NCBI GenBank assembly: GCA_045539475.1
Contig: JAZQFJ010000093.1
Coordinates: forward strand, 3,540 to 67,539
From: Eubacteriales bacterium
GTDB lineage: Bacteria; Bacillota; Clostridia; Oscillospirales; JAAYXM01
Length of the DNA stretch: 64,000 bases
Reading direction: 5' to 3'
Both the position numbers and the translations under genes were made by a program. The notes under the pieces were generated by a model. The model was not told where the DNA came from. It did no database searches and worked only from the letters and a program-made list of their open reading frames with translations. Within the stretch, counting starts at the first letter, position 1. The number at the start of each line of letters is the position of its first letter. Shown here one piece after another: positions 1 to 64,000 of the stretch.

Positions 1-1495
1 ATTTATTCAGATAAACATATGATCCGTTGGCAGGCGCTCCCGAACTGGTCCTTGAAGAACCGGGACTAAAGACAAAATAATACTTTCCTGCCGGAAGTTC
101 TTTCGTTCCGAGAGATAATGTTTCACCAACCTCATCCGCATCAAACATTTTGCTTCTCAGCTTATTGTTGTCATTAATGCCTTCCTCTAATTTCGTTACA
201 CTGTTTGCGTCAAACAAATAGAGGTCAACATATGTTGTTTTGCCACGGGCAGCAGGAATAGCATCTACAGAAAGGCTATAATTTCCTTTTTGGGGAACAT
301 TGATTTCAAAAGCAATCCAATACATTTGGAATTCATTATCAGTTTTATCCGGATTCTGGGCTACAAGCGCAATCTCTCCGATTTTATCTAACGCCCTTAT
401 TCCTTTACTGCTCGCAGTAATATCTATATACCCTTGGGAATTAGCTACGTATTGCCAAAGGTTATTGTTTGTGTCATAGGTCAATGACGAATAAGGCGTT
501 GCAGGGGTTGTTACGAGGAATTTATCCTCAAAATTATACACGACCTTATTCCCGACAACCTCGCTTACTCCGGTTGCTTTTACGGTAAGGGTCTGCGGAG
601 CACTTGTTTTTGAAGTATTTCCCACAGTTACTGTTACGGTAATCTCAGTCGTTCCCGGAGCCATCGCAGATATTTCTCCGGTGGAACTGATTGTAGCAAC
701 AGCTTCGTTAGAGCTCTTAAACTGAATGGTAGCATTGTCAATCGGGAAGTCTTCTCCATTGGCGTCCTTTGCAGTTATGCTTGCACGTGTAACCTCACCT
801 TTGTAAAGCTCTTTTTCCTTGAGTGAAACAGATACACTTTCAAGCTCTGCTATCTCTTTTTCTTCAATGGTAAACTTATTCAGATAGACAAATGTCCCGT
901 TATTAGCTCTTTCGGACCCCGGACAGAAAACAAAGTAATGCTTACCTGCCGAAAGTTTCTTCGTTCCGAGAGATAAAGTTTCACCGACCTTATCCGCATC
1001 GAACTTTTTGCTTCTCAGCTTATTATTGTCATTAATGCCGTCCTCTAATTTCGTTACACTGTTTACGTCAAACAAATAGGCATCAACATATGTTGATGTG
1101 GCATATCCATTCGGAGTAGCGCCTACAGAAAGGCTATAGTATCCCGGTTCCGGAACATTGATTTCAAAAGCAATCCAAAACATTTTATAGTCGTTATCAG
1201 TTTTATCCGGATTCTGGGCTACAAGCGCAATCTCTCCGATTTCCTGAAGCGCTCTTATTCCCGTACCACTCGACTTGATCTCTGTATATCCTTGGGAATT
1301 GGCTACGTATTCCCAAAGGTTATTGTTCGTAGCATAGGTCAACTCCGAATAAGGCGTTAGCGGTTCGGTTACCGGAAACTTATCCTCAAAATCGTACACA
1401 ACCTTGCTCCCGACGACCTCACTTATTGAGTATGAAGTTGGAATCATCGCCAAAAGCATACTGCACGCAAGAATCATTGATAATAATTTTTTCAT
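1..1495 (-). CDS. Secreted repeat protein, partial (C-terminus beyond window start): signal peptide, then two ~286-aa modules of an unknown beta-sandwich-like domain separated by a Big_2-type Ig-like domain
   Basis: Not in the ORF track because there is no stop in the window. My own translation of the minus strand is open from ATG 1495 to base 1. AGGAGG lies 9 nt upstream. N-terminus MKKLLSMILACSMLLAMIPTSYS is signal-peptide-like. Segment SVSLKEKELYKGEVTRASITAKDANGEDF...ISSTGEISAMAPGTTEITVTV resembles Big_2. There is an internal 858-nt in-frame repeat. Confidence 0.75.
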   Translation of the reverse strand, partial: MKKLLSMILACSMLLAMIPTSYSISEVVGSKVVYDFEDKFPVTEPLTPYSELTYATNNNLWEYVANSQGYTEIKSSGTGIRALQEIGEIALVAQNPDKTDNDYKMFWIAFEINVPEPGYYSLSVGATPNGYATSTYVDAYLFDVNSVTKLEDGINDNNKLRSKKFDADKVGETLSLGTKKLSAGKHYFVFCPGSERANNGTFVYLNKFTIEEKEIAELESVSVSLKEKELYKGEVTRASITAKDANGEDFPIDNATIQFKSSNEAVATISSTGEISAMAPGTTEITVTVTVGNTSKTSAPQTLTVKATGVSEVVGNKVVYNFEDKFLVTTPATPYSSLTYDTNNNLWQYVANSQGYIDITASSKGIRALDKIGEIALVAQNPDKTDNEFQMYWIAFEINVPQKGNYSLSVDAIPAARGKTTYVDLYLFDANSVTKLEEGINDNNKLRSKMFDADEVGETLSLGTKELPAGKYYFVFSPGSSRTSSGAPANGSYVYLNK

Positions 1496-1535
1496 TAATA
1501 TTTTCCTCCTCATAAATTTTCTCCACACTATATTT

Positions 1536-3446
1536 TTACAGCTGTATGCTGCGAAGCTCAAGCGGTTCGAGCGTTACCGTCTGCTCTTTATCTCCGTTCA
1601 TTACCTTCACGATAACCGGTACGTCGTAGTCCGTATTGAGAAGGTACATCTTATTGCCCTCGTATACCGCCCAGCGTACGCGGTCGCTTCCGACAACCTT
1701 GATGTCACACTCGCGTGAGCTTGCGGAGATTATCTCACGGACTATTGCGCGGTATGTAAAATATATCGACTGATTACCCGGATAATTTATGCTTGTGAAG
1801 AGCGTTGCAACGCCGCGACCTACCTTATTCTCAATTACAGCCGGCATATCATACATCTTTTCTGTAAAGCCATCCGAGAGATATGCAATTGTCTTTCCCG
1901 AGCAGGTTGCAAAACGAAGATAATCTGCATAACCTGCAGTGAACATTGCATCGCAGCCTCCGGAGAGATATCTCGGATACTTCACGCGCGCATCAAGAGA
2001 ATCAAAGCGGAACTTAACTCCATTTATCGTTCTTCTGATTTCTCCGAAATGACGGCAGCCAAACAGCTCTTCTATGAGGTCATCATCTATCGGAATGTAT
2101 TCGCCGTTACGTTTTGTCTGTGTGTTAAGGTGTGCCGCACTCATAACAAGGTGACCGCCACGACGGACATATTCCGTAAGCTTTTTCATATTCTCCTCGG
2201 TCATTGTGTTCCAGCCGAGGAAAATGAGGTAATCGTATTCTGAAAGGTGATCAACATCCGCTTCAATCGGAACTATGTCAAACTGACCGTAAGCAGGCGT
2301 TGATGATGTGTCATACTCGCCGTAGTTTTCAGGCTCTGACCAGCTTCTTTTTTCGTTGAGTTCAAAGAGCAGCTTCCATGAATATTCAGGATCACTGTAG
2401 CCCCATTCCTCACTGTGGAACTGGTTGTAGAGGCAGCTTCTGCCCCACTTACCTGCCCATCCGTCATAGAGACCGGATACAAATCCGACTTTTGCTTTGG
2501 GTCCGCCTGCAGGTCGCGCGTCTCCCTTTATAACATCCTGCATCAAGGTGAGAACTCTTCTGTAGTTTGCACAGACTTCCGAATCTGCATCAAGCTCCAT
2601 ACCATAGCTGCGGACTTTTTTATCGCCGTTTTCAAGAACGAACATGCTTGATCCTGCAAGATAAGCATATTTGTATGTAAGCTCAAGTCTCTTCATTTTC
2701 AGCGGGTCTTCGTGGCGGAGGCCGCCGTACCATGCGTGGGCAACGTATGTTCCCCAGTGCTTTGCATCAAAGGCTTTTGCCGTGCCGCGGAAAATCGGGA
2801 CGAGGATATCCGAGTTTCCGGGGCAGATTTCAAGCACAGGCATCTCTATTCCCGCAGCGGCGTTGTGCTTTGCAAAGGCATTTGCTTCAACGCAATAGAA
2901 GTTTGGTGTGCCGAGCCTTTTTGCTATTTCAACGGGAGCACGGAGAGTTTCTATATACCCCTCATACGCTTCTTTCATATCGTTATATCGCTTCAGGCGG
3001 AAATTGCGATGACGGGAAATATATATCGTTCCATCATACGGGTCGCCGCCGATGCAGGTGTTCTGCTTTCCGACGCCTTCGCGCTCTACATAATATCCCG
3101 GAAGCTTGCAGGCATACTGGCTTCCCGTTTCACCGAACAGCTCGCCGAGGTAATACTCGCCTGCTATCTCTTTCATCTTTTCGATGGTATCGTCAGTCAG
3201 CCAGCTTTCTTGTCCATCAGGACATTGCTGAGTTGCATAAAGGAAAATAAAATAAATTTTATTCTCCGCAAGATACTTCGCCCATTCTATAAAGCTTTCC
3301 TGCGGAATATATTCTCCTCTCGGACGAATGGAAACAAAATTATAACCTGCGTCTATGCAACGTTCTTTTATTTCAACCAGGACTCTCTCTTTATCAAAAC
3401 CGGTCTCGCCAATATTGATGCCGTTTAATATAAGATCTCTTTCCAT
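1536..3446 (-). CDS. Conserved hypothetical protein, possibly glycoside-hydrolase-like (TIM-barrel-like N-terminal half, GH42-trimerisation/GATase1-like middle, beta-sandwich C-terminus)
   Basis: Long ORF. Start moved to MERDLILNG (ATG 3446), preceded by AAAGGGAAAA. The functional guess comes only from the general look of the sequence (e.g. YDYLIFLGWNTMTEENMKKLTEYVRRGGHLVMS). Confidence 0.55.
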   Translation of the reverse strand: MERDLILNGINIGETGFDKERVLVEIKERCIDAGYNFVSIRPRGEYIPQESFIEWAKYLAENKIYFIFLYATQQCPDGQESWLTDDTIEKMKEIAGEYYLGELFGETGSQYACKLPGYYVEREGVGKQNTCIGGDPYDGTIYISRHRNFRLKRYNDMKEAYEGYIETLRAPVEIAKRLGTPNFYCVEANAFAKHNAAAGIEMPVLEICPGNSDILVPIFRGTAKAFDAKHWGTYVAHAWYGGLRHEDPLKMKRLELTYKYAYLAGSSMFVLENGDKKVRSYGMELDADSEVCANYRRVLTLMQDVIKGDARPAGGPKAKVGFVSGLYDGWAGKWGRSCLYNQFHSEEWGYSDPEYSWKLLFELNEKRSWSEPENYGEYDTSSTPAYGQFDIVPIEADVDHLSEYDYLIFLGWNTMTEENMKKLTEYVRRGGHLVMSAAHLNTQTKRNGEYIPIDDDLIEELFGCRHFGEIRRTINGVKFRFDSLDARVKYPRYLSGGCDAMFTAGYADYLRFATCSGKTIAYLSDGFTEKMYDMPAVIENKVGRGVATLFTSINYPGNQSIYFTYRAIVREIISASSRECDIKVVGSDRVRWAVYEGNKMYLLNTDYDVPVIVKVMNGDKEQTVTLEPLELRSIQL

Positions 3447-3463
3447 AGTTTTCCCTTTCTTGT

Positions 3464-4735
3464 TTAACGCATATCCCAATCGCAGACAAACGCCGCAACT
3501 GTTTTTGCGAAATCCACCAATGCATCGCACTCTACAAATTCATCTTTGAGGTGCGCACCACCCTCGACGTTGAAGTCACGCCCGATGCCGAAGGAAAAGC
3601 TTTTTTTACTTCCGTTGTTGATAAAAATGTTCAAATCGGAAAGGCACGATGCTTCTTCGATTATCTCATTACCTGTTGCATCTTTTCCTGCGTTTTTCAA
3701 AAGCTTTATATACTCATTATCCGGCTCCGTAAAAGCATATCTGAAATATCGCGTTACCGGAGTGATTGCTTTGACATACACATCGCGCTCTTTCATTCGC
3801 GCATCGATGCGTTCTGACAAAGCATCCAGTTCCTTCGCTATTTCTTCTTCAGGTTTATCCGTATAGTATGAGAACTCAATATGCGCGCAGTTGCGGTCGT
3901 TGGTATTAAGACCTGACTGCATACAGAGAATACGCATTGACTGCTCGGGGATACTTGTTCCGTTAAAGTTCGGATTTTCAGAAAGCTCGCGATATCTCAT
4001 CTCGCCGAACTTATGAAGCTCTTCTTTCGCAACGGAAATTGCATCAATCATATCGTCAATGGTTATTGCTGCTTCATTCTTTGTCAGCGTCAGCTTTTCG
4101 CGTCTGCCGCCGACAGCGCAGTTCCATATACGCATATTCTTACAATCAAGGTTTACATAGACATCGCACGGGTATTTAAGACACGCTGCAAGCGCACCGT
4201 TTCCGCCGCCGAATTCTTCGTCGCAATAACCAGTGAAATACAAGTCATTTGAGAGGGTTACACCCAGGCTCTTAAAAGCTTCCAAGATAAACAGAACTGT
4301 TGCAACTGCGTATTTGTCATCGCATGCGCCTCTTCCGTAAATTCTGCCGTTTTTAATCTCACCGCCGAGCGGATTTACGCTCCAGAGGTTTTTATCGCCT
4401 ATCGGCATAGTGTCAAGATGTGCCGTGAACATTAGCTTTTTCTTTGGGTTTGTTCCGTTTACAATCCCGGTAACATTCGGGCGCTTATCGGTGTTTCTTC
4501 CGGCAAGGTACTCAAAATGCTCGCAAAATCCTGAAATGCTGTCAGGCGGGTAAACATCGCTTTTTGCGCCAAGCTCATCAAGCTGTTTTGCAACAAACGC
4601 CGCTATCTCTTTTTCGTTTCCATCTGTACCGAAATTTTCAGAATTTATTTTTATAAGCTTCGAAAGGATTTCAAAAAGCCTCTCCTTATTTTCTTCTATG
4701 TAGCTTAAAACCTTGCTTTTCATGATGTTATCCAT
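3464..4735 (-). CDS. M20 family metallopeptidase / deacylase (ArgE/DapE/ACY1-like)
   Basis: 423 aa. Motifs TAHLDTMP and GRGACDDK are typical of M20 metal-binding residues. GGAGAA RBS lies 8 nt upstream. Confidence 0.85.
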   Translation of the reverse strand: MDNIMKSKVLSYIEENKERLFEILSKLIKINSENFGTDGNEKEIAAFVAKQLDELGAKSDVYPPDSISGFCEHFEYLAGRNTDKRPNVTGIVNGTNPKKKLMFTAHLDTMPIGDKNLWSVNPLGGEIKNGRIYGRGACDDKYAVATVLFILEAFKSLGVTLSNDLYFTGYCDEEFGGGNGALAACLKYPCDVYVNLDCKNMRIWNCAVGGRREKLTLTKNEAAITIDDMIDAISVAKEELHKFGEMRYRELSENPNFNGTSIPEQSMRILCMQSGLNTNDRNCAHIEFSYYTDKPEEEIAKELDALSERIDARMKERDVYVKAITPVTRYFRYAFTEPDNEYIKLLKNAGKDATGNEIIEEASCLSDLNIFINNGSKKSFSFGIGRDFNVEGGAHLKDEFVECDALVDFAKTVAAFVCDWDMR

Positions 4736-4856
4736 TTTTTCTTCTCCTCTTTATGTTTATTTTCAATTCTAATCTAAATTCTTCAAAAAAACCACTACCA
4801 AAACGGGATATAAATTAGACAATATGATATAGCAAACAAACGAGGAGCCATTATAT

Positions 4857-6065
4857 CTACTCGCTTATAAATACCCCTTCGTATTCATAAATATACTTGC
4901 CGTCAAGGTACAGTTTCTTCAGCGCTCGCTGAAGGCTTGTATCCTCGGGTATGCTGTTGTAATCAACTTCTTTTGTGTACTGCATTTTGAACACAAAGTT
5001 GAAAACGTCAATCCCTTCCGTTTTTCCCGGATAAAGCATATATTTCTTTTGAAACGCAAGGATATTGGAGTTTTCGGAAAGAAATTCACGAAGCTTTGCA
5101 TCAAGCATCCAGCTATGGCAATGAAATGCTTTATACAGAAACTCCGGATAACAATTTTTAAAAACCTCGCGTGCGCGCGAATAGCTTTCGTCGCACGCCT
5201 CTTTTGTAAGCGCACCTTTGTTCGGGATATGCACCGAGAGGATCGGATCGCCCTTTTTTAAAAGTAGCTGCCATTCACTTTTCGGATATTCCGAAGGCTC
5301 AGCTGTGCAGTTCCCTTTTTCATCTGCACGGTGTCCTATAAAACTATCTTCCGTTTCCGTAACATCGGCGCGGAAGCTTTTTTCGTTATCTCTTTCCGGT
5401 GGTGTGCCCAAAAGCATGCCGGCAGAATTTATCTTGGCACCGTCAAACAGAACGGCAAGCTTTCCTGCTTTGTTTTCAAGGACAGTAATGTTACTTTCAA
5501 GCTCCGGCACCATCTGGAAGCGAAGTCTTCCGATGTTGAGTATTTTTTCATCAACATAAAGCTGCATATGATCAAAATACCGCTTAAGGTAGCCCGGTCT
5601 TCCGGTGCGTTCCTCGGTGAGATACACGCAGTCTTCAAACTGACGCAAAGTTTGGGAAATAATATCGTCCGGAACTCCGCGCTTTTCCAAGCTTTTATAC
5701 AGTTTCGGAATTGCCGTTATAATAACAATAAACGGGAGCAGGTCAAGCTCTGCTTCGTCTCCTTCCGCAAACTCAAACTCGCTTATATGCTCCATAAAGC
5801 TTTCACGCTTCTGCATTGCGCGATACAGAAACAGCGCATACACAGCAAGAGTTTCCCTTTCAAGTATCTTTTTGGCAGCGCGCTTTACATCGTCAATACA
5901 ATTTGAAATGCAGTTTTCAAATGAATTGACGTAATCAATATATTCTGTGCTGAGAAAAAACACACCGTCTTTCCAATACTCCTCAAGGGCACTTGAAAAA
6001 ATACCCTCAAAGCATTTATCGGGTGTTTTTAAACCAAGGCTTTTAAACAAAGCATTAAAATCCAT
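4857..6065 (-). CDS. Acyltransferase-domain protein (DUF5596 N-terminal plus GNAT-like C-terminal type)
   Basis: The track ORF is 405 aa. The second ATG (6065) has better AGGA spacing than 6074. The family assignment is recalled from similar Clostridial proteins and has not been searched. Confidence 0.55.
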   Translation of the reverse strand: MDFNALFKSLGLKTPDKCFEGIFSSALEEYWKDGVFFLSTEYIDYVNSFENCISNCIDDVKRAAKKILERETLAVYALFLYRAMQKRESFMEHISEFEFAEGDEAELDLLPFIVIITAIPKLYKSLEKRGVPDDIISQTLRQFEDCVYLTEERTGRPGYLKRYFDHMQLYVDEKILNIGRLRFQMVPELESNITVLENKAGKLAVLFDGAKINSAGMLLGTPPERDNEKSFRADVTETEDSFIGHRADEKGNCTAEPSEYPKSEWQLLLKKGDPILSVHIPNKGALTKEACDESYSRAREVFKNCYPEFLYKAFHCHSWMLDAKLREFLSENSNILAFQKKYMLYPGKTEGIDVFNFVFKMQYTKEVDYNSIPEDTSLQRALKKLYLDGKYIYEYEGVFISE

Positions 6066-6330
6066 ACCCGTCATTCCTATCAGAGTTTAAGCCGAGGGGA
6101 GCCGAACCCCTCAAGCCTTAAACTTGTTAAATTTTTATACTTTAAATTTGTCCTCCTCGCAAGGCGCCAGCCTTGCTTCGTCCTTCGCATTTAAATTATT
6201 TAAAATTTTCCTGCGTTTAAGGTCGAAGAGTTTAAAAACAAAAATTTCGGATGAAGTACAAAGAAAATTCAAAAATCATACTGGCGTATATTTGCAGAAT
6301 TTTCTGCAGTAGTTCGCTGAAATTATGTTT

Positions 6331-7431
6331 TTAAACCTTAAGGTGTTCGTCTCCCCTCGGCTTAACCGTCTTTCCTGTTGCAATGCTTTCATAAACTGCG
6401 TTCATTGCTTCAATCGTTCTCTTATGCCATTTGAGATTTATAAGCGGAGTTTTGTTATTTCTGATGTTGTCAACAAACTCGTCGATAAGACCAACCCACT
6501 CGTCAAAATATGTGTACTGAACGGTATAGCGGTCATTCGGGCATCCGTTGTGGTATACATTTGGACCAAAGCAATCCGCCATAACAGTTCCCTTTTCACC
6601 GTTAAGAGTGATGTTTACTTCCATACGCTTCGGGAAAACTTCCCAACCGGGACCCGGAACAGGAAGGCGCTCTTCCATCTTTGACCATGACGGGTCAAGA
6701 GAGAAAATCGTGCCATCCTTCATTCTTCCGATAACGGAAAGCATATCCTCTTCCTCAATATCAGGACGGATGTTCGGAGCGACTTCTGCATAAATGCTCT
6801 CAAAGTCGCTTCCGGTCATATGCCTTATCATATCAAAAATGTGCGGATGGTCGCAGAGTGCGCCGCCGCGGAAGCGGGAATCTCCGTCTTTTATGCTTAC
6901 GCGCTTGCCGTAGCTCTTTTCCGGAACGCCCTGCCACGGAAATGCCCATACGGGAGAAAGGGTTATGTTTGTTGCATTGAATGACTTAATCTTTCCGATT
7001 TCGCCGTTTTTGACAAGCTCTTTAAGTCTTGCGATGACGGGGTTATAATGCATTTCAAGCTCTATCTGACAAACGAGGTTATTTTCGTCAACGAGCTTTA
7101 TCATCTCGTCATATTGATCCATATCAAAGGTCGGAATCTTCATGGAAAGAATATGAATTCCGCGCTCTGCGCAAAGCTTCATCTGGCGAAGATGGTCGCT
7201 GTTTTCGCTGGCAAGAACAACAGCTTCAATCTCAGGATGTGCATCAAGCATTTCAAGCTCGCTGTCGTAGCACGGAATACCATCAACGCTGTTAAGGAAG
7301 ATTTTCTTTACATCATCATTTGCCGTTGATACTGCAACCCAATCAAGCTTCGGGTTTTCTTTGAGCACCTGATAATATTTTCTCGTATGTCCGTGAGTCA
7401 TACTCATCATAGCAATCTTTAAAGGCTTCAT
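6331..7431 (-). CDS. Gfo/Idh/MocA family oxidoreductase
   Basis: 366 aa. N-terminal Rossmann-type region MKPLKIAMMSMTHGHTRKY...AVVLASENSDH and a C-terminal alpha/beta domain typical of the family. Confidence 0.85.
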   Translation of the reverse strand: MKPLKIAMMSMTHGHTRKYYQVLKENPKLDWVAVSTANDDVKKIFLNSVDGIPCYDSELEMLDAHPEIEAVVLASENSDHLRQMKLCAERGIHILSMKIPTFDMDQYDEMIKLVDENNLVCQIELEMHYNPVIARLKELVKNGEIGKIKSFNATNITLSPVWAFPWQGVPEKSYGKRVSIKDGDSRFRGGALCDHPHIFDMIRHMTGSDFESIYAEVAPNIRPDIEEEDMLSVIGRMKDGTIFSLDPSWSKMEERLPVPGPGWEVFPKRMEVNITLNGEKGTVMADCFGPNVYHNGCPNDRYTVQYTYFDEWVGLIDEFVDNIRNNKTPLINLKWHKRTIEAMNAVYESIATGKTVKPRGDEHLKV

Positions 7432-7433
7432 AA

Positions 7434-8126
7434 TTACATTACCTCTCTTTCGCCGCTAAGTGCGGATTTCTTTGCCATCTCAACAAGCTTACAAAGATTT
7501 TCGTCCGCGGAAAGCATTTCATCGGAAGTGTTGTTCTGAGCAACGGAGAACGCCGCTCTTACAATTGCAATTTCATCTATTGAGAGACCGTAAAGCTCAA
7601 AATCAACATCAGTATATTTCTTGTTCGCGCTGCCGAACACATAAATTGAATCCTGCTTTAGCTGTGCATCAACGACAACATCGCAGGCGATACCGCGCTG
7701 TGAAATAATCTCATGCTTATCCTTTTCGATTTCGCCTTTTGCAAGTGTAGCCGAAATTTCAATCGTGCAAACAACGCCATCCTCGGTTGTTGCAATGGAG
7801 TTCATTACATTGCCATTTTCCATAACGGTTATGGATTTTATTTTTCTCTGCAATATAAACTGGCAGAGGTCAAGCTCACGGTAAAGTGCTTCATAAAGGT
7901 CTTTTCCGCTCTCAACTATTCTTGCAACGCGCATTACGCTTACACCGACAAGTGTGCCGTTGTTTACGATATTTTTAAGCTCGACAAATCTTCTTTCACT
8001 TCTGTGCGAAAGAATCGGAATTTCTTTTCCGTCGATTACAACTGTTTTTTTATCTTTTAATACTGCTTTTTTCTCTACCGAATACTTTTCGAGCAGAAAA
8101 TCAAGCTTTTCCTGAAGTTTATTCAT
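7434..8126 (-). CDS. Hypothetical protein (resembles the C-terminal domain of Gfo/Idh/MocA enzymes but has no Rossmann fold)
   Basis: 230-aa ORF. Its stop lies 3 nt before the Gfo/Idh/MocA start, so the two look translationally coupled. Confidence 0.55.
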   Translation of the reverse strand: MNKLQEKLDFLLEKYSVEKKAVLKDKKTVVIDGKEIPILSHRSERRFVELKNIVNNGTLVGVSVMRVARIVESGKDLYEALYRELDLCQFILQRKIKSITVMENGNVMNSIATTEDGVVCTIEISATLAKGEIEKDKHEIISQRGIACDVVVDAQLKQDSIYVFGSANKKYTDVDFELYGLSIDEIAIVRAAFSVAQNNTSDEMLSADENLCKLVEMAKKSALSGEREVM

Positions 8127-8145
8127 TATTGACAGCTCCTTTTCT

Positions 8146-8895
8146 TTAAAGCATTTTTACTCTTGGTCTGTATTTTTCAAGATATTTTGCGTTCTTTTCA
8201 TCGCCGCCCGGTGTGTTTGCACTCGACCATACAGGAGGTGTGATACCTCGGTCGATGCACTGCTTGACGGTTTCGATTTCAAGAAGGTGCGCTATGTAGA
8301 AGTCAATGATATTTGATACCGGTGCGATAGGCGTGTCAAGCCCCGGAACATTTACAACAGCATCACCGACAGGGTTGAAGTCCTCAATGCAGACATCTGC
8401 ATAGTCAAAAAGGTTTTTCTTGTTCGGGTGGCGGATGAAATGATCCTCCGGCATTTCCTTCTGCCACGCCTCACTTGATACAGCGATAATCTTGACTCCG
8501 CGCTTCTTTGCCTCTTCCGCCGCGTCAATCGTCGCAGGATTGATACCGATGTTGTGGAAGATGATGAGAACATCGTCCTTTTGCAAATCATAATATTTTA
8601 AAATTGCACTGCCGTAGTTTACTGTTCTTTCAAGCTCAAGATATTTAAGTGCCTGATTGAATACAGAAAGACCTGTTTCCATAATCGGGTTGATGCAGGA
8701 AAGACCTCCTGCGCGGAAGAACATCTCGCCAACCGGAAGGGTTGTATGTCCGCCGCCGCCGAAAACGTTGATAAGACGGTCGTTTGCGATTGCATCGCAC
8801 ATAAGCGATGCTGCCGCTTTGATATTCTCGGACTGAGTGCTGTTTACCTGCTCGAAATTTTTGAGCAAGCTTTCAAAATATCCGAAATCATTCAT
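8146..8895 (-). CDS. SIS (sugar isomerase/phosphosugar-binding) domain protein, UPF0309-type
   Basis: 249 aa. FGGGGHTTL and a nucleotide/phosphosugar-binding-like core. C-terminal YRPRVKML is shared with the paralog at 10420-11142. Confidence 0.8.
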   Translation of the reverse strand: MNDFGYFESLLKNFEQVNSTQSENIKAAASLMCDAIANDRLINVFGGGGHTTLPVGEMFFRAGGLSCINPIMETGLSVFNQALKYLELERTVNYGSAILKYYDLQKDDVLIIFHNIGINPATIDAAEEAKKRGVKIIAVSSEAWQKEMPEDHFIRHPNKKNLFDYADVCIEDFNPVGDAVVNVPGLDTPIAPVSNIIDFYIAHLLEIETVKQCIDRGITPPVWSSANTPGGDEKNAKYLEKYRPRVKML

Positions 8896-9730
8896 TTTTC
8901 ATTTTCTCCTCTATTTCTTTTCTTGTTGGAATTGAGCTTAGTACATACTTTTTCGTAACACTTAAACCGGACGCTACTACTGCATATTTACAAGCGGTTT
9001 TCACGTCCATTCCCTCTGCAAAGCAGACTGCAAGCACACCGTTAAAGGTGTCTCCTGCACCTGTGGTGTCAAGAGCATCCACTTTTAAGCTTTCAATAAA
9101 CATTTCATCGTTTATACTGCATCCACGGCTACCGAGCGTTGTTATGCAGTTTTGAAATCTGCTTATATCTATCGCCTGTCGCTCCTGCTCATTGGGTGTT
9201 ATTGCGAACACGCTTTCTGCAATATCATCCGAAATTTGCCTGATTGGTGCGGGGTTTAAGATTACTTTTACATTGTGCATTTTCGCAAGCTTCACCGCTG
9301 CTTCGTTTACTTCTGCAGGCACTTCGTGTTGCAGAAGCAGTACATCGCTTTCTGCTATTTCGCTTTCAAAAGCAAGAACATCCTCCGGTGATAGCTCTGC
9401 GGCGCGGTAAACCGTAACACGATTTTCTCCGTGCTTATCGGTAAGGATACACGCAAAGGTTGTTTTTTTATCCTTTGTTTTGAATATGCCTTTGATGTTG
9501 TTTTCCTTTGCACACTGTCTGCACTTTTCACCGTCGCGATCATCACCTATTGCAGTAAGAAATGAAACCTCTGCTCCCATTCGTGATGCGGCAATTGCCT
9601 GGTTTATGCCTTTGCCGCCGATTTCCTCATAAGCGCTTTCGGCAGCGAGAGTTTCACCGTTCTCGTGAAAATGGTCAACGTTCATAAATATTGAGTTTCC
9701 GCAAATGCCGATAACCGATATTTTTGCCAT
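8888..9730 (-). CDS. PfkB-family carbohydrate kinase (ribokinase-like)
   Basis: GGKGINQA near the N-terminus and DTTGAGDTFNG near the C-terminus are the PfkB signatures. Start set at ATG 9730, with GGAG 8 nt upstream. Confidence 0.85.
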   Translation of the reverse strand: MAKISVIGICGNSIFMNVDHFHENGETLAAESAYEEIGGKGINQAIAASRMGAEVSFLTAIGDDRDGEKCRQCAKENNIKGIFKTKDKKTTFACILTDKHGENRVTVYRAAELSPEDVLAFESEIAESDVLLLQHEVPAEVNEAAVKLAKMHNVKVILNPAPIRQISDDIAESVFAITPNEQERQAIDISRFQNCITTLGSRGCSINDEMFIESLKVDALDTTGAGDTFNGVLAVCFAEGMDVKTACKYAVVASGLSVTKKYVLSSIPTRKEIEEKMKNE

Positions 9731-9745
9731 ATGAAGCACTCCATT

Positions 9746-10414
9746 TTAACCGAATTCTTCAGAAGAAACAAACTTTTCTTCGATTTTCGAAACCACATCT
9801 TCTTTTCTGCATTCAAGAAGCCACTTAAAAGGTTCCGGATTGCTATACACATACGTCCATGAACTGTGTCCATATTCATCAAGAATCGTAAGCTTTGCGC
9901 TTCCGCCTGCTCTGTTTATCGCATCGGTCATCTTAATGCTTTCTTCGCACAGCACAATGTCATCAAGCTTTCCGTGAAATGCCCATACCGGAATACTCTT
10001 CATTCTTTCCGTACCCCAGTATATTCCACCACCACAGATGGGAATTGCCGCGGCATACAGCTCAGGATCTGATCTGAGCATCTGCCACACAGCATATGCA
10101 CCCATACTTGCACCTACGAGATATAGCCTTGATTTATCGGTATTCTTATTCTCACTCACAAAGCGAGCGAAACGGCGGACGCTCTCAAATATATCAAACC
10201 ATGTATCTTCGCTACACAGAGGGGCATATATTATCGCCTCTTTAAGCAATATGTTATGGTCTTTGAAAAACGGGTTTTTCGACAGCTTTTCGATGTTATC
10301 CCCTCGAGTTCCTGCACCGTGCATAAAGATAACCGTGGGATATCTCTCAGTTTCTTTGAATCCAAGAGGTTTTGAAACAATATATCTGATATTATCAAAC
10401 TGCAAAACAATCAT
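9746..10414 (-). CDS. Alpha/beta hydrolase (carboxylesterase/phospholipase-type)
   Basis: 222 aa. HGAG oxyanion region and nucleophile elbow GASMG, with a His near the C-terminus. Paralog of 42955-43623. Confidence 0.75.
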   Translation of the reverse strand: MIVLQFDNIRYIVSKPLGFKETERYPTVIFMHGAGTRGDNIEKLSKNPFFKDHNILLKEAIIYAPLCSEDTWFDIFESVRRFARFVSENKNTDKSRLYLVGASMGAYAVWQMLRSDPELYAAAIPICGGGIYWGTERMKSIPVWAFHGKLDDIVLCEESIKMTDAINRAGGSAKLTILDEYGHSSWTYVYSNPEPFKWLLECRKEDVVSKIEEKFVSSEEFG

Positions 10415-10419
10415 TTCCT

Positions 10420-11142
10420 TTACAGATGTTTTACCCGCGGAAGATATTTTTTGATAAGTGCCTTGTTGTACTCTGCACCGCCGTCAACATTTCCGCTCAT
10501 ATATATCGGAATCTCTGCGCCTCCCCTTGTGGCGAGTTCGGCCGCTTCAAGAAGAACAGAATTCAATATATAGGAGCTTGCGGCGGTTGAAACACTGCCC
10601 ATTTTTGTGCCGCATCCCGATATATCCATAACCGCATCGCCGTGTGGTACGCAGTTGTCAATATAGAGGTCTGCACACTCATAGAGCATATCCGCGTCCT
10701 TTTTATCCGCAAAGTAGGCACTTGATGCAACGGCGATATTTCTTATTCCACGCTCTGTTGCAACCTTTGCCATCTCAACTGGAACAGCGTTTTTGCCTGA
10801 TGTAGATACCGTAATCAGAATATCTTTATCGGTCAGGCAGTATCTTTCAAATATACTTTCCGCAATACCGCTCATTTTCTCCATCTTGCTACTTTTTGCC
10901 GCACCGTTGTGAAGCATCAAATCAGTATCGAGCATTGCGCTGACGTTTGCAAGCCCGCCTGCGCGGTAGAAGCAATCGAGCGCTATGAGATGAGAATGAC
11001 CACATCCGAATATGTAGATTATTCCGTCACGCTTTATCGTTTCCGATACCATTTGCGCCGCATAAAGGATTTTATCCTTCTGTGTTTCCTTTATTTTGTC
11101 CAACACGGAAGTTATTCTTTCAAGATAATCTTCAAAAATCAT
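10420..11142 (-). CDS. SIS domain protein, UPF0309-type (second paralog)
   Basis: 240 aa. FGCGHSHL, VSTSGKN, and C-terminal YLPRVKHL matching the 8146-8895 protein. Confidence 0.8.
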   Translation of the reverse strand: MIFEDYLERITSVLDKIKETQKDKILYAAQMVSETIKRDGIIYIFGCGHSHLIALDCFYRAGGLANVSAMLDTDLMLHNGAAKSSKMEKMSGIAESIFERYCLTDKDILITVSTSGKNAVPVEMAKVATERGIRNIAVASSAYFADKKDADMLYECADLYIDNCVPHGDAVMDISGCGTKMGSVSTAASSYILNSVLLEAAELATRGGAEIPIYMSGNVDGGAEYNKALIKKYLPRVKHL

Positions 11143-12170
11143 TTTTTCAAAACTCTCTTATAGTTTCTTCCAATGTTATCCCAAAGCTCGATCGGGTCTT
11201 TTGCGGCAACAGATGTGCCGTAACCGCCGCGGTATGTCCACGTTGCAAGGCGGTCAACACCGAAGTCTTCATACATATCGACAACCTTGTCTATCTGCTT
11301 AAAGTCATCGGGACGCTTGTTATATCCCATAAGCCAGCGCTCGGACTCTTTTCCGTATTTCTTTGCAATTGCAACGGTTCTCTCGGTAATCTCGCGGAAG
11401 AACTTTTCCGGAAGATCCCAGTTGATGATAGTTGTTGAGAAAACGTCGAAGTACGGGCACGCACCGACCATTTCCCAGTTGTCATAGCCGCGAAGCTCTG
11501 TTACATAATAAGAATTGAGCGTTGCGTGGACGCAACAGGTAATCTCAAGGTTCGGGTTGAGCTCTTTAAGTGCCTTTGATGTATCTGAAAGTGTGAAGAG
11601 AGCTTCACGCCAACGGAACTGCTTTACGTCGTCGTTCATAAATTTCGGCATCTCATAGCCATAGTATTCCTCAAACTTCTTCATACACTCCGGGCAACGG
11701 CAAGCCCAGTCATCACCCGCGCCGCCCGTGATGGATGCGTATGACTTCGGGTATGCATAATGCGGCTCGTCCCAGAAAAAGCCGTCAACCTCTGTTTCAC
11801 GCGCAAGACGCAGGCAAATGTTTTTGAAATAATCGCGGAAGGAATTTGTGTTAAAGCAAGCGGCATTGAGTACCTCGCCTGTGTATGCAGAAACCTGACG
11901 GTGGTGAATGTTGTTCTGAAGGAAAAGGCTTACCTGCTCGCCACCGAAGTATTTACCGATACCCCATGTGTCTGCGATAACGCGAAGTCCGAGCTCGTGT
12001 GCTGTCTTTACGATGTTGTTGATATTCGGCAACCAGAAGTCTATATCGAATTCTGTGATTGCGAGAATGACTGTATCACAACCGTGCTCTATCATTTCCT
12101 TGAAGTCTTCTTTTGCGTGTTCTACATAGTTTAAGCCATAATAGCTTACTGCTGTGTGTTTAATTGCCAT
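11139..12170 (-). CDS. Hypothetical TIM-barrel-like protein (glycosidase-like fold suspected)
   Basis: 343-aa ORF overlapping the downstream SIS gene by 4 nt. It is the first gene after the divergent promoter region. No recognisable catalytic signature by eye. Confidence 0.5.
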   Translation of the reverse strand: MAIKHTAVSYYGLNYVEHAKEDFKEMIEHGCDTVILAITEFDIDFWLPNINNIVKTAHELGLRVIADTWGIGKYFGGEQVSLFLQNNIHHRQVSAYTGEVLNAACFNTNSFRDYFKNICLRLARETEVDGFFWDEPHYAYPKSYASITGGAGDDWACRCPECMKKFEEYYGYEMPKFMNDDVKQFRWREALFTLSDTSKALKELNPNLEITCCVHATLNSYYVTELRGYDNWEMVGACPYFDVFSTTIINWDLPEKFFREITERTVAIAKKYGKESERWLMGYNKRPDDFKQIDKVVDMYEDFGVDRLATWTYRGGYGTSVAAKDPIELWDNIGRNYKRVLKK

Positions 12171-12240
12171 TTTTATCTCTCCTTATAGTTGTGGACGTTT
12201 ACTTTATTATATATCCGTCGGAGCTACAAGTAAACTCACG

Positions 12241-12271
12241 TTTCGCAACAAAAAGGTGGATTTTTCGCAAC
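12241..12271. promoter_or_regulatory. Direct repeat TTTCGCAAC x2 (22-bp register), candidate AraC-type operator in the divergent region
   Basis: TTTCGCAAC occurs at 12241-12249 and 12263-12271, between the minus-strand cluster and the AraC gene. AraC regulators typically bind direct repeats about two helical turns apart. Confidence 0.35.
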
Positions 12272-12314
12272 TTAATCATTGACAAGCAGATTATAAAATG
12301 GTAAGATAAAAACG

Positions 12315-13085
12315 GTGATTGATATGTTTTTGAACGAACTCACAAATATAAGAATACTTACTGTTCTTGAACTGAAATGGAAACAAAACATACGTAATTC
12401 GGAAATACGCCCGTTTCACGCGCTTTCATTCAGAATCCGCGGAAATGCAAAATTTATTTGCGGAAGCGATTGTATACCTGTCGAAAGGGATGATGTTGTT
12501 TTCGTACCGAAAGGAATACGCTACACGCTGGACCATGAGAGTGAAAAGCTATTTGTTGTACATTTCGATACAGACGCTCATCTTCCCGGTAAAATTACTG
12601 TTTCAAAGCCACACAATCCGGCGCTTATAAAGGATTTGTTCTCTTCTATGTATACATCGTGGCTTTCTTCCAGCGGCAGCGGAAGATATAATGCATATGC
12701 TGAGTTTTACAGAATACTTTCGGAGCTGTCACTTTCGAACGAAAACAGCTCCGAAACCGCAGGTCAGGACAAGCTTACCCTTGTTACAGACCACATTCAC
12801 ACTCACTTCAGAAATCCTGAGTTGTCAATTGCACAGCTCTCGGGAATTTTCGGAACAAGCGACAGCTACTTTCGCCGGGCGTTCACAGCGAGATATTCCG
12901 TATCTCCGCTTAAATATATAAACACATTACGGCTTGAATACGCCCGCGAGCTTCTTCTCTCCGGATATTATTCTATCGAAAAAGTTGCTGAAATGTCAGG
13001 TTTTCGCGATGTTAAATATTTTTCAAGATTTATAAAAAACGAAACAGGTCTTTCGCCGAGCGAGATAAAAAAGCGCACTATATAA
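12315..13085 (+). CDS. AraC family transcriptional regulator
   Basis: N-terminal cupin-like sensor and C-terminal double HTH (IAQLSGIFGTSDSYFRRAF...VAEMSGFRDVKYFSRFIK). The start is ambiguous (GTG 12315 or ATG 12324). Confidence 0.85.
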   Translation: MIDMFLNELTNIRILTVLELKWKQNIRNSEIRPFHALSFRIRGNAKFICGSDCIPVERDDVVFVPKGIRYTLDHESEKLFVVHFDTDAHLPGKITVSKPHNPALIKDLFSSMYTSWLSSSGSGRYNAYAEFYRILSELSLSNENSSETAGQDKLTLVTDHIHTHFRNPELSIAQLSGIFGTSDSYFRRAFTARYSVSPLKYINTLRLEYARELLLSGYYSIEKVAEMSGFRDVKYFSRFIKNETGLSPSEIKKRTI

Positions 13086-13146
13086 CACACTGCGGCTGTT
13101 ACGAGATTTGCGTAACAGTCGCAGTGTGTTATATCCACAAGTACAT

Positions 13147-13860
13147 TTACAGTGATTTTAAGTATTTTACTTCGCTTTCGGTCAGGTGCCGCCATCTTCC
13201 GGCGGGCATTTTATCAAGTGTGAGGTCGCCTATCGTAACTCTTTTAAGCCTTAAAACCTTAAGGTCTGCCGCTTCACACATACGGCGAATCTGGCGGTTG
13301 CGCCCCTCGCGGATTATGATATGAAGAAGTCCGCCGTCAGAATTTTCGCGCAGAACATTAACATCCGCCGGCTTTGTTTCGCGCCCGTCAATCACGATGG
13401 AGGATTTAAGCGTTGTGAGCGCAGTTTCAAGATGACCGCGCACCGTTACAATATACCCCTTCGGAATCTCATGCGACGGATGCGTAAGACGGTAAGTGAG
13501 CTCACCGTCATTCGTCATAAGAAGAAGTCCCTCGGAATTATAGTCAAGCCTTCCTATCGGGTGGACGCGCGTTCCGACATCAACAAGCTCGCTGACCGTT
13601 TTTCTGTCCTTTTCATCATCGAGTGTTGTTATATATCCACGCGGCTTGTTAAGCATAATATAATAGCGTTCTCCGCCGCTTATAACCTTTCCGTTTACTT
13701 CAATAACGTCCGCATCGGCATCTGCTTTATCACCAAGATATGCAACCTCGCCGTTGACGCGCACCTTGCCGTCAATAATTAGCTTTTCTGCCGCGCGACG
13801 CGAACACACACCGCACGAAGCCATAATTTTTTGAAGTCTTTCTTGCATTTTTGTAACCAT
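13147..13860 (-). CDS. rRNA pseudouridine synthase, RsuA/RluB family (S4 domain plus PseudoU_synth_2)
   Basis: LQKIMASCGVCSRRAAEKLI is an S4 domain. HPIGRLDYNSEGLLLMTNDG contains the catalytic Asp motif. Confidence 0.85.
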   Translation of the reverse strand: MVTKMQERLQKIMASCGVCSRRAAEKLIIDGKVRVNGEVAYLGDKADADADVIEVNGKVISGGERYYIMLNKPRGYITTLDDEKDRKTVSELVDVGTRVHPIGRLDYNSEGLLLMTNDGELTYRLTHPSHEIPKGYIVTVRGHLETALTTLKSSIVIDGRETKPADVNVLRENSDGGLLHIIIREGRNRQIRRMCEAADLKVLRLKRVTIGDLTLDKMPAGRWRHLTESEVKYLKSL

Positions 13861-13907
13861 TCCTTATCTATCGTCTTTTATCTGCCGAAAAAAAGCTTTT
13901 CAGTTTT

Positions 13908-14639
13908 TTACCAGTCACCAAGCTCATACATAACAGCCGCACAAACCGCAAGCGGCGCAGTTTCCGTCCTCATTATTCTCGGACCGAGAGTGACGGTTTT
14001 CACGCCGCGGTTTCTTGCAACTGCGACCTCCATATCATCGAATCCCCCCTCCGGACCGATGAAAATGCTGATATTATTCTTTCCGGATGATGAAAGCACT
14101 GTACGGAGCTTGTTTTCAGCTTCGCACTCATACGGCATAATAGCAAGAACATCTTCCCTGCACATTTCCGCAAGCGCCTCATCAAACCCGAGCATTTTGC
14201 CGATTTCCGGAATAATTCCGCGACCGCACTGCTTTCCCGCCTCTTCGGCAATTTTCTGCCAGCGTGAGACCTTTTTATCTGCATCGTTAGGATGGCTGAC
14301 AGCGCGCTTTGTTATAACAGGAACAATTTTTGAGACGCCAAGCTCAACGCATTTCTGAACGATATAGTCCATTTTATCGCTCTTCGGCATTCCTTGATAC
14401 AGCGTAAGATATATATCTGATTCTGCGCAGTTTTCACCGGACGAGACTATCTCTGCCAAAACTCTGTCCGATGCGATATCGGAAATGCGGCACTCATAAT
14501 CCGTTTTGCATTTATCACAAACCGTTATCATATCCCCTTCTCGCAAACGAAGAACGCGAAGAATGTGCTTCACATCCTCGCCATCTATATACACGGTGCT
14601 GTCGGTTATCTGATTTTTACCAACAAAAAATCTCGGCAA
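13908..14639 (-). CDS. rsmE: 16S rRNA (uracil1498-N3)-methyltransferase RsmE
   Basis: PRFFV N-terminus and C-terminal GPEGGF...LGPRILRTETA-like motif. Start set at TTG 14639, with AAGGAG 9 nt upstream. The track ORF runs further upstream to 14684. Confidence 0.85.
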   Translation of the reverse strand: MPRFFVGKNQITDSTVYIDGEDVKHILRVLRLREGDMITVCDKCKTDYECRISDIASDRVLAEIVSSGENCAESDIYLTLYQGMPKSDKMDYIVQKCVELGVSKIVPVITKRAVSHPNDADKKVSRWQKIAEEAGKQCGRGIIPEIGKMLGFDEALAEMCREDVLAIMPYECEAENKLRTVLSSSGKNNISIFIGPEGGFDDMEVAVARNRGVKTVTLGPRIMRTETAPLAVCAAVMYELGDW

Positions 14640-14730
14640 CGAAAAACACTCCTTTTGATGCACCATAAGGTGCAATTCATACAAAAGTCAATTCATTAAG
14701 TTTGCTTTGCAAACTCATTATACCAAATTT

Positions 14731-15597
14731 TTACTGTTTTTGCAACGGGTTTGTTTCATCAACCGCGCGGCGGAGCATTTCAATAAAAAGCTTCGCTCGG
14801 CGTGTGAGGTATTTTCCTTTTTTTCGAGCAATTACTGTACTTCTTCTTACTGTTCCTATGCTCTTGAATACTACATCATCCGAAAACTGACCGTGCCATG
14901 ACATTGCCGGAAAAAATGCTACACCAAGCCCCATCGCGACATATTTTCTGATATAATACGGATCATCGCTCTGGATTGCAATATTCGGCACAAAGCCTTC
15001 ACACAAACGATTTGTTATCGAATACATACTGCTTCCGTCCGGCATCGTTATAAATCGCTCATTTTTTAAGTCGGAAACAGAAATAGTCGCTTTTCCGGCA
15101 AGCGGGTTGTCCTTATGCAAAGCAAGAAGAATATCCTCTGTCAGGAGTACGGTGGTTTCAAAATCGGTATCGGGAAAATATTCATCGCAAATGATGAGAT
15201 CAAACTCACCGCTTGTGCCGGTGTTATGTTTTATAACAAAGGTTACCTCCGGGTATTTTTGCTTAAAGCTTTCAATCGCGCGCGTAACAACACGGCGGTT
15301 TGTAAGAACAAGAATTTTTATTTCTCCGGCAATACTCGTCTTGCTGTCAGCAAGAACAAGCCGGCCTTCCCCCAGCGCGTCAAGTGCTTTTTTTGCACTT
15401 TCATAAAACAAGCGTCCCTGTTCGTTAAGCATAATCCTGTTTGCCGCGTGGATAAAAAGCTCACACTCAAGCTCACGTTCTAGCCGTTTTATGGTCTGAG
15501 ATATGTTAGACACCGGAACGCCGTGCTTTTCGGCGGTGCGGGAAAAGTTTTCAAGCTCTGCCGCGTCACAGAAATACCGCAGCTGCAAAAGTTCCAT
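14731..15597 (-). CDS. LysR family transcriptional regulator
   Basis: MELLQLRYFCDAAELENFSRTAEKHGVPVSNISQTIKRLE is a typical LysR HTH. Confidence 0.85.
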   Translation of the reverse strand: MELLQLRYFCDAAELENFSRTAEKHGVPVSNISQTIKRLERELECELFIHAANRIMLNEQGRLFYESAKKALDALGEGRLVLADSKTSIAGEIKILVLTNRRVVTRAIESFKQKYPEVTFVIKHNTGTSGEFDLIICDEYFPDTDFETTVLLTEDILLALHKDNPLAGKATISVSDLKNERFITMPDGSSMYSITNRLCEGFVPNIAIQSDDPYYIRKYVAMGLGVAFFPAMSWHGQFSDDVVFKSIGTVRRSTVIARKKGKYLTRRAKLFIEMLRRAVDETNPLQKQ

Positions 15598-15628
15598 GAT
15601 ATCAGCTCCCCTCTTACATTATGGTAGC

Positions 15629-15646
15629 ACAGTTTAGTTTAACTGT
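15629..15646. promoter_or_regulatory. Inverted repeat ACAGTT-N6-AACTGT, candidate LysR box
   Basis: Lies in the divergent region between the LysR gene and the PQ-loop gene. Dyad with T-N11-A-like geometry. Confidence 0.3.
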
Positions 15647-15738
15647 CAAGTGAAAGCAGCTTTATATCATTTGATTATTTACAATAACGCAGAAATTTGG
15701 TAATATTATATCGAAAATTAATTACGGAGGTTTTTAAA

Positions 15739-16041
15739 ATGTCTGAAATTCTCGAAATCATAATGGTTGTAAGCTTTGGTGTGTCGTGGCCGGCAAACGT
15801 TCTTAAGTCCTATAAGGCAAGAACAACAAAAGGCAAGAGCCTTATGTTCCTTCTTCTCATCGAGTTCGGCTATGTTGCAGGTATTGCATCCAAGTTTGTG
15901 AGACCCGACTTTGCAGAGTGGTTCGCAAGCAGCTGGTATGTTCTTATCTTCTACATACTCAACTTCATCATGGTTGGTGCTGACCTCGTTCTCTACTACA
16001 GAAACAAGCAGCTCGACAAGAAAAACGGCGTTATTGCTTAA
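15739..16041 (+). CDS. Small membrane protein with PQ-loop-like motif (SemiSWEET-like, 3 predicted TM)
   Basis: GGAGG 8 nt upstream of ATG 15739. WPANVLKSYKARTTKGKSL resembles the PQ-loop consensus. 100 aa with three hydrophobic segments. Confidence 0.55.
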   Translation: MSEILEIIMVVSFGVSWPANVLKSYKARTTKGKSLMFLLLIEFGYVAGIASKFVRPDFAEWFASSWYVLIFYILNFIMVGADLVLYYRNKQLDKKNGVIA

Positions 16042-16053
16042 ATTTCCGATTAC

Positions 16054-16092
16054 AAAATCATCCCGTCGAAAATTTCGACGGGATGATTTTTT
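16054..16092. terminator. Bidirectional rho-independent terminator
   Basis: AAAATCATCCCGTCGAAA/TTTCGACGGGATGATTTT hairpin flanked by A and T runs, between convergent genes. Confidence 0.7.
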
Positions 16093-16102
16093 CTTGACTT
16101 TA

Positions 16103-16591
16103 TTATTTTTGATCTTCCTGCTTTGCAGAGGTTTTAACTACTGCGGATTTAAACTGCTTTCTTGATTCACGGGTTTCATTTAGAGCCTGCTCAATAACGG
16201 TTTCAAGACGGCGCAAGGTATCCTCGGCGTAGTCATTGGACGCACGGCGAAGTTCCTTTGCCTTGCTTTCCGCAAGTGACATAATCTCATTGGCCTTCTG
16301 GCGCGAGGTTATAACGATTTCATCCTCTGCAACCATATGGCGCGCGCGGTCCTCTGCCGCACTTTTGATTGCTTCAGCTTCTTTCTTTGCCTGGGCAAGA
16401 ATTTCGTTTCTGTTTTCGACGATTGTGCGCGCCTGCTCTAAATCCTTAGGCAGATTTGCACGAATCTCATCGATAAGATCAAGAAGCTTTTCACGCTCGA
16501 TAAGGCATTTTTCGGCACCGAAGGGCAACGCCCATGCATCGGACACCATTTCATACAGCATATTTACCAATTCATCAATTCCGCTTGCCAT
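16103..16591 (-). CDS. Coiled-coil protein of unknown function (ATP synthase B/B-prime-like heptads)
   Basis: 162 aa, charged and helical (AQAKKEAEAIKSAAEDRARHMVAE). Sits next to coaD. Confidence 0.5.
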   Translation of the reverse strand: MASGIDELVNMLYEMVSDAWALPFGAEKCLIEREKLLDLIDEIRANLPKDLEQARTIVENRNEILAQAKKEAEAIKSAAEDRARHMVAEDEIVITSRQKANEIMSLAESKAKELRRASNDYAEDTLRRLETVIEQALNETRESRKQFKSAVVKTSAKQEDQK

Positions 16592-16626
16592 TTACACTAC
16601 CATTCCTTTCCTCTGAGGCACTGCCT

Positions 16627-17112
16627 CTATTCTCCCCTTAAGAGCCTTTTTGTTACATCATCTAAAATCGTTTCCGGTACAAACGGAGAAATATCTCCGC
16701 CAAGCGAGCAGATTTCTTTCACGACGCTTGATGACAAATACAGATTTTCCTCCGACGTCGGCAAAAACAAGGTTTCAAGCTTTGGATTGATTTTGCGGTT
16801 TATCAGCGCCATCTGAAATTCGCTTTCAAAATCGCTTACGGCACGAAGCCCCTTTATAAGGACACAGTCTCCCACAGACTTTACCCACTCTGCCAAAAGA
16901 GCGTCAGATGATGTGATTTCAACATTCGGAAAAGCCGCTGTCACACGCTTTAAAAAGCCGCAACGCTCTTCAAGGGTGAACGTAGGTCGTTTCTTAGCAT
17001 TTACCATAGCCACAACTATTACTTTATCGAATATCGACGCCGCTCTTTCAATAATATCAAGATGTCCTTTTGTAACCGGGTCAAAGCTTCCGGGATAAAC
17101 TGCGATTTTCAT
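16627..17112 (-). CDS. coaD: Pantetheine-phosphate adenylyltransferase
   Basis: MKIAVYPGSFDPVTKGHLDII is the T/HxGH nucleotidyltransferase motif. 161 aa. Confidence 0.95.
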   Translation of the reverse strand: MKIAVYPGSFDPVTKGHLDIIERAASIFDKVIVVAMVNAKKRPTFTLEERCGFLKRVTAAFPNVEITSSDALLAEWVKSVGDCVLIKGLRAVSDFESEFQMALINRKINPKLETLFLPTSEENLYLSSSVVKEICSLGGDISPFVPETILDDVTKRLLRGE

Positions 17113-17122
17113 TGACTTCGCC

Positions 17123-17668
17123 TCAAATTTCTGATTTACGGATAACCGTAAGCTTAATACGTCCGTACTTATATTCGCGGTACGAATACTTGTCCGAATC
17201 TGCCTTCAGAACCTCCGAAGAAGAATCTGTTTCACATACTATTATACCATAATCTGACAATATGTCAAATGAATATATTATTTTCAGCGCTTTTTCGAGC
17301 AAATTGCTGTTGTACGGCGGATCTAAAAAGATAATGTCATACTTTGTGCCTTTAGTCAGCACCTCGGTAAAATCGCCGCGATGTATGCTGATTAAATCAG
17401 CAAAATCACAACGCTTTATATTTTCTTTGATTATATCTGCAGCGCGTCTTGAATTTTCCACCGCAACAGCGCTTCTGGCACCGCGGCTTATTGCCTCAAT
17501 CGCAAGCTGACCGCTTCCGGAGAACAAATCAAGAACACGCGCATTTTCTACATCAAATTGAATTATATTGAATATGGATTCCTTCACTTTATCTGTTGTT
17601 GGGCGTGTTTCTTCCCCTTCAAGAGCCTTAAGTACGCGACCGCGCGCAATTCCCGAAATTACTCTCAT
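17123..17668 (-). CDS. rsmD: 16S rRNA (guanine966-N2)-methyltransferase RsmD
   Basis: RPTTDKVKESIFNI, VLDLFSGSGQL and FLDPPY motifs. Confidence 0.9.
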   Translation of the reverse strand: MRVISGIARGRVLKALEGEETRPTTDKVKESIFNIIQFDVENARVLDLFSGSGQLAIEAISRGARSAVAVENSRRAADIIKENIKRCDFADLISIHRGDFTEVLTKGTKYDIIFLDPPYNSNLLEKALKIIYSFDILSDYGIIVCETDSSSEVLKADSDKYSYREYKYGRIKLTVIRKSEI

Positions 17669-19482
17669 TCTTTTTCCTCCCTGTCAAAATAGTTTCTTAT
17701 CTCTTCCGCCGACAATTTAGGAACAACTTTGCACAACTCTTCATATGATGCCGACTTTATTGCCGGAATATTTTTGAAGGTTTCAAGAAGCTTTACTGCT
17801 CTTGCTTTTCCCACGCCAGGAATTTTCGTAAGCTCACTTTCCGTCATACTGCGCGCGCGAAGCTTTCTGTGATACTCAATCGAATACCTGTGAACCTCCT
17901 CCTGTACGGCGGTTACGAAGCGAAATACGGCGGGATGGGCCGATATGCCTATTTCATTTCCGCTTGCATCAACAATCGCGCGGGTGCTGTGTTTATCGTT
18001 TTTTACCATACCGAAAAGCGGAATATTTAAACCAAGCTCACAAAGAAGCGGTGCAACTGCATTGATCTGGGTTATACCACCGTCGAGAAGAATTAGATCC
18101 GGCTTGTTTTTAAACTTCTCATCTCCATCTTTATATCGCATAAAGCGGCGGGATATCACCTCACGCATTGCCTGCGGATCATCCTGACCGGTAAGCGTTT
18201 TTATCTTAAATCTTCGGTACTCACGCCGAAGCGGAGAACCGTTTTTAAAAACAACCATACCCGCAACCATATCGGAGCCCGAAATGTTTGATATGTCGTA
18301 TGATTCAATCCTCTCCGGAAGTGAATCAAGCGCAAGAATTTTCTTGAGATCCTCAAGAACACGGATTTCACGCTCCTCGCGGTTTATTGCCGCAAGAGCT
18401 TTCTCCCGTGCGTTCTGCTCTGCCATTTCCACAGATTTAAGTTTTTCACCGCGCTTGGGTGTATATACGTAAACACGTTTCCCCGAAAGTGATGTCAGCC
18501 ATTCTTCAAGAGTTTCCGGTGATGATACTTCATACTGAAGATATATCTCGCGCGGGAAGCTTGTTCTTCCGGAATAATACCGTACGACAAACTCCTCCAG
18601 AAGCTCAGACATTTCGCCGTATACCGGCGTTTCCGTCATTCTCGTTTCGCTTTCGAGGAGAGAACCGTCAATGTAGTGAAGAACCGAAAATGCAGTCTTG
18701 CTCTCCCCTGTGTAAAGCGCAAACACGTCTGTGTCAGACATCATGCTTGAAATGATTTTCTGCTTTGTTCCAAGTGTGGAAATTGCACGGATTTCATCGC
18801 GCAGCTTTCCCGCAAGCTCAAACTCAAGCTTTTCGGCGTGGGCAAGCATTTTTTCTTCAAGAAGCTTTATAACCTCATCGGTTTTTCCGGAGAGAATCAT
18901 GCACGCCCGCTCGATGCGTTCGCGATATTCTTCTGCCGTCAGCTTTCCCGCGCATGGAGCATCGCATCTTCCTATATGGCTGTTGAGACACGGTCTGCCC
19001 TTTCCGATATCGGCAGGAAAACGGCGATTGCATGTCGGCAGGCGCAAAAGCGCGCTTACCGTCTCTATCGCACGGCGGGATTCGTTCCTGCCGCCATATG
19101 GACCAAAGTAACGCGCACCGTCCTCGCGAGGCTTCGATACAATTGAAAAGCGCGGATATTCATCATTTGACAAGCGTACAGACGGATATCCCTTATCATC
19201 CTTTAAAAGGATATTATATCTTGGCATATGACGCTTTATCAGAGAATTTTCGAGAACGAGAGCTTCAAACTCCGTATCCGTTATTATATAGTCAAAATCG
19301 CGCACTTGTGACACCATAAGGCGCGTTTTTGAATTATGCGAGGAATTCTGCCGAAAATACGAATTAACGCGGTTATACAGCTTTTTAGCCTTTCCTACGT
19401 ATATAACCTCACCCTTTTTATCGAGCATTATATATACTCCCGGCTTCATCGGAAGACGAAGCGCCTTTTCTTTTGGGGTCAT
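17665..19482 (-). CDS. uvrC: Excinuclease ABC subunit C
   Basis: GIY-YIG N-terminus (PGVYIMLDKKGEVIYVGKAKKLYNRV), UVR domain, and C-terminal (HhH)2. Confidence 0.95.
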   Translation of the reverse strand: MTPKEKALRLPMKPGVYIMLDKKGEVIYVGKAKKLYNRVNSYFRQNSSHNSKTRLMVSQVRDFDYIITDTEFEALVLENSLIKRHMPRYNILLKDDKGYPSVRLSNDEYPRFSIVSKPREDGARYFGPYGGRNESRRAIETVSALLRLPTCNRRFPADIGKGRPCLNSHIGRCDAPCAGKLTAEEYRERIERACMILSGKTDEVIKLLEEKMLAHAEKLEFELAGKLRDEIRAISTLGTKQKIISSMMSDTDVFALYTGESKTAFSVLHYIDGSLLESETRMTETPVYGEMSELLEEFVVRYYSGRTSFPREIYLQYEVSSPETLEEWLTSLSGKRVYVYTPKRGEKLKSVEMAEQNAREKALAAINREEREIRVLEDLKKILALDSLPERIESYDISNISGSDMVAGMVVFKNGSPLRREYRRFKIKTLTGQDDPQAMREVISRRFMRYKDGDEKFKNKPDLILLDGGITQINAVAPLLCELGLNIPLFGMVKNDKHSTRAIVDASGNEIGISAHPAVFRFVTAVQEEVHRYSIEYHRKLRARSMTESELTKIPGVGKARAVKLLETFKNIPAIKSASYEELCKVVPKLSAEEIRNYFDREEKE

Positions 19483-19636
19483 TTTTTTCTTTCACCTGCC
19501 TATAAGAATCCCACTCAACAATGCAATCAAAGATTGCTGTTGGTTCCCCGGTAACCTTGTTGTGTTCCACAATAACAGTATAGACGGCAACAGTATTGCC
19601 GTCTATATAAGGTAATGTTAAAATTTACGGTTGATA

Positions 19637-19906
19637 TTACATCTGATCGGAGAAATTGCTCCCGACGAGCTCACAAAGCGCGACAAGAGCCTCATCCTCA
19701 TCAACACCGTCAGCAATGATGTTTACCTTGGTACCCTTTACGATACCGAGAGAAAGAACACCAAGCAGGCTTTTCGCATTTACGCGACGTTCCTCACGTT
19801 CAACCTGTATGCTGCATTTAAATTCATTTGCCTTCTGGATGAAAAATGTCGCCGGACGGGCACGAAGTCCGATCTGGTTGTTGATAACTACTTCTTTAGA
19901 ACACAT
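19637..19906 (-). CDS. HPr-family protein lacking the catalytic His15 (Arg at that position), Ser46 region intact: Crh-like
   Basis: IGLRARPA (codon CGT) where HPr has G(I/L)HARPA. NAKSLLGVLSLG retains the HprK-target Ser. Confidence 0.85.
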   Translation of the reverse strand: MCSKEVVINNQIGLRARPATFFIQKANEFKCSIQVEREERRVNAKSLLGVLSLGIVKGTKVNIIADGVDEDEALVALCELVGSNFSDQM

Positions 19907-20043
19907 TTAGAGCGTCTCCTCACAATCATTTTTACAAATTTTATCAGTATATATATATAATAACAAATTACCTGTACATAAGTCAATATTTTTTTATGCA
20001 TACAACGCACAAAATTTTGAATGTTTTTCCGCCGATTATTGTA

Positions 20044-22431
20044 TTAAGTTCTCAGTTCAGCGATGGTAACACCGTCTTCTCCCTCTCCGTAAACACCCAA
20101 ACGGAAAGATTTTATGTGCGGATGAGTGCGGAGATACGTGTGAACGGACTTGCGCAGAACACCTGTTCCCTTCCCGTGAATGATGGTAACTGTGTTAAGC
20201 TTCGCCAGAAACGCGGTATCAAGATACGAGCTTAAAACGTATTCTGCTTCGTCTGATGCAAGCCCCCGAAGGTCAACCTCCGGCTTTACTGAAATATTGC
20301 GTAGCTCTGCCTTTTTCTTCGCTATAAAACGATTTACGGTCTTTTCTCCCGTTTCTTCAACAAGCGAGACCTCGTCCGGTCTTGCAGTAACCTTCATTAT
20401 TCCGGCCTGTACGGTGAGAATTCCCGTTTTTTCCGCTATACCCACAACCGTACCTTGAAGACCTAACTCCACCAGTTCCACGGTGTCTCCCTCACGAAGT
20501 TTTCGCGGAAGCGGTTTTGGCGTGGGACGGGCTTTTGCACGGATTACGTTTTTCTCCGCTTCGTTAAGTCCGCGGGAGAGCTCGCTCCTTGCTTCATTAA
20601 TGAGATTGCGGTCTGCTTTTTTCTTTTCAAGCTTCCTTATCTCCTTGATTTCATCAAGTGCACGGTCTGCTGCCTCACGTGCATCTGAAAGAATTTTTTC
20701 TGCATCTGCACGAGCTTTCTCTATCACGCTTACCTTGCGCTTTTCAAGCTCTTCCTCAAACTGCTCACTCTTCTTCTTTTTGCTTTCCGCATCCAAGCGA
20801 AGCCTGTTTGCCTCGGAAAGCTCGGTATCAAGAGCCTTTTGCTTTGCCTCAAGCTGTGATAATATCTCGTCAAAGCGTTTATCTTCACGCTCGACAAGTC
20901 TTTCCGCTCCTTTTATTATATTCATTGGAAGCCCCAAGCGCTCCGATATTGCAAAAGCATTACTTTTTCCCGGAATACCTATAAGCAATCGGTAAGTGGG
21001 CTTTAGTGTCGTAACATCAAATTCGCAGCTTGCGTTTTCAACGCGCTCTGTAATAAGCGCAAAGCTTTTAAGCTCTGCATAATGCGTTGTCGCAACAGTT
21101 TTAGCACCAAGCGCACGTATATACTCAATAATCGAAACAGCCAAAGCTGCACCTTCAACAGGGTCGGTACCCGCTCCAAGCTCATCAACAAGAACAAGTG
21201 AACTGTCATCTGCTTGCGATATTATCTCAACAATATTTTTCATATGCGATGAAAACGTTGAGAGGGACTGCTCTATGCTTTGCTCATCTCCGATATCGGC
21301 AAATATCTTAGAGAATACGGAAATTTCGCTTCCGTAGTCACACGGAATATGCAGACCGCACTCTGCCATAAGAGTGAGAAGCCCTATGGTTTTAAGCGAA
21401 ACCGTTTTACCGCCGGTGTTGGGGCCGGTAATAACCAGAGTGTCAAACTCGCGCCCGAGGCGGATGGAAATCGGGACGGTTTTGTTCTTATCAAGCAAGG
21501 GATGGCGGGCATTCTTCAAGTCAACTATACCTTTATCATTTACCGACGGTGCCTCTGCGTTCTGCGCATATGAAAGCTTTCCCATCGCGAAAATCAAATC
21601 AAGCCGCGAGAGAATTTCAAAATTCGTTTCAATGCCCGCGGAAAATTCGGCGACCTCAGAAGAAAGCGCGGCAAGAATTCGCTCTATTTCCTTTTTTTCC
21701 TCTGCCTCAAGCTCGCGCAATGCGTTATTGAGCTCAACAACCTGTATAGGCTCTATAAACACGGTTGCACCTGTTGATGAAACATCGTGTACAAGGCCTT
21801 TTATTTCACCTTTATACTCACTTTTAACAGGAACAACAAAACGCCCGGAGCGCTGTGTGATGATATTCTCCTGCAAATGCTTTGCGTGCGCCGGAGAAGA
21901 AATGATATGCGCAAGCACCTCACGCACCTTTTCACCGCTACGACGTATACGTCTGCGTATTGCCAAAAGCTCTCCGGATGCTCCGTCTGCAATTTCCTCA
22001 GGACTTATAATTGCTGAACGGATTTTATCTTCAAGCGCACGATTTATCATAAGAGCTGCAAACATCCCGTCAAGAGATGTTCTTTCACTCTTTCTGTCAT
22101 CCTCAAGATAACTCTGTACACCGCGCGCCGTGCGCAAAAGCTCTGCCACATGCAGAAGCTCTCCTGCATTGAGAGAACCGCCACGCTCTGCACGCCGGAC
22201 ACTTGCCGATAGATTGCGCACTCCGGAAAACGGCGGAGCACCTTTTATTCCCAGAAGGCGACGGGCGTCACTCGTCTTATCAAGCGATGCACGAACCTCT
22301 GTTACATCGGTTTTAGGAGAAAGACTGCGTGCAAGCTCTTTTGCACTGTCACTTACCGCATAACCGGCAAGAAGCTCAAGCACATGTGCAAGCTCAAGCG
22401 TATTCTGTGATTTTTGGTATAAACTGTCCAT
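20044..22431 (-). CDS. mutS2: Endonuclease MutS2 (MutS domain V ATPase plus C-terminal Smr)
   Basis: Walker A GPNTGGKT. Smr tail LRGLASDEAEYVL...HGKGTGVLR. Start set at ATG 22431, with GGAG 5 nt upstream. Confidence 0.95.
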   Translation of the reverse strand: MDSLYQKSQNTLELAHVLELLAGYAVSDSAKELARSLSPKTDVTEVRASLDKTSDARRLLGIKGAPPFSGVRNLSASVRRAERGGSLNAGELLHVAELLRTARGVQSYLEDDRKSERTSLDGMFAALMINRALEDKIRSAIISPEEIADGASGELLAIRRRIRRSGEKVREVLAHIISSPAHAKHLQENIITQRSGRFVVPVKSEYKGEIKGLVHDVSSTGATVFIEPIQVVELNNALRELEAEEKKEIERILAALSSEVAEFSAGIETNFEILSRLDLIFAMGKLSYAQNAEAPSVNDKGIVDLKNARHPLLDKNKTVPISIRLGREFDTLVITGPNTGGKTVSLKTIGLLTLMAECGLHIPCDYGSEISVFSKIFADIGDEQSIEQSLSTFSSHMKNIVEIISQADDSSLVLVDELGAGTDPVEGAALAVSIIEYIRALGAKTVATTHYAELKSFALITERVENASCEFDVTTLKPTYRLLIGIPGKSNAFAISERLGLPMNIIKGAERLVEREDKRFDEILSQLEAKQKALDTELSEANRLRLDAESKKKKSEQFEEELEKRKVSVIEKARADAEKILSDAREAADRALDEIKEIRKLEKKKADRNLINEARSELSRGLNEAEKNVIRAKARPTPKPLPRKLREGDTVELVELGLQGTVVGIAEKTGILTVQAGIMKVTARPDEVSLVEETGEKTVNRFIAKKKAELRNISVKPEVDLRGLASDEAEYVLSSYLDTAFLAKLNTVTIIHGKGTGVLRKSVHTYLRTHPHIKSFRLGVYGEGEDGVTIAELRT

Positions 22432-22449
22432 AAAAACTCCAAACAAGTA

Positions 22450-23193
22450 TTATATTAACCCTTTATAGAATGTATTTGTTTTAAATTTCCTATCAAAATG
22501 AGTGCTGAGATATTCATCGCACACATCAGCGAGAAGCTTCATTGACGAATCGTTTATCGAAAACGAGAAGATGCGTTTTATATCCTCGCTCAAAATAAAA
22601 CGCATTGCATCAACAACACTTGCGTCTATCCGTTTAAGGAATCCGCCGTTGCAAGCAGAACACAGAACTGTTCCGTTTTCAACGTCGAAATAAGCAAGAT
22701 CATCAATGCTGCCGCACACTCCGCAACTCAAAACATTCGGCGTATATCCGGATAGAGATGCAACTTTAAGCTCGAACACTGCTTTTATCTTTTCATGCGG
22801 AATGTTGGTTTTTGCAAGCGCATAAAGAGAATTTAGTCCCAAGCGCAAAAGCTCAGGATTTATACTTTCCTCTTCCGCTGCAAGCTCAAGCACCTCTGCA
22901 AAATATGAGCCGAGCGCAAGCTTGACGATATCGTTGCGAATGCCATAAAACATTTCCAGCGGCTCTGCTTCATTTAGCGTGTATCGTCCGCCGCTTTCAT
23001 AAAGAGTGAGCTCAGAATACGTAAGAAGCTGAATTGCAGCCGAAACCCGGCTTCCTTTTCTTTTCGCTCCGCGGGCAAGCACCGAAAGCTTGCCGCCGCA
23101 TTCGGTAAGCACACTCAGCATAACATCCGATTCTTTATACGGAGTTTCTCTCAGAACAAGCCCTTTATCTACCACCTGCAAAGCTCTCACCAC
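22450..23193 (-). CDS. recO: DNA repair protein RecO
   Basis: 247 aa. OB-fold N-terminus and a Cys4 zinc cluster (CGVCGS...CSAC). Conserved era-recO synteny. Confidence 0.9.
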   Translation of the reverse strand: MVRALQVVDKGLVLRETPYKESDVMLSVLTECGGKLSVLARGAKRKGSRVSAAIQLLTYSELTLYESGGRYTLNEAEPLEMFYGIRNDIVKLALGSYFAEVLELAAEEESINPELLRLGLNSLYALAKTNIPHEKIKAVFELKVASLSGYTPNVLSCGVCGSIDDLAYFDVENGTVLCSACNGGFLKRIDASVVDAMRFILSEDIKRIFSFSINDSSMKLLADVCDEYLSTHFDRKFKTNTFYKGLI

Positions 23194-23215
23194 CTGTAAA
23201 GTAGATGCACTTCAC

Positions 23216-24106
23216 TTATATCTCGTAGCCGAAATTCTTTATAAGAACATCATTATCACGCCAATTTTCCTTGACCTTTACCCACGTCTCAAGATAAACC
23301 TTTGTTCCCATAAATCTTTCGATATCGCCTCTTGCACGCTCACCTATCTTTTTAAGCATTGCACCACGCTTGCCAATTATTATCCCCTTATGACTTTCAC
23401 GTTCACAGTATATGGTTGCCACAACATCTATTATTCCGTTGTCACGCTCGGTAAAACGAGTTATCTCAACCGCAGTTCCGTGAGGAATTTCATGATTGAG
23501 AAGGCGAAGCAGCTTCTCGCGGATTATTTCTGCTACCATTTGTTTTTCAGGTTGATCCGAAATCATATCCTCCGGGAAGAGAGCGTCTCCCTCCGGGATA
23601 AATTTATCAAGCTCGTCATATATTAAATCAAGTCCGTCTCCTTTGAATGCAGAAACAGGAATTATGGCATCAAACTCATTCTTTGCACTATATGCTTCAA
23701 TAACGGGAATAATCTCCGCCTTTTCTACAGTATCAATTTTGTTTATGAGAAGGATTGCCGGTACCTTACTCCGGTTTATTCTTGCGATAATTTCTTCCTC
23801 AGCGGTACCGATTTTTGCAATGGGCGCAACCATCATGATGACAGCATCAACATCGCTCATTGCATCCCCTGCAACTTTTACCATATATTCACCGAGATGG
23901 CTCTTCGGTGTGTGGATTCCGGGGGTGTCCATAAAAACATACTGTGTGTTTTTTCTGTTAATAATTCCGCATATGCGGTTTCGCGTTGTTTGCGGCTTAT
24001 CCGAAACTATCGCAATTTTCTCGCCTGCAAGGGCGTTTATAAGTGTTGATTTACCGACATTCGGCCTGCCCACTATGGCAACCATTCCCGATTTTTTTAT
24101 ATCCAT
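23216..24106 (-). CDS. era: GTPase Era
   Basis: G1 GRPNVGKST, G3 DTPG, G4 NKID, C-terminal KH domain. Start set at ATG 24106, with AAGGAG 6 nt upstream. Confidence 0.95.
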   Translation of the reverse strand: MDIKKSGMVAIVGRPNVGKSTLINALAGEKIAIVSDKPQTTRNRICGIINRKNTQYVFMDTPGIHTPKSHLGEYMVKVAGDAMSDVDAVIMMVAPIAKIGTAEEEIIARINRSKVPAILLINKIDTVEKAEIIPVIEAYSAKNEFDAIIPVSAFKGDGLDLIYDELDKFIPEGDALFPEDMISDQPEKQMVAEIIREKLLRLLNHEIPHGTAVEITRFTERDNGIIDVVATIYCERESHKGIIIGKRGAMLKKIGERARGDIERFMGTKVYLETWVKVKENWRDNDVLIKNFGYEI

Positions 24107-24136
24107 TTCATTCTCCTTCACAGCATATGTTAAGTT

Positions 24137-26287
24137 TTACTGCTTTACGCGCAGCGAAAGCATATACGTCGGTATACACCACAAAAGAAGGTAAATAAAT
24201 ACAGTCTGAGGTGTTACCAAAACGGGTTTCTGAATAAACATAAGATAGAACATCAAAAGCATACCGATAATTGCGCATGACGCCGTCAGAAAAATATTTC
24301 TGATAGTTGCTCTGCGAAGCTTTTTGGCAGACAACACCGCCGAAGATAACGGATAAAGACCTCCTCGTGTGATGAGCGCCGCCGTATCACTTGATATAAA
24401 CTGCTCTTTTTCAGACAAATCAAGACGCTGTTCAATTTCCGGATATTCAAGCGTTCCGTCACGCAAGCCAAATGTCTGCTCAACCATCATCGGAAGCATA
24501 TTAAAATCACGAACTGCAAGAACAACAGGAACCTTTCTTTTCACAAGCATATGCAAAGCTCGCTCCACATCAGCATTCCCTTTATAATTTATATTGAACA
24601 CACCTGCGGGTGTTTTGTTAATTGCAATAAATACGGCATTTTTCGCGCCCGTTCCCGAACCCAGGCGAACGCCTGTTCGAAGCATAAAGCCCGCACTTCC
24701 GACAAGCACGTTATCGCCCGAAATTTCAGCCTCTATACCGCCAGACTCACGGTAGCGCAGATTAGTAACCTTTGTTGCTGTGCCATAACGGCTTTTTAAA
24801 AGGTCGGAAAAAACATCACAAAGCCCGCATCCCGTCTCCGCAATAACGCTGGCAGCATAGCATACGGTCTGTTCAAGAGAGTACTTGCCGAGAATTTTGA
24901 GTCCATGGAGAGCAACGGTTCCTTTCGGGAAAATATCATCATCACAGACAACAAGGTTTGCTTTCTTTGCAAGATTGCTTGCAGAAAACCATCCCGATAT
25001 CGCCGCACCGATGGATGAAAGGTTCTTTGCCGTAACTGAAAACGGAAATGAGAACGAAAGCATTGTAAAAAACGGAGTAGAAACCGAAGATATTCCGGCA
25101 AGAGCCCAGAAAAAGTTTTTGGCATTTCCCGTGCCGACAGATGAAACAAATGCAAACACGATAGAGGAAACAATAACAACAGGAGATAAGAATCTCCAGA
25201 ATGTGCAGGATGCATCTTTATCACTTATATGAGCTACAAATGACTTTGTGTCCTCGGTTGTCTGCTTGATTATATGCATTTCTCCGAAAATATTTTCAAC
25301 GCGAACTGCACCCGGTCGCTTTGCAGCTTTCACGGTTTTCCCTACTCTGCACAAAGCGCGGGCATTTATCCATTTTCCGTATATCGCAAAGAACAGCCCG
25401 ACAACCGTTATGCAGCTGTATGGAAGCCATCCGCCCCAACGAGGAGCCGCCATAATAGATATAACGTGCGCAAGAGATGCGAAAGAAGAAAACATAATTG
25501 CTGACTCGGCATCGGGTTTCAACTTGAAAATCCGTGCCATCCCGCGCGAGAGCACGTCAACAGACAAAAGCATCGCGCATATCTGAAAAAACGCAGTAAG
25601 GAACAGATACCGGAACGGATGCTTCATATACGAGAGAATGCCCGGAAGAAACCAGCCGAGCGGCTCAGAAAACGCAAGATAACACGAAAGGACACTCAGA
25701 ATAAGAAGAACAACGGAGCGTAGTCCCAAAAGCTTCGAAAGCTTTGAGTTTTCTTTTATTATTTCCTCAACTGTTCGGGTTTCAAGCTCTGTTTCTTTAT
25801 TTTTATCCTCAAAAAGCTCACTTCGTGTGAACGTATCAAACGTTTCTGCGAAGGTTGCTGCGCGTTTTTTCTTCTTTGGACCCTTTTCCAATGTGTCTTC
25901 AAGCGACATATCACCGTAAACGCCGTTTTCCCACGGACGAACTACGGTATCAATCATCTTTGGTCTGCCTTTCTGTGCCGTCAGAATTTCTTTTTCAGCC
26001 TGTGCCTCCAGTTCTTTCTCAATTTCCTTCCAATCCTTGCTGTCAAAGGAAATCTGACCTTCTGCCTGAATCATCTTTCGCAGACTTCTTTTATTTTGCT
26101 TTACCGGCTTTTCTTCCTGAGTTTTGGTAGCTTCAATCGGTCTTTTTATGCCGTCGGAAAACTCGGAGAGAATTTCGTCTACGCTAAAGGTGTCGTCACC
26201 GTATATGTTTTCTGCATTTATTTCATCAAGAATGTCCTGGACAGACATTTCAGAGATTGTTTCATCAAATTTCATTTTATCATCCAT
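24137..26287 (-). CDS. Membrane protein homologous to P1B-type ATPases but lacking catalytic motifs (degenerate P-type ATPase-like), with ~190-aa acidic N-terminal extension
   Basis: Collinear with CopA/ZntA-like segments by eye: VVCDDDIFPKGTVAL vs VxFDKTGTLT, GDNVLVGSAGFM vs VLVGNxxLM, VVLAVRDFN vs VVMLTGD, AKKLRRATIRNIFL vs LSRATMRNIKQNL. No TGES and no GDGxNDxP. Confidence 0.55.
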   Translation of the reverse strand: MDDKMKFDETISEMSVQDILDEINAENIYGDDTFSVDEILSEFSDGIKRPIEATKTQEEKPVKQNKRSLRKMIQAEGQISFDSKDWKEIEKELEAQAEKEILTAQKGRPKMIDTVVRPWENGVYGDMSLEDTLEKGPKKKKRAATFAETFDTFTRSELFEDKNKETELETRTVEEIIKENSKLSKLLGLRSVVLLILSVLSCYLAFSEPLGWFLPGILSYMKHPFRYLFLTAFFQICAMLLSVDVLSRGMARIFKLKPDAESAIMFSSFASLAHVISIMAAPRWGGWLPYSCITVVGLFFAIYGKWINARALCRVGKTVKAAKRPGAVRVENIFGEMHIIKQTTEDTKSFVAHISDKDASCTFWRFLSPVVIVSSIVFAFVSSVGTGNAKNFFWALAGISSVSTPFFTMLSFSFPFSVTAKNLSSIGAAISGWFSASNLAKKANLVVCDDDIFPKGTVALHGLKILGKYSLEQTVCYAASVIAETGCGLCDVFSDLLKSRYGTATKVTNLRYRESGGIEAEISGDNVLVGSAGFMLRTGVRLGSGTGAKNAVFIAINKTPAGVFNINYKGNADVERALHMLVKRKVPVVLAVRDFNMLPMMVEQTFGLRDGTLEYPEIEQRLDLSEKEQFISSDTAALITRGGLYPLSSAVLSAKKLRRATIRNIFLTASCAIIGMLLMFYLMFIQKPVLVTPQTVFIYLLLWCIPTYMLSLRVKQ

Positions 26288-26320
26288 CGGCACAACACCT
26301 CCTTTAAGTTATAATGTCTT

Positions 26321-27088
26321 TTATTTTTCAAGCCTTTGCCTTACAGTTTCAAAAAGAACCACCGCCGCTGCAGCGGATGCATTTAATGACTGAGTTTTTC
26401 CAAGCATAGGAATATTCATCACAACATCACAGCACTCGGTAACAAGGCGACCCATACCGTCCCCCTCTGATCCGATGACAATCACCGCAGGACCACGAAG
26501 GTCAGTTTTGTATATATCCGCAGCAGCACCGAGTCCCGTGCCGTAAACCCAAAGTCCGCGCTTTTTAAGCTCGCTGAGCGTGGTCGGGATATTTGACACT
26601 CGAGCAACCGGAATATGCTCAAGTGCACCGGAAGAAACTTTAGCAACAACAGCCGTAAGCCCTGCATTTCTGCGTTTTGGGATGATAACACCATGAGCAC
26701 CGGCAGCCTCGGCACTTCTTATTATTGCTCCGAGATTATGCGGGTCGGAAATTTCATCGCAAACAACAATAAGTGGAGGTCTTCCCGTTCTTTCAGCATA
26801 CTCTAAAATATTCTCTACCGTGCTGTACTCATGCGCAGCAGCAAATGCCATAACGCCCTGATGCGCGCCGCTGCGACTTAAAGAATCAAGCTTTCTTCTG
26901 TCACATTTGCTGACAACAACGCCTGCTTGTTTTGCAGCAGCAAGGATGTGACTTATATTTTTATCCCCTTCGGAATAAAGTATTTTATCTACTGCTCTTC
27001 CCGTACGCAATGCTTCAAATACGGAATTACGGCCTTCGATTATGTAGTTATCCGAATCGTCAAACTTTTTAAATTTGTTATTGTTCAT
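26321..27088 (-). CDS. rlmB: 23S rRNA (guanosine-2-prime-O)-methyltransferase, RlmB/SpoU (TrmH) family
   Basis: SpoU_sub_bind N-terminus. DEISDPHNLGAIIRSAEAAG and IGSEGDGM...IPMLGKTQSLNAS motifs. Confidence 0.85.
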   Translation of the reverse strand: MNNNKFKKFDDSDNYIIEGRNSVFEALRTGRAVDKILYSEGDKNISHILAAAKQAGVVVSKCDRRKLDSLSRSGAHQGVMAFAAAHEYSTVENILEYAERTGRPPLIVVCDEISDPHNLGAIIRSAEAAGAHGVIIPKRRNAGLTAVVAKVSSGALEHIPVARVSNIPTTLSELKKRGLWVYGTGLGAAADIYKTDLRGPAVIVIGSEGDGMGRLVTECCDVVMNIPMLGKTQSLNASAAAAVVLFETVRQRLEK

Positions 27089-27197
27089 GCTCTCTCCCTG
27101 ATTTTAATAAATAATACTCTATAATAGTATACCACGAAATATGTTGAATTTAAATACCCAAAAACACTTTTTTTGAAAATTTAAGGAGGTTTTTTAT

Positions 27198-28310
27198 TTG
27201 AGAAAGAAAAACATCACCGTTTTTATCTCTTTTTTTCTTCTTTTCATCTTCGCCGGAGTTATCGTAAAGCATCCGTCCGAAGTCTCGGAGTCCGTGAAGG
27301 ACGCACTTTTTCTTTGCGCCGATTCCGTTATCCCTTCACTGTTTCCGTTTTTTATAATCTCTAATCTCCTGATTTCACTTGACATCGGTTCTTTCTGCGG
27401 AAATCATCTACATAAGATATCAAACCCACTGTTTGGAATACCTGCATCTCTTTCTCCCGCTCTGGCACTCGGACTTATCGGCGGATATCCCATAGGCGCG
27501 ATAACATGTGCAGAAACGTATTCGAAAGGACTTTGCACTAAAGGCGATGCTGAGCGTGCACTTTCCTTTTGCAACAACTGCGGACCTGCATTTATTCTCG
27601 GTGCAATCGGAAATGGCGTCTTTTCATCCGGAAAAGCAGGAGCTGCATTACTTTGCATACATATTTTATCAGCACTTTTCCTTGGATCATTTTTCCGTTT
27701 TTTTCATCCGCTTCCAAAGATGGAAGCGTTTTTTAAGCAACACTTTCCTCACAAAACTCCGGGTGTTGCAAAAACGCTTACATCTGCCGTTGCAAAAGCT
27801 CTTTCTTCCTCTCTTTCAATAAGCGCGTATATCGTGCTTTTTTCAGCTCTGGTAAGGATAATGACAATACTCGGCATATTCCCTTTTATCGGAATTTTAA
27901 CAGAAAAGCTTTTCGGATGCAAGCAAGAAGTCGTAACAGCTTTCATCTCCGGCATTTTTGAAATGACGGTGGGGTCGTTTTCCATTTCCCGTTGCACATC
28001 TCCTTCAACTGCCTTCGTTCTGATTTCTTCTCTTCTCGGCTGGGGCGGACTTTCCGTGCACGCACAAGCACTCAGCTTTATTTCCGACACAGATTTAAGT
28101 GTAAAAAACTATTTTTACGGAAAATTTATGCACGGACTGCTTTCAGGTCTTTTAGCGTACATATATACTCTATTTTCGAACATTTCCACCGTTTCGGTAT
28201 TTTCCGATTATTCTGACACATACAGCGACGTATTCCCGCGCGGTGTGATTCTGATAATTTTATGTTTATTTTACTTTTTTTGCAAAAAAGGGTGGAAAAA
28301 AATCAGATAA
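27198..28310 (+). CDS. ylbJ: Sporulation integral membrane protein YlbJ-like (nucleoside-recognition/Gate domains)
   Basis: TTG start with AAGGAGG 8 nt upstream. Polytopic protein. SLFPFFIISNLL and GLIGGYPIGA are typical of YlbJ. Confidence 0.75.
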   Translation: MRKKNITVFISFFLLFIFAGVIVKHPSEVSESVKDALFLCADSVIPSLFPFFIISNLLISLDIGSFCGNHLHKISNPLFGIPASLSPALALGLIGGYPIGAITCAETYSKGLCTKGDAERALSFCNNCGPAFILGAIGNGVFSSGKAGAALLCIHILSALFLGSFFRFFHPLPKMEAFFKQHFPHKTPGVAKTLTSAVAKALSSSLSISAYIVLFSALVRIMTILGIFPFIGILTEKLFGCKQEVVTAFISGIFEMTVGSFSISRCTSPSTAFVLISSLLGWGGLSVHAQALSFISDTDLSVKNYFYGKFMHGLLSGLLAYIYTLFSNISTVSVFSDYSDTYSDVFPRGVILIILCLFYFFCKKGWKKIR

Positions 28311-28350
28311 TGGTGTATATTATATATATAACATATGAGGATGGGATTTT

Positions 28351-28566
28351 ATGCTTTTTTCAAAAGACATCGAACGGCGCTGTATTGTATGCCGCCACGG
28401 AAAAAAAATAAACGACAATGAAGCTATCTGCAAATATCACGGTGTTGTGTCGCTCGGGCATAAGTGCCGCCGTTTTTCTTATGATGCAACAAAAAGAATT
28501 CCGTCGGAGGACACCCTTCTCTGTGAAAATACTTTTTGTGAAGCGGATTTTTCATTGGATAAGTGA
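28351..28566 (+). CDS. Small Cys-rich protein (CxxC...C...C, zinc-ribbon-like), unknown function
   Basis: 71-aa ORF with a purine-rich RBS (GAGGATGGG). Confidence 0.45.
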   Translation: MLFSKDIERRCIVCRHGKKINDNEAICKYHGVVSLGHKCRRFSYDATKRIPSEDTLLCENTFCEADFSLDK

Positions 28567-28904
28567 ATAAGACGAAAAAGTAAAAGTGGCTGTAGCAAAA
28601 CAGCCCAGACCGCATAAAGTGTAAAAGTGATATTTTTTTGCAGATAACATCGAAAAAGTATATGGTATGAAGTTTGAAAGTAAATTGAAAATTCGGCAGA
28701 AGCCGAATTTGAGGATTTAGTTACACTTTATGCTATAAGCAAATCGGACCTCTCGACGTACTTATGTACTACTTCGGGTCCGATTTGCTCATTCTGCACT
28801 ATTTTTCTAAAGCCCCAAAGGGATTGTAGCAAAATGCATTTCGCTACAATCCCTCTTTTTAATGTTTTTCACTACGCAAACAATTCTGTTCTGCGCAGAT
28901 GTTG

Positions 28905-29279
28905 TTACTGCTTCGTCTGATATTTTTTGGTGCTTCTTAAAACGATTAACCCTACAACCAATATTACAGGGAAAAGCGTAGCTGCAAGTAATCCTGTTTT
29001 AAGATTACCGCCTGCCATTTCGGAAATACTTCCCACCATAGCAGGACTTACCATACCTCCAAAATCACCGGCTAATGCCAGAAATGCAAACATTGCAGTA
29101 CCGCCTTTTGGACAATGCCTGGAGGATATGCTTATAGATCCCGGCCACATAATGCCGACAGCCAAACCGCAAAGTGAACAACCGGCAAGTCCGAGAATCG
29201 GCAAGGAGGACAGCGAAGCTAACAAATAGCAGCAAGCGCACATAATTCCGCAAACAAGCATAACCTTGGTCAAAATCAA
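28905..29279 (-). pseudogene. MFS transporter C-terminal fragment (about 4 TM), N-terminal two thirds missing
   Basis: The 124-aa ORF looks like the last helices of an MFS protein (GLAVGIMWPG...LALAGDFGGMVSPAMVG). There is no RBS and no upstream coding sequence in 29280-29400. Confidence 0.55.
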
Positions 29280-29402
29280 TCAATCTATTTTAAGAAAAAC
29301 GTGTGGTATTATTGAACTTGTTGCCGTATAATTAGAAGAAAATGTTCTGATTTTAAGCAAAACAGAGCATGATTAATATGATTTTCAGTCAATGTAAAAA
29401 TT

Positions 29403-30242
29403 TTACTTTTTAAAAAATGCCACAACAACAGCACCGGGACCGACGTGCGTGCCGATAACACTGCCGATAGTTGTATAACGGACTTCATTAAGATTGTTTT
29501 CCCAGATATGCCGGCTGTCCTCGATATATTTCTTCAACAGCGCATCCGAAATTCCGCTGTAACCGAGCAATACCGGTTTGTCAAAATCAATACCGCCGGC
29601 TTTATCCATTTCCTGAACGAGCAAATTGTTCCCCATTTTGGAGCCACGCGCCTTGCCGAGCATATTGATTTCGCCGTCTGTAACAGAAAGAACGGGCTTG
29701 AGATTAAGCATACTGCCGGCAAATGCCACAGTCTTGGAAATACGGCCGCCGCGTTTAAGATATTCAAGCGTATCAACCAGGGCAACAATGATGATTTTTT
29801 TCTTTTCTTCTTCCAATATTTGTGCAATTTCTTTTGCGCTCTTTCCTTCGTCGAGCAATCTCAGAGCCAGCTCTGCTAAAATGCCGCTGCCCGTTGCCGC
29901 GCTGGCGCTGTCCACTACATACACATTCTCATAATCTGCCGCCGCAATGGTGGCGCTTTGATATGTACCGGAAAATTTTGAAGCAAGGGTAATTACCACT
30001 GCTGCTTCACCGGCCTCTTTTGCCTTTTCAATCTCTTTTATAAAGGCCTCGGGTGTTGCCTGGCTTGTAGTGGGAAGAGTGTCGTTCTCAATCAGCTTCT
30101 CATAAAAAGTTTTATGATCTATCGTTATACCGTCAATGTATTCTTCGCGGCCAAAGCTAACGGTAAGAGGAACAATATGTACGCGTTCCTTGATTTCCGG
30201 TACTAAATCTACTGTAGAATCCACAATAATTCTTGTTTTCAT
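29403..30242 (-). CDS. DegV family fatty-acid-binding protein
   Basis: IIVDSTVDL start, TSQATP and KFSGTYQSA motifs. 279 aa. Confidence 0.9.
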   Translation of the reverse strand: MKTRIIVDSTVDLVPEIKERVHIVPLTVSFGREEYIDGITIDHKTFYEKLIENDTLPTTSQATPEAFIKEIEKAKEAGEAAVVITLASKFSGTYQSATIAAADYENVYVVDSASAATGSGILAELALRLLDEGKSAKEIAQILEEEKKKIIIVALVDTLEYLKRGGRISKTVAFAGSMLNLKPVLSVTDGEINMLGKARGSKMGNNLLVQEMDKAGGIDFDKPVLLGYSGISDALLKKYIEDSRHIWENNLNEVRYTTIGSVIGTHVGPGAVVVAFFKK

Positions 30243-30270
30243 TTTTCAATTCCTTTCGTAAAAAACATAT

Positions 30271-30723
30271 TTATTTCTTATTTTCAGAATTCTTCAAAAC
30301 AGCGTCCAGACTTTCGCTTATAACAGCAAGACTTTTATAGAACGCCACTCTCTCTTCTTCGGAAAGACTTCCACTGATTGTATCTAAAACGCCATTGATT
30401 TTATCAGCAATTTTTTCTCCGACCTCATTGCCTTTATCGGTAAGGATAAGCGGGCTCTTATACCGCTTAGCGCTTTTTGATTCACAAATCAGATATTCAT
30501 TGGTTTCAAGATAATCAAGTGCGCGGGAAATGGTTGCTTTGTCTTCCTCGCAGTGTTCGCAAAGCTCGGTAGCTGTTGCGCCTTTGTTTGTGTAAAGATA
30601 ATACAGGCAGGAAATATGAGCGCTTCGTAAGCTGTATTCTGCCATTTCCTGATTTTTAATCTTTCGGATGTTCCGGCTTATTCTGTTAATCAAAACCGTA
30701 AATGTTTCAAATCTGTTTTGCAT
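30271..30723 (-). CDS. MarR family transcriptional regulator
   Basis: 150 aa. Winged HTH (ATELCEHCEEDKATISRALDYLETNEYL). Apparently co-transcribed with degV. Confidence 0.85.
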   Translation of the reverse strand: MQNRFETFTVLINRISRNIRKIKNQEMAEYSLRSAHISCLYYLYTNKGATATELCEHCEEDKATISRALDYLETNEYLICESKSAKRYKSPLILTDKGNEVGEKIADKINGVLDTISGSLSEEERVAFYKSLAVISESLDAVLKNSENKK

Positions 30724-30740
30724 TTTCTTACCTCCGCATT

Positions 30741-30762
30741 ACTTGTTGATATCTCAACAAGT
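30741..30762. promoter_or_regulatory. Operator 1: perfect palindrome ACTTGTTGA-TATC-TCAACAAGT
   Basis: Read directly. Lies between the predicted -10 and the marR start codon. Confidence 0.55.
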
Positions 30763-30766
30763 GAAA

Positions 30767-30795
30767 AGTATAGCACATACTTGTTGAAATGTCAA
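30767..30795 (-). promoter_or_regulatory. marR-degV promoter (TTGACA-17-TATACT on the minus strand)
   Basis: -35 at 30795-30790 and -10 at 30772-30767. The -35 is embedded in operator 2. Confidence 0.6.
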
Positions 30796-30800
30796 CAAGT
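30779..30800. promoter_or_regulatory. Operator 2: palindrome ACTTGTTGA-AATG-TCAACAAGT
   Basis: Second copy of the 9-bp arms, 38 bp from operator 1, overlapping the -35. Confidence 0.55.
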
Positions 30801-30877
30801 TTTTGTAGGCTTGTTTTCCTGAAATTTCATTTGTCATTGGGATTCAAGAAAGGGCAAAAAAAATTTTAAAAAAACAC

Positions 30878-30906
30878 TTGACAAATGCAATTGTTTTTGA
30901 TACAAT
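30878..30906 (+). promoter_or_regulatory. tRNA operon promoter (TTGACA-17-TACAAT)
   Basis: Consensus hexamers about 19 nt upstream of tRNA-Thr. Confidence 0.6.
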
Positions 30907-30924
30907 TAATAGGCTGTTACGAAT

Positions 30925-31000
30925 GCTGGTATAGCTCAATTGGCAGAGCAGCTGATTTGTAATCAGCAGGTTGTAGGTTCAAGTCCTATTACCAGCTCCA
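30925..31000 (+). tRNA. tRNA-Thr (anticodon UGU), CCA encoded
   Basis: Hand-folded cloverleaf: acceptor GCTGGTA/TACCAGC, anticodon loop TTTGTAA, T arm GTAGG-TTCAAGT-CCTAT. 76 nt. Confidence 0.93.
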
Positions 31001-31008
31001 GCTTATAT

Positions 31009-31094
31009 GGAGGAGTTCCCGAGTGGCCAAAGGGGGCAGACTGTAAATCTGTTGTCTTTCGACTTCGGTGGTCCGAATCCACCCTCCTCCACCA
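31009..31094 (+). tRNA. tRNA-Tyr (anticodon GUA), long variable arm, CCA encoded
   Basis: Acceptor GGAGGAG/CTCCTCC, anticodon loop CTGTAAA, T arm GGTGG-TCCGAAT-CCACC. 86 nt. Confidence 0.93.
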
Positions 31095-31102
31095 AACAAA
31101 AG

Positions 31103-31136
31103 CGACTGTCGTGTCCCGACAGTCGTTTTTGTTTTT
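31103..31136 (+). terminator. Rho-independent terminator after the tRNA pair
   Basis: CGACTGTCG-N5-CGACAGTCG followed by TTTTTGTTTTT. Confidence 0.7.
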
Positions 31137-31226
31137 GGCAAAGAAGGGTGAGATGAGGACAGCGACGGTTGCCCGCAGGGAAATAAAACAATCCGGTGGA
31201 TTGTTTTATAGGAGCGCGGACCCGTA

Positions 31227-31245
31227 AATCCACCCTCCTCCACCA
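31227..31245 (+). repeat. 19-nt perfect direct repeat of the tRNA-Tyr 3-prime end (AATCCACCCTCCTCCACCA; other copy at 31076-31094)
   Basis: Read directly. There is no cloverleaf upstream of the second copy. Confidence 0.8.
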
Positions 31246-31246
31246 G

Positions 31247-31285
31247 AAAAAGACCTTAGCTTTAATGAAAGCTAAGGTCTTTTTC
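31247..31285 (+). terminator. Rho-independent terminator
   Basis: AAAAAGACCTTAGC-N10-GCTAAGGTCTTTTT. Confidence 0.7.
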
Positions 31286-31286
31286 A

Positions 31287-31454
31287 ATGAAATTCGCCTT
31301 TCGGCGAGTGAAATAGCTTCGCTATGAAATACGTTGCACGTATGAAATATTTGCTTCGCAAATGTTTAAGAGGCGAATTTTATTTCACTTTCTGTGGTAG
31401 CAGAAAATTTCATAATCCGTAAGGATTATTTCATATTGCGCAGCAATATTTCAT
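31287..31454. repeat. Symmetric array: 4 x (A/G)TGAAAT then 4 x ATTTCA(T/C), interleaved with six different mini-palindromes
   Basis: Forward heptamers start at 31287, 31308, 31324 and 31342. Reverse heptamers start at 31382, 31407, 31428 and 31448. Confidence 0.6.
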
Positions 31455-31493
31455 TGAATATGTTATTTTGATATCAAAGTTAGCAGCTTTTTC

Positions 31494-31522
31494 TTGCAAT
31501 TTTCCGCCTGATATGGTAAAAT
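31494..31522 (+). promoter_or_regulatory. Promoter TTGCAA-17-TAAAAT with TGG extended -10
   Basis: Read directly. About 190 nt upstream of the small CDS at 31716. Confidence 0.55.
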
Positions 31523-31666
31523 AAAATTGCGACACAACTGAATATTAACCATATGTATATTACAAGTATGTATTCTTTTACCTTTTGGTAAAAATGCATA
31601 CTCTATTTTCGCATGCTTGTAGCATATGGGAAGTTGTGTCGCAGCAATCGGAGATATGCATTTTTC

Positions 31667-31698
31667 GTGCGTAGCTTCGGCTGCGCACTTTTTATTTG
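31667..31698 (+). terminator. Leader terminator/attenuator hairpin immediately upstream of the RBS
   Basis: GTGCGTAGC-TTCG-GCTGCGCAC followed by TTTTTATTT. AGGAGG begins 5 nt later. Confidence 0.5.
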
Positions 31699-31715
31699 CA
31701 ACAGGAGGTGGGAAC

Positions 31716-31979
31716 ATGTTTCTTTCCGAATTGTGGAATACGGATTTATTTGAAAACCGTAACGAAAGAGCCCGGGAAATGCACGATGCAGTGAAAAAAA
31801 CGGAGACGAGCTTAAATAAACTAATCTCGACTCTCAATGCAGAACAACGTGCGCTGCTGGAAGAATATGAAGAAAACATAAATGCGTTAAGCGGATTTTC
31901 TTCTGAAAAAGCGTTTGAAAAGGGAATACGCTTTGCAACAAAATTTTTACTGGATGCGTTGGCAGAACCCACAATATAG
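31716..31979 (+). CDS. Small helical protein (87 aa), resembles the DUF6809-type proteins of Firmicute mobile elements
   Basis: AGGAGGTGGGAAC-ATG. Pattern LxELWxxxL...EYEENINALSGFSSEKAFEKGIRFATKFLLDAL. The track ORF starts upstream at 31626, which is unlikely. Confidence 0.6.
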   Translation: MFLSELWNTDLFENRNERAREMHDAVKKTETSLNKLISTLNAEQRALLEEYEENINALSGFSSEKAFEKGIRFATKFLLDALAEPTI

Positions 31980-32008
31980 CAGATTTTTATTGATGCACAG
32001 AAGAACAT

Positions 32009-32054
32009 AAAATGCGGAACGACATTTGATATCGTTCCGCATTTTATTATTTTT
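32009..32054. terminator. Bidirectional terminator
   Basis: AAAATGCGGAACGA-N9-TCGTTCCGCATTTT between convergent genes. Confidence 0.7.
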
Positions 32055-32060
32055 AGTTTT

Positions 32061-32783
32061 TTACAGCACTTTGCCGAGGAATGCGCGAAGGCGCGGGGAC
32101 TTTGGATTTCCGAAAAGCTCGTCGGGTGTGCCTTGTTCGGCGATAACGCCCTCGTCCATAAAGAGAACGCGCGTTGCAACCTCGCGGGCAAAGCCCATTT
32201 CGTGGGTAACAACTACCATCGTCATTCCCTCATCAGCAAGCTCACGCATAATTTCAAGAACCTCGCCGACCATTTCAGGGTCAAGTGCCGATGTCGGCTC
32301 GTCGAAGAGCATTACATCCGGATTCATGGCAAGTGCGCGTGCGATTGCTATTCTCTGTTGCTGACCGCCGGAAAGCTGACCGGGATATGCGTCTGCTTTT
32401 TCGGGAAGACCGACGCGGGAAAGAAGCGCAAGCGCTTTTTCCTCTGCTTCAGCTTCCGTCATAAGCTTCAGCTTTACCGGTGCGAGCTTTATGTTCTCCT
32501 TTACCGTCATATGAGGAAACAGGTTAAACTGCTGGAAAACCATTCCCATCTTCTGACGGAGCTTGTTTATATCGTTTTTCGGATTGGTGATGTCCGTACC
32601 TTCAAAGAAAATCTGACCGCCCGTCGGCTGTTCAAGAAGGTTCAGACAGCGGAGAAAGGTAGACTTTCCCGAGCCGGACGCGCCGATGATAACGACCTTT
32701 TCACCTTTTTTGATATGCTCGTCGATGCCACAGAGAACCTCGTGGTCGCCGAACGATTTTTTCAGTCCTTTAACGTTTATCAC
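32061..32783 (-). CDS. Polar amino acid ABC transporter ATP-binding protein (GlnQ-like)
   Basis: Walker [25 protein letters not shown], Walker [15 protein letters not shown] start 32783 after AGGAGG. Confidence 0.9.
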
Positions 32784-33552
32784 TTTCGCGCAGCCTCCTT
32801 TCAAGTATTCCGAGAAGCTTGGTAAGAATCATAACAAGAACGAGATAAATGAGAGCAAGGCTTATGTACGGGATTGTTGCCGTGTAGGTCTTGCTGACTA
32901 TTACCTGTGCCGCTTTTGTCACGTCCTGAAGCGCGATAACGGTGACGAGCGAGGTCTCTTTAAGGAGCGCGATAAGCTCGTTGCCGAGCGCGGGGAGAAT
33001 ATTCTTAAACGCCTGAGGGATGATTATGTAGCTCATAGTCTGGCGATAGTTAAGACCAAGGCTTCGCCCTGCTTCCATCTGACCTGCCGAGATTGACATA
33101 ATTCCGGAACGCGCGATTTCCGCAACATACGCACCGGAGTTTATGCCAAGTGTTATAATAGCGCAGACGTTTGTGTCAAACGTGCTTTTCGGTACCATTA
33201 TGACAAAGCCCATAATAAGAAGCTGAACCATAAGCGGAGTACCGCGGAGCACGGTGACGTAAATTTTGCATATTGAGTTTATAATGCGGAGAAAAATGTT
33301 CGGTTTTCCGCGTGAGCTGTCATGAGTAGAGCGGATTATCGCAACAACCATACCGATGATAACACCGAGAATGAGTGCGCCGATTGTTACGACAAACGTA
33401 GTGATAAGGCCGTCGGTGAAAAACTTCCAGCGATTTTCAAAAACGAAAACCTGGAAGAACTGAAAGCACAGGCGCTGCAGACTCTCGGGGAGAGCGAGTA
33501 TCCAGCCCGGTGCCATCTCCGCTGCCCATTTGGCAAATGTTAAAACATTCAT
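32770..33552 (-). CDS. Polar amino acid ABC transporter permease (His/Glu/Gln/Arg family)
   Basis: EAA-like loop [26 protein letters not shown]. Confidence 0.9.
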
Positions 33553-33578
33553 TTTGTGTTATTCCTTCTTTTTAGTGA

Positions 33579-33641
33579 TATACCTCCCCGCAAGGGGGAG
33601 GTATAAATACTTTTTAAAATACTTCTCCCTCGCGGAGGGAG
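33579..33641 (-). other. Two GC-rich intercistronic hairpins between the binding-protein and permease genes
   Basis: TATACCTCCCC/GGGGAGGTATA (33579-33605) and CTCCCTC-GCG-GAGGGAG (33625-33641). This position is typical of partial terminators or stabilisers that raise SBP stoichiometry. Confidence 0.5.
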
Positions 33642-33653
33642 CATTATTTTAGC

Positions 33654-34409
33654 TTACTCTGCCTTGATGTACTTGCCGATGATTTCGTCGATCTTGCCCT
33701 CTGCCTTAAGCTCGGAAAGCGCAGTGTTGAACTTATCAAGAAGCTCTGTGTTTTCCTTTGCGATAGCAGCAGCATAATCTTCAACTGCAAACTCAGTGTC
33801 AAGAATCTTAAGGCCTTCGTTTGCTTCGACAAATGCCTTTGCCGGCTCATTGTCGATAACAACGCAGTCTACCTGACCGTTAAGAAGTGCCTGAACAGCG
33901 AGAGCGCCGTTGTCATAGCGGGAAACAGCATCTTCGCCGTAGCCGCCGTTCTCCGGTGTGTCGGAGCAGTAGATATCGCCAGTTGTGCCGGACTGAACGC
34001 CGATCTTCTTGCCTTCAAGGTCATCAATGGAAGCGATAGCGCTGTCCTCTGTAACGATAACGACCTGAATGCCGGTAGCGTAAGAGTCGGAGAAGTTTAC
34101 TGCCTCTTTGCGCTCTTCGGTAACTGTCATACCTGCGAGAGCAACGTCGATTGCGCCGGAGGAAACAGCAGTGATAAGAGAATCAAAAGCCATATCCTTA
34201 ATCTCAAGCTCCATACCGAGCTTTTCTGCAACAGCAGCAGCGATTTCAGCATCAATACCGATGATGTTGTTGTTTTCGTCAACCATTTCATACGGCGGGA
34301 ATGCTGCGTTTGTTCCCATGGTGAGAACTTCTTTTTCTGCGGGGGCGGAGCAAGCTGCAAATGCAAGAACCATAACAGCTGCAAGTGTAAGTGCCAAAAC
34401 CTTTTTCAT
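33654..34409 (-). CDS. Polar amino acid ABC transporter substrate-binding lipoprotein
   Basis: MKKVLALTLAAVMVLAFAAC signal/lipobox and a family-3 SBP body (GIDAEIAAAVAEKLGMELE). Confidence 0.88.
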   Translation of the reverse strand: MKKVLALTLAAVMVLAFAACSAPAEKEVLTMGTNAAFPPYEMVDENNNIIGIDAEIAAAVAEKLGMELEIKDMAFDSLITAVSSGAIDVALAGMTVTEERKEAVNFSDSYATGIQVVIVTEDSAIASIDDLEGKKIGVQSGTTGDIYCSDTPENGGYGEDAVSRYDNGALAVQALLNGQVDCVVIDNEPAKAFVEANEGLKILDTEFAVEDYAAAIAKENTELLDKFNTALSELKAEGKIDEIIGKYIKAE

Positions 34410-34474
34410 TATTGTGAAACCTCCCATAATTTGTTGTAAAGATGCGGCGGTGCGCCGCAAGGCTTTGTACAATA

Positions 34475-34503
34475 ATTATACATATTATATGGGGGTTTGT
34501 CAA
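34475..34503 (-). promoter_or_regulatory. Promoter of the amino acid ABC operon (TTGACA-17-TATAAT on the minus strand)
   Basis: Consensus hexamers at 34503-34498 and 34480-34475. Confidence 0.55.
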
Positions 34504-34531
34504 TAAAAAGAGAGTTAAAAAAGGAAAAGAA

Positions 34532-34642
34532 TCAAAAATGAATACAAATAAGCACACCGAGAAGCGCAAGCATCACAATTATTGCCGCATCAAGAAGGCG
34601 GACGCCGACCGATACATTCGCGTAAGGATTTATTTTCCGCAT
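34532..34642 (-). CDS. Candidate 36-aa single-TM micro-protein downstream of mglC
   Basis: MRKINPYANVSVGVRLLDAAIIVMLALLGVLICIHF. GGTGAGG lies 4 nt before the ATG, which sits 11 nt after the mglC stop. Below the ORF-track size cutoff. Confidence 0.35.
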   Translation of the reverse strand: MRKINPYANVSVGVRLLDAAIIVMLALLGVLICIHF

Positions 34643-34653
34643 TGTTCCTCACC

Positions 34654-35730
34654 CTACTTTCTCACAAGGTATTTTCGCATATCTATCGCACACGCGATAA
34701 GGATTATAAGTCCCTTTATGATATACTGCATATTCTGGTTGACCGAGAGGAAGGTAAGCCCGACAAAGATTATGCGCAAGAGAACAACGCCCATTATAAC
34801 GCCGCGTATCTTGCCGATACCGCCGACGAACGATACACCGCCGATTACGCATGCGGCAATGGCATCAAGCTCATAGTTAAGACCTGTGGATGCGCTGTTT
34901 GAGCCGATTCTCGCGCCCTCGATAAATCCGGTAACGCCGTACAGTGCACCGGCAAGCGTGAATACAAGGATTATCGTCCGCGTAACGTTTACACCGGAGA
35001 CGTGTGCCGCCTCGGGGTTAGAGCCGACGGCAAACATATTTTTTCCGAAAGTGGTTTTATTCCAAACAAACCACATAACTATAGTTATTATAACGGCATA
35101 CCACACGAAATTGGGTATCGCCGTACCTCCGACCGAGAGAATGCTTCCGTTGATAAAGCCTGTATAGCTCTCGGAAAGCCCGGAGATGGACTGTCCGTTG
35201 TTCGTGCCGAGAGTCAGGTACATAAGCAGCCCGCCGTAGATGATAAGCTGGGTTGCAAGAGTAACTATAAACGGGTGGAGATTAAACTTTGCCGTGCAGA
35301 AGCCATTTACCGCACCGATAAGTGCGCCGATGGCAATAATAAGAGCGATAACGAGAAAAACCGGCAATGTTCCGATTTCCGGGAACATTTTGTTTGCATA
35401 TCCCGATGCCTGCAGAAGCGAAGCAGCAACGCACGCGCAGAGTCCGACGGCGCGGCCGGCGGAAAGGTCGGTACCGGTAAGAATTATTGCACCGGCTATT
35501 CCAAGCGCAATCGGCAGATTCGCGGCGGAGAGCGAGAGTATGTTGATAAGCGAGCTTGGGGAAAGGAATCGCGGGCGGTATATTGCTATTGCTATTATAA
35601 CGGCGATGAGGAAGATATACAGCGCGTTATTTATAAAAAATTCGCGTTTCATACGGCGTTTTTCGGCGGGATCGAGCGTTTTGTATTCGTCAAAGCCGCG
35701 CCGGAAACGCGTGTTCTTTTTGTTTTCCAT
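34654..35730 (-). CDS. mglC: Sugar ABC transporter permease (MglC-like, galactoside/ribose family)
   Basis: 358 aa, polytopic, family-2 branched permease look. Confidence 0.85.
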   Translation of the reverse strand: MENKKNTRFRRGFDEYKTLDPAEKRRMKREFFINNALYIFLIAVIIAIAIYRPRFLSPSSLINILSLSAANLPIALGIAGAIILTGTDLSAGRAVGLCACVAASLLQASGYANKMFPEIGTLPVFLVIALIIAIGALIGAVNGFCTAKFNLHPFIVTLATQLIIYGGLLMYLTLGTNNGQSISGLSESYTGFINGSILSVGGTAIPNFVWYAVIITIVMWFVWNKTTFGKNMFAVGSNPEAAHVSGVNVTRTIILVFTLAGALYGVTGFIEGARIGSNSASTGLNYELDAIAACVIGGVSFVGGIGKIRGVIMGVVLLRIIFVGLTFLSVNQNMQYIIKGLIILIACAIDMRKYLVRK

Positions 35731-35826
35731 AAGTTAGCCACCTCTTAGTAAATGCAAAATGCAGAGTGCAAAATGCAAAATGGAATTATACTTAGTTTTG
35801 CATTGCAATAACCGATTTGCGGGTTA

Positions 35827-37323
35827 TTACGCATACTTTGTTGCCAGCGTCATTATCTGTTCCTGTGTTGCGTCCTTTGCATTCACCTCACCGGCAAGCC
35901 GTCCGCCGGACATCACAAGGATTCTGTCGCAAACGCCCAAAAGCTCAGGCATTTCGCTCGATACCATAATAACGGACTTCCCGTTTGCCGCAAGGTTTCC
36001 GATAACGCTGTATATCTCAAACTTTGCGCCGACGTCTATTCCTCGCGTTGGCTCATCAAGAAGAAGGATTTCCGGTTCGGTAAGAAGCCAGCGACCGAAA
36101 ATTACCTTTTGCTGATTACCGCCGGAAAGCGAGCGGATTTTTGTATCCTGTGTCGGGGTTTTTATGCGCAGAGATTTTATCATATCATCTGTTGCGCGCC
36201 TCATTTTTTTCTTGTTGAGGACGAAACCGTATGAAATATATTTCTTCAGGCTTGATACTGTGGTGTTTGCACGGATGGAAAGGATTCCGAAAATACCCGT
36301 TGAGCGCCGTTCTTCGGTTACGAGCGCAAAGCCGTTTGATATCGAATCTCGCGCGTTGCGGTTTTTTATCTCTCTGCCGCGCAGAACAAGCCGCCCGCGT
36401 TCACGTGCGGACAGACCGAAAATGTTTTCCAGAAGCTCCGTTCTGCCTGCGCCGTCAAGCCCTGCAATGCCGATGATTTCGCTTTCACGCAGAGTAAAGG
36501 AAACATCGCGCAGGTTTGAATAGCGGGAGGTAAGCCCCTCCACTTCGAGGAGAGGCTTGCCCGGCTTGTTCTTTCGCTCCGGAAAACGGTTTCCAAGCTC
36601 GCGGCCTACCATCAGCTTTATTATCTTTTCCATCGTCATGTTTTTTGCCGGCTCCGTTGCAATATGCTGCCCGTCGCGCATGACGGTGATATCATCGGAG
36701 ATACGCAGAATTTCCTCCATCTTATGGGAAATATAGATTATCGCCGTGCCGTTTTTTTTCAGCATATCTATGATGCGGAAAAGCTGTTCAACCTCGGTAT
36801 CATTGAGCGAGCTTGTAGGCTCGTCAAAAACTATAACGCGCGCGTTGTAGGATACCGCCTTTGCAATCTCTGCCATTTGCCGTCTCGCAACGGGAAGGCT
36901 TCCCATTATCTGGGCGGGATTTACGTCGATACCGAGCTTTTTGAAAATTTCGCGCGTGTCCTCATGCATTTTCTTTTCCTGCACAAGCGGACCCTTGGTG
37001 GGGTAGCGCCCAAGCCAGATATTGTCGGCAACACTGCGCTTGAGCGCTTGGTTAAGCTCCTGGTGTACCATTGCAACGCCGTGGTCCAGCGCTTCTTTTG
37101 AGGTTTTGAACGAAACCTCCTTGCCCTCTAACAGTATCTTGCCGGAGTCTTTCGTATAAATTCCGAAAAGGCATTTCATAAGCGTGCTTTTTCCTGCGCC
37201 GTTTTCGCCCATAAGTGCGTGAACCGTGCCGCGGCGCACATCGAGGGAGACGTTATCGAGCGCGCGCACGCCCGGGAAGGATTTTGAGATGCCCTGCATT
37301 CTTAGAAGTATATCGTTTTCCAT
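35827..37323 (-). CDS. mglA: Sugar ABC transporter ATP-binding protein with duplicated ATPase domains (MglA-like)
   Basis: GENGAGKSTLMKCL, LSGGNQQKV and two NBDs. 498 aa. Confidence 0.9.
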   Translation of the reverse strand: MENDILLRMQGISKSFPGVRALDNVSLDVRRGTVHALMGENGAGKSTLMKCLFGIYTKDSGKILLEGKEVSFKTSKEALDHGVAMVHQELNQALKRSVADNIWLGRYPTKGPLVQEKKMHEDTREIFKKLGIDVNPAQIMGSLPVARRQMAEIAKAVSYNARVIVFDEPTSSLNDTEVEQLFRIIDMLKKNGTAIIYISHKMEEILRISDDITVMRDGQHIATEPAKNMTMEKIIKLMVGRELGNRFPERKNKPGKPLLEVEGLTSRYSNLRDVSFTLRESEIIGIAGLDGAGRTELLENIFGLSARERGRLVLRGREIKNRNARDSISNGFALVTEERRSTGIFGILSIRANTTVSSLKKYISYGFVLNKKKMRRATDDMIKSLRIKTPTQDTKIRSLSGGNQQKVIFGRWLLTEPEILLLDEPTRGIDVGAKFEIYSVIGNLAANGKSVIMVSSEMPELLGVCDRILVMSGGRLAGEVNAKDATQEQIMTLATKYA

Positions 37324-37345
37324 AGCTTTTTATCCGATTTCTCCT

Positions 37346-38425
37346 TTAGAGTTCCTTCTTTTCGCCCGTGTAAATTCCGTAAGGTATGCGGATTTTGGAA
37401 ACATTTTCGTCAATGTTAAGGTCAGCCGTGTCGCTCATAAGGTCATTGCCGTTCTTGATGTTTGAGGAAAGGCGGGAAAGCGCCTTTGCCATACCTGCGG
37501 CATCCTGCTTTATCGTTCCGGTCATTTTGCCCGCACCGATAAGAGAGACCGCCGCTTCAGTTGCATCCACGCCGAAGACAGGGATTGTCTTTCCGCTTCC
37601 GGTGTTATATCCCGCGGTATTGAGTGCGGTTATTGCGCCTTCAGCCATACCGTCGTTATTGCAGATGACGGCTTCAACCATATTTTTATTGTTTTCGGTA
37701 TACTCGGTGAGGATTGTCGTCATATATTCGTTTGAAGCGCTTGCCGCCCAGGTCCCGTTTTTGTCAACAAGATATTTGTCGCGGTTGTTCTTGTCATAGA
37801 ACATGAGCTCGGGCTTGCCTGCTTCTTTTAATGCGGCATTCGCATCCTCAACGGCAAATTTTGTGCGGAGCTCGGCTTCGGCATTTCCGTTTTGCCCCTT
37901 AAACATGACATATGAAATTGTGCCGTCACCGTTTAAGTCAACCGCATCATAGTTTTTGAGAAGGTAGTCTGCAATCATTTCGCCCTGCATATGCCCGGCT
38001 TCTGCGGCGTCCGTGCCGACAAATGCGCATTTTTCGTAGCTTGCGATAATCTCGTCGGAAACCTCGCGGTTAAAGAAGATAAGGGGAATATCCGCAGCTC
38101 TTGCTTGCTGGACGATTCCGCGTGCGGCATCATCCGAGCCGGTTTCAACTATATTTACTATAAGAAGATTTGCGCCGTTTGTAATGGCGGTCTGAACCTG
38201 CTCGTATTGGGTGGTCTGGCTGGAGTTTGAGTCATAGTCCTGATACTTTATGCCCGCGGCCTCAAGCTCGCGGTCAAGACTTGCGCGAACGGTGGAGATA
38301 TACGGGTCGGAGTAGGTGTAGTAAAACACTGCCGCGCTTGTTTCTTCGGAACCCCCGTCACCCATACAACCGGTGAATGCAAAGAGCATTGTGAGTGCAA
38401 TTAAAATTGACATTATTTTTTTCAT
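37346..38425 (-). CDS. mglB: Galactose/glucose-type ABC substrate-binding lipoprotein (MglB-like)
   Basis: Lipobox FAFTGC. Periplasmic-binding family 1 body collinear with E. coli MglB by eye. Confidence 0.85.
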   Translation of the reverse strand: MKKIMSILIALTMLFAFTGCMGDGGSEETSAAVFYYTYSDPYISTVRASLDRELEAAGIKYQDYDSNSSQTTQYEQVQTAITNGANLLIVNIVETGSDDAARGIVQQARAADIPLIFFNREVSDEIIASYEKCAFVGTDAAEAGHMQGEMIADYLLKNYDAVDLNGDGTISYVMFKGQNGNAEAELRTKFAVEDANAALKEAGKPELMFYDKNNRDKYLVDKNGTWAASASNEYMTTILTEYTENNKNMVEAVICNNDGMAEGAITALNTAGYNTGSGKTIPVFGVDATEAAVSLIGAGKMTGTIKQDAAGMAKALSRLSSNIKNGNDLMSDTADLNIDENVSKIRIPYGIYTGEKKEL

Positions 38426-38557
38426 GTTTTTTCTCTCCTTTTTCAGTACATATTTGCATTATGCCCGCAAAATCGGAAATGAATACCCGTAATGTCAAAA
38501 AAATAAATTCCGTATAAAAAACAATCACCTTGTCCATAATATGGATGAGGTGATTTT

Positions 38558-39082
38558 ATGTTCAACAGAATAAAAAAGCTTATCGTACCCGTGCTTGTAC
38601 TTGCGGCTCTTCTGTGTGCGTGCAGAAATGAGGCTGCAGATAATGCCGGAGATACTTCGGCGTCAGGCGGACAAAACACAGATGCAAACACAAATGCAAC
38701 CGGCGAGAGAATTTCGATGTACGACAAAGACGGTCTTTCGTTTGACATCCCCGAAGCGTGGCAGCAAAACTTCAAGGCTGTCACGCGTGAGGTGGGAAGC
38801 TCCGGTAACACATATCCGCAAACGGATTTTTATTATACCGAGGGAGAGCGGGATATACGCCTTATGTCTATCGGCAAATACACGCGCGAACAGTGGGAAA
38901 ACTTGAAAAAGACCACCAAGGATGCGGAAAAAGCGATGCTCGGAGAATCTCCTGACAAGAATCATGTGTACTCCGTTTATTATGAAAACCATGACTACAT
39001 TGAGGATAAGGACTTAAAGGATATACTTTCAGGCATTCGCACAAAGGCTGAGGAAATGCGTGATAAGATAAAAATAAAGTAA
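38558..39082 (+). CDS. Hypothetical lipoprotein
   Basis: Signal plus lipobox LLCAC. 174 aa. Confidence 0.6.
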   Translation: MFNRIKKLIVPVLVLAALLCACRNEAADNAGDTSASGGQNTDANTNATGERISMYDKDGLSFDIPEAWQQNFKAVTREVGSSGNTYPQTDFYYTEGERDIRLMSIGKYTREQWENLKKTTKDAEKAMLGESPDKNHVYSVYYENHDYIEDKDLKDILSGIRTKAEEMRDKIKIK

Positions 39083-39172
39083 AAAGTAAGCGGTGAGATG
39101 CAAAAACAGTTGCATATTGCCGCTTATTTATGTTAAAATGTCACCATAGAACTGCCTCGGGAGTTGATTTCA

Positions 39173-39958
39173 GTGATAAATCTTAATGAGTTTACCGGTG
39201 TTCTGCATATGCCGGTTGATAACCGCGGGTTTGTGGAGCTTAACCCGCTGTCTTTTGGTGCGGAAAGGTGCAAACCCGGAAAGTTTTTCGGACCTGCACG
39301 GCGCGACCATTATCTTATCCACTTTATATACCGTGGTGAGGGCGAGCTGCGAAATTCCCGCGGAAAGTACATAGCAAAAGCCGGACAGGCGTTTCTTATC
39401 CGCCCGGGCGAGGTGTGCAAATATATATCAAGCGAGGATAATCCGTGGGTGTATACCTGGGTAGGCTTCAACGGACGGCTCGCAGAGCGTTTTGATAATG
39501 TTCCGGATGTTTTTGAATACGGTGAAGATGTGATTTCTCGCTTATCGGCACTTCTCGGAGAGGAAAACGGACTTGAGGAAAGGCTGTGTTCATTCTTATT
39601 TTCTATCACTGCGGAGATTGCGCCGACAGGAGCAAAAAACGACAGAATAAAGCAGGTTTACGATTTTGTGGACGTACATTATATGCATCCGGTGCATATT
39701 GGGGATATTGCCGACGCTCTTGCGATAAACAGAAAATACCTCGCCCGCATATTTATGGAGAGAACCGGGACGACAATCAAGGAATATCTGACAGAGAAAA
39801 GGCTTGCAGAGGCGGAAAGACTTTTGTGTGACGGGCGCGGAGTGGCAGAAACCGCGCTTATGGTCGGGTATACGGACGGTTTTAATTTCTCAAAGGCATT
39901 TAAAAAGAAATACGGCTTTCCTCCGAAAGCCGTAAAAGAAAAGCATAAAAGAGATTAG
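39173..39958 (+). CDS. AraC family transcriptional regulator
   Basis: C-terminal double HTH (IGDIADALAINRKYLARIF...TALMVGYTDGFNFSKAFKKKYG). Start uncertain (GTG 39173, TTG 39164 or ATG 39209). Confidence 0.8.
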   Translation: MINLNEFTGVLHMPVDNRGFVELNPLSFGAERCKPGKFFGPARRDHYLIHFIYRGEGELRNSRGKYIAKAGQAFLIRPGEVCKYISSEDNPWVYTWVGFNGRLAERFDNVPDVFEYGEDVISRLSALLGEENGLEERLCSFLFSITAEIAPTGAKNDRIKQVYDFVDVHYMHPVHIGDIADALAINRKYLARIFMERTGTTIKEYLTEKRLAEAERLLCDGRGVAETALMVGYTDGFNFSKAFKKKYGFPPKAVKEKHKRD

Positions 39959-40428
39959 TTTTCCGCAAGTTTCGGGAGAGTTTCTCCGCTAACCCGCAGG
40001 GAGGTCCATTCGTCCATGGTTTCAGCGCCCAGTGCACGGTAAAAATCAAGGCTCGGTGTGTTCCAGTTAAGGCACGTCCATTCAAGCCGTCCGCATCCGC
40101 GCTCAACGCACAGACGGGCGAGGTGTTTAAGAAGAGCTTTGCCGTATCCGTGACCGCGAGCCTCAGGCAGAACGTATAAATCTTCAAGGTGAATTCCGGC
40201 GCGGCCAAGAAAGGTCGAAAATGTAGTGAAAAACAGGGCGAAGCCGACTTCATTTTCATTATCGTCGAGGGCGAATATGACCTCGGCATTTTTCTTTTCA
40301 AAAAGCTCTTTTCGGAGCATATCCTCAGTTGCAACAACCTCGTCGGACATTTTTTCATAGTCCGCAAGCTCTTTTATAAAAAACAGTATTTTAGAGACAT
40401 CGTGCTCCGTTGCAAAACGAATGTTCAT
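39955..40428 (-). CDS. GNAT family N-acetyltransferase (diamine/spermidine acetyltransferase-like)
   Basis: LEDLYVLPEARGHGYGKALL acetyl-CoA motif. 157 aa. Confidence 0.85.
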   Translation of the reverse strand: MNIRFATEHDVSKILFFIKELADYEKMSDEVVATEDMLRKELFEKKNAEVIFALDDNENEVGFALFFTTFSTFLGRAGIHLEDLYVLPEARGHGYGKALLKHLARLCVERGCGRLEWTCLNWNTPSLDFYRALGAETMDEWTSLRVSGETLPKLAEN

Positions 40429-41654
40429 ATTTCAAAACCAAACTCCTTTAAAATCTGCTTTGCAGCCTCCTCCGGAGATGCGTTGTTATCAACTTTTACG
40501 TCTGCAAAGCGCAGGTAAGAAGCGCGGCGTGCATCAAAAAGCTTTTTCACATCAACAGAGAGAGGGCGGTCGTCTGTTGCAAGCCTTTCAAGGTCGCGCT
40601 CAATAAGATAAATTCTTCCGTTTTGAGAAAGAAGCGGAAGGTTTCTATCTTTCACCACAACGCCTCCGCCTGTTGAAATAATAAGTCCGCTCTCGCGCCC
40701 GAATTCGCGGACAACTTCAGTTTCGATTTTGCGGAATTCATCTTCGCCGCGGGTATTGATTATATCAGCGGGGCTTCCGAAGCGCGTGCGGATTTCTTCG
40801 TCTGTATCGACAAGGCGTCTGCCGGTTTTTTCGGCGAGAAGTTCCGCTATCGTGCTTTTTCCGCTTCCCGGCATACCGATAAGTATAATGTTAGAGGTAG
40901 AACGCATAACGTCCTTCACCGCAGTGTCAATAAGGTCGGGCGAAAGGCTTTTGCCGGTGAATATTTCGCAGGCGCGAAATGCTTGCGCTGCCAGCATTGA
41001 AAGACCGCTCACTCGCGGTATAGAAAGCGCCTCCGCCTGAAATATAAATTCTGTTTTTGCAGGGTTGTATATAACATCAACTGCGCCGCAAAGCTTCGGA
41101 AAGCGTGCAAGGTCAACAGGGCTTTCACCGTTTTTCGGATACATACCGACAGGCGTTGTGTTGACAATTATCTCCGTGTCCGAAAGTGAGTAAACATTGT
41201 CATAATTGACCTCGCCCGAGCGGGAAACAACGGTTATCTTTTTCGCATTCATCTTCTTTGATGCAAGATATGCTGTTTTGGATGTTCCGCCGCTTCCGAG
41301 AATAACAACGTTTTTGCCGCCAAAGTATATACCTGCGCGCTCCACCATCGTCATAAACCCGAAGACATCGGTGTTATATCCGCAGATTTTTCCGTCGCGG
41401 TGCACAACGGTATTTACGCTCTTTGCGTCCGCGGCAAACTCATCGTGCCAATCGCAGAGTGAATATGCAAGCTCCTTGTATGGGATTGTGACGTTAAGCC
41501 CGTCAAACTCTCCGCTTTTTATCATTTCCGCCGCTTTTTCGCGCGGGACTCCGTAAAGCTCATAGTCGTAATCTGCAAGGCAGGCGTGGATTTGTTTTGA
41601 ATAGCTGTGGCCGAGCCGCTCGCCGAGAAGCCCGCATTTAAGTGCTTTTTTCAT
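40425..41654 (-). CDS. Bifunctional shikimate dehydrogenase / shikimate kinase fusion (AroE-AroK)
   Basis: N-terminus: GLNVTIPYK, NTDVFGF, GSGGTSK. C-terminus: P-loop GMPGSGKST, DTDEEI, STGGGVV. Confidence 0.85.
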   Translation of the reverse strand: MKKALKCGLLGERLGHSYSKQIHACLADYDYELYGVPREKAAEMIKSGEFDGLNVTIPYKELAYSLCDWHDEFAADAKSVNTVVHRDGKICGYNTDVFGFMTMVERAGIYFGGKNVVILGSGGTSKTAYLASKKMNAKKITVVSRSGEVNYDNVYSLSDTEIIVNTTPVGMYPKNGESPVDLARFPKLCGAVDVIYNPAKTEFIFQAEALSIPRVSGLSMLAAQAFRACEIFTGKSLSPDLIDTAVKDVMRSTSNIILIGMPGSGKSTIAELLAEKTGRRLVDTDEEIRTRFGSPADIINTRGEDEFRKIETEVVREFGRESGLIISTGGGVVVKDRNLPLLSQNGRIYLIERDLERLATDDRPLSVDVKKLFDARRASYLRFADVKVDNNASPEEAAKQILKEFGFEI

Positions 41655-42796
41655 AACCTTTCTCCGGTTGATAAACTGAATTTACAACAAAGTTTTTCAA
41701 ATAAAGCATTTGCCCAGATTTCATAGCCTTCTTCGTTCGGGTGACCGCCGTACAAAGCTTCTTCCGGATTTCCTTCTTTTCCGAGGATGACTGTGTTGTC
41801 AAAAACAAAATCCACCTTTTGCGCGAGTTCTGTCAGAATATATGAATTGAGCCGCTTCCATTTTTCAATATCCTTGCCCTGATAATTAAACGGAGGTATT
41901 GTTTGCAGAATAACTTTTTTGCCGGATTTCTTTAAAGTATCAATAATGAAAGTCAAGTCTGATTTTATTTGCTCCTCGGCTTGCCCCTGCCGGATATCAT
42001 TTACCCCGTAGCACACAAAAACTGTATCATTCTGTTTCGCTTTGTACATCCACGCTCCGTCTGATGCAGCATCGTTCGCTCTGCCATATCCTATACCAAG
42101 ATTCCAATAAGAATAATCACTTCCCAATTTTTCGGAAAGAAGTGCATTCCAGTGGAGATATGAATTTGTTTTTGTTCCGACCCCTTGAGTAACGGAATCC
42201 CCGAAATATGCAATTCTCCCTTTTACCTCTCTGTCGCACCCGATCATTCCTGCAAAGGGCATAAATTTAGAATATTTCCATTTCTCATTCTCTTTTACAA
42301 AGATAGGAAGCAGTGTTTCCTCGTGATAAGGAATCATTTTTCCGGAAAAAGTTATTTCAAGGCACAAATATTCGTCCTTTTCAAACATGCACTTCACAGG
42401 ATCAGATGCAAAAAATTCACCGGGCATTACTTCTTTTGTCGTTTGACCGTTAAAACAAATGGTTTTAAAATCAAAAACCCTAATGTCTGCCTGTTCATCC
42501 TCGTCGTCCATAACCGTTTCAGAAATGTTTTCGGGAAGATTGATGCTCACGCATCTGCCGATCCTCGCGCTGTGAATAGTCCAGTTTTCGCAGATCAGGT
42601 TTTTATGGCTTATTGAACCGTCGTCATAGGTGCTGTCTATAATGTTTGAAAACAGAAGGGAATAGTTATATTCACCGCCTGCAGAGATTTTATAAAAAAC
42701 TCTTCCTGTACGAATTTCGTTTTCATTCATCTCAAAATACAGCTGATTTCCGCTGCCTGCATATGTATTTGAGTTAAATTGGTCAAAATACTTCAT
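41651..42796 (-). CDS. SGNH/GDSL hydrolase with unknown ~190-aa N-terminal domain
   Basis: Block I FGDSVTQG, block III GVND, C-terminal HPNEEG. Confidence 0.75.
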   Translation of the reverse strand: MKYFDQFNSNTYAGSGNQLYFEMNENEIRTGRVFYKISAGGEYNYSLLFSNIIDSTYDDGSISHKNLICENWTIHSARIGRCVSINLPENISETVMDDEDEQADIRVFDFKTICFNGQTTKEVMPGEFFASDPVKCMFEKDEYLCLEITFSGKMIPYHEETLLPIFVKENEKWKYSKFMPFAGMIGCDREVKGRIAYFGDSVTQGVGTKTNSYLHWNALLSEKLGSDYSYWNLGIGYGRANDAASDGAWMYKAKQNDTVFVCYGVNDIRQGQAEEQIKSDLTFIIDTLKKSGKKVILQTIPPFNYQGKDIEKWKRLNSYILTELAQKVDFVFDNTVILGKEGNPEEALYGGHPNEEGYEIWANALFEKLCCKFSLSTGERL

Positions 42797-42954
42797 AATA
42801 GAATCTCCTTATTCTAATGGATTTATTATAACATATTTCTTTTTGGACTGCAATTGTTTTCCGGTTATCCTATACCTTATTTTGTATAGTAAAGTTAAGT
42901 GGTTTTAAGAAAATTGATGGGGATGCTGCTATCTTTGCAACATCCCCTCTTGTT

Positions 42955-43623
42955 TTATCCGTAATAATCGCCTGAAAGCTCTTCTACCAGGGTTTTATCC
43001 CGCTTGTTGGTAAAGGCAAGCAGCCAATCGTAATTTTTTTCGTCGGAATAGACTGTATCCCAACAATTATGTGCGAGCTCCGGGAAAAGGATCAGCTCAG
43101 CGTGACCGCCAAACATATTCACCGCTTTCGCCATCTGCAAGCTCTCAATCGGATCTACCGTTTTATCTCGAAGCCCATGAAAGGCGCGGATGGGAACATC
43201 CACAAGATTCTTTGCAAAAGCGGCGATTCCGCCGCCGCAGAGAGGCATTGCAGAAGCAACCCAATCCGGGCGCAGAGTTGAAAACTCCCAGGTGCCGTAG
43301 CCGCCCATACTGTTGCCTGTGACATGAAGGCGGGTCTCATCAATGTAGGGGAGCTCGCGGATTTCTTCTACCAAATGCAGAAGAGGTGTCATCCATGCGA
43401 ACCAATCACCGTTTTGGCAAAGGGGGGCAAGGAGAATATAGCCCCTTTCGTTCTGCCGCTTCCGTAGGTTCGCAATATTAACGTTATTCCGCAAAATCTC
43501 TGTTGTTTCGCTGCGGTTACCTGCTCCGTGCAAAAAGAGAATTAACGGGTATTTCTTGTTTTTCTGAAAGCCTTCCGGATAATAGATCAGATATTTGAGT
43601 CCTTCGAAAAATTTTTCTTCCAT
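42955..43623 (-). CDS. Alpha/beta hydrolase (esterase), paralog of 9746-10414
   Basis: HGAG, GNSMGG nucleophile elbow, same length (222 aa). Confidence 0.75.
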   Translation of the reverse strand: MEEKFFEGLKYLIYYPEGFQKNKKYPLILFLHGAGNRSETTEILRNNVNIANLRKRQNERGYILLAPLCQNGDWFAWMTPLLHLVEEIRELPYIDETRLHVTGNSMGGYGTWEFSTLRPDWVASAMPLCGGGIAAFAKNLVDVPIRAFHGLRDKTVDPIESLQMAKAVNMFGGHAELILFPELAHNCWDTVYSDEKNYDWLLAFTNKRDKTLVEELSGDYYG

Positions 43624-43658
43624 TTTTGGTCACCCTTTCGTTGTGGATGGAAAAAGCT

Positions 43659-45266
43659 TTATAATACAGTTGCATTTTCTGCAATCCTGGAAATCAGATT
43701 GTAGTCGTTGGTAAGGATTGTATCAATCCCCATTGCGAGATATTCTCTTGCTTCGTCTTCGTCATCCGACCAGAACACATTGCAGATAATGCCGTTTTCG
43801 TGCGCTCTGTCAATCATTTCCTGATCGAATTTTCCTTTGAACAATTGGATTTTTTTGCAATCATACCGGATCGCCCTGTCAACCAGCTCCCGGGGAGCAT
43901 CTCCTGCGCCTACACAGCGGCAAATGTCGGGTGCCATCTGGCGGGCAAGCCGCAGTAAATTGTCATTTCCGGATGTAAAGTACACGTATTTTCTACAGTC
44001 ATATTTGTCAATCAGAGCAATTATTTTACGCAGAGCCTCAGGGTCATATTCACATTGATTATCGACTGTTTTAATGTGAATATTCATAATGGTATGGCAA
44101 GATAATTTTTTCAGGATATCTTCGAATTTCAGAATTTTCAGTCCTTTAAATTTTTCGCCATATTTTATACCGAAATCAAAGGACAGCAGTTCTTCGTAAG
44201 TATAATCATAAATGTTTCCTGTTCCGGTGCTTACCCGATCCAGCTTTTTGTCGTGGCAGGAAACAATCTCACCGTCTTTAGTGACCCAAAGATCAAATTC
44301 AATCTCCTCTGCGCCCATAGCAACCGCCGCACCAAAAGCAGGCATACTGTTTTCCGGAGCAATGGTGTTAAAGCCTCTGTGTGCGCAGAACCGCGGATAA
44401 GGCATGATGTCATCCGGTCTTACAATGGCACTGCCGGCGGGACGGTATTTCCAGGGGCGGCGGCCTTTTTCAATATACTCGTAATGTGCGGCATCCGGAT
44501 TTCCGAAGCCTGCAGGTTTATAATACTTTTTATGTACATCGATCTCCGCCGTGGACAGGCCTATATGGCTTTCCATATGGCAAAGGACTTCTCCCGTCGG
44601 TGCAACCACCATACTTGCACCACCGATATTGGAATTAACGTCCATTGATACAGATGATCGGATCACATAGGTATTGGTATTGTATGCCAGAAATTGAGAC
44701 ATAATCTTCAATGCTTCGTGGGTATCGCTTCTTTGATGGGAGCAGGCAATGATTACATCCAAATTTTGCCTTGCGAGGTTAGGAAAAGCCTCATAGAAAT
44801 AGGCATCATAGCAAATAAGGAATCCAAAGCGAATGCCTTCTATTTCGATTACAGTAGGTTCGGAAAACTCAAAAGAATAATCGCTGTCGAGCTTCATCAC
44901 CGATACTTCGCCGGAGGTTAAGTGCTGTTTATAATACTTCCCCGCAATTTCGCCGTTACGGTTAAAGGCATAGGTTGTGTTTCGCGAGCCCGTTTCGGTT
45001 TCGCTTCTTGCATTTACAAAAAGCAGAGCGTTACATCTTTTCGCAGTGGCACTTGCAATTTCCAGCAATCTTTGATTGTATTTCTCTACGCTTTTCTCTG
45101 CATCTTCCTTTGTCTTTGCTAAGCAGGGGATATCACAGGACTCAGGAAATACGATCAGGTCCATTGAACTGTCGCACTGTTCGAATAATGCCAATTGCTT
45201 TTCAAATAGCTCATCTGAACGGGTATAATCTGTTGAATATTCCGGTTGCGCAACACATACTTTCAT
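43659..45266 (-). CDS. Fusion protein: carbon-nitrogen hydrolase (nitrilase superfamily) plus glycerophosphodiester phosphodiesterase (GDPD)
   Basis: N-terminal E-K-C triad candidates (VFPES, KYYKQHL, FLICYD). C-terminal GDPD motif AHRGFNTIAPENSMPAF...EFDLWVTKDGEIVSCHD. Confidence 0.8.
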   Translation of the reverse strand: MKVCVAQPEYSTDYTRSDELFEKQLALFEQCDSSMDLIVFPESCDIPCLAKTKEDAEKSVEKYNQRLLEIASATAKRCNALLFVNARSETETGSRNTTYAFNRNGEIAGKYYKQHLTSGEVSVMKLDSDYSFEFSEPTVIEIEGIRFGFLICYDAYFYEAFPNLARQNLDVIIACSHQRSDTHEALKIMSQFLAYNTNTYVIRSSVSMDVNSNIGGASMVVAPTGEVLCHMESHIGLSTAEIDVHKKYYKPAGFGNPDAAHYEYIEKGRRPWKYRPAGSAIVRPDDIMPYPRFCAHRGFNTIAPENSMPAFGAAVAMGAEEIEFDLWVTKDGEIVSCHDKKLDRVSTGTGNIYDYTYEELLSFDFGIKYGEKFKGLKILKFEDILKKLSCHTIMNIHIKTVDNQCEYDPEALRKIIALIDKYDCRKYVYFTSGNDNLLRLARQMAPDICRCVGAGDAPRELVDRAIRYDCKKIQLFKGKFDQEMIDRAHENGIICNVFWSDDEDEAREYLAMGIDTILTNDYNLISRIAENATVL

Positions 45267-45340
45267 TTAAATTCCTCCTTACAATATAGCCATATTTTCC
45301 GGTTCACGGCAAAGCCGGAGAGGAGAATGGCTTTAAATCA

Positions 45341-45370
45341 GTATAATATCTGTTTTTGCAGTTATTATAC
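45341..45370. promoter_or_regulatory. Inverted repeat GTATAATA-N14-TATTATAC, candidate LysR operator
   Basis: Lies in the divergent region between the fusion gene and the LysR gene. Confidence 0.35.
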
Positions 45371-45455
45371 CATATGTTAAATCAGATTCACAGCACGAAA
45401 AAATAGGTATTGCTATATAACAATTTATATAGTAAAATAAGGAGGGTGATGAAAA

Positions 45456-46313
45456 ATGAATTTAAATTGGCTGCAATATTTCTTAGAAGTTGCAGAAACA
45501 GAAAATATTACAAAAACTGCCCAAGCGCATCTGTTGCCTCCGTCTGCCATATCGGCTTCCATTAAAAGGCTTGAGCAGGATTTAGGCGTTGCGCTATTTG
45601 ACAGAACACATAATAAGATAACCCTTAACGCAAAAGGAAAATACTTTGCCGCGGAGATGGGGGAAATATTTAAAAAAATAGGGGATGCAACAGCTCAAAT
45701 TACCGCACCTTCTATTGCGCCTCCCGAAATAAAAATCCTTATTCACGCAAGGTCGAAATGGATCACGGAATTGATTGTGGAATATGCTGCCGGAGAACAA
45801 AGCAACAACTTTATCATTTCCAATGACTACGCAAACGCAAATATTGATGATTATGATATTATCATTGATGAGCCTGATAATAAATACAACCATCTGAACC
45901 ATTTTATATTAAGCGTTGAAAGAATTTGCGTTAAGGCTTCATCAAACAGCTCCCTGGTGGGGAAAGAGCTTTATTTTCGGCAACTGGAAGATGAGCCGTT
46001 TATTCTTCCATGCACAGGCAACGGCATGCGGAAGAGGTATGAAGATGCCTGCAAACGCCACAGGATAAAAGAACGTATCATCGTAGAATGCAATGACAGG
46101 CAATGTCTGCACCAGTATGTTTCATCAGGCATAGGACTTACAATCGGTTCATATCGGTCTCTGAAGGACTCTGTCCAACAAAATTTAACTGCTCTCAAAG
46201 TTTTGGATTTTGACGAAATCCAAACTGTATGCGTTTTTTACAAGAATAATGAAAAGCCGGGCTTTTATTTAAAAAACTTTTGTGACTATCTCTATTCAAA
46301 ACGAATTCTATAA
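45456..46313 (+). CDS. LysR family transcriptional regulator
   Basis: MNLNWLQYFLEVAETENITKTAQAHLLPPSAISASIKRLE. Confidence 0.85.
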   Translation: MNLNWLQYFLEVAETENITKTAQAHLLPPSAISASIKRLEQDLGVALFDRTHNKITLNAKGKYFAAEMGEIFKKIGDATAQITAPSIAPPEIKILIHARSKWITELIVEYAAGEQSNNFIISNDYANANIDDYDIIIDEPDNKYNHLNHFILSVERICVKASSNSSLVGKELYFRQLEDEPFILPCTGNGMRKRYEDACKRHRIKERIIVECNDRQCLHQYVSSGIGLTIGSYRSLKDSVQQNLTALKVLDFDEIQTVCVFYKNNEKPGFYLKNFCDYLYSKRIL

Positions 46314-46398
46314 ATCCCTCAACGACAAAATTCCTCTTTACAAAACGTAATATTTATAGTATAATATACATACTGTTTCAAAAACGGAGGGGTTTTGA

Positions 46399-47094
46399 GT
46401 GAAAAACAATATGGATTTTCCGCGCACCTTGTCTCTTTTGCGCAGAGAAAAAAACTTAAGTCAGCGCAAGGTTGCAAAAGAGCTTGGGGTATCTCAGGCG
46501 GTGCTTTCGCACTATGAAAACGGTCTGCGTGAGCCGGGACTTGAGTTTGTTGCAAGAGTAGCGGATTATTATAAAGTGTCGGCAGATTTTCTGCTCGGCA
46601 GAACAATGTCACGAGAGGATTACACAATTACCGCAGAGGATTTGCCCGATAGCTCTGAGGATAAGGACAATGTTCTCCGCGGCAGCATGATGGCAACGCT
46701 TGCAAAAAAGCTTGTTATAAATTCACTTAGCATAATTTTTGATATTGTCGGTAAATCAAAGAACAAGGATCTTATCACAGAAACCGCGGCGTTTTTCAAT
46801 CTTGCGGTGTATAAGGTGTTTCGTTCGCTATACTCGGCGGATAAGGAGAGCAGTGAGGATATCTTCTCCGTTGATGAGCGCATATGGAGCGAGCTTACGA
46901 ATGCCGAAATGTCGTTTACTGCGATGAACATAAAGCGTGAGGCGGAGGGAATAACGGAAGCGAAAGATAAAAAGAGTGAGCTTCCGTCGGTTTCACAGGA
47001 GGATATATCCGCAGAATATCCCGCGCTTTCCCAGTCTCTTTTGTCGGTGCTTCAGTCGGTCGGCAAACGTCTCGGCGAAAGACTTGATAAATAA
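46399..47094 (+). CDS. XRE family HTH regulator with ~160-aa C-terminal domain of unknown function
   Basis: LRREKNLSQRKVAKELGVSQAVLSHYENGLREP. GTG start. Confidence 0.75.
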   Translation: MKNNMDFPRTLSLLRREKNLSQRKVAKELGVSQAVLSHYENGLREPGLEFVARVADYYKVSADFLLGRTMSREDYTITAEDLPDSSEDKDNVLRGSMMATLAKKLVINSLSIIFDIVGKSKNKDLITETAAFFNLAVYKVFRSLYSADKESSEDIFSVDERIWSELTNAEMSFTAMNIKREAEGITEAKDKKSELPSVSQEDISAEYPALSQSLLSVLQSVGKRLGERLDK

Positions 47095-47099
47095 TATTT

Positions 47100-47131
47100 A
47101 AAAGGGGTTCGAAAGAACCCCCTTTATTTTT
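47100..47131. terminator. Bidirectional terminator
   Basis: AAAGGGGTTC-GAAA-GAACCCCCTTT plus T run, between convergent genes. Confidence 0.75.
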
Positions 47132-47135
47132 GTGC

Positions 47136-48167
47136 TTACACTCCGATTGAGGTTTTAATCTCTGTCCAGAGCTCATCATAGATTTTTGTTTTGTCGCCGA
47201 GCGAGGAGAAAATTTCAAGGTCATACTTTGTTATATCCGGATATGCTGTCGGGTCTTTTCCCGCTTCTCCCATAAGCTCACGTGCGGGCGTGCTGGGTGA
47301 GGAATAGCCGATGTATTCCGCGTTCTTCGCTGCGATATCGGCACGGCACATAAAGTTTATAAACTGCTCGGCACCGTCTTTGTTCTCGCAGCTTGCGGGG
47401 ATACACATAGAATCAAAGAAGATGTTTGAGCCCTCGGACGGGATAACGTATTCAAGGTCCGGATTTTCGCCCTTGCAGTAAACCGCATCGCCTGCATATA
47501 CGAGAGCAAGAGCAGCTTCACCGCCGATCATTTTATCCTTTACCTCATCAACAACCCATGTGAGAACGAGCGGGCTTTGATCAATAAGCTTCTGCTTTGC
47601 TGCCTGAAGAGAAGCGGCGTCGGTTGTGTTCAGACTATGGCCGAGATATTTAAGCGTAATGCCGATAGCATCGCGCTGGCTGTTCATCATAATGATGTTA
47701 TCCTTGTATTTCTCATCCCAGAGCGCGCCCCAGCTTGTCGGTGCTTCATCTACCATAGTTTTGTTATAGAGAATGCCGACTGTTCCCCAGGTATAAGGTA
47801 CGGAATATTTGTTATCCTTGTCAAATGACAGGTTTTTATATTCTGCATCAATATTGCCGTAATTTGTGATTTTGCTCATATCAATCTCGGAGAGAAGATT
47901 TTCCGCAATCATACGCTCAATCATATAATCCGACGGGATGATAACGTCATATGAGTTGTTTGAATTTTTTATTTTCGTGTACATATCCTCATTTGTCTCA
48001 AACATTTCATATATAACGCGCATTCCGCTTTCTTCCTCGAATTGGTCGATTACGCCGGGCGCGATATAGTCACCCCAGTTGTACACCTTTACGACTGGTC
48101 TGTCGTCGCCGCAGGATGAAAAGAGCAGGCAGAGCACTGCAGAAAGAGCCAAAACAATTTTTTTCAT
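47136..48167 (-). CDS. potD: Spermidine/putrescine ABC substrate-binding lipoprotein
   Basis: Lipobox LFSSC. PotD-like body (VYNWGDYI...PSDYM...YTWGTVGI). Confidence 0.9.
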   Translation of the reverse strand: MKKIVLALSAVLCLLFSSCGDDRPVVKVYNWGDYIAPGVIDQFEEESGMRVIYEMFETNEDMYTKIKNSNNSYDVIIPSDYMIERMIAENLLSEIDMSKITNYGNIDAEYKNLSFDKDNKYSVPYTWGTVGILYNKTMVDEAPTSWGALWDEKYKDNIIMMNSQRDAIGITLKYLGHSLNTTDAASLQAAKQKLIDQSPLVLTWVVDEVKDKMIGGEAALALVYAGDAVYCKGENPDLEYVIPSEGSNIFFDSMCIPASCENKDGAEQFINFMCRADIAAKNAEYIGYSSPSTPARELMGEAGKDPTAYPDITKYDLEIFSSLGDKTKIYDELWTEIKTSIGV

Positions 48168-48961
48168 TATATTCTCATACTCCTTTTTGATTTATTGTGG
48201 TCTTTTTTTGCCGCGCCGACATTCGCAACAATAAGGATTATCAGAATTGCGGCAAACATTATGGTTGAAAGCGCATTGATTTCGGGCTTTATTCCGCGCT
48301 TTGCCATTGTGTAGATTGAAATAGAGAGATTGCTTACGCCGTTGCCGGTGGTGAAAAAGCTGATGATAAAGTCATCAATCGACATTGTAAGCGAAAGAAG
48401 AAATCCGGTGAACACACCGGGCAGAAGCTCTGGGAACATTATCCGCCAAAAGGATTCCGTCGGCGTACAGCCGAGGTCCTGCGCCGCATCGTATAAGCTC
48501 CAGTCAAGCTGGCGTGCTTTCGGCAGAACCGCGAGAATAACATACGGAATACAAAAGGTTATATGAGAGAGCAGCATCGTGAAGAAACCGAGGTCAAGTC
48601 CCATGAGGGTAAAGAGAAGCATCAGAGAGACACCGGTTACGATTTCTGCATTGAGCATCGGGATATATGCAACGGACAGAACCAGCGTGCTGCCGCCGCC
48701 TTTTTTTCTGGCAAGACCGTACGCTGCCATAGAACCGATGATTGTTGCGATAAGTGCAGCGAGAAAGCCGCACAGAAGCGTGGTATAAAGCGAGGACATA
48801 AGAGAGTCATTTGAGAACAGCTGGCGGTACCAGTCAAGCGTAAAGCCCTGCCAGTTTGCGCGGGATTTGGATGCATTGAACGAGAAAACCATAAGGACGG
48901 CTATCGGGGCATACAAAAACGCGAGGACGAGACCGATATAGCATTTTGAAAGCTTTTTCAT
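48167..48961 (-). CDS. potC: Spermidine/putrescine ABC permease
   Basis: 264 aa. EAA loop DAAQDLGCTP. Overlaps neighbouring genes. Confidence 0.88.
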   Translation of the reverse strand: MKKLSKCYIGLVLAFLYAPIAVLMVFSFNASKSRANWQGFTLDWYRQLFSNDSLMSSLYTTLLCGFLAALIATIIGSMAAYGLARKKGGGSTLVLSVAYIPMLNAEIVTGVSLMLLFTLMGLDLGFFTMLLSHITFCIPYVILAVLPKARQLDWSLYDAAQDLGCTPTESFWRIMFPELLPGVFTGFLLSLTMSIDDFIISFFTTGNGVSNLSISIYTMAKRGIKPEINALSTIMFAAILIILIVANVGAAKKDHNKSKRSMRI

Positions 48962-49794
48962 CGAAGTATTCTACCTCCGTTTGCGGCTCCCGATTCAACA
49001 TCGCCGCGGTTTATAAAGTACATAAATATAAGAACAATAACCATTATAACGACGCTGAGAGCACTTCCGAAGTGCCAGTCATTCACAACGCGGAACTGCT
49101 GTTCGATAACATCGCCGATAAGAGGAACCTTGCCGCCGCCCATAAGCTGGGAGATTACAAAGGTTGTAACGCTTGGCACAAAAACCATCGAAACTCCCGA
49201 TAAAATCCCCGGCACAGAGAAGGGGAGAGTGACGCGCAAAAAAGCCTGAAAGGGATTTGCCCCGAGGTCTGCCGCCGCTTCAAGATGGCTTTCGTCAAGC
49301 TTTAAGAGCGTTATGTAAATCGGCATAATCATAAACGGAAGATAGTTATACACCGTGCCCAGGATAACGGCGCCCTCGTTGTAGAGAAAACGAACCTTAG
49401 GCAGACCGAGAGAGGCTAAAACCGTGTTTATGATTCCCGTATTTTCGAGAATGGAAAGCCATGAATATGTGCGGAGAAGAAAGTTCATCCACATAGGCAG
49501 AAGCATAAGAATCACGATGATAAATTTTGCACGTGAGCGGCTTCTTGCCAGAATGTATGCCGCGGGATAGCCGCAAAGGATGCACACAAGGGTGGAGATA
49601 ATCGCAATTTTAAAGCTTTTAAGGACCACTCCGAGATACATGGGGTCGGCAAGGCGCGAAAAACCTTCAAGGGAAAACTCAAAGCCCGTGCCGCCTGCGC
49701 GTGTAAACGCAAAATAAATTACGATGGCAAGCGGGAAAAGGACGAACACCGCTGTCCACACATACAGCGGAATCAAGCAAGCATTTTTTTTCAA
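48958..49794 (-). CDS. potB: Spermidine/putrescine ABC permease
   Basis: 278 aa. EAAADLGANPFQAF. Confidence 0.88.
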   Translation of the reverse strand: MKKNACLIPLYVWTAVFVLFPLAIVIYFAFTRAGGTGFEFSLEGFSRLADPMYLGVVLKSFKIAIISTLVCILCGYPAAYILARSRSRAKFIIVILMLLPMWMNFLLRTYSWLSILENTGIINTVLASLGLPKVRFLYNEGAVILGTVYNYLPFMIMPIYITLLKLDESHLEAAADLGANPFQAFLRVTLPFSVPGILSGVSMVFVPSVTTFVISQLMGGGKVPLIGDVIEQQFRVVNDWHFGSALSVVIMVIVLIFMYFINRGDVESGAANGGRILR

Positions 49795-50885
49795 ATCTCG
49801 ACCTCCGAAATTTCATCAGAAGTAATTTTTTTCCTGTCCGGGGAGTTTTCGCTCTTGTGCATGACCTGAATGTTTTCGGGGTCAACACGGAGAGAAACGA
49901 TGCTTCCGGGAGGACAGTTTACAGTGGATTGAGCGATAATGGTCTCGCCGCAGACATCTACGCGCATTTCGTAGTGAACGCCCTTGAATATGGAAGAAAC
50001 GACCTCTCCGGAGGGAAGATTTTCGCACTTCGGAACGAGGATAACGTCCTCCGGACGGAGAACAACGTCAACCGGGGCATTCTCGCCAAAGCCGCGGTCA
50101 ATACACGGGAAAATGCAATCAAGGAACTTTACCTCAAGGTCGCGCACCATTGTCGCACAGAGAATATTGCTGTCGCCGATAAAATCTGCAACAAAGGCGT
50201 TTTTCGGCTCGTTGTATATATCCTGAGGTGTGCCTATCTGCTGAATCTTACCGCCGTTCATAACGACGATGGTATCCGACATGGTAAGCGCCTCTTCCTG
50301 GTCGTGGGTAACGTATGCAAAGGTAATTCCGCTTTCCTGCTGGATGCGTTTGAGCTCTATCTGCATTTCTTTGCGAAGCTTTAAATCAAGCGCGCCGAGC
50401 GGTTCGTCAAGGAGAAGAATATCGGGCTTATTGATAAGCGCGCGGGCAACGGCAACACGCTGCTGCTGACCGCCGGAAAGCGTGGTTACATCACGGTCAC
50501 GGAAGCCGCGCAGGGACACAAGCTCAAGCATTTCGTCAACATCGCGGTCAATCTTCTTTTTGTCCCATTTTTTAATATTCGGACCAAAGGCGATGTTTTC
50601 GCCGACGGTCATCTTCGGGAATAGAGCATAGCGCTGGAAAACGGTGTTGATGTTGCGCTTGTGCGGCGGAACATCATTTATGCGTTTTCCACGATAGAAT
50701 ATATCGCCCTGCGTAGGCGTAAGAAATCCGCCGATGATCCGCAGAAGCGTTGTCTTTCCGCAACCGGATGGCCCGAGCAGGGTGAGAAATTCGTTTTTTT
50801 CGATATATAAATTTATTCCGTTTAAAACATCCATTCCGTCAAAGGTTTTGTAGATGCCGGAAAGCTCTAAAATACGTTCTCCCAT
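49791..50885 (-). CDS. potA: Spermidine/putrescine ABC ATP-binding protein
   Basis: [25 protein letters not shown]-terminal TOBE-like domain. Confidence 0.92.
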   Translation of the reverse strand: MGERILELSGIYKTFDGMDVLNGINLYIEKNEFLTLLGPSGCGKTTLLRIIGGFLTPTQGDIFYRGKRINDVPPHKRNINTVFQRYALFPKMTVGENIAFGPNIKKWDKKKIDRDVDEMLELVSLRGFRDRDVTTLSGGQQQRVAVARALINKPDILLLDEPLGALDLKLRKEMQIELKRIQQESGITFAYVTHDQEEALTMSDTIVVMNGGKIQQIGTPQDIYNEPKNAFVADFIGDSNILCATMVRDLEVKFLDCIFPCIDRGFGENAPVDVVLRPEDVILVPKCENLPSGEVVSSIFKGVHYEMRVDVCGETIIAQSTVNCPPGSIVSLRVDPENIQVMHKSENSPDRKKITSDEISEVEI

Positions 50886-50910
50886 TTCATTCTCCTGTAA
50901 TTACAAAGTT

Positions 50911-51062
50911 TTTTCGTCTCCGCCGGAGGCGGGGATGTACAGCATATATCAAAAATTTGGCGGGGATGATACCCCGAAGCTGTGCTTTCAATTATCCTTT
51001 CGTCTCCGCCGGAGGCGGAGATGAAACAACAAATTAAAAGTTCGGTGGGGAAGATACCCACA
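50911..51062. repeat. Two tandem ~86-bp units, each with palindrome TCTCCGCC-GGA-GGCGG(A/G)GA and a GG(C/T)GGGGA(T/A)GATACCC motif
   Basis: Palindromes at 50917-50935 and 51003-51021. Second motif at 50959-50975 and 51044-51059. The upstream unit includes the last codons of the regulator gene. Confidence 0.6.
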
Positions 51063-51579
51063 ATATCTGTGCAGTGGATTTTCCGCGGTTTTTTATGCTG
51101 TGCTGTTTGTCGGCTTTGAAATAGAACGCATCGCCGCGGCGCAGACGTTCCGTTTTCATACCGAGACGGAGTGTTATTGAACCGGAAAGGACGTAACCGA
51201 ATTCTTCGCCTGCGTGAGGCATATCGACCGGAGTTTCCTTGCCGGGAAGAAGCTCATACAAAATCGGCTCCATCGAATTTCTCTGTGCCGTGGATACAAG
51301 CCACGTCATCTTTCCTATGTCCTCCACGGTTTTTTCGCACATATCTTCGCTCTTGTATACGACAGGTGCAGAATCGCCGGTCTGTGCAAAAAATTCCTCG
51401 AAGGATGTGCCGAGGGCATCAAAAATATCAGACAGCGTTGCAAGGCTTGGTGACGTGCTGTTGGATTCAAGCTGGGAGATAAAGCCCTTTGAAAGCTCGC
51501 AACGATCCGCAAGCTCCTGTTGCGTAAGCCCGTAATAAAGCCGGAGCAGCTTTATTCTTCCGCCGATATCAATATTCAC
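51034..51579 (-). CDS. XRE-family HTH plus cupin transcriptional regulator (PuuR-like)
   Basis: LRLYYGLTQQELADRCELSKGFISQLE plus C-terminal cupin (GEEFGYVLSG...GDAFYF). Confidence 0.85.
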   Translation of the reverse strand: MNIDIGGRIKLLRLYYGLTQQELADRCELSKGFISQLESNSTSPSLATLSDIFDALGTSFEEFFAQTGDSAPVVYKSEDMCEKTVEDIGKMTWLVSTAQRNSMEPILYELLPGKETPVDMPHAGEEFGYVLSGSITLRLGMKTERLRRGDAFYFKADKQHSIKNRGKSTAQILWVSSPPNF

Positions 51580-51884
51580 GGTATCACCTTCGCCCTTTCA
51601 CGATATCAGCCCACGCAGGAAAAGCTTCCCGGCGTGGGTTTTGTAAAAATAAACTTTAAGTTTGGTAATGTGAAATACAATATAACATATCTATATGAAA
51701 ATGTCAATAGATTTTAAACATATTCCGCCAAAATTTTTACAGAAGTTCCACAGCGGTTTTTAACTGTTTTTTCTGTGTGATGCGCATAGAGCGAGGAGAG
51801 AAGAACATATTGAATGATTTGCCCTCCTTAGCCTGAGAGGTCAAGAAAAAAAAAGAAAAACAAAAGAAAATATCTGTTTCTCCT

Positions 51885-51912
51885 TTACAACCTGTAAAGT
51901 TTGTGTTACAAT
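51885..51912 (+). promoter_or_regulatory. Candidate promoter TTACAA-16-TACAAT with TGT extended -10
   Basis: Read directly, about 40 nt upstream of the capD-like start. Confidence 0.45.
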
Positions 51913-51952
51913 AGTATTAATTATGCGTGAAGATGTAAAGGGGTTTGTAATA

Positions 51953-53833
51953 ATGAAGCTCGGCGTCAAATCGGTTTCCTACATATTAATAGATATACTT
52001 TGTTTTTTTGCCGCATTTTTCTTTGCGGCTCTTTTGCGTTTTGATATGGTACCTACAGAGGCATTTTCGTTCCTCGCCCGTGCAGGATGGATTTACTATG
52101 CTGTCTGTGCCGCGTGCGTTTTCGGTCTGAGTTTTCTTCTCGGAACATACCGCGCGCTGTTCGTAAGCATCTCTTTCCGCGACGTTTTGCGTCAGCTTGA
52201 AATTTCGTTTATAACGGTTGTTGCGGCATGGCTTGCGCATCTTATATTTGAAATACCGGTGTCGATGAGCATAACGCTTATGTTTGCGTTCTTCTTTGCG
52301 GTTATGACTGTCGGTGTGCGTTGCGTTGAGCACATCTTCAAAATATTTCTGACAAGACACCGTCCGGACGGAGAAAGCCTTCGTCGGGTTATTGTGGTAG
52401 GTGCGGGTACGGCAGGCAATATGCTTATTCATATGCTTACAACGCACCGTGGTATGGGGCTTATTCCGGTCGGCGTTGTAGATGATGATGCAACAAAGCA
52501 GAATATGACGCTTTCGGGTGTGCGCGTTCTCGGCAAAATCGAAGACGTGCCGAGAATTGCGAAGGAGCGCCGCGCAGATGAAATCATCATTGCCATTCCG
52601 TCAGCGGATTCCGAAACCTTCAAGGCTATTTACGAAAAATGCCGCAGTGCGGAAATCTCTGTAAAAACCTTTGGAAACCTTATGGATTTTCATCGGTTTA
52701 TGTCGGGAACAAAGACTGCGCTTCGCGATTTGTCAATTGAAGATTTGCTTTTCCGTGATTCGATAAAAACGGATATGAGTACGGTGAAAAGCTTTATGGA
52801 AGGAAAGTGTGTGCTCGTTACGGGAGGCGCGGGAAGCATAGGCTCTGAAATATGCCGTCAGGCGCTTGAGTATGGCTGTAAGTATCTTGTTATTATGGAC
52901 ATAAACGAAAACGGGCTCTTTTACTTGCAAAACGACCTGCTTGCAAAGTATCCGCGTGAGCGCTTTTGCGTGCGGGTGGGAAGCGTTCGTGACAAGGAGC
53001 GCATGGGCTACCTTTTCCGCCGTCACAAGTTTGATATCGTATATCATGCCGCTGCACACAAGCATGTTCCGCTTATGGAGGATAATGTTTTTGAAGCTGT
53101 CAAGAACAATATTTTCGGAACGAAAAACACCATCGAGTGTTGCATAGAGCACGGCGTTAAAAAATTTGTGCTTATTTCCACGGATAAGGCAGTGAATCCG
53201 ACGAATATCATGGGCGCGACAAAGCGTGCGGCGGAGCTTCTTGTACAGAGATATAACGGTCGCGGATGTGAGCTTGCTGCTGTCCGTTTCGGAAACGTTC
53301 TCGGCTCAAACGGATCGGTTATTCCGATATTTAAAAAGCAGATTGAAGAAGGCGGGCCGGTAACGGTTACGCATCGCAATATAATGCGTTATTTTATGAC
53401 GATTCCGGAGGCTGTGTCGCTGGTTCTCAATGCCGGCGCATCTGCGCACGGAGGAGAAATTTTCGTGCTGGATATGGGACAACCTGTCAGCATCTATGAC
53501 CTTGCCTGCAATATGATTGAGCTTGCAGGTCTCACCGTAGGCCGCGATATTGAAATTGAAATTACAGGGCTTCGTCCGGGGGAAAAACTGTTTGAGGAAT
53601 TAAAGCTTGAGGACGAAACACACACGAGAACAAATCACGATAAGATTTTCATTATGCACACAAAGGAAGCTACAGAAAAGGTTGATAAGGATATTGAGCA
53701 GCTGGCAGAGCTTCTTGCGACCGACAGTGGGGAAGCGGCATTGCGCGAGGCGGTATTTGAAACTATATCCGTTGACTTTGCCGAAAGCACACGTCACGGC
53801 GGAGAGCTTTCAGAGTTCTGCGAACTGAAATAA
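51953..53833 (+). CDS. Membrane-anchored polysaccharide biosynthesis protein CapD/WbpM/PglF-like (NDP-sugar 4,6-dehydratase)
   Basis: Four N-terminal TM segments, two Rossmann motifs (VVGAGTAG, VTGGAGSIGSE), YxxxK region AAAHKHV. Confidence 0.85.
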   Translation: MKLGVKSVSYILIDILCFFAAFFFAALLRFDMVPTEAFSFLARAGWIYYAVCAACVFGLSFLLGTYRALFVSISFRDVLRQLEISFITVVAAWLAHLIFEIPVSMSITLMFAFFFAVMTVGVRCVEHIFKIFLTRHRPDGESLRRVIVVGAGTAGNMLIHMLTTHRGMGLIPVGVVDDDATKQNMTLSGVRVLGKIEDVPRIAKERRADEIIIAIPSADSETFKAIYEKCRSAEISVKTFGNLMDFHRFMSGTKTALRDLSIEDLLFRDSIKTDMSTVKSFMEGKCVLVTGGAGSIGSEICRQALEYGCKYLVIMDINENGLFYLQNDLLAKYPRERFCVRVGSVRDKERMGYLFRRHKFDIVYHAAAHKHVPLMEDNVFEAVKNNIFGTKNTIECCIEHGVKKFVLISTDKAVNPTNIMGATKRAAELLVQRYNGRGCELAAVRFGNVLGSNGSVIPIFKKQIEEGGPVTVTHRNIMRYFMTIPEAVSLVLNAGASAHGGEIFVLDMGQPVSIYDLACNMIELAGLTVGRDIEIEITGLRPGEKLFEELKLEDETHTRTNHDKIFIMHTKEATEKVDKDIEQLAELLATDSGEAALREAVFETISVDFAESTRHGGELSEFCELK

Positions 53834-53868
53834 GACAGAAAAAAATTATAATAATTCTTAAAAAAGTG

Positions 53869-53897
53869 TTGATTTTTAAGGTGTCGGGTGGTATACT
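53869..53897 (+). promoter_or_regulatory. Candidate internal promoter TTGATT-17-TATACT
   Basis: Read directly in the 110-nt gap before the Wzz gene. Confidence 0.45.
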
Positions 53898-53944
53898 TAT
53901 AATACTGTAAAATGCGCTTTCGCAGGAAGGAAGTTTTAAGACTA

Positions 53945-54664
53945 ATGGAACTGGATCTGAAAAAGACCATATCGGTTCTTTTCTCTAAAATTTGGCTGAT
54001 AGTTGCGGTCACGATGCTCAGTGGCGTGCTTTTTCTGATAAGCAATCTCTTTTTCGTTACCCCTATGTACACGTCCCAGGCACTTCTCTACATATCAAAT
54101 ATGTCGGAGCGCAAGTCTTCCATCGTTACTACCGGTGACGTCAGCGTATCACGTGAGCTTGTCAATACATTCGTTGTTATCCTCAACAGCCGTACCGTTC
54201 TCGACAAGGTTGCAGAGCAGTCGGGGCTCGACTACACCTCAACGGAAATCAAAGGAATGATTTCAGCAGAGGCGGTTTCCTCTACCGAGGTTTTTCGTAT
54301 CTCCGTTACCCACGACGACCCAACGGAGGCACAGATTATTGCGGATACAATCCTCAAGGTCGCGCCGAGTGAGATAAAGCGCGTTATGAATGCGGGTGCT
54401 GTGTCCATTATCGACTACGCAACGCTTCCGCTTTCTCCATCATCTCCGAATATTCCGAGAAATACCGTCCTTGGTGCTATGCTTGGTGCCATGCTTACGG
54501 TTTTCATAATTCTCCTTACGGAAGGGCTTGACAACCGCGTAAAGAGCGAGTTTGTCCTTTCTGAGAACTTTGACCTTCCCATCATCGGCATCGTTCCGTC
54601 ATTTAAGCTTGCGGAGAAGACGCTGTCCGGCGGTAAGGTGAAGCGCAGAAGGAGGGTTGGATAA
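53945..54664 (+). CDS. Polysaccharide chain-length determinant / BY-kinase transmembrane modulator (Wzz, CpsC/CapA-type)
   Basis: Two TM segments flanking an extracellular domain. Basic C-terminus. Overlaps the kinase start by 1 nt. Confidence 0.8.
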   Translation: MELDLKKTISVLFSKIWLIVAVTMLSGVLFLISNLFFVTPMYTSQALLYISNMSERKSSIVTTGDVSVSRELVNTFVVILNSRTVLDKVAEQSGLDYTSTEIKGMISAEAVSSTEVFRISVTHDDPTEAQIIADTILKVAPSEIKRVMNAGAVSIIDYATLPLSPSSPNIPRNTVLGAMLGAMLTVFIILLTEGLDNRVKSEFVLSENFDLPIIGIVPSFKLAEKTLSGGKVKRRRRVG

Positions 54665-55425
54665 TGGGACGTATAAATATCCCCTTTCTTAAAAAGAAGA
54701 AAAAGATCAGTACATATGTAAAAAGTGAGCTTCTTACGGAAAACAGTCCGTTCATTATTAATGAAGCGTACAAATCCATGCGAACAAACCTTATGTTTAT
54801 GCTTTCGGGCAACAAGAAGGTAATCGCGTTTACAAGCTCGGCGGCAAACGAAGGAAAAACAACAACATGCCTCAATACCGCTGTTGCGTTTGCTCAGACC
54901 GGTCACAAGGTTCTTATAATAGATATGGATATGAGAAAACCTCGTGTTCATCGCTATTTTGAAATTCCGTCATCTCCCGGATTTTCTGATAAGCTCGGCG
55001 GCTTCATAAAAGAGCTCCCGATATCGAGAACGGAATATGAAAACCTTTGGGTGTTGCCTGTCGGAACAATTCCGCCAAGCCCGCCGGAGCTTCTTATGAC
55101 CACCATCTTTGACGAGGTTCTCTCGCAGATTCGTGAGGAATATGACTACATATTTATCGACACTCCGCCGATACACGTTGTTACAGACCTTGCGATTATC
55201 GCAAGTAAGCTTGACGGAGTTGTGTTCGTTGTTCGCGAGAACACTGTTGCGTTGGAGGTTGTAAAACAGTCGATAGACAGTCTTGAGCGCGTGGGTGCAA
55301 AAGTCCTTGGGTTTATCTTAAACGATTCTGTCGGTGATTCGCTCTTTACGCAGTACCGATACAGACGTAAGTACAAGGCACGTTACGGCTACACCTATGG
55401 CTACAGCCTTCCATCAAAGGAATAA
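54664..55425 (+). CDS. Tyrosine-protein kinase (BY-kinase catalytic subunit, CpsD/CapB-type)
   Basis: Walker A SSAANEGKTT, A-prime LIIDMDMRKP, Walker B IFIDTPP, C-terminal Tyr cluster YRYRRKYKARYGYTYGY. Confidence 0.9.
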   Translation: MGRINIPFLKKKKKISTYVKSELLTENSPFIINEAYKSMRTNLMFMLSGNKKVIAFTSSAANEGKTTTCLNTAVAFAQTGHKVLIIDMDMRKPRVHRYFEIPSSPGFSDKLGGFIKELPISRTEYENLWVLPVGTIPPSPPELLMTTIFDEVLSQIREEYDYIFIDTPPIHVVTDLAIIASKLDGVVFVVRENTVALEVVKQSIDSLERVGAKVLGFILNDSVGDSLFTQYRYRRKYKARYGYTYGYSLPSKE

Positions 55426-55428
55426 GCG

Positions 55429-56133
55429 ATGTATATTGATTTTCATTCTCACATTTTACCCGGTGCTGACCACGGTTCCGACAGCATAGAGATGAGTCTT
55501 TCTCAGCTTGAGTATGCAGCGGCGGCAGGAGTAAGCACCATTGTTGCCACTCCGCATTTCTACCCGGATGTGGATAATATCCCGGATTTTCTTGTACGCC
55601 GGGAGAAGGCATACGATGAGCTTTGCGCCGCAAATGCGAGCGGAATAAAAATTGTGAAGGCGGCAGAGGTTCAGCTTGGGATAAATCTTGACAAAGAGCC
55701 GGAGCTTAAAAAGCTCTGTATCGGGGAAACGGATTATATTCTCATTGAGTTTCCGCCTGAGCCATGGCCGTGCTGGGTTCTTGACGCAATTACGGGAATT
55801 ATCCGAGACAGACGCCTTCGGCCGGTGTGTGCACACATTGACAGAATATCCCACATCGGACGGGAAAAGATATTAAAGCTGAATATTGACGTTCAGATGA
55901 ACGCCTCGGCACTTCTGGATTCAAGGCGTCACAGAAGATATTATCTTGACCTTATCGCCGACGATGCGGTTCATGTGCTCGGAAGCGACACCCACGGCGA
56001 CGGTAAGATGTCATATAAAGATTTTTCGTATGCAGTAAAGAAAATAGGCAAGATGATGCCGTATCTTACTGCAAACGCAGAAAAAATTATCACGCCGCGT
56101 GACGGTTCGCGGCAAATCAAATTAAGTCTGTAA
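55429..56133 (+). CDS. PHP-family tyrosine-protein phosphatase (CpsB/CapC-type)
   Basis: MYIDFHSHILPGADHGS, TPHF, and LGSDTHG metal-binding motifs. Confidence 0.9.
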   Translation: MYIDFHSHILPGADHGSDSIEMSLSQLEYAAAAGVSTIVATPHFYPDVDNIPDFLVRREKAYDELCAANASGIKIVKAAEVQLGINLDKEPELKKLCIGETDYILIEFPPEPWPCWVLDAITGIIRDRRLRPVCAHIDRISHIGREKILKLNIDVQMNASALLDSRRHRRYYLDLIADDAVHVLGSDTHGDGKMSYKDFSYAVKKIGKMMPYLTANAEKIITPRDGSRQIKLSL

Positions 56134-56191
56134 GGCAAAATTATACATTGCCTGCAATAGGAAAATTTTTTCAAGGAAGGTGTTTAACACT

Positions 56192-58336
56192 ATGAAAAAG
56201 ACAATGAAAATCATGCTTGCAGCAGTTCTCAGCATTGCGATGCTTCTGACCTTCGCTGCAGCAGCAGAAGACACACTCACAAACGCAGGTACGGCTGATC
56301 TTATCTCAGCAACTGCACCCGAAAGCGACACAATTGATGCTCACCACGATGAGCATGCTCTTGATGTCTTTTCCGATGCTCCGTCACAGGACAGCTGGAA
56401 GTATCAGGGTCTTAACTGTGCTGTAAATAACGGCACAATGACAGGTCATGATAACAAAATCCGTCCGGACGATTCTCTCACACGTGCAGAGATGGTAACC
56501 ATGATGGTTCGCGTTCTCGGCGCACACGCAACAAAGGCTGAGATTGAGCATTACGTTGACGTTGTTGCGGATCAGTGGTACTACGAGGCACTTCAGTCCG
56601 GTGTTGCTGTTAAGATTATCAACGGCTCCGGCAACAAGATGATGCCGAACAGCCCCATCACACGTGAGCAGACCTTCACAATTCTTGCCCGTACATTCCT
56701 CTTCTCTTCGAAGAGCGATGCAACAGCAGATTTTGTTGACAACAGCAAGGTTTCTGCATGGGCAAAGAATGCAACAAACGCTCTTATCGATGCTGAAGTT
56801 GTACGCGGCGACAACACAAAGACACTCCGTCCGCAGGACAACGTTACCCGCGCAGAGTTTGCCGCAATGCTTGACCGCGTTGCCTGCCTCTTTGTAAACA
56901 CAAATGCAAGCTACTCCGGCAAGAAGGTTACAGGCAGCCTTATCCTCAACGATGCAACGGCTGACCTTACAGGCGCAGTTATCGAAGGCGACCTCATCAT
57001 CACTGATGCTGTAGGCGCAGAGAATATTGACCTTTCCAATGTTACGGTTACAGGCCGTATCGTTATCCGTGGCGGTGAAATTAACCTCAACGAAGGCACA
57101 ACAGCTGCACAGGTTGTTGTCGGTAATCCGACAAGCGCTTCCAAGGTTACAGCTGCAGAAGGCGTAGAGGTTCCGAAGGTTGTTATCGCTGAAAATGCAA
57201 ACGACGTTGAAATCGACGTTCCGGCTAAGGAAGTCGTTATCGATTCTTCCGAGAACGAAGTTACAATCAATAAGGACGCAGAAGAAGTTACAGTCAACGG
57301 TTCCGACAACACCGTTAAGGTTACAGAGGGAACAAAGGTTGACAGCGTTAAGACCGAAGGTAACAACACAAACGTTGCAGTTGACAAGGGCGCTAAGGTT
57401 GAGAACGTAACGGTTAACGGTGAATCCTCTAAGGTTACAGGCTCCGGTGACGTCGGCAATGCTACAGTCAACGGCTATGACTCCAAGGTTGAGACCCCGA
57501 ACACAAACGTTACAGACAACAGCCCTGCAACAAAGCCGGGTTCTGATGATACAACAAAGCCGAGCACAGGCGATTCCACAACCACACCTGATACAGGTAA
57601 GGATGATGGCAAGACCGAAGGTCCAAACTCCAAGCCGAGTGATTCTAACAACAGTGCATCCCTCCCGAGCGGCAACAAGCCGAGCACACCGAGCACACCA
57701 AGTGCACCGAGTTTAGAATTCGACACGCTCAACAGTTATGTAACTTATCAGATTGGTGAAGGTCAGGAAGAAAAAGCTTTTGGAATGCATTATATCTATG
57801 ACGATTTAATTCCGACGCTCGTATTCGATTTTGGTACTGAATTGGTAGAGCATGAAGAACTTAACGTTGATGCTGCAGATTATGCTGAAGTTAAACTTAA
57901 TGAGCTTAAGGTAGTAGCAAAGGACATTGAAAATGAAGATATCACATCTGTAGGTTCTGTGAGTTTTTATGAAGCAACGGGATTCAAAACCGATGTTGAA
58001 ATCCCGCTCAAAGACATTCTCCAGGCAATGGTAGATTCAACATCTAGGTCTATTGCAGGACTCATTGGAATTGAGACAGATGGAGAAGGCAAGGTAACAA
58101 CTGAAGAGTACACGCTCTTAAAGCTTGCTACAGTTCTCGATGCAGCATGTAATATGTATGTATACGACGAATCAGAAGATAAATGGGTTCAGAATCTCTT
58201 TGCTGATTATGGAATTGAGTGCGCATACGAGGATGTCACTGGTGAGCCTGATCTGAACAGTGCAAAAGCATCGTTCACTGCAAAGATTGATGGCGTTACG
58301 GTTAAGATTACAATGATTATTCCGCGTTTAGACTAA
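56192..58336 (+). CDS. Cell-surface protein: signal peptide, three SLH domains, beta-helix-like short repeats, P/T/S-rich linker, acidic C-terminal domain
   Basis: SLH-like segments (RPDDSLTRAEMVTMMVRVLG; ITREQTFTILARTF; VTRAEFAAMLDRV). Repeat run VTV/VEI... Linker KPSTPSTPSAPS. Confidence 0.85.
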   Translation: MKKTMKIMLAAVLSIAMLLTFAAAAEDTLTNAGTADLISATAPESDTIDAHHDEHALDVFSDAPSQDSWKYQGLNCAVNNGTMTGHDNKIRPDDSLTRAEMVTMMVRVLGAHATKAEIEHYVDVVADQWYYEALQSGVAVKIINGSGNKMMPNSPITREQTFTILARTFLFSSKSDATADFVDNSKVSAWAKNATNALIDAEVVRGDNTKTLRPQDNVTRAEFAAMLDRVACLFVNTNASYSGKKVTGSLILNDATADLTGAVIEGDLIITDAVGAENIDLSNVTVTGRIVIRGGEINLNEGTTAAQVVVGNPTSASKVTAAEGVEVPKVVIAENANDVEIDVPAKEVVIDSSENEVTINKDAEEVTVNGSDNTVKVTEGTKVDSVKTEGNNTNVAVDKGAKVENVTVNGESSKVTGSGDVGNATVNGYDSKVETPNTNVTDNSPATKPGSDDTTKPSTGDSTTTPDTGKDDGKTEGPNSKPSDSNNSASLPSGNKPSTPSTPSAPSLEFDTLNSYVTYQIGEGQEEKAFGMHYIYDDLIPTLVFDFGTELVEHEELNVDAADYAEVKLNELKVVAKDIENEDITSVGSVSFYEATGFKTDVEIPLKDILQAMVDSTSRSIAGLIGIETDGEGKVTTEEYTLLKLATVLDAACNMYVYDESEDKWVQNLFADYGIECAYEDVTGEPDLNSAKASFTAKIDGVTVKITMIIPRLD

Positions 58337-58377
58337 TTAACTAAGATTATTTTTCCATCTTTTCGTGCCCACTTTAC

Positions 58378-58412
58378 GAAACACCCGCGGGGACTTTCCC
58401 CGCGGGTGTTTC
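58378..58412 (+). terminator. GC-rich hairpin after the SLH gene (weak U tract)
   Basis: GAAACACCCGCGGGGA-CTT-TCCCCGCGGGTGTTTC. Confidence 0.5.
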
Positions 58413-58428
58413 GGTGTGTGTTGTGGGC

Positions 58429-58458
58429 TTGACATAGTAAAGTGCTTTGTGCTACAAT
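58429..58458 (+). promoter_or_regulatory. Promoter TTGACA-18-TACAAT for the small-peptide transcript
   Basis: Read directly. Confidence 0.6.
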
Positions 58459-58566
58459 ATAAAAGGTTGGAGACAAGCACAAAGAGAGCTACCACAAACG
58501 GGTAGGCGGTTAGCCCTTTCGTAATCACGGAGGGCATTTTCCCTCCGGAAAGGAGGGCGAGTGCTT

Positions 58567-58653
58567 ATGATGTACATAACCTTGCAGGATTTTCTGCAAA
58601 TTTGTTTGATTGTCATAGCGCTTATTGGTCTGTATTTTCAGACAAAAAAATAA
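58567..58653 (+). CDS. 28-aa hydrophobic peptide, candidate type I toxin (holin-like toxin type)
   Basis: MMYITLQDFLQICLIVIALIGLYFQTKK. AAGGAGGG 9 nt upstream. Below the ORF-track cutoff. Confidence 0.6.
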   Translation: MMYITLQDFLQICLIVIALIGLYFQTKK

Positions 58654-58722
58654 CCGCCCCGGCCAAGGTTCGGTTATTTTGACTGATATCACGGGCTGAC
58701 CGTCTGCCGGTAGCCTCTTTGC
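58641..58722 (-). ncRNA. Predicted ~80-nt antisense RNA (candidate antitoxin) overlapping the peptide ORF 3-prime end
   Basis: Bounded by the minus-strand promoter (58757-58729) and hairpin 58648-58679, followed on the minus strand by seven T. The ends are inferred, not measured. Confidence 0.4.
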
Positions 58723-58728
58723 ATTTAT

Positions 58729-58757
58729 ATTATATATTGATACGGTTGATTTGTCAA
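58729..58757 (-). promoter_or_regulatory. Consensus promoter TTGACA-17-TATAAT on the minus strand, facing the peptide ORF
   Basis: Plus-strand TGTCAA at 58752-58757 and ATTATA at 58729-58734. Confidence 0.55.
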
Positions 58758-58767
58758 CCGTTTTTTC
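58742..58767 (+). terminator. Rho-independent terminator (plus strand)
   Basis: ACGGTTGA-TTTG-TCAACCGT followed by TTTTTT. Confidence 0.6.
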
Positions 58768-58806
58768 TTTGCAAAATAAACAATTCGAGAGTAACACTCT
58801 CTCCTG

Positions 58807-59010
58807 CTAATTTATCCCAAATGTAATTATCTCAGAAATATCGCAATTTAGCGCCGTGCATATTTTGTCTAATACATAGCTGTCGTATCGCGTTACTTTG
58901 TTTTTAAAGTATTTGTCTATTATCTGATATTGAATGCCCGTGTCTTTTGCAAGCTGATATCTGCTTATTCCTTCTCTAATCAGTTTTTCATCAAGTGTCA
59001 GTTTTACCAT
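58807..59010 (-). CDS. Small XRE/Cro-type HTH protein (67 aa)
   Basis: MVKLTLDEKLIREGISRYQLAKDTGIQYQIIDKYF. GGAGG 8 nt upstream of ATG 59010. Confidence 0.8.
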   Translation of the reverse strand: MVKLTLDEKLIREGISRYQLAKDTGIQYQIIDKYFKNKVTRYDSYVLDKICTALNCDISEIITFGIN

Positions 59011-59033
59011 AATTCCCGCCTCCGGTATGTGTT

Positions 59034-59255
59034 TTAACCGCGGTTCTTCCCGGTGTTTTTTAATCCAAGAACATAATCTGCAGAAACGTTGTAAAATTTG
59101 CATAAAGTAATCAAATGACGAATAGGCATCTCGTTAACACCGTTTTCATACCGCGAGTAGACCTGTTGTGTTGTGTCAAGAATTTCTGCAATTTTTTGCT
59201 GAGACAGGTCTCTGTCCTCGCGGAGCTCCTTGATAATTTCATAATATGTTTTCAT
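59034..59255 (-). CDS. Small XRE-type HTH protein (73 aa)
   Basis: LREDRDLSQQKIAEILDTTQQVYSRYENG. Confidence 0.8.
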   Translation of the reverse strand: MKTYYEIIKELREDRDLSQQKIAEILDTTQQVYSRYENGVNEMPIRHLITLCKFYNVSADYVLGLKNTGKNRG

Positions 59256-59281
59256 AGTCAGTCACCTCAAAAACATATTAC

Positions 59282-59303
59282 AATACACCGTATCAGGTGT
59301 ATT
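59282..59303. promoter_or_regulatory. Perfect palindrome AATACACC-GTATCA-GGTGTATT, candidate XRE operator
   Basis: Lies in the divergent region and overlaps the -35 of the plus-strand promoter. A half-site-like GGTGTAT recurs at 59321-59327. Confidence 0.5.
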
Positions 59304-59330
59304 GAATTTACATCACATCTGGTGTATAAT
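59302..59330 (+). promoter_or_regulatory. Promoter TTGAAT-17-TATAAT for the SLOG-like gene
   Basis: Read directly. Confidence 0.5.
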
Positions 59331-59352
59331 ATTTTCTGAGGAGATGATAAAT

Positions 59353-59793
59353 ATGCGAGTTTGTACATTTTTCGGGCATCGGGAAACACCGGAGGAGGTA
59401 AAGGAGAAATTATCCTCTGCGATTGAAGATTTAATAGTAAACTGCGGTGTAGATACATTTTATATGGGATGCGAGGGTAAATTTGATGCATATGCCCGCG
59501 CGGCAGTGAAAGAATTGTTGAAGAAATATCCACATATAAAATATAACGCAGTTCTTGCATATGTGCCGTCTGAAAAAAGGTATAGTGAATATATGGATTA
59601 TTCCGATACAATTGTTTTTGACGGAATAGAAAAAAGCCATCCGAGATACGCGATAGCATCGCGCAACGAATGGATGATAAAGAAGTCAGAATATGCAATT
59701 ACATATATTAAATATCCTGTCGGTGGAGCATATAAATACGCCGAAGCCATGAAAAGAAAAGGCAAAACCGTAATAAACCTTGCGGATGTGTAG
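59353..59793 (+). CDS. SLOG-superfamily / DUF1273-like protein (146 aa)
   Basis: MRVCTFFGHRE N-terminus is typical of the Clostridial YpsA/DUF1273-like family. GAGGAG 9 nt upstream of ATG 59353. Confidence 0.55.
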   Translation: MRVCTFFGHRETPEEVKEKLSSAIEDLIVNCGVDTFYMGCEGKFDAYARAAVKELLKKYPHIKYNAVLAYVPSEKRYSEYMDYSDTIVFDGIEKSHPRYAIASRNEWMIKKSEYAITYIKYPVGGAYKYAEAMKRKGKTVINLADV

Positions 59794-60015
59794 TTTTGCA
59801 GGATTTATTTGTGAGTACTTGAAGTTTGCGGTGCCATAGTGGAAATCCCGCAAATATCCGGTATATGTATGTCGCCTTTCGCGCCAAGCGTGGGTTTCAA
59901 AGGGGTTCGCAAGAGAACCCCTTTGAGAAAGCCCCGCCCGGCAGGGCAAGAACTTTGCGGCCTGCCGCAAGTGTAGAAAAAGGAAGGCTTCTACAGGAAA
60001 AAAAATTTGCTATAT

Positions 60016-62601
60016 TTAGTTAACAGAAGCGTGAAGTGCGCCATCCTTCAAATCAACGATAATCACGCTTTTCTCTGCCGGTGCTTCGGCAATTATCAGC
60101 CGTCCGACGAGCGTTTCAACCTTGCTCTGGATAAAGCGGCGGAGCGGACGTGCGCCGTATATCGGCTCAAAACCGTTTTCGATAATATAATCGCAGGCGG
60201 CATCCGTAACCTCAAGAGTGAGCTTTTGCGCATCAAGCCGCTTTTGCAAATCAGCAAACATAAGTTTAAGAATATTTGTGATGTCTGAGCGCGTAAGCGG
60301 GCGGTAGAATACAATTTCATCAAGACGGTTCAAAAACTCGGGACGGAACTGCATTTTCAGAAGGGAAGAAACGCGCTCTCGCGCATCCGCGGCAATATCT
60401 CCGTCAGCTGTAATTCCGTCAAGAATTATATCAGAGCCGAGGTTAGAGGTGAGGATGATAATTGTGTTTTTAAAATCAACCGTGCGCCCTTGCGAATCGG
60501 TGATGCGCCCGTCGTCAAGCACCTGAAGCAGAATGTTAAACACATCCGGATGTGCCTTTTCAATTTCATCAAAAAGTACTACGGAGTATGGCTTTTTGCG
60601 CACAGCTTCTGTAAGCTGGCCGCCTTCTTCGTAACCGATATATCCGGGAGGCGCACCGACAAGGCGGGAGACAGAGTGCTTCTCCATATATTCGGACATA
60701 TCTATGCGGATAAGGTTCTTTTCATCGTCAAAGAGAGCTTCGGAAAGCGCTTTTGCAAGCTCGGTTTTGCCGACACCGGTAGGACCGAGGAAAAGGAAAG
60801 AGCCGATTGGCTTTTTCGGATCGGCAATACCTGCGCGTGAGCGCAGAATAGCTTCGCTTACCACCGTTACCGCCTCATCCTGACCTACAACGCGCTTGTG
60901 GAGAATATCGGAAAGAGCGAGGAGTTTTTCGCGCTCGCTCTCCAAAAGCTTTGACACGGGTATTCCTGTCCAGCGACCGATAATTTTTGCTATCTCTTCG
61001 TCCGTGACCTTGTCGCGGAGGAGATTTCTCTGCCCTTCGGCAGCTTCGGCAGCCTTTTCTGCCTGTTCAATCTCGGCGCGGAGCTGTGGCAAGCGGCCGT
61101 ATTTAAGCTCTGCCGCGCGGTTGAGGTCATATTTTTCCTCTGCACGCTCAATTTCGGTGTTAAGGTTTTCGAGCTCTGCACGGAGGGTTTTAAGCTTTTC
61201 GATAGAGCCTTTTTCGTTTTCCCACTTTGCGCGCATTTCGGCAAAGTCGCTTCGCATTTCGGAAAGCTCGCGCTGTATTTCTTCAAGATGCTCGAGAGAT
61301 GCCTCGTCCTTTTCGCGGAGAAGGGCAGCCTCTTCTATTTCATGCTGCATAATGCGGCGGGAGATATCGTCAAGCTCGGCAGGCATTGAATCAATTTCCG
61401 TGCGTATCATCGCGCACGCCTCGTCAACAAGGTCAATTGCCTTGTCGGGCAGGAAGCGGTCTGATATATAGCGTGAGGATAGAACTGCGGCGGAAATAAG
61501 CGCCTGATCCTGAATTTTAACGCCGTGGAAAATCTCATATCTCTCGCGGATTCCGCGAAGGATAGATATGGTATCCTCAACGGTCGGTTCATCTACAAGC
61601 ACCGGCTGGAAACGGCGTTCGAGCGCGGCATCCTTTTCGATGTAAAGGCGGTATTCGTTGAGCGTTGTTGCACCGATGCAGTGAAGCTCACCTCTTGCAA
61701 GAAGCGGCTTTAAAAGGTTTCCTGCATCCATTGCACCGTCGGTTTTGCCGGCGCCGACGATGGTGTGAAGTTCGTCTATAAAGAGGATAATCTTGCCGTC
61801 GCTTGACTTTATTTCGTTAAGAACGGCTTTCAATCTTTCCTCAAATTCGCCGCGGAATTTTGCACCTGCGATAAGCGCGCCCATATCGAGCGAGAATATC
61901 GTGCGGTCGCGAAGGGAATCGGGAACATCTCCGCGCACAATGCGCGAGGCAAGGCCTTCGGCAATAGCTGTTTTGCCGACGCCCGGCTCGCCGATAAGAA
62001 CGGGGTTGTTTTTTGTTTTGCGCGAGAGAATGCGTATAACATTTCTTATTTCCGTATCGCGCCCGATTACGGGGTCAAGCTTTTTGTCGCGTGCAAGCGC
62101 GGTTAAGTCCGTGCCGTATTTTTTCAGCGCATCATATGTGCTTTCGGGGTCATCGGATGTTACGCGCGCATTGCCGCGTACTTCGGCAAGCGCCTCTAAA
62201 AACTTATCCGTTGTGATGTTGTTTGAGCTGAAAAGTGATTTAAGGGAAGATGACGGTTTATCCAGAAGCCCGAGCATAAGATGCTCAACGGAAATATATT
62301 CATCCCGAAGGCTCTCGGCACGTTTTTCTGCGGCATTAAGCGCGGCTTCTGCATCGCGCGAGACATATACATCCGAGCCGCCCGATACCTTTGCAAGCTT
62401 TTCTATAAGCAGGCGCACATCATCACGAAGTCCCGTTGCACCGAGCCTTTTTAAAAGCTCGGGAATGAGCCCGCCGTCCTGTGAAACAAGTGCGAAAAGC
62501 AGATGCTCCTGCTCTATCTGGGGGTTGCCGTATTCAAGGGCACAGCTTCGTGCGTCTTGTATTGCGTCAATTGACTTCTTGGTAAGTTTTTGCATATTCA
62601 T
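60016..62601 (-). CDS. clpB: ATP-dependent chaperone ClpB
   Basis: Clp_N, two AAA+ modules (GEPGVGKTA; GPTGVGKTE), long coiled-coil M domain. 861 aa. Confidence 0.95.
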   Translation of the reverse strand: MNMQKLTKKSIDAIQDARSCALEYGNPQIEQEHLLFALVSQDGGLIPELLKRLGATGLRDDVRLLIEKLAKVSGGSDVYVSRDAEAALNAAEKRAESLRDEYISVEHLMLGLLDKPSSSLKSLFSSNNITTDKFLEALAEVRGNARVTSDDPESTYDALKKYGTDLTALARDKKLDPVIGRDTEIRNVIRILSRKTKNNPVLIGEPGVGKTAIAEGLASRIVRGDVPDSLRDRTIFSLDMGALIAGAKFRGEFEERLKAVLNEIKSSDGKIILFIDELHTIVGAGKTDGAMDAGNLLKPLLARGELHCIGATTLNEYRLYIEKDAALERRFQPVLVDEPTVEDTISILRGIRERYEIFHGVKIQDQALISAAVLSSRYISDRFLPDKAIDLVDEACAMIRTEIDSMPAELDDISRRIMQHEIEEAALLREKDEASLEHLEEIQRELSEMRSDFAEMRAKWENEKGSIEKLKTLRAELENLNTEIERAEEKYDLNRAAELKYGRLPQLRAEIEQAEKAAEAAEGQRNLLRDKVTDEEIAKIIGRWTGIPVSKLLESEREKLLALSDILHKRVVGQDEAVTVVSEAILRSRAGIADPKKPIGSFLFLGPTGVGKTELAKALSEALFDDEKNLIRIDMSEYMEKHSVSRLVGAPPGYIGYEEGGQLTEAVRKKPYSVVLFDEIEKAHPDVFNILLQVLDDGRITDSQGRTVDFKNTIIILTSNLGSDIILDGITADGDIAADARERVSSLLKMQFRPEFLNRLDEIVFYRPLTRSDITNILKLMFADLQKRLDAQKLTLEVTDAACDYIIENGFEPIYGARPLRRFIQSKVETLVGRLIIAEAPAEKSVIIVDLKDGALHASVN

Positions 62602-62746
62602 ATTAAGTACCTCCTTTGCCGGTGTGGTGAAAACAGATGTAAAAACTTCCTCTGTCTGTATTTTTAGTATACCACTTAAAAACGATTTATCAAGCGATTT
62701 TTGTAAAAATATTTGTTTGTTTTCGTAAAAAAATTATGAATAAAAA

Positions 62747-62788
62747 GAGAAAAAGAGCGGTTCGCGCATAAGAACCGCTCTTTTTCTC
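62747..62788. terminator. Bidirectional terminator downstream of tadA
   Basis: GAGAAAAAGAGCGGTTC-N8-GAACCGCTCTTTTTCTC. Confidence 0.7.
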
Positions 62789-62927
62789 TATGTTTTGCAA
62801 TAGGAGTGGGGAGGAGTAACAGAGAAAAGATTATTATCAAATTTATGTAAACGGTCTCTCGACCGATTACGTATATTATTATAAGCTGATTTTGTTAACA
62901 AATAAATCCTTTTCTGTTACGGAGATG

Positions 62928-63425
62928 TTAAACTTCATTTAATTTCGCCTTTTTTCGCAGTTTATTGCGCTCGCGGAGCGAAAGAAAGAAGCGGGAAAGA
63001 AGCGATGCACACTCCTCTTCAAGCACGCCGCCGCAAAGAGTCGGTTTGTGGTTATACGGCAAATCAAACAGATTTACCACCGAGCCGCAGGAACCGGCTT
63101 TGGGGTCATATGCGCCGAAGATGACGCGCTCTACTCTTGAATTGATGCACGCGCCGGCACACATAGGGCAAGGCTCAAGCGTGACATAAAGCTCACAGCC
63201 GACAAGGCGGAAGCTCTCGACATAGCGGCACGCTTCGTTGATTGCTATTATTTCGGCGTGGGTAAGCGGATTTCCGCTGCTCTCGCGAAGGTTATATCCG
63301 CGTCCGATAATCTCGCCGTCAAGAACTATTACGCATCCGACGGGCGCCTCTCCGAGCTCTGCTGCCTTTTCTGCAAGAGCTATCGCTTCACGCATATAAA
63401 ACTCATCGTTTCTTACATTTTCCAC
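62928..63425 (-). CDS. tadA: tRNA adenosine(34) deaminase
   Basis: HAEIIAI and PCPMCAGA zinc motifs. 165 aa. Confidence 0.95.
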   Translation of the reverse strand: MENVRNDEFYMREAIALAEKAAELGEAPVGCVIVLDGEIIGRGYNLRESSGNPLTHAEIIAINEACRYVESFRLVGCELYVTLEPCPMCAGACINSRVERVIFGAYDPKAGSCGSVVNLFDLPYNHKPTLCGGVLEEECASLLSRFFLSLRERNKLRKKAKLNEV

Positions 63426-63429
63426 GGCA

Positions 63430-64000
63430 TCAGTTCCTCTGGCTGTGGATGGGTGCGGGAATGCGTCCTCCGCGTGAGATAAATTTCTTCGGCGAACAGG
63501 TGCTTATCGGCATAACAGGTGCCTCCCCGAGAAGCCCGCCGTAATTAACAAAATCGCCGACACCCTTGCCGTAGGCGGGGATAACGCGGACAGCGGTTGT
63601 TTTGTTATTTACAACACCGATTGAGATTTCGTCTGCGATAATTGCGGAGATAACCTCCGGCGGAGTATCGCCCGGTATTGCTATCATATCAAGACCGACT
63701 GAGCAAACAGCGGTCATTGCCTCTAACTTATCAAAAGAAAGATATCCCTTAGAAGCGGCTTCTATCATTCCCGCATCCTCGGATACCGGAATGAACGCAC
63801 CGGAAAGACCGCCGACGTGAGGAGACGCCATAACGCCGCCTTTTTTTACTGCATCATTGAGAAGGGCAAGCGCTGCAGTTGTGCCGTGGCTTCCAACGGA
63901 AGAAAGCCCCATTTCCTCTAAGATATGAGCGACGGAGTCGCCGATTGCAGGGGTAGGTGCAAGAGAAAGGTCAACAATACCGAAGGGAATACCAAGGCGC
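63430..64000 (-). CDS. UPF0210 / DUF711 (PFL4-like) protein, partial (N-terminus beyond window end)
   Basis: The frame is open to the window edge. C-terminal part [16 protein letters not shown]...[15 protein letters not shown] is typical of UPF0210. Confidence 0.8.

Follow-up and report, generated by a model that had tools for sequence, protein, structure and literature searches.

The question raised by this locus is what is encoded by a short segment that lies between two convergent genes of a gut Clostridia bacterium, probably one of the Oscillospiraceae, and holds no credible reading frame of 60 codons or more. The original prediction, made for part of the 64-kb stretch of DNA analysed here (the window), had read it as a type I toxin-antitoxin-like module. 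At the level of sequence, that reading gains support from a conserved reading frame, an antisense promoter and terminator, a covarying leader, and the links of relatives to Hol_Tox and SprG1, and we consider it highly probable that the segment is an unannotated type I toxin-antitoxin cassette of the TxpA/BsrG/SprG ("holin-like toxin") kind.

Extent and elements of the cassette

The cassette is strain-variable. The five closest-relative contigs retrieved (L017-L021) align to window positions 54646-58422 and 58801-59394, with flanks that are 96-98% identical, and by BLASTN and alignment they hold no counterpart of positions 58423-58800, carrying in their place a 37-bp segment with a bidirectional terminator. 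The neighbours of the cassette in the window are an SLH protein, two XRE regulators, YpsA and ClpB, with no phage genes near, and we found neither a recognisable prophage around the window copy nor a second copy of the cassette in the 64 kb. A BLASTN comparison of the module with phage and plasmid collections gave chance 25-nt matches only, and a YpsA-based search for syntenic loci returned 16 loci, none with the module. YpsA is a multi-copy gene, and its flanks are unrelated among these 16 loci. The promoters, the terminators, the Shine-Dalgarno (SD) hairpin and the reading frame are seen in the sequence, and from them we infer the transcripts and the mechanism set out below. The elements are as follows:

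58423-58800: whole cassette, 378 bp
58429-58458, plus strand: toxin mRNA promoter, 11/12, with -35 box TTGACA (58429-58434), an 18-nt spacer with TG, and -10 box TACAAT (58453-58458)
58465-58770, plus strand: predicted toxin mRNA, about 305 nt, from promoter and terminator
58480-58516, plus strand: 5' arm of the long-range helix P1 (58480-58486, 58488-58493 and 58501-58516), from the fold
58513-58535, plus strand: pyrimidine tract GCCCU and decoy GGAGGG (58529-58534), an alternative hairpin 1, from sequence and a constrained fold
58541-58557, plus strand: SD-sequestering hairpin, with anti-SD CCCUCC (58541-58546), a GGAAA loop and SD GGAGGG (58552-58557)
58567-58653, plus strand: ORF of the candidate toxin, 28 aa plus stop (ATG 58567, TAA 58651-58653), MMYITLQDFLQICLIVIALIGLYFQTKK
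58642-58722, minus strand: antisense RNA of about 80 nt, the candidate antitoxin, predicted from its promoter and terminator
58647-58680: hairpin that spans the stop codon and on the minus strand forms the intrinsic terminator for the antisense RNA, with a U-tract complementary to the Lys codons
58693-58721, plus strand: 3' arm of P1, within the region complementary to the antisense RNA, from the fold
58729-58757, minus strand: antisense promoter, TTGACA-17-TATAAT, 12/12
58742-58767, plus strand: intrinsic terminator of the toxin mRNA, a hairpin (58742-58761) followed by T6

The plus promoter with its TG extension, the opposite-strand promoter, the antisense terminator with its seven U, the second plus-strand terminator and the hydrophobic ORF with its KK tail are thus all present as originally proposed. 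Sites of this promoter quality are rare: only nine reach 11/12 or better on both strands of the window (1.8 ± 1.3 in shuffled sequence), and since two of these nine bracket the 330-bp module, the arrangement is beyond chance. The toxin mRNA would start near 58465, as judged from the promoter, and the predicted plus transcript folds with a minimum free energy of -123.5 kcal/mol (z = -9.55). The -35 box of the antisense promoter sits within the stem of the toxin mRNA terminator, so that the mRNA would span the entire antisense RNA. On the minus strand, a run of seven A at 58644-58650 becomes the seven U that follow the antisense terminator hairpin, and the predicted antisense RNA is complementary to the last codons of the ORF with the stop codon, and to the 3' UTR together with the P1 3' arm. 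The signals for a cis-antisense RNA gene that overlaps the predicted toxin mRNA and has its own promoter and terminator are therefore present in the sequence.

These signals recur in the relatives described below. Among the matches listed, a plus promoter of 9-11/12 stands at the equivalent position in most relatives, and an antisense promoter of 10-12/12 stands at the same relative position in most of the window-like ones, being weaker in the MVTYENLF subgroup. In all 26 unique copies listed, a corresponding hairpin on the minus strand (-16 to -26 kcal/mol) is followed by a U-rich tail; these terminators were located by folding, as a scan for perfect stems was too strict and missed most of them. 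Similar plus-strand terminators at or past the antisense -35 box are found in L026, L073 and L149.

A family of short hydrophobic peptides

The ORF begins 9 nt past the SD with two adjacent ATGs, giving a product of 28 or 27 aa that consists of one predicted hydrophobic transmembrane helix and a KK tail. For comparison, BsrG has 38 residues and TxpA 59. Searching with the 17-nt hairpin CCCTCCGGAAAGGAGGG yielded at least about 40 copies, at least 26 of them unique, in viral and metagenome contigs. Among the matches listed, which come from gut, rumen and viral contigs, the full module is found in 5 of 8 viral and about 35 of 120 metagenome matches, and nearly all copies have, besides an intact ORF of 27-32 aa, a convergent promoter for the antisense RNA and a terminator for it in which the U-tract is complementary to the C-terminal Lys codons. 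Two copies are degenerate, that of L125 being frameshifted and that of L069 fused to a DegV-like ORF. Some of the relatives listed adjoin Phage_Gp15, Prophage_tail, KilA-N or a serine recombinase, others ordinary chromosomal genes.

The reading frame is not only kept but appears constrained. Among the family ORFs listed, pS exceeds pN in 98% of 210 pairs, and the entropies at the three codon positions are 1.15, 0.73 and 1.48, position 2 being the most conserved. Between the window and its closest match listed, L046, there are 14 synonymous and 12 non-synonymous differences (pS 0.82, pN 0.18). Judged by these substitution patterns, the ORF is under purifying selection. A mechanical ORF of 90 aa on the minus strand (58525-58797) was rejected as spurious: a search for homologues found none, and it is not conserved, being 37 aa in the closest relative listed. 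The original statement that no credible ORF of 60 aa or more exists here accordingly stands.

Database matches to the window peptide itself are sparse. Against Pfam, neither its 28-aa nor its 30-aa version has a match at E ≤ 10, Hol_Tox included; against NCBIfam, PepG1 is the only match (E = 0.077), with none to ComI. A tandem-duplicated query retrieved no homologue from a set of 5.8 billion proteins, phmmer with the 30-aa version nothing from 1.84 billion representative proteins, an exact look-up of the 30-aa product nothing, and the back-translated pattern DFLQICLIVIA no match in viral contigs. The single match of the peptide in the PDB is the SprG1(31) chain of entry 7NS1, to which it is identical at 11 of 22 positions (50%), including IALIGL (pairwise E = 4e-5). 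When the window peptide and its nearest relative are left out of the profile in a jackknife test, the score of the window peptide ranks second among 2000 composition-matched shuffles.

The family as a whole is better connected. Its profile matches the S. aureus toxin SprG1 (PDB 7NS1) with E = 1.2e-5, and the Hol_Tox model (PF16935, gathering score 23.3 bits), which does not match the window peptide, does match 12 of the 21 family peptides that have the same RNA scaffold among the matches listed. Scores of 43.1, 39.0, 29.5, 27.3, 27.0 and 24.4 bits lie above the cut-off; the nearest relative listed of the window peptide (68% identical) reaches 21.5 bits. At the RNA level, the Rfam family BsrG (RF01412) aligns over its full length to L022 (30.6 bits) and L028 (30.4 bits), both below the gathering score of 55 bits, and the window module (326 nt) has no credible Rfam match and none to BsrG even at E ≤ 10. 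Because the window peptide has no Hol_Tox match and the window RNA no BsrG match, membership rests on intermediates, and the family links of the window copy are transitive.

Sequestration of the SD and the long-range helix P1

As originally described, the leader holds CCCTCC at 58541-58546, which could pair either with GGAGGG at 58529-58534 or with the SD at 58552-58557. The CCUC...GGAGGG arrangement occurs in every relative among the matches listed, and the leader structure is conserved and covarying in these related loci. The 17-nt anti-SD/SD hairpin is identical across listed peptide subfamilies that are only 15-40% identical, a conservation that is there by construction in a biased sample, since the relatives were all retrieved with this one exact 17-mer. 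In the window, the hairpin is lengthened by pairing of 58532-58539 with 58559-58566, and in the full-length fold GAGUGCUU thus pairs with GGGCAUUU (58532-58539). An additional pairing of AAGCAC with GTGCTT just before the ATG had also been proposed; AAGCAC lies at 58475-58480, not at 58476-58481, and the pairing forms in the fold of the isolated leader but is displaced in the full-length fold, where 58480-58486 is part of a 5'-3' helix that we call P1. We therefore rejected the AAGCAC/GTGCTT pairing as a conserved feature.

P1 is the strongest structural feature of the module and had been overlooked in the original prediction. It comprises 29 bp between 58480-58516 and 58693-58721, with a duplex energy of -51.3 kcal/mol compared with -22.3 ± 4.1 for shuffled sequences, and among the matches listed it is found in all window-like relatives (duplex z of -4 to -9). 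In these, the inner helix is 93.5% paired, against 34-57% when the arms are slid, and contains one invariant G.U pair plus several U.G pairs, for which a plus-strand RNA is a better fit than a DNA palindrome. The outer helix, likewise among the matches listed, has 96% canonical pairs, and 7 of its 10 positions show compensatory changes; swapping partners gives 77 ± 3% canonical pairs, and none of 5000 swaps reaches the observed value. The register of this helix was curated by hand, and the sequences in the alignment are related. RNAalifold recovers the inner helix only, since MAFFT misaligned the variable outer one.

In the mechanism that we propose, the strong plus promoter would drive an mRNA of about 305 nt for a 28-aa single-helix membrane peptide, and this mRNA would be kept silent by two routes, the SD being held in a GC hairpin with an upstream anti-SD and the 5' UTR being paired with the 3' UTR in P1. 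The convergent consensus promoter within the 3' UTR would produce the antisense RNA of about 80 nt, ending at the terminator that overlaps the stop codon, with the complement of the Lys codons serving as its U-tract. On the model of bsrG/SR4 and txpA/RatA, this RNA would pair perfectly with the 3' end of the mRNA, probably starting at the complementary loops of the shared hairpin, and the resulting duplex of about 80 bp could be cleaved by RNase III. Pairing would also remove the 3' arm from P1 and, as this arm lies inside the antisense-complementary region, binding must then release the 5' arm. The pyrimidine tract in which the 5' arm ends, and whose alternative partners are the decoy GGAGGG and the G-rich start of the P1 3' arm, would once freed capture the decoy, leaving the anti-SD free to keep the SD closed. 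A drop in the supply of antisense RNA would allow synthesis of the peptide, which would then damage the membrane. In thermodynamic models, blocking the antisense-covered region lowers the accessibility of the SD in 16 of 23 members among the matches listed; for the window copy they give an accessibility of 0.009 in both states (SD about 99% paired), and thus predict no refolding.

Comparison with known systems and alternative explanations

The 3'-overlap layout is that of TxpA/RatA and BsrG/SR4, as had been noted, and also that of SprG/SprF (PMC8594479, PMC3834814). Like the window copy, bsrG/SR4 of the B. subtilis prophage SPbeta (RF01412) encodes a short hydrophobic peptide on an mRNA of similar size (296 nt, compared with about 305 nt predicted here), and the bsrG mRNA has a long helix P1 between its 5' end and 3' UTR, an SD held in a GC hairpin directly before the start codon, a convergent cis-antisense RNA over the 3' UTR and the end of the ORF (here predicted), a P1 3' arm within the antisense-complementary region, and a refolding induced by SR4 (PMC3834814). 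By analogy, we take P1 here to be the same as helix P1 of the bsrG mRNA. The two systems differ in that the window RNA does not match RF01412, and in that SR4, a longer RNA, carries a 5' stem-loop lying outside the complementary region (PMC3834814), whereas the antisense RNA predicted here is fully covered by the mRNA. Furthermore, the SD hairpin has 4 bp in the free bsrG mRNA but six GC-rich pairs plus an extension in the window, and bsrG/SR4 resides in a Bacillus prophage while the window copy lies outside any recognisable prophage in a gut Clostridia bacterium.

Compared at the level of peptide and layout, the sprG1/SprF1 system of S. aureus supplies in SprG1-31 the closest solved peptide, a single alpha-helix with a basic C-terminal tail like that of the window, and SprF1 overlaps the 3' end of sprG1 (PMC8309996, PMC8594479). 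sprG1, which lies on a pathogenicity island and was originally identified by homology to txpA/RatA, encodes peptides of 44 and of 31 aa in a single frame (PMC8309996), compared with 28 or 27 aa here. txpA/RatA, known from the B. subtilis skin element and as EF3263 from E. faecalis, has a peptide of the same superfamily as the window family, the "holin-like toxins" being the TxpA family (PMC2887945); it shares the convergent antisense RNA overlapping the 3' end and an SD in a double-stranded region, RatA binding being reported to leave the SD helix unchanged (PMC3834814). In hok/Sok, too, pairing of the mRNA ends keeps the full-length toxin mRNA inert (PMC3834814), but the system differs in its unrelated peptide family, in its activation by 3' exonucleolytic trimming, and in the overlap of Sok with the 5' region, where the antisense RNA predicted here targets the P1 3' arm itself. 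The C. difficile type I modules (CD2517.1/RCd8 and others) are of the same system class, come from the same class Clostridia and are often prophage-borne, but their toxins of 34-59 aa lack sequence similarity to the TxpA/BsrG family (PMC6563280), and the window peptide groups with the Bacilli-type Hol_Tox family rather than with them. In Clostridiales, TxpA-like sequences had earlier been noted only bioinformatically, in Clostridium bolteae (PMC6563280).

One could also speculate that the product, a small membrane peptide, is regulatory instead of toxic, for instance a ComI-like inhibitor of a membrane machine, and that its synthesis is tuned by the antisense RNA; the RNA anatomy would be the same, without an addiction or toxin module. 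Family members have NCBIfam matches to the competence inhibitor ComI that stay below threshold (at most 30.6 bits, E = 2e-7, where 55 bits are required), the window copy lies on the chromosome outside any recognisable prophage, and Fozo et al. found YhzE-2 not to be toxic despite its antisense RNA (PMC2887945). We nevertheless consider this unlikely, as the window peptide has no ComI match, the best-supported homologues SprG1, TxpA, BsrG and EF3263 are toxic on overexpression (PMC8309996, PMC2887945, PMC3834814), and layered silencing by SD hairpin, P1 and a consensus antisense promoter is typical for harmful products. That the cassette was gained by recombination and is now an unexpressed or non-functional relic in this strain would agree with its being missing from the closest relatives and single-copy in the window, and with the existence of the degenerate copies; it is very unlikely given that the promoters (11/12 and 12/12), the SD, the ATG, the full ORF, the 29-pair P1 and both terminators are all intact.

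The very strong folding (z = -9.6), the long-range inverted complementarity resembling terminal inverted repeats and the insertion/deletion polymorphism might instead suggest that the short ORF is incidental to a structured non-coding RNA or to a MITE-like inverted-repeat element. However, the ORF shows purifying selection and a coding pattern by codon position, the arms of P1 lie 57 and 79 nt inward of the cassette ends rather than at them, the presence of G.U and U.G pairs, including an invariant one, speaks for a helix in the plus-strand RNA rather than a repeat in the DNA, and the window has neither a second copy nor an Rfam family match, all of which makes this explanation highly implausible. 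To a role as a phage holin in lysis, which the "holin-like" name of the Pfam family and the prophage location of some relatives might evoke, we give next to no credence, since the window has no adjacent endolysin or lysis cassette beside the neighbours listed above. A single-helix peptide of 28 aa that has a promoter of its own and an antisense RNA dedicated to it is in keeping with type I toxins and not with lysis-timing holins.

The window copy may be representative of a large, essentially unannotated clade of BsrG-like type I toxin-antitoxin cassettes in gut and rumen Clostridia and their phages, whose peptides of fewer than 30 aa are missed by gene callers. This clade would be unified by the invariant 17-nt anti-SD/SD hairpin and by a conserved three-way competition that involves the pyrimidine tract ending the P1 5' arm, the G-rich start of the P1 3' arm, the decoy GGAGGG, and the anti-SD with its SD. 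In such a model, the antisense RNA would act allosterically at a distance, stripping off the P1 3' arm, re-routing the pyrimidine tract to the decoy and locking the SD, and the 378-bp cassette would spread as a minimal unit that replaces intergenic terminators. Taken jointly, clade, RNA competition, distal antisense control and spread as a minimal unit form a tentative reading, possible but on balance short of probable. With its peptide unmatched in 5.8 billion or 1.84 billion predicted proteins, the family is invisible to protein-based annotation, while the 17-nt RNA motif easily retrieves it in at least dozens of copies and thus offers a practical handle for cataloguing these cassettes. Such cassettes are usable as counter-selection markers and orthogonal RNA switches (PMC6563280, PMC12721322), and the natural covariation of P1 amounts to a mutant series for probing bsrG-type antisense refolding in a second, distant lineage.

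Promoters, reading frame and genomic site of the module

The module at 58423-58800 of the window, originally predicted to pair a gene for a 28-aa hydrophobic peptide with a convergent antisense RNA gene, contains the following elements, named here by their predicted roles.

58429-58458, plus strand: toxin promoter, TTGACA-18-TACAAT with a TG extension, 11/12 in a consensus scan
58552-58557, plus strand: Shine-Dalgarno sequence (SD), GGAGGG, read from the sequence
58567 (ATG) to 58651-58653 (TAA), plus strand: toxin ORF, peptide MMYITLQDFLQICLIVIALIGLYFQTKK, with the ATG nine bases 3' of the SD
58647-58680, minus strand: antisense terminator hairpin, then seven U on the minus strand
58742-58761, plus strand: toxin mRNA terminator hairpin, then six T on the plus strand
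58757-58729, minus strand: antisense promoter, TTGACA-17-TATAAT, 12/12 in the consensus scan

Both promoters, the ORF, the SD and the two hairpins were found as claimed, while the leader element AAGCAC, placed at 58476-58481 in the original prediction, actually occupies 58475-58480. The two promoters are the top two sites in the scanned 2.3 kb, and the module is bracketed by two of the nine promoter-like sites of at least 11/12 present on both strands of the whole window, compared with 1.8 ± 1.3 in shuffles. Other near-consensus sigma-70-type promoters (11-12/12) lie at 17268 (minus), 34503 (minus), 30878 (plus) and 30795 (minus), of which the last two diverge from each other across about 80 bp near 30.8 kb. 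The claim that the region lacks a credible ORF of at least 60 aa stands as regards credibility; on the minus strand a 90-aa frame can be read mechanically (58525-58797), but no homologues of it were found and it is not retained in relatives.

We aligned the window with five representative contigs of its closest relatives (L017-L021), whose identity to it is 96-98% on the side of ClpB and 76-88% over the gene for a 718-aa SLH-domain protein (56180-58336, plus), a difference that suggests a fast-evolving or recombining surface protein. The alignment gives no counterpart of 58423-58800 in these contigs, which carry at its place 37 bp with a bidirectional terminator, so that the module is a 378-bp cassette that varies among strains, with the SLH gene terminator (58377-58413) on one side and the stop codon of an HTH_26 gene (58807) on the other. 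The SLH gene terminator forms a 17-bp stem without mismatches, closed by a 3-nt loop, and is kept in the relatives; several Rfam matches at the same position, among them sodF sRNA and rliE, are due to chance.

The neighbours of the module are the SLH surface protein, two small XRE regulators, a YpsA/SLOG protein and ClpB, and no second copy was found within the 64-kb window. Since relatives without the cassette still have the XRE genes, these are not part of it; the 73-aa protein of one of them is encoded unchanged on 23 metagenome contigs, of which L017-L021 are representatives. The YpsA/SLOG gene (59302-59793, plus) matches Oscillospiraceae MAGs from gut and rumen at 97% identity, on which we base Oscillospiraceae as the likely host family, is present in at least five copies in one such MAG (SIG480), several of them at contig ends, and has a segment (59395-59737) deleted in L017-L021. 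Its behaviour is that of a repeated or mobile gene.

Relatives of the module and the coding signal of its ORF

Peptide-based searches for relatives of the window peptide found nothing, nor did searches for the module in phage and plasmid collections. Scanning species-representative genomes with the neighbouring YpsA gene gave 16 loci, none with the module; at L001, L005, L006, L014 and L015 among these, the gene alone is conserved and the flanks are not. The query that succeeded was the 17-nt anti-SD/SD hairpin, CCCTCCGGAAAGGAGGG, which recovered the same architecture in 5 of 8 matches in viral contigs and about 35 further copies among the 120 metagenome matches listed. A profile search of all fetched DNA confirmed these copies and added a few truncated or degenerate ones, and there are at least 26 unique modules, window included. 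The closest peptide among the matches listed, MSYITLQDLLQFCLVIIALISLIFQSRK, is 68% identical to that of the window and occurs in contig L046 and six others. Some related modules adjoin Phage_Gp15, Prophage_tail, KilA-N or a large serine recombinase; others adjoin ordinary chromosomal genes, and the L046 copy adjoins another SLH protein.

In nearly all copies the ORF has 27-32 codons, with its start codon 4-9 nt beyond the SD and a Lys/Arg tail at the C-terminal end. Three copies depart from this length, one with 42 codons and two as degenerate modules: in L125 (9050-9420, plus) the ORF is frameshifted past the usual stop codon and reaches 50 codons, and in L069 (60-420, plus) the leader and first seven codons are joined to the C-terminal portion of a DegV-like ORF. 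The ORFs of the window and L046 differ by 14 synonymous and 12 non-synonymous changes (pS 0.82, pN 0.18). Purifying selection on the reading frame, which had been proposed as a check, is seen across the family, with pS exceeding pN in 98% of 210 sequence pairs and entropies of 1.15, 0.73 and 1.48 at codon positions 1, 2 and 3. These figures are the mark of a translated hydrophobic peptide and not of a short frame that happens to lie in a structured RNA.

The proposed comparison with the Hol_Tox model (PF16935) succeeds for much of the family and fails for the window peptide itself: the latter alone has no match in Pfam, its nearest relative, at 21.5 bits, falls short of the cut-off of 23.3, and 12 of 21 family peptides match, six of them exceeding the gathering score. 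Against a family profile from which it and its nearest relative had been left out, the window peptide scores 13.5 bits and ranks second among 2000 composition-matched shuffles. The family profile matches one solved structure, PDB 7NS1, the 31-aa SprG1 toxin of S. aureus (E = 1.2e-5), which is also the only PDB match of the window peptide alone (50% identity over 22 residues, including IALIGL). SprG1/SprF1 was originally recognised through homology with txpA/RatA (PMC8309996), and Fozo et al. treat the 'holin-like toxins' as the TxpA family, with TxpA-like sequences noted in Clostridiales (PMC2887945; PMC6563280).

A long-range helix in the predicted toxin mRNA

The predicted plus-strand transcript (58464-58775) folds at -123.5 kcal/mol compared with -81.3 ± 4.4 in shuffles (z = -9.55), owing mostly to a long-range helix that the original prediction overlooked. 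This helix, named P1 after its counterpart in bsrG mRNA, pairs 58480-58486, 58488-58493 and 58501-58516 in the 5' UTR with 58693-58721 in the 3' UTR, giving 29 base pairs and a duplex energy of -51.3 kcal/mol (-22.3 ± 4.1 in shuffles). In the full-length fold CCCUCC (58541-58546) holds the SD, as had been proposed, with an extension between 58532-58539 and 58559-58566; the proposed AAGCAC/GUGCUU pairing is confined to the fold of the isolated leader.

A 5'-3' helix is present in every family member resembling the window module, with duplex z-scores of -4 to -9. Inner P1 (GGUAGGCGGUU.../...AACCGUCU...) is conserved in sequence, recovered by RNAalifold and 93.5% paired, as compared with 34-57% when the partner is slid. 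It contains one invariant G.U and several U.G pairs, which become mismatches if read from the other strand. The invariant G.U (9/9 sequences; window 58506 with 58703; alignment columns 32 and 120) lies inside the conserved GGUAGGCGGUU motif, in an inner P1 that is otherwise Watson-Crick, and may be a recognition element, for instance for a ribonuclease. Outer P1 varies by subfamily (GCUACC/GGUAGC, GCUGCC/GGCAGC, UCUGCC/GGCGGA, CAUACC/GGUAUG and others), the covariation sought in the leader of related loci: it is 96% canonical, and 7 of 10 positions have at least two Watson-Crick pair types. Exchanging partners among the sequences gave 77 ± 3%, with 0 of 5000 swaps reaching the observed value; because we placed the register manually and the sequences share ancestry, the result is supportive rather than a formal probability.

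This scaffold has the same design as the published structure of bsrG mRNA, where nucleotides 1-35 pair with 232-262 as helix P1, the SD hairpin branches off P1 and the terminator follows immediately (PMC3834814). The Rfam BsrG model has no match in the window copy; it aligns from end to end, through P1, the CCCUCC...GGAGGG hairpin and the terminator, with L022 (9734-9970) and L028 (1018-1255), two viral-contig modules that are the most canonical of the relatives and encode the canonical Hol_Tox peptides MDTFQTIVVLLAFGSFLIALLTYIDKRK and METFQAIMAMFAFGSFLLNLLTYIEKRK. Their scores, 30.6 and 30.4 bits (E = 1.4e-5 on 501 nt), lie below the gathering score of 55, so that this clade appears to escape the model when the curated threshold is applied.

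Antisense control and assignment

Most relatives carry a minus-strand promoter (10-12/12) just past the 3' arm of P1, weaker in the MVTYENLF peptide subgroup, with the predicted antisense start 69-92 nt beyond the stop codon. Each of the 26 unique copies carries on the minus strand a strong hairpin, of -16 to -26 kcal/mol, that spans the stop-codon complement; the U-rich run behind it is complementary to the last Lys codons. The window antisense RNA is predicted to be about 80 nt long (~58722 to ~58643), and because the plus-strand terminator lies past the antisense -35 box, the predicted mRNA would cover it completely; that so short an antisense RNA should be covered in full counts as a minor difference.

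What the sequences show are the elements, the fact that they are conserved, a coding constraint on the ORF and a helix that covaries. From bsrG/SR4 and txpA/RatA we infer that the antisense RNA would pair with the mRNA 3' end, trigger RNase III cleavage and take the 3' arm away from P1. After SR4 binding, the 5' arm of bsrG mRNA is released and its SD helix has 8 bp instead of 4 (PMC3834814). Every member of our family has a pyrimidine tract ending the 5' arm and a decoy GGAGGG upstream of the anti-SD, and the tract has two possible partners, the decoy and the G-rich stretch with which the P1 3' arm begins. Once the antisense RNA had bound the 3' arm, the tract would capture the decoy, and the anti-SD would remain in place on the SD. 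Partition-function models fit such a step for 16 of 23 members, for example contig L024, where blocking the region covered by the antisense RNA lowers the unpaired SD fraction from 0.37 to 0.006; the window copy disagrees, its SD being ~99% paired in both states. We regard decoy capture as plausible, not established.

A pure non-coding RNA or MITE is contradicted by the coding signal of the ORF, by P1 arms internal to the cassette and by the strand-specific G.U pairs, and a lysis holin does not fit, as both the genomic context and the antisense control are at odds with it. An inactive relic is unlikely, given that every element of the window module is intact, and we give only a small chance to a non-toxic regulatory membrane peptide of the ComI-like kind. 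The window copy fails strict HMM and CM membership, so that its assignment rests on intermediates and shared architecture, by which the type I toxin-antitoxin reading holds. The module is, on our analysis, an unannotated and strain-variable cassette akin to the TxpA/BsrG/SprG systems, carried by a Clostridia genome and with a putative toxin-antitoxin function. The find is useful rather than surprising: it reveals a family invisible to protein-based annotation, and a simple RNA motif, CCCTCCGGAAAGGAGGG, is now at hand for locating it.
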